Part shown: in pieces, positions 1 to 27,582 of the stretch
Layout of the letters: every line of letters starts with the position of its first letter
Numbering within the stretch: position 1 is the stretch's first letter
Assembly: GCA_040752695.1 (NCBI GenBank)
Contig: JBFMGO010000083.1
Span: 1-27,582, forward strand
Length of the DNA: 27,582 bases
From: a bacterium
GTDB lineage: Bacteria; SZUA-182; DTGQ01
Direction: 5' to 3'
Made by a program: the position numbers and the translations under genes
The notes under the pieces: generated by a model
The model's database searches: none
The model's input: the letters and a program-made list of their open reading frames with translations, nothing else
What the model was told of the DNA's origin: nothing

Positions 1-1
1 C

Positions 2-298
2 GGTTTTGCTGGCCAGGCCAACTATGCGGCCTCCAAGGCAGGGCTGGTTGCTCTGTCCAGGTCCCTCTCCAAAGAGGTAGCCAAAAGAGGCATTACCGTA
101 AATTGTATTTCTCCCGGTTTCATTGATACCGAATTTATTCAGGACCTTTCAGAGGAAAGGCGAAAAGCCTACCGTGAAGATATTCCCATGAAGCGCTTTG
201 GAACCCCCCAGGAGGTGGCTCAGGCCGTACTGTTTCTAGCCTCCAGGGAGGCTTCCTACATTACCGGAGCAACTCTCGAAGTGACTGGAGGACTGTAA
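2..298 (+). CDS. fabG: 3-oxoacyl-ACP reductase (SDR family), 3' part only, truncated by the window edge
   Basis: Not in the ORF track. Frame from position 2 reads GFAGQANYAASKAGLVALSRSLSKEVAKRGITVNCISPGFIDTE...PMKRFGTPQEVAQAVLFLASREASYITGATLEVTGGL*, with the SDR YxxxK motif and a FabG-type C-terminus; TAA at 296-298. Confidence 0.93.
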   Translation, partial: GFAGQANYAASKAGLVALSRSLSKEVAKRGITVNCISPGFIDTEFIQDLSEERRKAYREDIPMKRFGTPQEVAQAVLFLASREASYITGATLEVTGGL

Positions 299-301
299 AA
301 T

Positions 302-766
302 ATGATTTCTGAAATGGAGGAGATTTCCGAGGAGATATATCAGGCTATTCCTCATCGACATCCCTTTTTGTTTGTAGATACCATCTGCGAGCTTGTCGAA
401 GATCGAATAAAGACAACCAAAAAAGTGCGGCCGGAGGACTTCTTTTTTCAGGGTCACTATCCTGGCAATCCCGTTATGCCGGGAGTTTTGATTTGTGAAT
501 CCATCTTTCAAACGGGAGCCATCCTGATTTCCAAAAAGGTCGGGACTGGAATAGATCATCAGGGCGTGCCGGTGCTTACCAGAATCCAGGATGCCAAATT
601 CCGGAGCATGATCAAGCCGTATGATGTGCTGGAAACAGAAGTCGAGATAATCGAAGCTCTTTCGGGTGCCTACTTTTTGAAAGGAAAAGTTACCGTTTTG
701 GGCAGGACGGTCGTGACCGTCAAGTTTGCCTGTACCCTGGTTCGAGATAAGGGGGTGAGTGAATGA
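302..766 (+). CDS. fabZ: 3-hydroxyacyl-ACP dehydratase, FabZ family
   Basis: IPHRHPFLFVD and FFQGHYPGNPVMPGVLICESIFQ (catalytic His/Glu) motifs; lies between fabG and fabI. Confidence 0.9.
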   Translation: MISEMEEISEEIYQAIPHRHPFLFVDTICELVEDRIKTTKKVRPEDFFFQGHYPGNPVMPGVLICESIFQTGAILISKKVGTGIDHQGVPVLTRIQDAKFRSMIKPYDVLETEVEIIEALSGAYFLKGKVTVLGRTVVTVKFACTLVRDKGVSE

Positions 767-1584
767 GCTTCCTGGACATGGAAGGAAAAAAAGTTCTCGT
801 CTTTGGAGTAGCTAACCGTAAAAGTGTGGCCTTCCATGTAGGCCACGCACTGAAAGAAATCGGAGCTGAAGCCCTGTATGCAGTAAAAACCCGTGAAATT
901 CAAGATGTTGCCCAGAAGTTTCTCCCTCCGGGCAGTCCGATTTACGTCTGCAATGTGGAGAAAGAGGGAGACATCGAAAAACTGGCTTTCGATATCAAAC
1001 AAGAGCACTCCAGCCTGGCCGGTCTGGTCCATTCCATTGCCTTCGCCAACTATAGTGGAGGGATGAATCCCTTTCACGAGACTGCAAGGAGCGACTTTTT
1101 GCAGTCCGTTGATATTTCCTGCTACTCTTTGATTCATATTGCCAGGGTCTTTGCCCCTCTCTTAGAGCGGGATGCTTCGGTGGTAACCCTGTCCATTTCA
1201 AGTACCCGCATGGCTGCCGAAAGCTATGGATTTATGGGGCCGGTCAAGGCTGCTCTGGATTCAACCATCTGTTTTCTGGCTAAATCGTTCAGTAATTTTT
1301 CCCGGATACGGTTCAATGCCGTAGGTGCAGGGTTATTAAAAACCTCCTCTTCGGCTGGAATCCCTGAATACATTGATTATTATCTTTTCGCCGAACAATT
1401 GACCTTACGGAAAAAAGCACTGGCTACCCGTGAAGTGGCCAATGTCGTGGCTTTTCTCTTAAGCAGCCGCTCAAGCGGCATAAATGCTCAAACCCTGGTC
1501 GTGGACGCCGGCATGTCGGTCAACTATTTCGACAGAAGTGTCGTCCGAAAATCCATTCGGACTAACTCTGATTTCCATTTGTGA
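763..1584 (+). CDS. fabI: Enoyl-ACP reductase (NADH), FabI-like
   Basis: VFGVANRKSVA, LVHSIAFA, Y-x6-K (YGFMGPVK), SSGINAQTLVVDAG; ATGA overlap with fabZ. Confidence 0.9.
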   Translation: MSFLDMEGKKVLVFGVANRKSVAFHVGHALKEIGAEALYAVKTREIQDVAQKFLPPGSPIYVCNVEKEGDIEKLAFDIKQEHSSLAGLVHSIAFANYSGGMNPFHETARSDFLQSVDISCYSLIHIARVFAPLLERDASVVTLSISSTRMAAESYGFMGPVKAALDSTICFLAKSFSNFSRIRFNAVGAGLLKTSSSAGIPEYIDYYLFAEQLTLRKKALATREVANVVAFLLSSRSSGINAQTLVVDAGMSVNYFDRSVVRKSIRTNSDFHL

Positions 1585-1650
1585 ACATTCACGAATGAAC
1601 ATTCGTGAATGTTCATCCAAAGAACGAACATCCAAAGAATGAACATCCAC
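1582..1650. repeat. Perfect 15-bp inverted repeat plus degenerate 14-15 nt tandem repeats
   Basis: TGAACATTCACGAAT-GAAC-ATTCGTGAATGTTCA (1582-1615), then CATCCAAAGAACGAA / CATCCAAAGAATGAA / CATCCAC. Confidence 0.85.
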
Positions 1651-1685
1651 TTCATGGGAATAAAATTCACAACGCATAAAAGATA

Positions 1686-2276
1686 ATGGATCTGGCTTCC
1701 CTGAATCCTGTTATTATACCGGTTTTGCATCCTGCACCTGACAGGCTGTCCGGTCGTGAGAAAAACGCCCTTCTTCAAAGGACTGCCCGGCAGGCACTAT
1801 TCATCAGCGCACAAAGAAGTGGGGTAACTCTGGGGCCTTTGATCAAGGATGAGCGGGGTGCTCCTGTCCCGACCAATGGGGTGTACTGGTCTTTATCCCA
1901 TAAAACCTATTGCGTGGCTGCGGTAGTCAGCGGAGAAAAGATCGGCATTGATATAGAAGAGATCCGTCCCCGCAAAAGCCGGGATCTCTTTTCCTGTCTG
2001 GCTGATCAGGATGAATGGCGGCTTGTTCCTGATCCTGACTGGGATCTTTTTTTTCGCTACTGGACAGCAAAAGAGGCAGCAACGAAAGCTACGGGAGTCG
2101 GCCTCAAGGATTTCAAAATCTGTAAGGTCGTCGCTATCCCTGATGAGAGACACCTCGTCCTGGACTATGCACACCGACTATGGCATATTGAGCATTATTG
2201 GTATCAAAACCATATTATTTCAGTAGTTGCAGACGGCAGGCATATTCGGTGGAGTCCCGGTATCGAGGGAGGATAA
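1686..2276 (+). CDS. 4'-phosphopantetheinyl transferase, Sfp-like
   Basis: RGAP...WSLSHK, IGIDIEE and FFRYWTAKEAATKATG motifs of the Sfp/ACPS superfamily; follows the fab genes. Confidence 0.9.
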   Translation: MDLASLNPVIIPVLHPAPDRLSGREKNALLQRTARQALFISAQRSGVTLGPLIKDERGAPVPTNGVYWSLSHKTYCVAAVVSGEKIGIDIEEIRPRKSRDLFSCLADQDEWRLVPDPDWDLFFRYWTAKEAATKATGVGLKDFKICKVVAIPDERHLVLDYAHRLWHIEHYWYQNHIISVVADGRHIRWSPGIEGG

Positions 2277-2342
2277 TGGGAATTGAACAGCCTCTGCTCT
2301 TGGATTGCTCTCAGATAAAAGTATTTTTTTGTAAATTTTAGT

Positions 2343-2371
2343 TTGACAAAATTAACACATTGTATTATTTT
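2343..2371 (+). promoter_or_regulatory. Candidate sigma70 promoter for leuA
   Basis: TTGACA (2343-2348), 17-nt spacer, TATTTT (2366-2371) in an AT-rich intergenic region. Confidence 0.5.
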
Positions 2372-2606
2372 CTTAAGAGCCCTTATTGTATCATGTAACC
2401 TTCGCAGCGTGCTCGGTTTCAAAGCCCGGATCGTGAATGAGAAACAAGGGAATAAGGGATACCCTGTCGTTCCGCCGGGCTAAAGATGGGTGAGAAAAAA
2501 TCAGGCTATTCTCAGGATCAAAGAGTTAGGTTATGGCGACTGAAAGACATCAAGTTCTTCTTTTCACTAAAAAGCTGGGTAAAATAAGCCAAGGGGATTA
2601 AAAACT

Positions 2607-4181
2607 ATGGATGCGAAAGATCAAAAGGAGAAAGTATTTATCTTAGATACGACTCTTCGGGATGGGGAGCAGGCAACTGGAAATTATTTGGTTCCCACAG
2701 AAAAACTGGATGTGGCTCGGCAACTGGCCCGACTCAAAGTGGATGTTCTTGAGGTAGGCTCACCCGCAACAAGTCAGATAGATTTTGAATCGGTACGACT
2801 GATAGCCCAAGAAATCGATGGACCGATTATCTGTGCTCTTTGCAGTGCCGCCAGGGAAGATATCGACCGTTGCGCGGAGGCACTGGCCGCAGCCAAGAAA
2901 AAACGTATCCACACCGGTATCGGAGTATCGGATATCCATATCGAACGGAAGCTTCACAAGACCAAAGATGAGATCCTGCAATTGGCTGCCGAGGTGGTCA
3001 AACATGCCAGGCAATATACGGATGATGTGGAGTTTTACGCTTTCGATGCCACCCGCGCCGAGCCGGAATTTTTATTCACTATCCTGCAGGCGGTAATCGA
3101 GGCAGGGGCCACGGTCGTGAATATTCCTGATACCACCGGTTATGCGATACCAGGCATGTACGGCGATTTAATCAGCAGCATCAGGGAGAATGTTCCCAAC
3201 ATCAGCCAGGCCATTATCAGTGTTCATTGCCATAATGATCTTGGGCTGGCTGTGGCCAACAGTCTGGCCGGCCTTCTGAACGGTGCCCGCCAGATAGAGT
3301 GTTCGGTAAACGGGATCGGTGCGCGGGCCGGAAACGCTTCCCTGGAAGAAGTGGTTTTGGGAATCATGACCCGGAAGGACTATTTTCAGTTCACGCCCCA
3401 GATTCAGACCAAAGAATTGTACCGGACCAGTCGCACGGTCGCTCATGCCTTCGGCCTCATGGTGCCACGGAATAAACCGATCGTAGGGAGCAATGCCCTG
3501 AGCAATAGCTTCGGTTTTCACGTAAACGGGGCCAAAGAGCGTATGACTTATGAGATCATCAACCCCGAAGATATCGGATTTCCCCAGAGCCGGGTCATTC
3601 TTACCGCCAGGACAGGGAGACATGGACTGAAGCACCGGTTAAAAGAGCTTGGCTATCCGCCGTTTTCTCAGGAGAGACTGGAGAAGGTCTATGGAAGGTT
3701 CATGGAAATCGCGGACAGAAAACAGACGATTTACGATGAGGATCTTGTCTCCATTATGGAGAATGAGATTCCCAACATGCCTGAAATATACTCTCTATCC
3801 TTTTTACAGGTAATAAACGGAACACATTCAATTCCCACTGCTACGGTAAAGATCAAAAAGAGAGAAAACGGCGAAGAGGAAACCATCCTGGAATCCGCTC
3901 TGGGCGATGGTCCTGTCGACGCTGCTTATAAGGCGATTGACAAGGCTGTCAAATTTCCCGTCAAACTCGACGACTATACCGCTCATGCAGTCACTTCCGG
4001 CGGTTCGGCTATGGCCGAGGTCCTGGTCAGCATATCCAGGGAAGGAAAAAAGGTTTTCGGGCATGGCTCATCTACCGATATCGTCGAGGCCAGTGTCCGG
4101 GCTTATCTCAACGGGATCAATAAGCTCGTAGATAAAATGGCCATGGTAGAATGCAGCAATGAGGTCAAAAGCCTGGATTAA
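2607..4181 (+). CDS. leuA: 2-isopropylmalate synthase (LeuA) homologue with substituted active-site residues
   Basis: DTTLRDGEQ, NIPDTTG, HCHNDLG and a C-terminal regulatory domain (GDGPVDA...STDIVEAS). Three motifs deviate from canonical: EFYAFD, GIGARAGN and SNSFGFHVNG. Confidence 0.85.
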   Translation: MDAKDQKEKVFILDTTLRDGEQATGNYLVPTEKLDVARQLARLKVDVLEVGSPATSQIDFESVRLIAQEIDGPIICALCSAAREDIDRCAEALAAAKKKRIHTGIGVSDIHIERKLHKTKDEILQLAAEVVKHARQYTDDVEFYAFDATRAEPEFLFTILQAVIEAGATVVNIPDTTGYAIPGMYGDLISSIRENVPNISQAIISVHCHNDLGLAVANSLAGLLNGARQIECSVNGIGARAGNASLEEVVLGIMTRKDYFQFTPQIQTKELYRTSRTVAHAFGLMVPRNKPIVGSNALSNSFGFHVNGAKERMTYEIINPEDIGFPQSRVILTARTGRHGLKHRLKELGYPPFSQERLEKVYGRFMEIADRKQTIYDEDLVSIMENEIPNMPEIYSLSFLQVINGTHSIPTATVKIKKRENGEEETILESALGDGPVDAAYKAIDKAVKFPVKLDDYTAHAVTSGGSAMAEVLVSISREGKKVFGHGSSTDIVEASVRAYLNGINKLVDKMAMVECSNEVKSLD

Positions 4182-4269
4182 AGCGGGGACTGATCGGATT
4201 TTAAAAAAGGGCAGGATCAGTTCATTGGCAGACCATAGGAGGGGATATGGCGAGTTCTAAGGACATCAT

Positions 4270-4617
4270 TCATTCGTTCTGCAGTGCCATAACCTTCTCC
4301 AATTGGGCGATGAGAAACGGAAGGTCTTCAATAACCGTTTCTCGAACCATATCCAGATTCACATCAAAATAACCGTGAATGAGCCGGTCGCGCATACCGA
4401 TCATCTTTTTCCACGCGATATCAGGGTGAGCTTCACGAAATGCCGGAGAAACACCTCTGGCGGCCTCTCCAACAATCTCCAGAAGACGAACAAGCGACAG
4501 GCTCAACATTCTTTGGGTGCTTAGATCCGCGCAAGAGTGGCTACTCCTATAGAGGGCGACTGCTTCTTGAGCAGCATCAAGAATGTGATGCAGGCGGACG
4601 GTATCATTTTTTATCAT
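4270..4617 (-). CDS. HepT-like HEPN ribonuclease toxin (DUF86)
   Basis: RLLEIVGEAA...WKKMIGMRDRLIHGYF with Rx4H and the adjacent Tyr; likely ATG at 4617 overlapping the antitoxin end. Confidence 0.9.
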   Translation of the reverse strand: MIKNDTVRLHHILDAAQEAVALYRSSHSCADLSTQRMLSLSLVRLLEIVGEAARGVSPAFREAHPDIAWKKMIGMRDRLIHGYFDVNLDMVRETVIEDLPFLIAQLEKVMALQNE

Positions 4618-4915
4618 ATTGCACCTGCGCGTTTGCCAGCACCTCATCCCGGAAATACCGGCTCAGATCTTCGGCGGTCCGAAGATCTGCCTTGCGTCCA
4701 AGCAAGGATGATAATTCTTCCTCCATATCGAATAATCGAAAGAAGCTTGGCACATGGCCTGGTTCAAATTCAACCAGGATATCCACGTCACTGTCCGGTT
4801 TAAAATCCTCCCGCAGGACGGAACCAAAGAGGGATAGTTTGCGGATGTGGTTGCGTTGACAAAAATCTGCAATTTTACCTTTGGGTATGCTGATCTTTGG
4901 ATTTGAATTGCGCAT
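4604..4915 (-). CDS. MntA-like minimal nucleotidyltransferase antitoxin
   Basis: LFGSVLREDFKPDSDVDILVEF (GS-x10-DxD); directly upstream of the HEPN gene; start taken at ATG 4915. Confidence 0.9.
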   Translation of the reverse strand: MRNSNPKISIPKGKIADFCQRNHIRKLSLFGSVLREDFKPDSDVDILVEFEPGHVPSFFRLFDMEEELSSLLGRKADLRTAEDLSRYFRDEVLANAQVQYDKK

Positions 4916-4981
4916 CACGCGTATTTGTTTATCGTGTGGGTGGTCTTTTATTATGCCGGGGACCACAGTAGTTTTTCTGTA

Positions 4982-6442
4982 TTAGAGCCACAGTTGTTGT
5001 TTCAGTGCCATGGCTGCTGTTTTGGCAATCTCGATAAATGGCTGGGGATATACGGCAATGATAACGGTTATGACCAGGGAAATGCCGACGACCAGTTTCA
5101 TGAGTTGAGGGATCTCCAATTGACTGGCTGCGGATGCCTTTGCTTTTGCGGCTTCGTCTCCTCGCTCTACATAAATATAGCGCAGTACGTTGACATAATA
5201 GTAGACGGAGATCACGGAATTAATAATTCCGATAATAGCCAGCCAAGTCATTCCCCGGTTGATGGCCGAGGCGAAGAGGTCGAATTTTCCCCAAAAGCCG
5301 GGGGTTGGAGGTATTCCGATCATGGAGATAAGGAAAATGGCAATGGAAAATGACATAAGAGGGGATCTCTCTGATAATCCCGCCAGTTTTTTAATGTGAT
5401 GGTCTCCCTGCATGACTCCGGCGACCACGGCAAATGCTCCGATATTGACAATCCCATAAATCATAAGGTAAAAAATGGCAGCACTGAAAGCCATCTGGTC
5501 AGCAACGGCAAAAGCCATAAGGACATATCCGACATGGGCGATGCTGGAAAACCCGAGCATCCGTTTGATATTCGTTTGAGAAAGGGCTACGATATTGCCC
5601 ACACACATACTCATGACGGAGAGAATGATAAAGAGGATTCTCCACTGAGCGATCAAGGGGCTGAAGGCAGTGGTTACAAGACGGATCAAGGCGGCAAATC
5701 CGGCAACCTTCGGGGCTGTGGCCAGAAAGGAAGTAACCGGTGTCGGTGCTCCCTCGTAAGTATCGGGGACCCAAAAATGGAAAGGAACTGCCGCTATCTT
5801 GAAGGCAAACCCTGCCAGGATAAAAATTACCGACATCAAAAGGATAGGCTGGCTGTGGATATCAATGAGGCTCAGTTTCCAGGCAATGGCATCAAAGTTG
5901 GTAGCAGCCGTAAGCCCATAAATAAAAGTCATTCCATACAGCATAACCACCGAAGCCAGCATACCAAGCATCAGATACTTATAGGCAGCCTCATTCGAGC
6001 GGGCATCTTCCTTATCGATCCCGGACAGGATGTAAAGGGGAATACTCGTCAATTGCAGACTCAGGAAGAAACTGATGAAATTATCGGATGAAACCATGAA
6101 CATCATTCCGACCACCGAGAACAGAATCAGGCAGTAATACTCTCCCTTGCGGGTGATGGAGGAATTGAAATAATCCACCGAGAGCAGAATGACCAGGCCG
6201 GTACTCAAAAGCAGGATGATTTTTATGACGTGACCAAAAGAGTCGATGGTGAACAGGCCATTGAAGGACACCGGATTAAGAGAGAAGATTCGTACGAGTT
6301 GTATGACGGCCATGACGGGACCGGCCACTGCGGCTATGCCGAGGATCCTTTTCGATTTTTCCTGCATGAACAGATCTGCGGTCAGGATGATCGTGCCGGT
6401 GAGGAAGATGATAATTTCTGGCAAAAGGAGATTTAGATGCAT
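4982..6442 (-). CDS. nuoN: NADH-quinone oxidoreductase subunit N
   Basis: SNEAAYKY, FKIAAVPFHFWVPDTYEGAPTPV, KRMLGFSSIAH, GIPPTPGFWGKF; start ATG 6442 preceded by GGAG. Confidence 0.93.
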   Translation of the reverse strand: MHLNLLLPEIIIFLTGTIILTADLFMQEKSKRILGIAAVAGPVMAVIQLVRIFSLNPVSFNGLFTIDSFGHVIKIILLLSTGLVILLSVDYFNSSITRKGEYYCLILFSVVGMMFMVSSDNFISFFLSLQLTSIPLYILSGIDKEDARSNEAAYKYLMLGMLASVVMLYGMTFIYGLTAATNFDAIAWKLSLIDIHSQPILLMSVIFILAGFAFKIAAVPFHFWVPDTYEGAPTPVTSFLATAPKVAGFAALIRLVTTAFSPLIAQWRILFIILSVMSMCVGNIVALSQTNIKRMLGFSSIAHVGYVLMAFAVADQMAFSAAIFYLMIYGIVNIGAFAVVAGVMQGDHHIKKLAGLSERSPLMSFSIAIFLISMIGIPPTPGFWGKFDLFASAINRGMTWLAIIGIINSVISVYYYVNVLRYIYVERGDEAAKAKASAASQLEIPQLMKLVVGISLVITVIIAVYPQPFIEIAKTAAMALKQQLWL

Positions 6443-6518
6443 ATTTTTGCTTCTCCGCTCAGAAAAAGGGTCTTCTGTGTGCTGGGATTTTGATCGTTTT
6501 TTAAGACCATTCGCTGTA

Positions 6519-8015
6519 TCATGGCAATTGAATCCTCGCAATGAATTGGGCTGCATAGTTATGAAACGTAGACAGCAGCAATTTCGGGTAAAAACCCAGG
6601 AATATGATGATAACTGAGAGGGAAATAAGAGAAAAAATCAGCTTTTTATTGTAGGCTGCTACCTGGAGAGTACCCGCCTGATCAGATGATGGCTGATGAT
6701 GACCCAGACCACTGTCACTTGAAGTCCCCCGAAATGAGATGGCCGGTAACATCGAGAAAATATATCCTGCCATGATTACGGTGCCGGTCATGGCTATGAT
6801 CCCGAAAATAACCTGGCTCTGGAACGCACCGGACAGGATATAGAATTCGGCGATGAAACTGCTCATGCCCGGAAGCCCGAAAGAAGCCAGGAGGAGAAGC
6901 CAGAACAGCATGGCACCTGTCGGAATGTAGTGAACGATCATGCGTAGTTTCCTGATTTCAATCGTACCCAGGGTATCTTGAATCATGCTGATGGCCATGA
7001 AGATGGCACCGGCAATGATGCCATGATTAAACATATGGAAGATGGATCCTTCAATGCCTATTTTATTCAAGGCTCCGACACCCAGCATAATCAGACCCAT
7101 ATGCCCCAGGCTGGAATAGGCGAACATCCGTTTGAGGTCCGTCTGCGCCGCAGCACACAGGTTGGCATAGATGATGGTAGTGACCGCCAGGATGCAGACA
7201 AGCCAACTGAAGGTTGCGCTTCCCTGCGGAACCAGACTGTATCCCACCCGGATAAAACCGTATACGCCCATTTTGGCCACTAATCCTGAGAGCAGCACCG
7301 TAATCGAATTGGGTGCCTCGACATAAGCATCCGGCTGCCAGCTATGGAAGGGAAAAAGAGGTACCTTGATGGCCAGGCCAATGAGAAGGAAGATGAAGAT
7401 GACCCTCTGGAATCCGATCGAAAAATTGGCTGTAAGCAGCGCAGGGATACTGAAGGTGTGCATATCGGCCCGAAAGTAGATGGCAAGGATGGCAATCAAC
7501 ATGACCAGGCTGCCCAGGAGAGTATACATCAGAAATTTGATGCTCGCCTTTTGCCGGTTCGGACCGCCCCAGATGCCGATGAGGAAATAGCCGGGAATCA
7601 GAACAACCTCCCAGAATACATAAAAGAGGATTAGATCAAGAGACAGAAACACCCCCAACAGCCCGCATTCCATAAGCAGAAGGCAGGAGTAGAATGCCCT
7701 CAGCCGGTACTCCTCCTGATGCATGGCCATAACCACCAGAAAGCTCAAAAGGCTTACTAAAAGCACCAGGCTTAAGTTGAGCCCATCCACTCCGAGGAAA
7801 TAGGACACTCCAAGCCCCTTGACCCAGATTACATTTTCCACAAACTGGTAATCCTGGTTGAGTTGAAAATGAAAAAGCAGATATATGGAAAGTATAAGGG
7901 GAATAGCCGTGCTTACCAAGGCGATTTTCTTCGCAGAACTCTCTTTGCCCGGAAGAAAAAAAATCGCGATTGCTCCGAGTATCGGTGTCCATATTATTAA
8001 CGACAAGAGAGGCAA
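6519..8015 (-). CDS. nuoM: NADH-quinone oxidoreductase subunit M
   Basis: LGVDGL, FYVFWEVVLIP, IKVPLFPFHSW, AKMGVYG, LPGMSSFIAEF; TTG start after AGGAG; 498 aa, without NuoL's long C-terminal extension. Confidence 0.93.
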   Translation of the reverse strand: MPLLSLIIWTPILGAIAIFFLPGKESSAKKIALVSTAIPLILSIYLLFHFQLNQDYQFVENVIWVKGLGVSYFLGVDGLNLSLVLLVSLLSFLVVMAMHQEEYRLRAFYSCLLLMECGLLGVFLSLDLILFYVFWEVVLIPGYFLIGIWGGPNRQKASIKFLMYTLLGSLVMLIAILAIYFRADMHTFSIPALLTANFSIGFQRVIFIFLLIGLAIKVPLFPFHSWQPDAYVEAPNSITVLLSGLVAKMGVYGFIRVGYSLVPQGSATFSWLVCILAVTTIIYANLCAAAQTDLKRMFAYSSLGHMGLIMLGVGALNKIGIEGSIFHMFNHGIIAGAIFMAISMIQDTLGTIEIRKLRMIVHYIPTGAMLFWLLLLASFGLPGMSSFIAEFYILSGAFQSQVIFGIIAMTGTVIMAGYIFSMLPAISFRGTSSDSGLGHHQPSSDQAGTLQVAAYNKKLIFSLISLSVIIIFLGFYPKLLLSTFHNYAAQFIARIQLP

Positions 8016-8025
8016 TTTTTTTCTC

Positions 8026-8334
8026 CTACCATTTCAGGAAATCTATTTGGTCAATATTAATGGTGTTTCTTAAACGATAGAGATTGAGAATAATGGCCAG
8101 CCCTACGCCGATTTCTCCTGCTCCTACGGCAATAGCAAATAAGGAAAAGATCTGCCCGGTCAGGTCCGATCCGCCAACATAGGCTGAAAAGGCAACCAGG
8201 TTAATATTTACGGCATTCAACATGAGCTCTATGGATACGAGAATCATAATCGAATTCCTTCTGGCCAGTACTCCATAGACGCCAACACAAAAAAGCACTG
8301 CGGAAAAGGTCAGGTAGTAGGAGAGCGATATCAT
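8026..8334 (-). CDS. nuoK: NADH-quinone oxidoreductase subunit K
   Basis: SIELMLNAVNINLVAF...GQIF...AGEIGVGLA. Confidence 0.95.
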   Translation of the reverse strand: MISLSYYLTFSAVLFCVGVYGVLARRNSIMILVSIELMLNAVNINLVAFSAYVGGSDLTGQIFSLFAIAVGAGEIGVGLAIILNLYRLRNTINIDQIDFLKW

Positions 8335-8852
8335 GGTTCTTCTTTCTCCTCATCAGGTGTATTCTCCTCTTTGCCTCCGATAACGACGGCCCCGATCAGG
8401 GCTACCAGCAAGATTATGGACACAATCTCGAAGGGGAGAACATAATGAACGAACATAACCTTGCCAATCGCTTCCGGCGCCATGATGATTGACGGCTGAT
8501 GGGCCTGCACCGGCCACTTGGTGGTTATGATGCCGAACATCAACAAACCGAAAAGAACAACCGAAGTAATGAAGGCAGGCACTCTTTTAGGGTGATCGAG
8601 CGCCCGGACCACACCTTTGGCCGGTTTGGTAAGCATCAGAGCGAACAGCAGCATGATGGACACCCCGCCTGCATAGATCAATACCTGCACCCCTGCCATG
8701 AATTCGGCATACAAAAGAATGTAGATGCCGGCTATGCCCAGTAAGGCCAGAACATGGGAATAAATACTGCGGGCGATATTATCCGCTGAAACCATGACGA
8801 TTCCGGCGACAATAGTAATAATGGCTAAGATAATGAAGATAAAAAGTTGCAT
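8331..8852 (-). CDS. nuoJ: NADH-quinone oxidoreductase subunit J
   Basis: AEFMAGVQVLIYAGGVSIMLLFALML, YVLPFEIVSIILLVALIGA; ATG 8852 with GGGGAAG upstream. Confidence 0.93.
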   Translation of the reverse strand: MQLFIFIILAIITIVAGIVMVSADNIARSIYSHVLALLGIAGIYILLYAEFMAGVQVLIYAGGVSIMLLFALMLTKPAKGVVRALDHPKRVPAFITSVVLFGLLMFGIITTKWPVQAHQPSIIMAPEAIGKVMFVHYVLPFEIVSIILLVALIGAVVIGGKEENTPDEEKEEP

Positions 8853-8882
8853 AACTTCCCCTGGAGCTTGATCATGAGGCAA

Positions 8883-8905
8883 TCAAAGGGCCCCACGACC
8901 CTTGA
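8883..8905 (-). other. Intercistronic hairpin between nuoI and nuoJ
   Basis: mRNA UCAAGGGUC-GUGG-GGCCCUUUGA immediately after the nuoI stop. Confidence 0.45.
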
Positions 8906-8907
8906 GC

Positions 8908-9321
8908 TCAAACGTCCACCATAATCTTATCTATGGTATAAATCAAGTCATTTTTATCGTACGTAGCCAATTCATACTCATGCGTCATGATCAAGGCACC
9001 GAAAGGACATGCCTCGACACACAAACCGCAATACATGCACCTTGCGACATCTATGGTGTATTCCTTGGGAAACTTCTTTTTTTCTCCTTTTTCCGGATCG
9101 CCCGCTCCTGCAACAATCTGAATGATATTATCCGGACATGCCCTGGCACAGACTCCGCAGGCAACGCATTTCAATTCACCGGTTTCCTTGCTGCGAACCA
9201 GCCCGACCCGCCCGCGGAAACGCTCCTTCAGGACCGGTTTTTCCTTTGGATACTGCTGGGTAATCGGCTTGTCGAAAAGGTGGCTTATGGTAAGCCTCAT
9301 CCCGGTTAAAATCCCTTTCAT
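8908..9321 (-). CDS. nuoI: NADH-quinone oxidoreductase subunit I (2x[4Fe-4S])
   Basis: TQQYP...RFRG, CVACGVCARACP and CMYCGLCVEACP. Confidence 0.95.
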   Translation of the reverse strand: MKGILTGMRLTISHLFDKPITQQYPKEKPVLKERFRGRVGLVRSKETGELKCVACGVCARACPDNIIQIVAGAGDPEKGEKKKFPKEYTIDVARCMYCGLCVEACPFGALIMTHEYELATYDKNDLIYTIDKIMVDV

Positions 9322-9364
9322 GGTTTCATTACTCCTTATCCTTGCTCCTTATCCTTTTGCCTTT

Positions 9365-10336
9365 TTAATATATCTTCAGCATGATTAACAACCCGGTAAT
9401 GACAACGTTCACCAAAGCTGCCGGCAGCAGAATCTTCCATCCCAGGGACATCAACTGGTCAGCCCGCACCCTTGGCAGGGTAGACCGGGTCCAAAACAGG
9501 ATGAATATCAGGCTGAAGGTTTTGATGAAAAACCAGACCAGCCCCGGCAGCACCGGACCGTACCATCCTCCCAGAAACATGGTCGTGCAAATGGAGCACA
9601 GGGTAAAAAGACCGATGTATTCGGCCATGAGCAGGAGGGCAAACCGCATACCGGAATACTCGACATGGAAACCGGCGACCAGTTCCGACTCTGCTTCCGG
9701 CAGGTCGAAGGGAACCCGGCAAATCTCGGCATTTAACGCGATAAAGAAAATAATAAAAGCCAGCGGCTGCTTGAAGATGTACCAGTTGAAGATATTCCAG
9801 GTGCAGCCCTGAGCATTGGCGATATTGTTTAAATTCATGGTCCCGGCCATCATGATGACCGCCAGAGCGGATAATCCCATGGGCAGTTCGTAGCTGACAA
9901 ACTGACCGATGGAGCGCATGCAGCCTAAGAGGGAGTATTTATTATGAGATGACCAGCCAGCCATCATATACCCGACGGTGGATATGGATAAAACAGCCAT
10001 CACGTAGAAAATTCCCATATTCAAATTTGCTGCTTTTATGGTGGAAGTGAACGGAATGGCAGCCATGACCATGAAGGCAGGAATAAAAACGACAAATGGC
10101 GCGGCGGTGTAAATAATGTAATCGACACCGCTCGGTATGCTCATCTCCTTGACGACCATCTTCATGGCGTCGGCAATGGGCTGAAGCAGGCCGTGATAGC
10201 CGGTCCTCATCGGCCCCAGGCGGTACTGGAAATGGGCCAGCGCCTTTCTTTCCAGCCACATGGAAGAAAGCAGAATGATGAGCAGTCCAACAAGCATGCC
10301 AATGGCTACGAGAAACTGTATTCCGATGCTGACCAT
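9365..10336 (-). CDS. nuoH: NADH-quinone oxidoreductase subunit H
   Basis: ERKALAHFQYRLGP, GLLQPIADAMK, RVPFDLPEAESELVAGFHVEYSG, LPRVRADQ. Confidence 0.96.
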   Translation of the reverse strand: MVSIGIQFLVAIGMLVGLLIILLSSMWLERKALAHFQYRLGPMRTGYHGLLQPIADAMKMVVKEMSIPSGVDYIIYTAAPFVVFIPAFMVMAAIPFTSTIKAANLNMGIFYVMAVLSISTVGYMMAGWSSHNKYSLLGCMRSIGQFVSYELPMGLSALAVIMMAGTMNLNNIANAQGCTWNIFNWYIFKQPLAFIIFFIALNAEICRVPFDLPEAESELVAGFHVEYSGMRFALLLMAEYIGLFTLCSICTTMFLGGWYGPVLPGLVWFFIKTFSLIFILFWTRSTLPRVRADQLMSLGWKILLPAALVNVVITGLLIMLKIY

Positions 10337-11431
10337 TTAGCGATCTACCTCCCCCATGCAAATATCCACCGTGCTGAAGGTAGCAATTACATCGGCTACC
10401 AGCACACCAGGCAGGACATATTGCAATATCTGCAGGTTTACAAAGGCAGGACTGCGGAATTTGATCCGGTAAGGGGTCTTATCCCCGGCGCCGATAATGT
10501 ACACTCCCTGCTCTCCTACCGAAGTCTCGGTTCGAAAGTATCCTTCCCCGTCAATCTTGATCACCTTGGGAACCTTGGCACAAATCTCTCCATCCGGCAT
10601 CCTCTCGGCCGCCTGACGGACAATCTTGTTTGATTCCCTCATTTCCTGTAAACGTAAGTTATACCGGTCAAGATTATCCCCCTTTGTCCCTACCGGAACG
10701 GAAAATTCAAAATCCTCGTAAGAGGAGTAGGGTTCGGCCTTGCGGATATCGTACTCGATCCCGGTGCTTCGCAGGATAGGTCCGGTGATTCCCAGATTTA
10801 CAGCCAACTCCTTTGACAAAACGGAGATTCCTTTCATTCTGGATAGGAATATCTCGTTTCCTGACAGAAGTGCTTCATATTCATCGACGATCTTGGGAAG
10901 CCGTTGGGTGAAAGCCACTATCCGATCGAGAATCCCCTCAGGCAGGTCCTCTTTTACGCCTCCGATTCGAAAATAGTTAAAGGTAAGCCTGGCCCCGGAG
11001 ATTTCCTCCATGAAGTCCAAAATGGTCTCCCGGTCCTTAAAGGAATAAAAGAAGGGAGTCAACGCGCCAAGGTCCATGCCCAGAGCGCCAAAGAAGATCA
11101 TGTGATTTTGCATTCTTGATAATTCAGCCATCATGACGCGGATGTACTGGGCTCTTTTGGGAACCTCGATACCGAGCAGGCTCTCGACAGCCAGACAATA
11201 GGTCAGTTCATTCTGGAATGCATTGGCATAGTGTAACCGATCGGTAAGGGCGATGATTTGCGGATAGGTTCGAGTCTCGGCTAATTTTTCAATCCCACGA
11301 TGTAAATAGCCGAGATGAGGCTGGCACATTACCACTCGCTCCCCATCAAGCTCCAGCATCATGCGGAAGACACCGTGTGTGCTGGGATGCTGGGGACCCA
11401 TGTTTAAAAACTGCGTTGTCTTAATTGCCAC
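10337..11431 (-). CDS. nuoD: NADH-quinone oxidoreductase subunit D
   Basis: NMGPQHPSTHGVFR, GYLHRGIEK, DRLHY, terminal GEVDR; no NiFe-binding CxxC pairs; GTG start. Confidence 0.95.
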   Translation of the reverse strand: MAIKTTQFLNMGPQHPSTHGVFRMMLELDGERVVMCQPHLGYLHRGIEKLAETRTYPQIIALTDRLHYANAFQNELTYCLAVESLLGIEVPKRAQYIRVMMAELSRMQNHMIFFGALGMDLGALTPFFYSFKDRETILDFMEEISGARLTFNYFRIGGVKEDLPEGILDRIVAFTQRLPKIVDEYEALLSGNEIFLSRMKGISVLSKELAVNLGITGPILRSTGIEYDIRKAEPYSSYEDFEFSVPVGTKGDNLDRYNLRLQEMRESNKIVRQAAERMPDGEICAKVPKVIKIDGEGYFRTETSVGEQGVYIIGAGDKTPYRIKFRSPAFVNLQILQYVLPGVLVADVIATFSTVDICMGEVDR

Positions 11432-11480
11432 GTGCTCTATAACCTCAATAAAAGCAGTAATAGTGATTATGGAAAGTAAT

Positions 11481-11996
11481 TTATGATTGATTAGACAACA
11501 GGAAATCCTTTCTTAATGGAAAACCTTCAAAGTCCTCTCTGAGCAGTAAATGCCTCGGATCAGGATGTCCCGTGAAGGTGATTCCCAGCATCTCTGCTGT
11601 TTCCCGCTCATGCCAGTCCGCTCCCTTGAAAACAGGATAAAGGGAGGGAACTTTCGGTTTTTCCCGGGGGATTTTGACCTTGACCGTGATCTTATGCTTT
11701 CTGGTTATTGAACAAAGGTGATAAACTATTTCCAGGCATTCTCCTCTGTCAACACCGCACAGGCAGCGGGGATGATTGAAAGCCAGTTCCGATTCTTTGA
11801 GGAACGTGCACACCTCAAGGAGATTTTCGGCAGATACCCAGATGGCCAGTTCCTTGTTGATCACCTGGGATTGTTGAATCTTCTGGCCGAAAGCTTTGGC
11901 CAGGGCCGCCTCTATTTCCTCAGGGCTCAATGGCTTTGCGGAAAAAGCATCCGCCTTGTCGTCAGGTGTCGGGCTTGTTTTGATCTTACCCTTCAA
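11481..11996 (-). CDS. nuoC: NADH-quinone oxidoreductase subunit C
   Basis: [27 protein letters not shown]...[11 protein letters not shown] start overlaps the nuoB stop. Confidence 0.93.
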
Positions 11997-12538
11997 CTTC
12001 TTATCCCCCAGGCAGAGTTGAAAGCGCTTTTGGCGTTATTCATGATTTTTTCCTGCAATTTGACTACCCCGTTCATCAAAGCCTCCGGCCTCGGCGGACA
12101 GCCAGGGACATAAACGTCAATCGGCAGAACCTTGTCTATGCCGGGCAGGACATTGTAAGAATTATAAAACGGACCTCCACTGTTGGCACAGCTTCCCAGG
12201 GAAATGACCCACTTGGGCTCGGGCATCATCCCATAGAGCCTTTTGACTACCGGCAGCATTTTATAGGTGACTGTTCCGGCTACAATCATCAGATCCGCCT
12301 GCTTCGGTGTAGCCCTCGGCAGCACTCCGCTTCTTTCATTGAAATCGTAAGTGGCTGAACCCGCAGCCAGCATTTCAATGGCGCATCAGGCCGTGCCAAA
12401 GGTAAGCATAAATAAGGATGATTTTCTGGCCCATCCGCGAACAAGCTCCAGGGTGCCGGTGATGATATTAAAATCCTGCCCTTCTGAATACGCGGTCTTA
12501 TCAAAAGTAATGATAGGCTGATCCTGCTGTTGATCCAT
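11993..12538 (-). CDS. nuoB: NADH-quinone oxidoreductase subunit B, predicted selenoprotein (TGA = Sec51)
   Basis: ATG 12538 with AAGGA upstream reads [12 protein letters not shown]...[18 protein letters not shown][TGA]CAIEMLAAG in frame with the 11993..12373 ORF. TGA at 12386-12388 replaces the first Cys of the canonical ACCAIEM. The other ligands, GSCANSGG and VPGCPPRPE, are intact. 181 aa. Confidence 0.9.
12337..12380 (-). promoter_or_regulatory. Putative bacterial SECIS element in nuoB
   Basis: mRNA after UGA-UGCGC: CAUUGAAAU-GC-UGGCUG-[CGGGUU]-CAGCCA-CUUACG-AUUUCAAUG. 9-bp lower stem, 6-bp upper stem, G-containing apical loop 22 nt after the UGA. Confidence 0.75.
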
Positions 12539-12664
12539 GCTCTTTATCCTTATTCTCTTTATCAGTTTTGTCCGTATGCTTCTCTTGTTCGAGCTTTTCT
12601 CTCTTAAGTGTTGCGGTTTTCTCTCTTTACGTTCTTCTTTGCCCGATCCTGAATTTTTCTTAGC

Positions 12665-13033
12665 TTAAACCCACCTTAAGACGTTCTTTTTCCAGGCGTA
12701 AACTAAACCCAGAGCTATGATGGCAATAAAGCTGAACATTTCGAAAAAAGCTACCCAGCCCATGTCTCGAAATACAACTGCCCATGGATACATGAATACC
12801 GTTTCGACATCGAAGAGTACAAAGAGAAGGGCGAAAACATAATACCGAATGTTAAGTTGCCCCCAGGGTTCTCCAATAGGGACAAGTCCGCATTCATAGG
12901 GAAATGATTTTTCTTTTGAGGGACGGTGAGGGGCAAGGATCCTGCTGACCGTAAGAACTATCATTACATATAAAAGACCGACCAGCGCAAAGATCGCTAT
13001 ATAGGAATACTCTTGCAGGAATTGCTCTACCAT
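12665..13033 (-). CDS. nuoA: NADH-quinone oxidoreductase subunit A
   Basis: KSFPYECG, RYYVFALLFVLFDVETVFMYPWA, YAWKKNVLRW. Confidence 0.96.
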   Translation of the reverse strand: MVEQFLQEYSYIAIFALVGLLYVMIVLTVSRILAPHRPSKEKSFPYECGLVPIGEPWGQLNIRYYVFALLFVLFDVETVFMYPWAVVFRDMGWVAFFEMFSFIAIIALGLVYAWKKNVLRWV

Positions 13034-13163
13034 TTTGCTACACTCTCCAACCTTTAACTTTCCCCAACCCGCCTTTACTTTCTTTAACTCATCTTAACGT
13101 TCTTCAACCCACGTTTTATTCGAAACCCGAGCCGTCCTTCCTTGCAGGTTTGAATGTATTTAC

Positions 13164-13192
13164 ATCATAACAGCACCTGAAAAACTTGTCAA
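13164..13192 (-). promoter_or_regulatory. Sigma70 promoter of the nuo operon
   Basis: Minus strand TTGACA-17 nt-TATGAT with extended -10 TGn, about 130 nt upstream of nuoA. Confidence 0.75.
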
Positions 13193-13426
13193 TCGAAAAA
13201 TCAAACGAAGTTTTAACATAATGAGATTATTGCCATCCAAAATATTGGAAACGAAAAAAATATCATGTAAATCAAATAATTAGTCAGATAAAAAAGTGAA
13301 AAAAAATCCGCTACCTGCGTGATTTTTGGATAGTGAATTTTTTAAGTTTGATATAATAAAACAGTATTTGAAATGTCGAGATCATAGCATTATAATCGGA
13401 TGTTTTTCTAAAAAATCGTTACTCCA

Positions 13427-13443
13427 TGCTTTTAATATGCCAA
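13427..13443 (-). promoter_or_regulatory. Possible sigma54 (-24/-12) promoter pointing towards the nuo operon
   Basis: TTGGCATATTAAAAGCA has exact GG-N10-GC spacing; the -12 element (AAGCA) deviates from TTGCA. Confidence 0.3.
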
Positions 13444-13748
13444 TGATGGAGGGAGAAATGCGATAGATACAAACGGGTAAGAATGGGTAAAAATACGGCT
13501 TTTCATCTATTGCCTTCGTTGCCGGGTGAGAATGTGCCTGTTTGTGACTGGATCTTTTCCATGAATATTAATATAATATATATATATCTTATTTAATTTT
13601 GAATAGTGGTATAGTGTTGCCTCTTGTCTGGCGAAACTCAGCATCTTAAGGGCACACGAGGCCCGCTTTGGTAGGCAGTGCTTCGACAGGCACCGGAACA
13701 TTATATTTTAAAATACCTCACTACAGGCAGAGAGAAGGAGGTTAGAGC

Positions 13749-16700
13749 GTGTGTAAGGGTAAAAAAATTCCTCTCGTAACGATTGGGGTCAGTTTCCTTG
13801 TTTTTTTCTGTTTTCCCCTCCGGGTTTACTCATTCGATGGATCTTTGCCGATCTATAAATCCGATACGTGTCGAGAATGCCATTGTAATCCTGAACTTCC
13901 TTCACCCCTTCCACCGCAGATAAGGAAAGATCATGGCAATCATCCATCAGGCAGAAAGTGGGCCGATACGTCCTGCGCGGTTTCAGGGTGCCACAGCAGT
14001 GGCTCTTGTACTGATAAATTCAGGCTGGATGGATATGAACACAACGATTCAGAAGTATCTTTCTGGCAATTGAAACCTCTCCCTTTTCATGAGCGAAAAT
14101 TTGATTGCATCTCCTGTCACTCATCTCATCATGAGAACAATGGAGAAGACCCTCTTGTTTTGAATGGCAATCCGAGCCACTTACTCTATGCTGATTTTCA
14201 AAATGATAATCCCGCTTTTTGCGAGTACTGCCATGGCGGTTGTAAGGCATCCCCAAAGGGCGCACTATCTCACCTGGCAGCGAATAATGGGAAACATTAC
14301 AAAACGATAGATAATTCCCCTATCGTACGGACAACTATTACTGCCGCAGGCGAAAAGGTTGTACGCAGATGCGGTGGGTGTATGTTCTGCCACTTTATTC
14401 ATTTGGATCAGGATGACCCGCGGGATGTACCTAAAACATCATGGCCGGAGGATAAGGCGGGGGAGACCTTTATCCAAGCGGACATCAATGCCTTGATGCG
14501 GGTGCCGCCCCGGCCGCTCGAGTGGGGAAATCAGGGTACCCCATCGGGAAGTAATCCGATAGGCCGCTATGAGGCCTTATGCTATGGGTGTCACGGCTAT
14601 CCAGCCATAGTTGGCGGTTATGGCGAGAATGGAAGCTTGCTGAAACCCGAAGGGATGAACTTCAGTCATCGTTTTGCCTGCAAGCCTTCAAGTGAGAATA
14701 CTATTACCAATACCGGTGTGGGAGCGGGTAAATTCCCATTGGCGGATGGCAAGCCCGGTGCACCTGGCGGTATCATGGATGACTACGGTACGGCGGCCGG
14801 GCAAATCTATTGTGGTACGTGCCATGATGTGCACAATAATCAGAAGCCTCCCTATTTGTATCAATTAAGTCCCTATGATGTTGCCTCACCCTATAAGTCT
14901 GATGATGGAGGCAGTGTCGTGACTTCCCAGGCTGCAAGAGATGGTTTTTGCGAACAGTGCCATTGCTCCGTAGATAATCCTGATCCAATGCATCGAGGCG
15001 CAACCCACCCAGTCGGAAAAAGGGTTCTTCCTCTTCCTCCCAAAACGGTAGAAAAATTTACGGATATCTTCTTTTGTGGAGGGAGCGGACTTCCTTATGG
15101 CATTACGTATTCTCAGAGCGGCGGCAAGGGTGGGGTGATCTGTTTGACATGCCATAATGTACACGCGGCATCAACCTCCTGGAATGGGACAGTGCCTGGT
15201 GAGACCACATCTGCCGGCAGGCCGGGAACTCATGGCCGTCTGCTCGTCAAGGACAATAATGCATCGCCTCCTGGCGGTAACCTCTGTCAGGGCTGCCATA
15301 ATCGATTCTCGGTTGACGGATCACCGCTCTATGGCGGGCACTTGTGTACTCAGCGCGATACCGGAGAGGAAATCCAGGTTTGTGCTGCCTGCCACAGGCC
15401 GCACGGAGCGAAAGGGAATAAAATCTGGGCGCGTGATTTATCCCCGGCAGGCACGGAAATCAAGACAAAAGACCTGTGCGTGAGTTGTCACCATCGGCCG
15501 AACAACGAGTTTTGCAAAATCTCTTCCGGCTTAACGTTCAGGGATAAGGGAGGGACACCCCAATGGGATGGCATACCGAGTAAGGATAGCAGTTATAATA
15601 ATAAAAATGGAAATGTTTTTGAATTGCAAAGAGGTGAAACTGACCGCAGCGCTGATCATGTCATGGGAGAAAAAGCAAGGAGGGGTGTTGAAGGTACTTC
15701 GATGACTGCCGAAGTGCCTCATGAACTCCGTCACTTCAGTGAGGATGAGGGCTTTTATTGTGGATCGTGCCATGATCCACACAAACAGCCAAATGGAAAG
15801 ATAGATGGAAACGGTGATTACCTGCGGGTTATGTATGGCGTGGATGCAGGGACTACTCACAACCGCAGGAAATTTTGCAGGCAGTGCCACCCCAGCAAAG
15901 GGGCCAGGATTAGGATCCATGATGAGGGCTCAGATCCACAATGTGAAGCATGCCATAGGCCCCACGATGGGTATAAATATGAAAATGATGACGATCCGAG
16001 AGAAAGACTCATCTTTGTGGATTATCTCCCTTTAACAGAGCCTTTCCAATTCCCGTATACTCCTGAGCTTTTTGACCTTTCCTCACAGACAAGTGTCTTT
16101 TACAAATCCACTCATTGTACATCGTGTCATTTAAGCTACAAAGATCCTGACGGCAGGTCTCTATGGCCGTGTGCTCCAAAACTTAGCAAGACTCGCGGCC
16201 ATCATCCCATGGGCCGCCCCTGGCAGAAAACCTCTTGCGCAGTTTCCGGGTGCCATACGGTTAATTTGCCTGCCGCCCTTGGTCTTTTCAGATTAGACGG
16301 TTACGCTAGAACCGCGGATGGTCAGGTTCAAGACCCGCTTCCAGACAGCGATCCGAGAAAGATCTTCAGTTGCATCTCCTGTCATGCAGCTCATACCGAT
16401 GCGGTCCCGGGCAATGAAAAGTTCTTGCTTTATGATAATTTTAAAGATGATGCTACTGCCTATTGTGAACATTGCCATACTTCCGCATCAGAGAGTACGG
16501 CAAGAAGCAGATTCACACCGCATGCTAAAACGAAAGAGGTTCTCAGAGGGAAGCATTTACAGAGCAAGTCAACAAGTCCCAATGGGCGAGGGGGTTGTAT
16601 GTTCTGTCATTTCACTCACCTGAACGATACAAACGACCTTGGCGGAAGATCCAGGGCTCTTCCTGAAAAGGCCAGAGTGAGTCAAGTCCCGACACAGATC

Positions 16701-17723
16701 AAGGCCCTGATGCGAGTCCCGGCTAAGCGCCTGGACTGGGACACTCAAGGAATGAACATCACCCTCATTCCTGATTCTCTGGACCGCTATGAGGCGCTGT
16801 GCTACGGGTGTCATGGAGATCCTTCCATAGTCAATAATTATGGAGAGGGCGGTTCTTTATTGAATCCATCGGAAAAGAATTTTCATAGTCATCGATTCGC
16901 CTGCAAGCCTGAAAAAGGTAGCAATACTCTTTTTAATCTCGGCAGGCGTATAGATCAATTCCCAATAGGTGATGGTCAGCCTGGTGCACCTGGCGGAGTA
17001 AGGGATGATTACGGTACGGTGGCAGGGCAGATCTACTGCGGTACGTGCCACGATGTGCACGACAATGGCAAGCCGCCTTATTTGTACCGTCTGAGTGCGG
17101 ATGATATGGCTTCGCCATATAAGTCTGATGATACAGGCATTACAGTGTCATCCCAGGCCGAAAGGGAGGGTTTTTGCGAGCAGTGCCATTGTACTCCAGA
17201 TAATCCTGACCCAATGGGGGAAGGTGTAACTCACCCTGTTGGGGAAAAAGTAATCCCCAATCCTCCCACCCTGTCACCATTTCCTGAAACATTTTATGGC
17301 GGAGGAAGCGGATCGGAGAGGGGCATTACCTATGGAAATTTCAAAAATGGCAACCGGCAAGGGGTAATATGCCTGACCTGTCACAATGTCCATGCAGCCA
17401 CGACTCCCTGGAGCGGGACTGTCGGCTCCACAACGGCTGAGCCGAACCTTCATGGTTATTTGCTCGTTGAGGATAATTATCAGGGACCTCCGGGCAGTAA
17501 TATGTGCCTGAGCTGCCATGACAGCGAGCAGCGCTGCAATGGAGACGCTAACCAGGATGGCGGGGTGACTCCTGCTGATGCTTTACTGATTTTCAAGTGC
17601 TACCTTGATATCGGCATCTGTCCTTCACAGTGCGCAGATGTGAATAAAGATGGCGGGGTGACTCCTGCTGATGCTTTATGCATTTTTAAACGCTACCTTG
17701 GATTACCCAGTTGTCTGGATTAG
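13749..17723 (+). CDS. Secreted giant multiheme c-type cytochrome (25 heme motifs) with C-terminal dockerin-like domain
   Basis: GTG start after AAGGAGG; N-terminal signal peptide (KGKK plus hydrophobic stretch); 23 CxxCH and 2 CAVSGCH (CX4CH) counted by eye; C-terminal GDANQDGGVTPADAL...ADVNKDGGVTPADAL. Confidence 0.92.
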   Translation: MCKGKKIPLVTIGVSFLVFFCFPLRVYSFDGSLPIYKSDTCRECHCNPELPSPLPPQIRKDHGNHPSGRKWADTSCAVSGCHSSGSCTDKFRLDGYEHNDSEVSFWQLKPLPFHERKFDCISCHSSHHENNGEDPLVLNGNPSHLLYADFQNDNPAFCEYCHGGCKASPKGALSHLAANNGKHYKTIDNSPIVRTTITAAGEKVVRRCGGCMFCHFIHLDQDDPRDVPKTSWPEDKAGETFIQADINALMRVPPRPLEWGNQGTPSGSNPIGRYEALCYGCHGYPAIVGGYGENGSLLKPEGMNFSHRFACKPSSENTITNTGVGAGKFPLADGKPGAPGGIMDDYGTAAGQIYCGTCHDVHNNQKPPYLYQLSPYDVASPYKSDDGGSVVTSQAARDGFCEQCHCSVDNPDPMHRGATHPVGKRVLPLPPKTVEKFTDIFFCGGSGLPYGITYSQSGGKGGVICLTCHNVHAASTSWNGTVPGETTSAGRPGTHGRLLVKDNNASPPGGNLCQGCHNRFSVDGSPLYGGHLCTQRDTGEEIQVCAACHRPHGAKGNKIWARDLSPAGTEIKTKDLCVSCHHRPNNEFCKISSGLTFRDKGGTPQWDGIPSKDSSYNNKNGNVFELQRGETDRSADHVMGEKARRGVEGTSMTAEVPHELRHFSEDEGFYCGSCHDPHKQPNGKIDGNGDYLRVMYGVDAGTTHNRRKFCRQCHPSKGARIRIHDEGSDPQCEACHRPHDGYKYENDDDPRERLIFVDYLPLTEPFQFPYTPELFDLSSQTSVFYKSTHCTSCHLSYKDPDGRSLWPCAPKLSKTRGHHPMGRPWQKTSCAVSGCHTVNLPAALGLFRLDGYARTADGQVQDPLPDSDPRKIFSCISCHAAHTDAVPGNEKFLLYDNFKDDATAYCEHCHTSASESTARSRFTPHAKTKEVLRGKHLQSKSTSPNGRGGCMFCHFTHLNDTNDLGGRSRALPEKARVSQVPTQIKALMRVPAKRLDWDTQGMNITLIPDSLDRYEALCYGCHGDPSIVNNYGEGGSLLNPSEKNFHSHRFACKPEKGSNTLFNLGRRIDQFPIGDGQPGAPGGVRDDYGTVAGQIYCGTCHDVHDNGKPPYLYRLSADDMASPYKSDDTGITVSSQAEREGFCEQCHCTPDNPDPMGEGVTHPVGEKVIPNPPTLSPFPETFYGGGSGSERGITYGNFKNGNRQGVICLTCHNVHAATTPWSGTVGSTTAEPNLHGYLLVEDNYQGPPGSNMCLSCHDSEQRCNGDANQDGGVTPADALLIFKCYLDIGICPSQCADVNKDGGVTPADALCIFKRYLGLPSCLD
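13941..17519 (+). repeat. Intragenic duplication of a 9-heme module (about 13941-15299 and 16203-17519)
   Basis: Both copies run from HPxGRxWxxTSCAVSGCH through GGCMFCHF, RYEALCYGCHG, DDYGTxAGQIYCGTCHDVH, GFCEQCHC and GVICLTCHNVHAA to PPGxNxCxxCH. Confidence 0.9.
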
Positions 17724-17838
17724 GGAGCTTATACCATTTCTCAATTAAATTAAAGCATTAGCAGCATTAACAAAATAAGGGTAGCCAGTTAAAGATTCAA
17801 TAAACTTGGCAGGGAAACTATTTAAGATACCAGCAACT

Positions 17839-18618
17839 CTAACTGGTGCGTGTCCCCGCCAATATGCGCAGGGCTTCTATGGCCACGCGTATGGTTTTTT
17901 CTTCGGCAGTGGGGATGATCTTTTCCTGGATGTGATTTTCGATCAGGCGGTTTGTTATGACTCCCAGAATGCATCCAGCGCGAAGCCCGAAGGTGCTGCA
18001 CACCGTAAAGAGGGTTGATGATTCCATTTCATAGTTGAGGACACCCAGTCTTTGCCACTCCATGAGGCTTCCTTGAAACTTCCTGAGGACACATCCGGAA
18101 AAGGTATCATACCGCTCCTGACCGGGATAAAAGCTGTCTGAGGAGGCGCTGATGCCTGCATGGCAAGGGACAGCCAAAGACCTGGCTGCTGTAATCAGGG
18201 CCTGAACGATCCCGAAATCGGCTGCGGCCGGGTACTCGATTGGTGCGTAATGGGTGGATGTGCCGTCCAGCCTGACCGAGGCCGTGGTGATAATGACATC
18301 TTCAAGGTGGATATGCTTTTGGATGGCGCCGGTAGTGCCGATGCGGATGAAGGTATCCACTCCGAGCATGGCCAGTTCCTCGACCACGATGGCGGTTGAC
18401 GGCCCCCCGATGCCGGTGGAAACGGCCAGTATGGGAAGCTCGTCCAGGTATCCGAGCCAGGAGGTGAACTCCCGGTGGCTGGCAAGCGGCCTGGCCTTTT
18501 GGTCATAGGAGCAGGCAATCTTGGCCACCCTTCCGGGATCACCTGGCAAGAGGGCGTATCGCGCCCCCTCCAGCATCTGTTTATCAAGATTGAGATGATA
18601 GAGCACTTTCATCCCCAC
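17839..18618 (-). CDS. udp: Uridine phosphorylase
   Basis: LPGDPGRV, STGIGGPS, FIRIGTTGAIQ, FYPGQER, NYEMES. Confidence 0.93.
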   Translation of the reverse strand: MGMKVLYHLNLDKQMLEGARYALLPGDPGRVAKIACSYDQKARPLASHREFTSWLGYLDELPILAVSTGIGGPSTAIVVEELAMLGVDTFIRIGTTGAIQKHIHLEDVIITTASVRLDGTSTHYAPIEYPAAADFGIVQALITAARSLAVPCHAGISASSDSFYPGQERYDTFSGCVLRKFQGSLMEWQRLGVLNYEMESSTLFTVCSTFGLRAGCILGVITNRLIENHIQEKIIPTAEEKTIRVAIEALRILAGTRTS

Positions 18619-18636
18619 TCGGTTATCCTCGCTCGA

Positions 18637-20211
18637 TTATCCTTTCGGGCCATACTGAACGAGGTGCTCCACGCCGGAGAAACGGGAAAAATTTTTCCTG
18701 AACTTCTCGGCCAGGGCTTTCGCCTGCTGATCATAGGCAGCCTTATCGGCCCAGGTGGATTTGGGGTCAAGGATCTCTCTGGGAACGTTGGGGCAGGACT
18801 GGGGCACCAGGAGATTAAAGATCGGGTTCAGTTTGTACTCTGCATGATCAAGGGCACCGGCCAAAGCGGCATTGATCATGGCCCTTGAGTAGGCGATCTT
18901 GATTCTTGATCCGACGCCATAAGGCCCGCCGGTCCATCCGGTATTGATCAGCCAGACGCGGGGTTTATGTCTGGCAATTTTTTCTCCCAGCATCTCGGCA
19001 TAGATGGAAGGGGACAGGGGGAGAAAGGGCGCGCCGAAGCAGTTCGAGAAGTCTGCCTGGGGCTCAACGATACCCACCTCGGTACCGGCGACCTTGGCCG
19101 TATAGCCGGAGATAAAGTGATACTGAGCCTGTCCCTGCTCGAGTCTGCTCACGGGCGGAAGCACGCCATAGGCATCGCAGGTCAGGAAGAAGATATTTTT
19201 GGGATGACCGCCGGTTCCATGGGGTACGGCACCTTCAACATAATGGATAGGAAAGGCTCCACGGGTATTTTCCGTGATGGATAAATCGTTATAGTCAGGC
19301 ATCCTGCTCTGCTCGTCCACGATTACGTTTTCCAGGATAGAGCCGAAGGTGGTGGAGTTCCAGATCATTGGTTCGGACTCTTTTTGCAGCCTGATATATT
19401 TGGGATAGAGTCCTCCCTCTAAATTGAAAATGCCCTCATCATCCCAGCCATGCTCGTCATCGCCGATCAATTTGCGTTCAGGGTCCGCTCCCAGCGTGGT
19501 CTTGCCGGTGCCGCTCAGACCGAAGAGAATGGCCACATCGCCCATCTTGCCTACATTGGCACTGCAGTGCATGCTCAGGATATTCCTCTCAGGCAAAAGG
19601 AGGTTACAGATATAAAAGATGATTTTTTTCATTTCACCGCCATAGGCAGTCCCGATAATATAGACCACCTTTTCGGTCAGATCGGCCACCACCGCCACCT
19701 TGGAGTTCAGTTCCTTGAGCTGGGGGGCCTCCATATCGGCGCAATTGATAATGGTCCACTCGGGTTTGAAGCTCTTAAGATCTTCTTCTGTCGGACGTAC
19801 AAAGAGATGATGGGCAAACAGGGCATGCCAGGCCTTGACCGCAATGACCCTTAAGGGAATTCTATGGGTCTTTTTGGCTCCGGCGTAACCGTCGAAGATG
19901 AAAAGGTCATGGTTCTGGAGGTTAACCTGGATTGCACGGTAGAGTTTATCCTTGACCTCCCTGGAGATGAGGACATTGCGCTTTCCCCAGTCTATCTTAT
20001 CGTGATAGGGGGAGCCCTCAACGATGTAGCGGTCCTGCGGGGAACGTCCTGTTCTTTGACCGGTTCGTACACACAGAGCGCCATTGGCCGCCAGGAACCC
20101 CTCCCCCCGGCGGATTGACGTCTCTACCAGGTAAGCAGGAGACAGATTGCGAAAAACATATCCAATGTTCCGGATGCCGTAGCATTGACTCAATTCTTGC
20201 AACAACTTCAT
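18637..20211 (-). CDS. pckA: Phosphoenolpyruvate carboxykinase (ATP)
   Basis: TGRSPQD, GTAYGGEMKK, MHCSAN, FGLSGTGKTTL, LIGDDEHGW, TENTRG, FISGYTAKVAGTE. Confidence 0.96.
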   Translation of the reverse strand: MKLLQELSQCYGIRNIGYVFRNLSPAYLVETSIRRGEGFLAANGALCVRTGQRTGRSPQDRYIVEGSPYHDKIDWGKRNVLISREVKDKLYRAIQVNLQNHDLFIFDGYAGAKKTHRIPLRVIAVKAWHALFAHHLFVRPTEEDLKSFKPEWTIINCADMEAPQLKELNSKVAVVADLTEKVVYIIGTAYGGEMKKIIFYICNLLLPERNILSMHCSANVGKMGDVAILFGLSGTGKTTLGADPERKLIGDDEHGWDDEGIFNLEGGLYPKYIRLQKESEPMIWNSTTFGSILENVIVDEQSRMPDYNDLSITENTRGAFPIHYVEGAVPHGTGGHPKNIFFLTCDAYGVLPPVSRLEQGQAQYHFISGYTAKVAGTEVGIVEPQADFSNCFGAPFLPLSPSIYAEMLGEKIARHKPRVWLINTGWTGGPYGVGSRIKIAYSRAMINAALAGALDHAEYKLNPIFNLLVPQSCPNVPREILDPKSTWADKAAYDQQAKALAEKFRKNFSRFSGVEHLVQYGPKG

Positions 20212-20281
20212 GGATTACTCCTCCCTTTATTGCCTGATGGCGTAATGGCGTAGTACTGTCTTGTGTTCTGATTTTCGATAA

Positions 20282-20307
20282 TCCCTGGAGGGAATTTCTT
20301 CCAGGGA
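20282..20307. other. Intergenic hairpin upstream of pckA
   Basis: TCCCTGGA...TCCAGGGA inverted repeat between the deacylase stop and the pckA RBS; no U-tract, so a stabilising or processing role is more likely than termination. Confidence 0.45.
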
Positions 20308-20315
20308 GGGAGCGC

Positions 20316-21377
20316 TTAGTTCTCAACACTTTTCTTTATGGTCTGCCAGAGGTCATTTTCGACCATGTGAGCATTTGGCAGGAAATCGACATACAGGGAA
20401 TGACGGTCCTGGTTCTCTCTATCGAAAGGAACAATCATACAGAGCCTGGTTCCTGAGCGGATGATCGATTGATGAGTGATTCCGGTAACGATACCTTCGA
20501 GTGGAGACAAAATATTTCCCGAGTCGAAGCTCATGGGGTCCATGATATCTCCGATTTTTTTCCCCTGATGAACTATCTGGCCAAGGTGGATGTCCGGCTT
20601 GAAGATGCCGCCGCTTGGGCTTCGAATCCATTCCTCGTTGGATTTGAGAAGGATCTGAAATTTGGGAATGAGGGCCACTCCTTTAATCATACCCAGAACC
20701 TTCATGACGTTTTCACAGGCACATAAGCCAACCTTGACGTTGTTGCTGCTGATCAGTCCTGCTGCTCCGATCTCGATGGTCAGACACCGGATGCCGATTT
20801 TGGCTGCCTCCACTTGCAGCATACCATTGACTGCCGGTCCCTGCCAGATGACATTAATGCCGGTGGAATTCATGAATTGGTTATGGGCTTCATCCATGCC
20901 GGATTCCGAGCGCAGACGGATATGGGGAATCATCTCGTCCGGGAATTCGGCTGAGTGCAGGTCGATGATATAGTCAGCATGAGGGACGATGTTTTCAAAG
21001 AAAAAATGGGCTACCCGCTCGGTCAGCGTTCCATTCCGGTCTCCGGGGAATACCCGGTTCATATCCTGCCGGTCGATAGGATCCCAGCGATTGCCTGCAT
21101 TAAAGCCCATCGGGTTGACTACGGGGACTGCCAGAACAGTGCCGCACAGTTTTTGTGGGTTGATTTTATCAACCAGTTTTCTGATAACTTCAACTCCAAC
21201 CACCTCGTTTCCGTGGACCGCTGCGTTGAGCAAAAGGGTTGGGCCAGGGCGGCATCCATAGATACCGAAAAAACCAAGGAAAATTTCCTGCCGGTAGGCG
21301 TTTTCGGCGATAATGAATCGCCGGTACTCTTTGGTCCCGGGTTTAGGAGTGAAGAGTGAGTCCTGCTTTGACACCAT
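20316..21377 (-). CDS. Succinylglutamate desuccinylase/aspartoacylase (AstE/AspA, M14-like) family zinc deacylase
   Basis: AAVHGNE, DMNRVFPG, IDLHS, TIEIG; C-terminal barrel-sandwich (RSPSGG...SPLEGIV). Confidence 0.88.
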   Translation of the reverse strand: MVSKQDSLFTPKPGTKEYRRFIIAENAYRQEIFLGFFGIYGCRPGPTLLLNAAVHGNEVVGVEVIRKLVDKINPQKLCGTVLAVPVVNPMGFNAGNRWDPIDRQDMNRVFPGDRNGTLTERVAHFFFENIVPHADYIIDLHSAEFPDEMIPHIRLRSESGMDEAHNQFMNSTGINVIWQGPAVNGMLQVEAAKIGIRCLTIEIGAAGLISSNNVKVGLCACENVMKVLGMIKGVALIPKFQILLKSNEEWIRSPSGGIFKPDIHLGQIVHQGKKIGDIMDPMSFDSGNILSPLEGIVTGITHQSIIRSGTRLCMIVPFDRENQDRHSLYVDFLPNAHMVENDLWQTIKKSVEN

Positions 21378-22428
21378 ACGATTCTCTTTGCTTTTGAACC
21401 TTTTGATTTATAGTACCCAAAAAGTTATTTCTCGATTCAGGGGTATTTTCCAGAAACTGTACTTCGAGTTTTGACCGCAGTTCCTCCATAGACAGAGAGT
21501 TGGCTATGATCAAGCCGGATATGAATTCCGGAGCGAGGCCATACTGCTGCTTAAGGTAGTGTATTGCACCATACGCATCAACACTGCTGCTGGCAGCCAA
21601 GGCAAAAAGCGAGATGTCATTCATGATAGATGGACAACGCAAAACCATCTCGGTTTCCCTCTGAAATATTCCATCCGCCACTTCCATGATCAGAAATTCA
21701 CAGCCGCTCAGGCTGAAGTATCTTTTAAATACCTTGAAAATAGATTCCAGATCCGTCAAAGAGCATTGGTATGTTGCAGGATACCCGATGTCCATAAAGT
21801 CCAGAACGGCATGGGCACCGTAAGCCTTCATGCAAAGGATGTCTTTCATCCGGGAAGTCCCGGTGAGTTTTCCCCCGCCGACCCTGAATCCGTTGTTAGT
21901 GAGAATATCGATGATTCGTCCGGCAGTGAGCGTTTTTCCGCAATCCATATCTGATCCGAAAACAGCGATAATTTTCAAGGCAGACCGCTTTTCCTGCGTG
22001 GTTATTCCAAAGTGCGCGGTATTCAATTTTTTCCCCTGATCATCGACTGCATGGCCGAGGTAAATCAATTTCGTGGGTGCCTTGGCCACCGTGTTCCGAC
22101 TCAGTGCCTCCCCGGCGATTCCTCCGACATTCAGGAGGTCAAACTCTGCGCCCTGCACCAGCTTGCGGGGCACTCCTCCATGAAATTCCCGTGTGGAGTA
22201 CCTTCTGCCCAGAACGACGGCTACCACGTCTCCGATCTGCAAGGTCATCTCCCTGCCTTCCGGCTCCTCAAACCTGGTATGCTGGCCAAGCTCGGAGACT
22301 TCTCCGATGACCACATCCCCACTTTCCGGGTTGCAGCCAAAGCCTGCATCTGTTTCTTGAGGTGAGGAAAGGGAATAGACTCTCCGTGTCGAAGAGGAAC
22401 GGATGTTTATATGATACCGTATGGACAT
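21343..22428 (-). CDS. DUF1611-like P-loop protein
   Basis: VFGSDMDCGKT P-loop variant, KLTGT, VLDFMDIGYPATY, MEVADGIFQRET. Start uncertain (ATG 22428 or TTG 22470). Confidence 0.7.
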   Translation of the reverse strand: MSIRYHINIRSSSTRRVYSLSSPQETDAGFGCNPESGDVVIGEVSELGQHTRFEEPEGREMTLQIGDVVAVVLGRRYSTREFHGGVPRKLVQGAEFDLLNVGGIAGEALSRNTVAKAPTKLIYLGHAVDDQGKKLNTAHFGITTQEKRSALKIIAVFGSDMDCGKTLTAGRIIDILTNNGFRVGGGKLTGTSRMKDILCMKAYGAHAVLDFMDIGYPATYQCSLTDLESIFKVFKRYFSLSGCEFLIMEVADGIFQRETEMVLRCPSIMNDISLFALAASSSVDAYGAIHYLKQQYGLAPEFISGLIIANSLSMEELRSKLEVQFLENTPESRNNFLGTINQKVQKQRESYGVKAGLTLHS

Positions 22429-22479
22429 AAAGCAGTTTTCCGACTGTTGTGCAATCGCCTTTTCGTACAATCGTTTTAA

Positions 22480-23373
22480 TTATACTTGATTGTCTTTATA
22501 TGTCAAGGAGGGAAGATCCAGTATCCTCTCGAGAGATTCAAGCAGGCAGGTAACAGGAAGACCGACGATATTGGTATAACACCCTTTAACCTGAGTGACA
22601 AAGCGGGCTCCTGTGCCCTGAATCCCGTAGGCCCCGGCTTTATCCATCGGCTCCTGGCTGACAATATAATCGTCGATTTCGTCCTTACTCAAGGTCCGAA
22701 AGGAAACCTTCGATTCAACGGATTCCAAAATCCTGCGGCCGCTTCTGGTATCGATGACGGCAAGCCCGGTGATGACCGTATGAGTGTTGCCGCTTAAGAG
22801 GCCGAGCATTTCCCTGGCATCTTGTTCATCCCTTGGCTTGCCAAGAACCTTCCCGTCGAGAACGACGATCGTGTCAGCTCCGATTATGATTCCGCTGCGC
22901 CTGCGGCCAGCCACAGCCTCGGCCTTGAGCAGGGCCCAGGTGCGTGCTTTCTCTTCGGGCAGTCCCGGTACGTCATTCTCCTCCACCTGACTGGGAATAA
23001 CCTCGAATTTCAGACCCAGAAGGTGCAACAGCTCTTTTCTGCGCGGTGAAGCGGAAGCCAGAAGGAGGGGGAAATGTTCACCAGGGAAGTTTTCATCGAG
23101 GTGCCGGTTTATCCGTCCGGCCCGGCTGGTTTGGTCGGCCAGGTCAGCTTGGGTGGCCCGGTCGGCTTGGGTTGTCTGGGTTGTCTGGTCAGCCTGGGTT
23201 GTCTTGTCGGCTTGGCCGGCCTGGTTGGTTTGATTCATTCGGGCAGTTCGATTGATATCGTAAGGTATCTTCAAAATGATAATTACCTCGTTCGTGTAAT
23301 TCTCTCCGAGATGGTCGAGCATGTTGTACTGGGCAGATGGTTGAGCATTATGCATATTTCGCCTACTATACAT
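22480..23373 (-). CDS. maf: Maf-family nucleotide pyrophosphatase (YhdE-type) with repetitive N-terminal extension
   Basis: LLLASASPRRKELL, GADTIV, GKP, DKAGAYGIQG, NIVGLP. Start uncertain: ATG 23373 (TGATG overlap with the upstream gene) or ATG 23238. Confidence 0.88.
   Translation of the reverse strand: MYSRRNMHNAQPSAQYNMLDHLGENYTNEVIIILKIPYDINRTARMNQTNQAGQADKTTQADQTTQTTQADRATQADLADQTSRAGRINRHLDENFPGEHFPLLLASASPRRKELLHLLGLKFEVIPSQVEENDVPGLPEEKARTWALLKAEAVAGRRRSGIIIGADTIVVLDGKVLGKPRDEQDAREMLGLLSGNTHTVITGLAVIDTRSGRRILESVESKVSFRTLSKDEIDDYIVSQEPMDKAGAYGIQGTGARFVTQVKGCYTNIVGLPVTCLLESLERILDLPSLTYKDNQV
23107..23232 (-). repeat. 14 degenerate 9-bp tandem units encoding (Q/R)-(A/T)-(D/T/G)-type tripeptides
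   Basis: Units CAAACCAAC CAGGCCGGC CAAGCCGAC AAGACAACC CAGGCTGAC CAGACAACC CAGACAACC CAAGCCGAC... give QTNQAGQADKTTQADQTTQTTQADRATQADLADQTSRAGRIN. Confidence 0.85.
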
Positions 23374-24422
23374 CAAACGACCAGATTTCTCAGGTAGCGA
23401 TTCCTATAAAGCAATACTATCGATAAAAGCGCAAAGATATAAGCGGCAATCGGATAGATGATGACCCAAGATGTACTGAAAAACAAAGGCTTAAGTGGTT
23501 TAAGCATATTTATAAACAGAATATGCGATACATATACTCCCAAGGTATATTTTCCCAGCGCGGGGAGATACGTACATTCTAAGAAGTCCTTTTTAGCGAG
23601 GGCAAAAAGCATAACGCCAGTACCATAAAGCAGCGTCCCTATCAAACAATCATGAAACAGGGGAGTTACATTGTAAAATTTATAGAGCAATAAGGCCTCT
23701 GTCGTATGCAGCAAAAATCCTACGGACGAAATTATACAGGCGGTAGATGCTTTTACAAAAAACTCGTTCTGTGACAACCACCAACCGATTGCAACAAAAA
23801 TTGTACTAAAAAAGGGGCCATTTCGTGTATTGAACGGGAATTGAAATCCAAGTGGGGTAAGGGAATAAGCACCTCCGAGTAAGCCAAAAACATAAAGGGA
23901 AATCGATACCATGGGAACTGTTTTATCCAAACCATGAGAAATCAGCACCGTCAAGATACCAAGGGCAATTATCAGGGATACGAGAAACCAGAGGTGACCT
24001 GATGTCCCTTCTAACAAAAGTCTCCCTGGGTGATCGATTATCCAATAATGAACTTTACTATAGAGTGCTCCTGATAAACCCTTTTCAGCGATTTCTTGAA
24101 GACTTATTGAGATAATGAAATAGATAATTGACCATTTAACTAAAATACCTGACAGGCGCCTGGCATACCGAATAAAAAGAGGTCTTGCCCCGATACCTGA
24201 CTGCAATTTTTTTCCGAAGAAATATCCAGAAGCTATAAAAAAGAAGGGTACCGCAAAACGTGCTCCTTGATTGGTAACAATTGCGAGCAGCCTGGATAGC
24301 TCTCCCTTATATTCATTGATATTTAATGTCATACTATGCAGGTAGACTACAGCAAAGATAGCCAGGACCCTCATCGAATCAATACTGGCAATGTATAAAC
24401 TTTTTTCTTTTTCTTCCTGCAT
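23373..24422 (-). CDS. Acyltransferase family 3 (Acyl_transf_3) membrane protein
   Basis: IDSMRVLAIFAVVYLH, RFAVPFFFIASGYF, HLWFL, LGKYTLGVYVSH; multiple transmembrane segments; ATG 24422 assumed. Confidence 0.88.
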   Translation of the reverse strand: MQEEKEKSLYIASIDSMRVLAIFAVVYLHSMTLNINEYKGELSRLLAIVTNQGARFAVPFFFIASGYFFGKKLQSGIGARPLFIRYARRLSGILVKWSIIYFIISISLQEIAEKGLSGALYSKVHYWIIDHPGRLLLEGTSGHLWFLVSLIIALGILTVLISHGLDKTVPMVSISLYVFGLLGGAYSLTPLGFQFPFNTRNGPFFSTIFVAIGWWLSQNEFFVKASTACIISSVGFLLHTTEALLLYKFYNVTPLFHDCLIGTLLYGTGVMLFALAKKDFLECTYLPALGKYTLGVYVSHILFINMLKPLKPLFFSTSWVIIYPIAAYIFALLSIVLLYRNRYLRNLVV

Positions 24423-24689
24423 GAACGTATGTTTGATAGTAATAGACCCGTGAAACGGCGGTAAGGCAACGTCTTCTAACAACGTACCTTATGTCCAAAA
24501 ATACAAAGCTGCGAACCTGTAAAAGAGTATATAAGCCTGAGAGGAAAAGGTCAACGGTTGTTTTTCAACCATAAGATCAAGCCCGAACTGAGAGGGTTCC
24601 CCGAAGGAAATAGAGAGCAATGCAATTCCGGGTACGAGCGAATCTTTATCATCAGCTAGTGCCTTGTCAAGTCTGATTATGATGCGTAA

Positions 24690-24716
24690 CTGGATTCCCG
24701 CTTTCGCGGGAATGAC
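24690..24716 (-). repeat. REP-like palindrome GTCATTCCCGCGAAAGCGGGAATCCAG
   Basis: ATTCCCGC-GAAA-GCGGGAAT hairpin matching the widespread ATTCCC-N8-GGGAAT (dRS3-like) repeat class; single copy in the window. Confidence 0.8.
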
Positions 24717-24999
24717 GCTGGGTAAATTGACCCCCACAGGTTTTTTCCTTTACCTATCAATTGCGATTTGACAGGGTACTAGAGTATCAGCAGCCCATAT
24801 GCTGTTGAGATGCCATATCCCGGCTATTGGACGGAGATAACGGGCTTGCGATGTCGAAGAGGCATTGCGAGCCGCTGAACAAACAATTACGATGGGCTCA
24901 GAGCGTGTTATAAGAAAGCATTGGAACCTCTTCCGGGATTGGCTGTCCTTAAGGAATGAATTCAAGGATAGAATTTACCTGAAAAACTTTGGCAGTCTG

Positions 25000-25031
25000 A
25001 AAAAAAAAGCAGGCCCCTAAAAGGGGCCTGC
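25000..25031 (-). terminator. Rho-independent terminator after the alkaline phosphatase gene
   Basis: 10-bp stem GCAGGCCCCT/AGGGGCCTGC, 3-nt loop, followed by 9 U on the minus strand. Confidence 0.9.
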
Positions 25032-25061
25032 CTTGAGCGTTCGGTTTTTCGCAGCCCGCAA

Positions 25062-26603
25062 CTATTCGTTATCTTTTTTCCCCCATTTTTTCTTTAATGG
25101 TGGAAGCACCAATAAGCTCGTGAAGAAAAGCAGTGCAGTTGATGGCACCGGGACAGGGGCAGCTTCATTCATTACTCCAAAAACAGCAGTGTTATCGACA
25201 TACTGGCCAGTCCAACTGCTGTCAAGACCATATATCGCGGCCAGATTGCCGTCCGTACCGACAACGTATTTTTCGAAAAGATCGCTTCCAGCGCCTTTGG
25301 CGAAAAGGGGTACCAGTGCGTTGGTGTGACCGGTGGAGAAAAATTCCCCGCCGGGGAGGTTGCCCGCTCCGTTGTCTACGATCTGCTTGTAAGCAAGGAA
25401 GGTATCGATTCCGCTGTCATAAATCCCATTATCATTATTGTCGATAAATTCCAGACCGCCGGTTCCCCACAGGTGTCCGCACTCGTGGTCAGCGGTGACG
25501 ATCAAAAGGGTCTCGTCCCAACTGCTGTTCATGGTAACCCAATCAACAACAGCCTGCACCGAACTGTCAAAGTCGATCTGCTCTTCGATCATGCGGCCCA
25601 GTTGATTGGCATGATTCGCCCAGTCAACGGCACCACCCTCGATCATTACGGCAAAACCGTTCGGGTTGTTGTCGAGCACGTTCAAAGCTGCCTTGGTCAT
25701 GGTCTCCAGGGTGGGCACATGGGCATTCAGGGGATCATCATAAGGCGCATCGCCCGTATTGTAGCCGTTTCGTGATTGCTGCAAGGTGGTGTTGATCTGG
25801 GCAACGCCCAGCAGCTTGTCCGGATTGGATGTGCCGTTGGCCACGGCTTCGAAGCCTGCCTTGGTATCCACATAAGTCCACCCATTTGGTGCGCCGTCTT
25901 TGATATCGTTCCAGGTTGCGGTGCCGCCGACATAATTATCGGTTCGTGATGGGTCGTATGCTCCATTGTCGTCGTAATCACCGTGGCCTGCACCCATGAG
26001 CACTTTCAGGTTGCCGTTGTAATTCTGTGCATCATAGTAAGCATTATGTGAATTGGCGTTGCTTCCGTAGATTCCCTCGTTGGATATCTCGGCGTAGTTA
26101 TTTCGGGAGGTGTTATGGGCATAGACAGCGGCAGGGGTGGCGTGAGAAAACTCAACGCTGGAGACAGCACCGACGCTCTTGCCAACCATGGCAGCATTTT
26201 CGAAATAGGTAGTGATAGGCTGTCCGGTGGTCGTCATATTGATCACACCGTCATAAATCTTCTGGCCGGTATACATGGCTGTTGCGGCCGAGGCAGAGTC
26301 GGTGGCTCCGGATTTGGCATAGTCGAAATCTGCCGCCATTCCGGCAGAGCTATAACCAGCAGGGTTATTGGCCGAGTTTGTCTTCATAGCGTACTTGACG
26401 TCAAAATCCTCGTAGACTGCGGTTGAACCCGTGTAGTAGTTGGTAGCTTGAATGGTATTGAATCCCTGACCGTCGCTGATCATTAATATAATGTTCTTGG
26501 GGCGCTCTGCAAGAGAAGCACAAAGAGCGGTATTCACTGATAAAACGAATAAAAATGCACCTGCTGATAATCCTAAGAATATCTTAGCCGTTTTCCCTCT
26601 CAT
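25062..26603 (-). CDS. phoA: Alkaline phosphatase (PhoA family), secreted, with PEP-CTERM-like sorting tail
   Basis: ATG 26603 after GAAGGAG; signal peptide; ILMISDGQG, TDSASAATA (catalytic Ser), HATPA, EGGAVDWANH, TADHE, GHTN; tail VPVPSTALLFFTSLLVLPPLKKKWGKK. Confidence 0.9.
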   Translation of the reverse strand: MRGKTAKIFLGLSAGAFLFVLSVNTALCASLAERPKNIILMISDGQGFNTIQATNYYTGSTAVYEDFDVKYAMKTNSANNPAGYSSAGMAADFDYAKSGATDSASAATAMYTGQKIYDGVINMTTTGQPITTYFENAAMVGKSVGAVSSVEFSHATPAAVYAHNTSRNNYAEISNEGIYGSNANSHNAYYDAQNYNGNLKVLMGAGHGDYDDNGAYDPSRTDNYVGGTATWNDIKDGAPNGWTYVDTKAGFEAVANGTSNPDKLLGVAQINTTLQQSRNGYNTGDAPYDDPLNAHVPTLETMTKAALNVLDNNPNGFAVMIEGGAVDWANHANQLGRMIEEQIDFDSSVQAVVDWVTMNSSWDETLLIVTADHECGHLWGTGGLEFIDNNDNGIYDSGIDTFLAYKQIVDNGAGNLPGGEFFSTGHTNALVPLFAKGAGSDLFEKYVVGTDGNLAAIYGLDSSWTGQYVDNTAVFGVMNEAAPVPVPSTALLFFTSLLVLPPLKKKWGKKDNE

Positions 26604-26989
26604 TACTTTTTTCTCCTTCGTACAAACCATAAAATACCCATTGCCCTGCTGAGGCGGGTCTTTGGTATTTGACTTTTCCTTCAGCAACTTACTTAAGCGT
26701 GTAGCGGATATTGGAAAGATGTCCAAATTGGTAAGGAATTACTCGTACGACCGGTAATGCTTATCTTGTTCCCCTCTTATCACCACCTTTCTTTTTTCAC
26801 TCCCCCCATACTGAAGCTTAGGTGCTACGGTTGCAGGTATTCCCTGCTGCGGGTATGAAAAACAGTTATAAAAAAATCAGGTCTCCCTGCGAGGATATCG
26901 AATGACAGTATTCTTTAAGAGACAACAGGATAGAAGAAAAGGGGACGATCAGCTTTTTGCTGCTTTTTGCTCCCCTCATGTATAAGTTG

Positions 26990-27165
26990 CCAGGGCACAC
27001 GATATTGCCGGAATCGGTGAAAGCCGCTTGATCCGTAGAACCTATCCCAAAACCCCATTTAGGGTAACTGGTTTACCGTCTGCCGGAGGTTTTGGGATGA
27101 CCTCTTAGTTATTCGCACAAAAGCGAGCCTATCAAGCACTAGGACGATTCCTCGGTTATCCTTGG
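26990..27165. other. Long nested inverted-repeat element (candidate ncRNA or leader) with an embedded MITE-like inverted repeat
   Basis: Nested pairings CCAGGG/CCTTGG, GATA..CCG/CGG..TATC, GAATCG/CGATTC, GCTTGAT/ATCAAGC, ATCCCAAAACC/GGTTTTGGGAT; GNRA hairpin CGGT-GAAA-GCCG. Confidence 0.5.
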
Positions 27166-27373
27166 AGAGAGAATAGTATAAAATGATTAGGTGAGTTTTA
27201 AGATAAGCTTAATTATTTGTTCATTTTTTATTAAAATTACGCAAAATTTGCAATGGCTTGAGCGCAGTGTAATTTCACCATCTCTGCACATCACCAAAAA
27301 AAATCTGAACCTGCCGAGATGTCCTGCCGATAAGATCATGAGAGGTTAGGAAATCTTCATGATTAAGTTTTCG

Positions 27374-27403
27374 TTGACAATGATAACTTAACTGAATTAT
27401 AAT
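27374..27403 (+). promoter_or_regulatory. Consensus sigma70 promoter for the last gene
   Basis: TTGACA (27374-27379), 18-nt spacer, TATAAT (27398-27403). Confidence 0.75.
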
Positions 27404-27461
27404 ATTCTTTATACTTTATCAACTAAACCCTTTAACCTCTATTTCGTTGAGAATGCTTACA

Positions 27462-27582
27462 ATGTCAAAAAAAAAGCTTATTATTCCCGTCCTCCTTTGC
27501 CTCCTTTCATTTACCCCTGTGGCTGGCCGTGCAGATGACCGGGCCGGTCAGTATTTTAAAACCGGAGTTTTCTCTTACGATA
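27462..27582 (+). CDS. 5' end of a secreted protein, truncated by the window edge
   Basis: MSKKKLIIPVLLCLLSFTPVAGRADDRAGQYFKTGVFSYD: typical Sec signal peptide (ending GRA), frame open to the window end, downstream of a consensus promoter. Confidence 0.65.
   Translation, partial: MSKKKLIIPVLLCLLSFTPVAGRADDRAGQYFKTGVFSYD

Follow-up and report, generated by a model that had tools for sequence, protein, structure and literature searches.

How is an in-frame TGA read when it takes the place of the first of the two tandem cysteines that ligate the terminal Fe-S cluster of complex I? NuoB (also Nqo6, or NDUFS7/PSST) is the subunit of respiratory complex I that binds N2, the final Fe-S cluster of the chain and the one most intensively studied; debate continues about its ligation by tandem cysteines, about the pH dependence of its potential, and about how it takes part in coupling. 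The window analyzed here, i.e., the whole 27,582-nucleotide stretch, contains a nuoB gene in which codon 51 could encode selenocysteine (Sec) or Cys, terminate translation, or reflect an error. The gene and its signals are located as follows.

11993..12538, minus strand: nuoB at full length, read through UGA51 (181 residues plus a TGA stop)
12386..12388, minus strand: UGA within the reading frame (codon 51), in place of the first Cys in the tandem pair of N2 ligands
12547..12551, minus strand: Shine-Dalgarno-like AAGGA, 8 nt ahead of the ATG at 12538

A preliminary description of this DNA had traced the nuoB frame back to the ATG at 12538 with a ribosome-binding site, placed a single TGA on the first Cys of the tandem pair, and noted two further N2 cysteines. 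All three observations were borne out: AAGGA lies at 8-nt spacing, translation and alignment both put codon 51 (context FGTA-U-CAIEM) on the first tandem position, and C117 (within GSCANSGG) and C147 (within PGCPP) represent the remaining ligands. The real stop is a second TGA, which closes the 181-residue frame. Across the whole protein, the only Cys or internal stop positions are U51, C52, C117, and C147, so that Cys occupies three of the N2 ligand places and UGA the fourth; all four would be filled if UGA51 is read as Sec or Cys. The translated product scored well above family cut-offs for PF01058 (Oxidored_q6; 100.3 bits, cut-off 27), TIGR01957 (210.5 bits, cut-off 142.7), and NF005012 (223.3 bits, cut-off 116), with the PF01058 match spanning the full profile (positions 1-128 of 128) over residues 51-161, and hence beginning exactly at residue 51. 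Identity to solved PSST/NUKM chains is 50-57%, with residues 51-52 aligned to the ACC of their tandem-Cys motif. No other NuoB homolog was found in the source genome.

The mechanical ORF list reports only 11993..12373 for this gene, a 126-residue fragment starting at the internal Met56, as the preliminary description had pointed out in anticipating that standard pipelines would truncate nuoB. Such a fragment is what a broken gene would leave, whether TGA ends translation in a decaying operon or only the Met56 product is made. This explanation also draws on the failure to find NuoB in G003, G004, and G005, which represent three genera of the same family, so the complex is dispensable in this lineage. 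However, direct reading of the sequence revealed no Shine-Dalgarno-like sequence ahead of Met56, and a product starting there would be devoid of both tandem ligands. The surrounding genes, listed below, bear on the same question.

12665..13033, minus strand: nuoA (Pfam Oxidored_q4, 1.8e-38)
11481..11996, minus strand: nuoC (Pfam Complex1_30kDa, 2.3e-43)
10337..11431, minus strand: nuoD, complex I type (TIGR01962, 481 bits, cut-off 459)
4982..10336, minus strand: nuoH, nuoI, nuoJ, nuoK, nuoM, and nuoN (Pfam)

The gene order is nuoA-B-C-D-H-I-J-K-M-N, with nuoB located between nuoA and nuoC and its stop overlapped by the TTG start of nuoC. Operon decay, which had been named as a sign to look for, was not observed: nuoABCDHIJKMN is intact, and all nuo genes other than nuoB match their Pfam and NCBIfam families over their full length, which again argues against a broken gene. 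The two antiporter-like genes are named NuoM and NuoN by NCBIfam. As in canonical Cys-type NuoB, the protein belongs to the same family, occupies the same operon place, and has four ligand positions; it differs in that the first ligand codon is UGA accompanied by a SECIS-like hairpin, rather than Cys. The enzyme also departs from canonical complex I, in that neither nuoL nor nuoEFG genes are present in the nuo operon, no NuoL scored above cut-off anywhere in the source genome, and its NuoF-like genes are all located on contigs other than that of the nuo operon. NuoD begins with GPQHPSTHG, which we take to be a motif of the complex I type, and ends in DICMGEVDR with no CxxC. Assignment of the protein as the small subunit of a group 4 [NiFe] hydrogenase (Mbh, Ech, or Hyc type) was considered and rejected, as the NuoD partner lacks CxxC NiFe-binding motifs and reaches only ~20 bits against NiFe hydrogenase models, while passing TIGR01962.

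The preliminary description had also raised the question of whether related genomes keep the TGA. Codon 51 is TGA in all four assemblies of the genus (G000, G001, G002, and the metagenome contig L122), each with an identical apical hairpin, and Cys in the next relatives: the nearest orthologs (G007, G011, G013, and L123; 76-79% identical) have TGC or TGT, and one of these two codons occupies the same place in 165/165 other NuoB sites of the comparison. Nucleotide identity between species is 84-88% among the Sec-type assemblies of the genus, and L122, at 98% identity to G001, is not the same sequence. It is thus exceedingly improbable that the TGA stems from an error in sequencing or assembly, or that TGA is reassigned throughout the genome (e.g., to Trp or Gly): four independent assemblies agree on TGA, and of the 20 ORFs with family support in the window, 7 use TGA as their stop codon, nuoB included, while nuoB alone has it in frame.

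The pattern of substitutions places both sides of the UGA under purifying selection. Over 161 aligned codons, 73 synonymous and 14 non-synonymous variable codons were counted within the genus; the 29 codons 5′ of the UGA contribute 13 and 3, respectively, and this region is therefore translated in the nuoB frame. Conservation of the TGA and of the upstream frame in four assemblies, with this excess of synonymous change, is difficult to reconcile with a broken gene. Beyond the genus, the TGA form was found in none of the best 80 loci of genome contigs, and in L122 only among the best 80 metagenome loci. Of 120 genomes from the phylum of G041, 114 yielded a match, and a stop was present in none of the matches listed. 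Separately, an internal TAA was flagged in two matches of one search and in one match of another (G029 and G016).

Immediately downstream of the UGA, the mRNA is predicted to fold into a hairpin of the type expected for a bacterial SECIS element.

12337..12380, minus strand: SECIS-like two-tier hairpin (RNA fold)
12352..12369, minus strand: apical stem-loop, with a 6-bp stem (UGGCUG/CAGCCA) and the loop CGGGUU

The lower stem comprises 9 bp (12380..12372 paired with 12345..12337) and is followed by an internal loop and by the apical stem-loop, which begins 19 nt past the U of the UGA. The apical stem-loop is identical in the four Sec-type assemblies of the genus and was found in none of the three nearest Cys-type orthologs examined. 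Only two sites of the hairpin vary among congeners, an A-U to G.U change in the lower stem and one internal-loop base, both of them structure-preserving; codons +1 to +16 carry 2 synonymous variants, compared to 73/161 gene-wide (binomial P = 0.006). A GG loop on a perfectly paired stem of 6 bp or longer occurs in the same register at 24 of 36 Sec-type sites and at 2 of 171 Cys-type sites. Measures based on folding energy were non-significant: the fold z-score is -0.37, with 67 of 200 shuffles folding at least equally well; mean local folding energies of Sec-type and Cys-type genes are alike (-7.2 vs -7.5 kcal/mol); and a synonymous-recoding test gave p <= 0.05 in 0/34 Sec-type genes. In the genus, represented by four sequences, the synonymous-entropy window of the hairpin ranks only 12th of 147, and the hairpin is invariant, so covariation is absent there. 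By E-value, an Rfam scan of 12250-12450 returned two chance-level matches and no SECIS family. RNAalifold returned zero consensus pairs on an ungapped alignment of 31 Sec-type sequences, because their loops differ by 1-2 nt. In its position, stem, G-rich loop, and synonymous constraint, the structure is nevertheless consistent with a SECIS-type hairpin.

The source genome encodes what such an element would require. The preliminary description had called for a check of selA, selB, selC, and selD, and all four were identified: selA, SelB, a canonical tRNA-Sec with a G discriminator, and a selD that is itself of the Sec type (UGA-containing), with a hairpin of similar 6-bp stem and the loop CGGGU. 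Four molybdopterin/formate dehydrogenase (FDH) genes likewise have a U-HSSTV type site and hairpins. In a genome-wide screen for UGA-bridged ORFs, filters on coding potential and hairpins reduced 16,376 candidates to 279 and then to 15. NuoB, SelD, and a Sec-type alpha-2-macroglobulin were recovered, as was a single FDH gene of the four. Because the other three FDH genes were missed, the screen does not amount to an inventory. Another five candidates, for which no Pfam family was identified, were set aside as likely false positives. In G001, which is 96% complete, a canonical tRNA-Sec was not found at E <= 1e-8. The nuoB site resembles those of classical bacterial selenoprotein genes (FdhA, SelD) in having an in-frame UGA opposite the Cys of homologs, a hairpin directly downstream with a G-rich apical loop, and selA/B/C/D in the genome. 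In contrast to the FDH genes of this genome, in which the loop GGU is at +21 to +23, the nuoB loop GGGU is at +26 to +29, ~6 nt farther. A further difference is that Sec in classical selenoproteins binds Mo/W or Ni or is itself redox-active, whereas the predicted Sec of NuoB would be an Fe-S ligand.

The UGA form of nuoB is not unique to the source organism, being present in another phylum as well. There (the phylum of G045, and Nitrospirota according to the label of L114 in the tree), the same UGA was detected in nuoB of 33 of 401 sampled genomes, with 0 in a reversed-pattern control; recurrence on this scale weighs against a broken gene. The context is GLA-U-CAIEM, at the same first tandem position, and a hairpin lies at the same distance from the UGA, with a conserved Gly codon supplying the G's of the loop. 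Three of six stem pairs differ on both sides between the two lineages with pairing kept, at a protein identity of ~55% between NuoB of the genus and Sec-type NuoB of the other phylum. Among 19 Sec-type genes of that phylum (65-85% nucleotide identity), synonymous entropy over the hairpin codons is 0.233 bits vs 1.196 bits gene-wide, ranking first of 117 windows; no variation was observed in the codons of the stem, in contrast to the third position of the Gly codon in the loop. In a tree from a quick search, Sec-type NuoB proteins fall into separate clades, each with Cys-type members, and the AU test rejects a single Sec clade (p = 2.2e-05, for a subset picked after the tree was seen). It is proposed from these sequence relationships that the switch from Cys to Sec arose within the genus from Cys-type ancestors, independently of at least one other phylum.

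The UGA of nuoB is thus conserved, flanked on both sides by sequence under purifying selection, followed by a conserved hairpin, accompanied by complete Sec machinery and other selenoprotein genes, and recurrent in another phylum. A broken gene is very improbable in light of these results. UGA51 appears to be a conserved recoding site, most likely for selenocysteine, and there is good reason to expect that nuoB is one intact gene in which UGA51 is recoded as Sec, via the SECIS-like hairpin, at an N2 ligand. According to the proposed mechanism, the mRNA hairpin 19 nt past the UGA would serve as a bacterial SECIS element and recruit SelB carrying Sec-tRNA(Sec), thereby placing selenocysteine where the first of the two tandem ligands belongs. 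Full-length NuoB (U51, C52, C117, and C147) would then join the complex I-like enzyme encoded by nuoABCDHIJKMN, which has no NADH-oxidizing module of its own, and the terminal [4Fe-4S] cluster near the quinone site would be held by one selenolate and three thiolate ligands.

A second potential decoder of UGA51 was identified elsewhere in the genome, on a contig designated C9.

C9:25520-25609: selC*-type tRNA, with UCA anticodon, U discriminator, and no encoded CCA (91-92 nt)
C9:23145-25454: SelB paralog of 769 aa, on the same strand, 66 nt downstream of the selC*-type tRNA

The paralog has the full domain set (GTP_EFTU, SelB beta-barrel, SelB wing 2, and wing 3), and the same arrangement is present in G001 and G002. 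In the Cys-type genomes G007 and G013 the pair was not found, each having one canonical tRNA-Sec and one SelB; in this comparison of genomes, the pair therefore goes together with UGA-NuoB. As set out in a passage of PMC13582414, tRNA(ReC) species are at least 80 nt long and have UCA or GCA as the anticodon and U as the discriminator, and the selC*-type tRNA is described there as decoding UGA plus SECIS as Cys. By these features the tRNA of the genus is a candidate tRNA(ReC), and the pair resembles the selC*/SelB* system of that passage in anticodon, discriminator, length (>80 nt), and the adjoining extra SelB gene. The selC*/SelB* pair, while not part of nuoB, is thus a possible second decoder of UGA51, and position 51 may be occupied by Sec, by Cys, or by one or the other.

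With the same hairpin, a Cys-charged tRNA of this type and its own SelB paralog could recode UGA51 as Cys, such that mature NuoB would be an ordinary four-Cys protein, always or when selenium is scarce. The features and distribution of the pair favor such decoding, and Cys charging of the selC*-type tRNA in the source organism is presumed by analogy. For a protein that is always of the Cys type, however, a UGA with its hairpin would be a costlier solution than a plain TGC; nonetheless, UGA and hairpin have both been kept across three species. Moreover, the canonical Sec machinery and classical Sec enzymes are kept in the same genomes, and the UGA of nuoB is also widespread in the other phylum, making recoding as Cys unlikely. 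A combination of the two decoders is a further, rather unlikely reading: the N2 ligand may be conditional, with Sec inserted by SelB and tRNA-Sec when selenium is available and Cys inserted by SelB* and selC* when it is not. The original proposal of a Sec-containing NuoB is therefore retained with respect to a Sec-type recoding site at an N2 ligand, on the grounds of conservation, the hairpin, and selABCD, but not with respect to Sec as the certain residue, given selC*/SelB*. Its corollary, that assembly of the enzyme is selenium-dependent, is doubtful, since the pair may insert Cys at UGA51 and the argument for it is thereby weakened.

With regard to the preferred reading, in which Sec occupies position 51, the chemistry of the site is suggestive. 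A passage of PMC8042128 describes the tandem pair as strained, with the first Cys (C85 in Yarrowia) being more mobile and adjoining the quinone-binding Tyr of NDUFS2. Sec rather than Cys at this position, if it binds N2, might affect the redox potential of the cluster or the strain in the tandem pair. Fe-S binding is given in a passage of a 2026 review (PMC13188914) as one of the predicted roles of some selenoprotein families, based on their Cys homologs; the table in the main text of that review, which covers selenoprotein families of prokaryotes, does not include NuoB. In PMC9723677, the passage containing selenoprotein and Nuo terms is not about Sec in Nuo. A literature search that covered the main text of the review found no paper on Sec-NuoB.

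If these predictions are correct, an Fe-S-ligand selenoprotein would be added to those known, and in a core respiratory complex. A natural selenium-ligated N2 would offer a spectroscopic and mechanistic probe of this cluster, through 77Se hyperfine coupling in EPR, an altered potential, and an altered pKa, and the conditional reading, if true, would imply that a single gene gives rise to the quinone-reducing cluster in two chemically distinct forms. For genome annotation, the consequence is that gene callers truncate or pseudogenize UGA-containing nuoB genes, and complex I would then score as incomplete (in 33 of 401 sampled genomes of one phylum). An independent origin of Sec-type NuoB beside a putative Cys-inserting tRNA mimic also bears on the evolution of Cys-to-Sec switches. 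The apparently independent emergence of Sec at the strained first tandem position in two phyla suggests a catalytic advantage of the selenolate, e.g., by easing the strain on the ligands or by adjusting N2 to low-potential quinones in anaerobes.

The nuoB gene occupies a single reading frame that is interrupted by one internal TGA; its true stop is TGA as well.

12538..11993, minus strand: nuoB, single frame, 181-residue NuoB read through the internal TGA
12388..12386, minus strand: in-frame TGA, codon 51 of nuoB, context FGTA-U-CAIEM

In agreement with the preliminary description, mechanical ORF calling lists nuoB only as a 126-aa piece from Met56, and the frame continues upstream to the ATG at 12538, which has AAGGA 8 nt on its 5′ side; no such site was seen before Met56. 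The translated protein scores above the cut-offs of the NCBIfam NuoB models, and its Pfam Oxidored_q6 match starts at residue 51. Cys or UGA occurs at exactly four positions, namely 51, 52, 117 (GSCANSGG), and 147 (PGCPP). Residues 51-52 align with the ACC of the tandem pair in solved PSST/NUKM chains, which places the TGA on the first Cys of the pair; the two further Cys ligands of N2, the terminal Fe-S cluster of complex I, are present as well. The tandem pair (C85/C86 in Yarrowia) has been described as strained N2 ligands, the first of which, C85, is more mobile and located near the quinone-binding Tyr of NDUFS2 (PMC8042128).

In a stop-read-through search of 41 genomes (G000, the source of the window, and 40 relatives), a NuoB match was obtained in 31, and the match of each genome of this genus (G000, G001, and G002) contains one TGA. 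The same TGA is present in nuoB of metagenome contig L122, which is 98% identical to G001 at the nucleotide level but not identical, and its occurrence in all four assemblies makes a sequencing or assembly error very unlikely. Their gap-free alignment spans 161 codons, with purely synonymous variation at 73 and non-synonymous variation at 14; among the 29 upstream of the UGA, the few non-synonymous variable codons relative to synonymous ones (3 and 13, respectively) indicate that the upstream part is translated in the nuoB frame. Gene decay, which the preliminary description had considered, is made very unlikely by this purifying codon pattern, by nuoB being the sole NuoB homologue in G000, and by the flanking nuoA, C, D, H, I, J, K, M, and N genes, all with full-length family matches. 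A changed genetic code is likewise very unlikely, since 7 of the 20 supported ORFs of the window end in TGA and nuoB alone carries it in frame. The TGA is kept throughout the genus, and the nearest relatives (G007 and G011 of the same order, G013 of the same class, and contig L123; 76-79% identity) have TGC or TGT at codon 51. Near the query, the TGA form is confined to this genus (4 of 169 NuoB sites examined). Among 20 genomes searched from this small phylum, 3 of the 12 that bear NuoB have it. In the phylum of G041, NuoB matches were obtained in 114 of 120 genomes, and none of those listed contains a stop.

The G000 assembly (96.6% complete, 239 contigs) encodes selA, selB, selC, and selD. 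A 650-aa SelB adjoins selA, and the canonical tRNA-Sec combines an acceptor stem of 8 bp with a G discriminator and a CCA end that is encoded in the gene. The selD gene itself contains a UGA, followed by a 6-bp hairpin with a CGGGU loop resembling that of nuoB.

C71:28529-29590, minus strand: selD (locus L212), UGA-containing, ...KSAG-U-ASKLGPG

Four molybdopterin/formate-dehydrogenase genes have the classical U-H(S/A)(S/P)TV site and hairpins. A further in-frame UGA occurs in the gene for a 2038-residue alpha-2-macroglobulin family protein (locus L232; C48:24274-30390, minus strand). It lies within G-U-F-C-Q, where the thioester (TED) domain begins, and a 7-bp hairpin whose loop is GGU comes after it. 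By the CGEQ motif of the family, this UGA is at the putative thioester Cys, a position that Sec would then occupy.

Downstream of the nuoB UGA, the Sec-type (UGA-bearing) genes of this genus can form a two-tier hairpin in which an internal loop separates a lower stem of 9 bp from an apical stem-loop starting at +19 (6 bp, UGGCUG/CAGCCA, loop CGGGUU). This structure does not form in three Cys-type orthologues. Only two synonymous differences occur in codons +1 to +16 among the four assemblies, versus 73 of 161 codons gene-wide (binomial P = 0.006): one converts a lower-stem A-U pair to G.U, and the other lies inside the internal loop. The synonymous-entropy window of these four sequences ranks only 12 of 147. 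The energy-based tests were not significant: the nuoB hairpin was no more stable than shuffled sequences (z = -0.37), local folding energy did not differ between Sec-type and Cys-type genes (-7.2 vs -7.5 kcal/mol), and none of 34 Sec-type genes reached p <= 0.05 against a synonymous-recoding null. RNAalifold on the ungapped alignment returned no consensus structure, and the hairpin region had no Rfam match. Therefore, the case for a SECIS, the hairpin that directs UGA recoding, rests on position, loop content, synonymous-site conservation, and compensating stems, not on stability.

The compensating stems come from another phylum, represented by G045, where the degenerate pattern G-x-A-UGA-C-A-x-E-M matched 34 sites in 33 of 401 genomes and the reversed pattern matched none. 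All 32 retrieved sites are read-through NuoB genes; locus L114 carries the label Nitrospirota. Their hairpins begin as far from the UGA as that of this genus, with other stems: UGACGA/UCGUCA with loop CGGG(A/U/C) in a main class of 19 distinct genes, GGCUGC/GCAGCC with loop AGGU in one gene, and, by eye, bulged stems with GUG or CGUGUAU loops in two more classes (12 genes) missed by the strict detector. Comparison of this genus with the main class shows three of six stem pairs changed on both sides yet still paired. A strict hairpin (perfect stem >= 6 bp, GG loop, start at +14 to +26) occurs at 24 of 36 Sec-type versus 2 of 171 Cys-type sites (Fisher 2e-20, overstated because kin are non-independent). 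Within the main class, whose 19 genes share 65-85% of their nucleotides, codons +5 to +12 form the lowest-entropy window of 117 (synonymous entropy 0.233 vs 1.196 bits for the whole gene), with invariant stem codons and a variable third base in the loop Gly codon; for the bulged classes the rank is 7 of 106. In G499, a genome of this phylum, Sec-type nuoB occurs twice, as separate genes on contigs C19 and C85 (loci L256 and L258).

The identity of residue 51 is complicated by a second tRNA/SelB pair in G000, which is kept in G001 and G002.

C9:25520-25609: second tRNA-Sec-like gene, called tRNA-Sec by ARAGORN and Rfam
C9:23145-25609: second tRNA and SelB region (loci L003, L011, and L236)

This tRNA is 91-92 nt long, has a UCA anticodon and U as its discriminator, lacks an encoded CCA, and lies 66 nt upstream of a 769-aa SelB with all SelB domains. 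G007 and G013 each contain a single canonical tRNA-Sec and a single SelB, and no such pair was found in either; in G011 (63% complete), there are two tRNAs of canonical type but no match to the SelB wing domains. The features of the second tRNA are those of selC*/tRNA(ReC) as quoted in PMC13582414, where such tRNAs are described as decoding UGA plus SECIS as Cys, so that UGA in these genomes may be translated as Cys. As judged from its genes, the pair fits this Cys-recoding selC*/SelB* type, and NuoB residue 51 may accordingly be Sec, Cys, or either. Sec insertion at least part of the time is favoured, because a need for Cys alone would hardly justify the cost of retaining a UGA plus hairpin. 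Of the selenium-ligated N2 and selenium-dependent assembly proposed initially, the recoding site at an N2 ligand stands, but selenium dependence is doubtful.

The associated NuoD is a complex I-type protein without NiFe CxxC motifs, excluding a NiFe hydrogenase-type partner. The operon has no nuoEFG, and the five NuoF-like genes of G000 are all on other contigs. NuoM and NuoN directly follow NuoK (window 4982-8334); NuoL is absent from the operon, and no gene of G000 reaches the NCBIfam cut-off for it. Antiporter-like genes also form two separate four-gene clusters, on contigs C24 and C31. Divergent from the operon, 13749-17723 (plus strand) encodes a 1324-residue protein with paired-CXXCH multihaem motifs, an MtrC/MtrF-like domain, and a C-terminal dockerin domain. 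Directly 3′ of nuoN, 4270-4966 (minus strand) matches a HepT-type toxin and an MntA-type antitoxin (type VII toxin-antitoxin) weakly, at scores below the cut-offs, and a 375-residue ORF at 21343-22470 (minus strand), between succinylglutamate desuccinylase-like and Maf-like genes, has no Pfam or NCBIfam family match.

In a quick maximum-likelihood tree built from 171 NuoB rows, of which 34 are Sec-type, this genus contributes four rows, which form one clade with four Cys-type rows (SH-aLRT 100), and the other 30 Sec-type rows form one with two Cys-type rows (support 99); the starred branches force at least two state changes. When a single Sec clade was put to the AU test on 43 rows picked after the tree was viewed (19 Sec-type and 24 Cys-type), it was rejected (delta lnL 166, p = 2.2e-05). 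The literature searches yielded no Sec-NuoB, and neither the term-searched main text nor the family table of a 2026 prokaryotic selenoprotein review (PMC13188914) includes NuoB/PF01058. On the phylogenetic evidence, the UGA in NuoB of this genus, from a small uncultured phylum, is of independent origin, and N2 of the complex I-like enzyme is predicted to carry a selenolate ligand.

Follow-up and report, generated by a model that had tools for sequence, protein, structure and literature searches.

How giant cytochromes that carry neither a lipid nor a membrane anchor are retained at the cell is an open question in the field, and it is raised again by P0001, a gene in a 27,582-nt stretch of bacterial DNA (hereafter the window). 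In a preliminary description of the window, the C-terminus of the encoded cytochrome was taken for a dockerin, through which the protein might dock onto a cohesin-bearing surface scaffold and build a modular extracellular electron conduit. Here we ask whether this region is a dockerin, what it might bind, and what its attachment to a cytochrome might achieve. The coordinates of the features discussed are collected in Table 1.

P0001 encodes a protein of 1324 amino acids and is divergent from nuoA; its neighbours in the window are the divergent nuo operon and convergent genes for a phosphorylase and PEP carboxykinase, and a Pfam match to cohesin was absent from all neighbour genes in the window. 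The product has the features of an exported multiheme cytochrome c, namely a predicted signal peptide, 25 heme sites and 40 further histidines, enough to supply distal ligands, and sequence prediction finds in it neither a lipobox nor a membrane helix beyond the signal peptide. Note that the number of 25 hemes given in the preliminary description holds as a motif count if two CX4CH motifs are taken together with 23 CXXCH motifs; the homologues P0017 and P0019 have a canonical CXXCH in place of a CX4CH site, in a comparison of 22 proteins, of which only 5 gave the site with the search pattern used. The heme features are conserved across 33 aligned relatives, and the doubled CXXCH domain (PF09699/TIGR01905) scores over the cut-off. 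In a structure model of the heme core together with the dockerin the pLDDT was 39, and the heme fold could not be predicted.

Elsewhere in the window, the nuo operon (4982-13033, minus strand) comprises nuoA, B, C, D, H, I, J and K with only two Mrp-type membrane subunits; neither nuoEFG nor a third antiporter subunit lies in that stretch, and nuoA and nuoB are separated by a gap of ~290 nt (12373-12665). A gene for a HepT-like ribonuclease (4270-4647, minus strand) is located between leuA and the nuo operon, and a 375-aa ORF (21343-22470, minus strand) that has no significant Pfam match (DUF1611, E 0.044) adjoins an AstE/AspA-family gene.

Table 1. Positions of P0001, its parts and the related operon loci (window positions unless a contig is named).
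Feature	Position	Strand	Basis
Sigma-70-like promoter candidate, 11/12 matches	13368..13396	+	weak: 5 sites vs 3.0 +/- 2.0 in shuffles
Ribosome-binding site AAGGAGG, 7 nt before the GTG start	13735..13741	+	read from sequence
P0001, exported multiheme cytochrome c with C-terminal dockerin	13749..17723	+	ORF, profile and motif evidence
Predicted Sec signal peptide, residues 1-28	13749..13832	+	cleavage site deduced from the N-termini of homologues
Heme module 1, residues 29-521, 9 CXXCH + 1 CX4CH	13833..15311	+	paralogue alignment and tree
Heme module 2, residues 522-1257, 14 CXXCH + 1 CX4CH	15312..17519	+	paralogue alignment and tree
Joint of five residues from last heme motif to dockerin, no flexible linker	17520..17534	+	sequence
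Cys-rich type I-like dockerin, residues 1263-1324, three predicted disulfides, and stop codon	17535..17723	+	Pfam, model, covariation
Dockerin repeat 1: Ca-binding loop (D1266, N1268, D1270, D1277) and helix 1	17541..17594	+	model and sequence
30-nt stretch, copy 1, probable intragenic conversion or duplication	17556..17585	+	sequence comparison
Dockerin repeat 2: Ca-binding loop (D1297, N1299, D1301, D1308) and last helix	17634..17687	+	model and sequence
30-nt stretch, copy 2, identical to copy 1	17649..17678	+	sequence comparison
Parent operon loci	G000:C50:188-24360 (L113, L114); G001:C88 (L115, L116); G002:C22 (L117, L118)

Several lines of evidence identify the C-terminal region as a dockerin. 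The Pfam model Dockerin_1 matches residues 1265-1312 with 28.3 bits against a cut-off of 22.9, the PDB sequences that match the region are dockerins (best E 6.5e-5), and the two Ca-loop/helix repeats start 31 residues apart, at residues 1265 and 1296, as had been described. Both duplicated loops have Asp or Asn at positions 1, 3, 5 and 12, the hallmark of a type I dockerin. Moreover, an AlphaFold model of the domain, built from 30 dockerins of the genome, reached a pLDDT of 90.8 with helices at 18-28 and 49-59, and its top Foldseek rows are cellulosomal dockerins at TM 0.6-0.7 (2ccl_B at TM 0.70/0.75, rmsd 1.3); no row reached E <= 0.001, as expected for a short domain (67 residues). An isolated EF-hand pair, the outcome named beforehand as the one that would speak against a dockerin, was rejected, as calmodulin-like folds appeared only at TM 0.2-0.3 and the model is dockerin-like rather than like an EF-hand protein. 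The extra flanking cysteines are six in number, at residues 1263, 1284, 1291, 1295, 1311 and 1322. Among 101 related dockerins, a set whose sequences are kin rather than independent and may include repeated loci, covariation couples 1263 with 1295 (p 6e-8) and 1311 with 1322 (p 1.5e-4); these two pairs, and by elimination 1284-1291, are the predicted disulfides.

The 30-nt identity between the two repeats is exact and cannot be extended in either direction; the residues after the shared block differ (Leu-Ile versus Cys-Ile). It is also the longest internal identity among the 41 dockerins of the genome that score above 80 bits, and because the next longest is 15 nt and the median 7, it exceeds the chance level of the family. 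At the protein level 15 of 19 residues are identical, the highest value in the genome, and both repeats carry a Gly at a position where Gly does not rank among the top three residues. This outlier identity, combined with the shared uncommon Gly, suggests that intragenic conversion or duplication probably carried the sequence of one repeat over to the other. Dual binding of type I dockerins rests on the symmetry of the repeats, according to the accessible part of PMC12484212. The near-identity of the repeats emphasised in the preliminary description is thus real, but it is peculiar to the P0001 copy and, judging from the 41 dockerins compared, is not needed by the family.

The source genome (G000; 6.05 Mb, 96.6% complete) turns out to be rich in possible partners. 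A profile search gave 40 cohesin matches, 39 of them over the cut-off, along with 42 dockerin matches, so that a lack of cohesins, which would have counted against docking, is not what the genome presents. With iterated profiles, 54 ORFs contain 47 dockerins and 44 cohesins; 26 of the 47 dockerins lie directly behind a cohesin (within 8 residues), and 32 are C-terminal. The dockerins form one class, with 54-67% identity to the P0001 copy among the 30 aligned. The cohesin profile matches solved cohesins (5NRM, 4UMS and 2XDH) at E 2e-9, and conserved glycines of the genome's cohesins occupy alignment positions where the solved cohesin has an Asp and a Leu/Phe. The strands that carry these positions form the cohesin binding face, and glycines there may accommodate the dockerin's Pro/Phe face.

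The cohesins and dockerins of this system are found on exported non-cellulase proteins, which include C25, C1 and M12 peptidases, VWA, beta-helix, CotH and alpha-2-macroglobulin proteins and adhesins, and for 53 cohesin/dockerin ORFs the best five families contained no catalytic family of glycoside hydrolases. There were no SLH matches in the source genome (a control matched in 4 of 14) and no CBM3 matches in the three genomes of the genus, that is, the source genome and its congeners G001 and G002 (control matched in 1 of 14); a GH48 search was likewise empty in all three, although here no control matched either. With at most three cohesins per protein among the 54 ORFs, no primary scaffoldin with many tandem cohesins was seen in the source genome. 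Sequence prediction gave a clear C-terminal membrane helix for none of its cohesin proteins. Candidate anchors are cohesin-only proteins with either a lipoprotein-like Cys (C20:4859-6550) or, on contigs C21, C30 and C72, aromatic low-complexity tails. The host is a diderm, having Omp85 and secretins (seven in the genome). Within its small phylum, 16 of the 20 genomes searched contain cohesin, and the expansion is seen in the genus (40, 22 and 25 cohesins) and in G007, a genome of the same order (10); the two congeners have 21 and 33 dockerins. The Cys-rich dockerin class, together with cohesin, occurs in Desulfobacterales too, in proteins of Desulfosudis oleivorans, Desulfococcaceae and Desulfosudaceae.

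Some side observations concern this system. In P0387 (from the cultured D. oleivorans), P0325, P0326, P0337 and P0385 the cohesin is adjacent, and the dockerin frequently fails to reach the Pfam cut-off. One contig of G007 (C48:1-19500) carries a cluster of several dockerin and cohesin genes that belong to another, more canonical class. Exported proteins of the source genome (C21:56284-57318, C30:34156-37887, C72:3139-9444 and 11 further ORFs) have uncharged, low-complexity tails of Ser, Gly, Asn and Pro with aromatic residues, often ending in Tyr, Trp or Phe, and from their sequences such tails are a possible lineage-wide signal for sorting or matrix binding. Weak cohesins were seen in C66:30832-31527 and C46:34768-38118, whose short Cys-Phe-Ile tail near the C-terminus had no NCBIfam match and is a possible sorting signal.

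Taken together, sequence and model indicate that the giant cytochrome P0001 does end in a dockerin and that its genome encodes a non-cellulosomal cohesin-dockerin system. We think it reasonably probable that the C-terminal 62 residues are a likely Ca-dependent binder of any cohesin of the genome, and that this tethers the cytochrome at the end of a general-purpose network, as a cap. Such a general tether would follow the principle of a cellulosome without being one. P0001 would be exported by Sec and its hemes then attached; outside the cytoplasm the dockerin would form its disulfides and load calcium, after which it would dock, in a Ca-dependent manner and in either orientation, on a cohesin. 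Cohesin-dockerin tandems that have no linker probably cannot bind themselves and would chain in trans, and P0001, as a dockerin-only protein, would cap a chain. Anchoring might be provided by the cohesin-only candidates described above, and the network could lie at the surface or in the periplasm. By virtue of the tag, the cytochrome would stay close to the cell as well as to a tagged CO dehydrogenase and a tagged GEGP diheme protein; the tag would not itself carry electrons because the scaffold proteins are without hemes.

The part of the preliminary description that goes further, a dedicated cellulosome-style electron conduit, fared less well than the dockerin and the cohesins. According to this reading, which we consider unlikely, cohesins order P0001 with other redox proteins into an extracellular conduit, for instance from CO dehydrogenase through the diheme protein to the 25-heme cytochrome. 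In keeping with it, three heme-c proteins of the source genome carry the dockerin class (P0001, the diheme protein and a twin-arginine CO dehydrogenase with one CXXCH), fusions of the latter two kinds recur in other sequences (P0077, L147 and P0083), a mere five residues separate the dockerin of P0001 from its last heme motif, and 45 multiheme ORFs occur in the genome besides its secretins. Furthermore, in all three genomes of the genus, which as congeners are not independent, the operon that contains the parents of P0001 (see below) lies head-to-head with a gene for a beta-propeller protein of 2000-2300 aa ending in cohesin-cohesin-dockerin; in the source genome this gene is split by an assembly gap. 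That operon encodes 14-CXXCH cytochromes, NHL propellers, a GAF sigma-54 activator and a large propeller/Ig protein. Against these points, the cytochromes of this conserved operon are themselves without a dockerin, none of the cohesin ORFs of the source genome has a heme motif, and the dockerin class is carried by ~45 ORFs that are mostly non-redox; because this one class is shared, it cannot sort redox from non-redox cargo. Only 1 of the 45 multiheme ORFs (at least 4 CXXCH) is tagged, when a rough base rate (26 of 414 long exported-looking ORFs) leads one to expect ~1.7 among the 27 exported-looking multihemes, and there is no enrichment of dockerin among multiheme ORFs. None of 48 homologues of P0001 is tagged, the proteins offer no more than three cohesins each, and tethering alone gives no heme-to-heme contact. 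It is equally doubtful, in our estimation, that there is a 'redox-osome', in which a self-chaining, disulfide-stabilised cohesin-dockerin network would clip heme-tagged CO dehydrogenase, diheme protein and 25-heme cytochrome onto shared scaffolds, electrons from CO oxidation would travel via the docked cytochromes to partner cells or external acceptors, and fusing on the plug would suffice to add a wire.

Of the other two redox fusions we note the details here. The GEGP diheme protein (C64:6896-8311, L054; NF041762 over the cut-off) recurs with its dockerin as L147 and P0077, and the CO dehydrogenase (C47:20670-22958, L048), whose dockerin is C-terminal, recurs as P0083.

A different possibility, quite improbable in our judgement, is that a mobile dockerin landed on a spare paralogue with little effect, or serves only as a cap stabilised by calcium and disulfides. 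The distribution of the fusion is what such a passenger would lead one to expect, since the dockerin is absent from all 48 homologues of P0001 and from 149 other representatives (the best 150 of 3441), and the rate of tagging fits the base rate. The same fusion was not found among 119 other dockerin-profile matches (120 of 149 listed), in three metagenome loci or at 39 cytochrome loci of relatives. Among 117 shorter proteins, none covers more than 53% of the junction region, and the 90 new ones have no CXXCH; at the dockerin loci of seven relatives (74 of 77, ~500 aa upstream) none has at least 3 CXXCH and one has two. Across all sets searched, then, the fusion was observed in one genome only. 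Proteins of relatives repeat the same heme module to reach 49-60 CXXCH over 2600-3270 aa (L091:2034-11831, L077:5643-13490 and L084:5589-13451), and several of these concatemers end in proline-rich tails, with no dockerin.

The composition of the gene bears on the passenger as well. Residues 17-519 match G000:C50:4336-6615 at 56% identity, heme module 1 corresponding to hemes 6-15 of that paralogue, and residues 520-1261 match G000:C50:7481-9826 at 66% identity, heme module 2 being a whole mature copy of this second paralogue that begins at its predicted signal-cleavage site. Each half groups with its own parent (support 100 and 99 in a 20-row midpoint-rooted tree), and the dockerin begins five residues past the last heme motif, where the second parent ends. 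As judged from these alignments, P0001 is a chimera of two paralogous cytochromes and a dockerin tag. Also compatible with a passenger is the setting of the gene, which is without the propeller genes that flank its parents; nuoA has other neighbours in G001. No clean empty site was found in G001 or G002 around nuoA and the phosphorylase genes because the nuoA of G002 and both phosphorylase genes are near contig ends or beside transposase-like ORFs. The passenger is harder to reconcile with junctions that fall exactly on domain borders and with the state of the dockerin, which retains each of the eight Ca-loop ligands, each of the six cysteines and the Pro, Leu and Phe conserved in its two helices, even as synonymous sites diverged (pS 0.59-0.79 against four paralogous dockerins). 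Relative to paralogues, a comparison that spans time before the fusion too and cannot date it, dN/dS is ~0.2 for both heme modules with dS >1, which argues that the duplication is not recent and that the parts were under purifying selection, and <=0.25 for the dockerin; selection for the fusion itself cannot be inferred from these values because the fusion is known from one genome only.

It is very unlikely, we believe, that the dockerin serves as a cell-to-cell or matrix tether that binds cohesins of other cells or species and places the cytochrome between partners. The occurrence of the dockerin class with cohesin in Desulfobacterales would fit such a role, and similar roles have been suggested for ANME-SRB consortia in the accessible parts of PMC5244752 and PMC10553843; however, the genome has 44 cohesins of its own. 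Hardly credible is an assembly chimera with a false join at the dockerin or between the two heme modules. Although the fusion is seen in one genome only, the window contains no N, the frame is open through both junctions, DNA identity between each part and other places in the genome is only 66-77%, and GC is uniform at 0.49-0.50.

Returning to the general tether, its significance lies in the role of cohesin and dockerin outside cellulosomes, which is largely obscure and for which help in the adhesion of multiheme cytochromes was proposed in the part of PMC5244752 available to us. The direct fusion in P0001 makes this idea testable with two small expressible domains, and designer scaffolds could gain a new orthogonal pair from the Pro/Phe-faced dockerin class with its predicted stabilising disulfides; the case carries limited weight because the fusion comes from one genome and cohesin binding is putative.

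The closest structural parallels are the clostridial type I dockerins (PDB 2CCL, 3UL4 and 1DAQ), which share with the P0001 dockerin the duplicated Ca loop-helix motif, the predicted fold and the symmetric helices, whereas six cysteines and recognition positions occupied by Pro-Ala, not Ser/Thr, set the P0001 copy apart. At the level of the system, the genome's cohesins match the solved cohesins cited above, yet unlike clostridial cellulosomes it combines cytochrome cargo with few cohesins per protein, no CBM3 or SLH and a diderm host. A cellulosome-like complex of another non-clostridial uncultured bacterium, Ca. Stygibacter (Cloacimonadota), likewise has proteins that combine a signal peptide with a C-terminal dockerin, a C25 peptidase among them, but it has a tandem-cohesin/CBM scaffoldin of 3755 aa and hydrolase cargo, and no redox cargo is reported in the accessible part of its description (PMC8542988).

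With doubled-CXXCH cytochromes P0001 shares the domain of that name. Its likeness to nanowires of the OmcE/OmcS type is at the level of motifs only, with weak profile matches to PDB 7TFS (which we take to be OmcE) and 9YUQ (E 7.5e-4 and 8e-3), no whole-domain match and a heme core modelled at the low pLDDT given above. No description of a natural dockerin-cytochrome fusion was found among the titles and abstract beginnings searched, mostly outside subscription journals. Genes of Geobacter join dockerin to cupredoxin/laccase domains, according to the accessible part of PMC6199725. ANME archaea and their partner sulfate reducers likewise have many cohesin/dockerin proteins and large multiheme cytochromes (PMC9012536, PMC5244752 and PMC10553843, as far as their accessible parts go), and one of these sources speculates that the modules serve 'MHC adhesion' (PMC5244752). 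The dockerin cargo named there consists of ABC-transporter binding proteins and S-layer domains, in contrast to the direct cytochrome fusion of P0001; in the accessible part of the S4 Data of PMC9012536, 20 places with 'cytochrome' and 14 with 'heme' include no c-type cytochrome domain. The large ANME multiheme cytochromes A/B/C are similar to P0001 in that a giant cytochrome is fused to a non-heme positioning domain, there S-layer or pectin-lyase-like (PMC9012536, accessible part); P0001 differs from them in having no membrane helix, in belonging, as far as searched, to an unrelated family, and in using a dockerin as its positioning domain.
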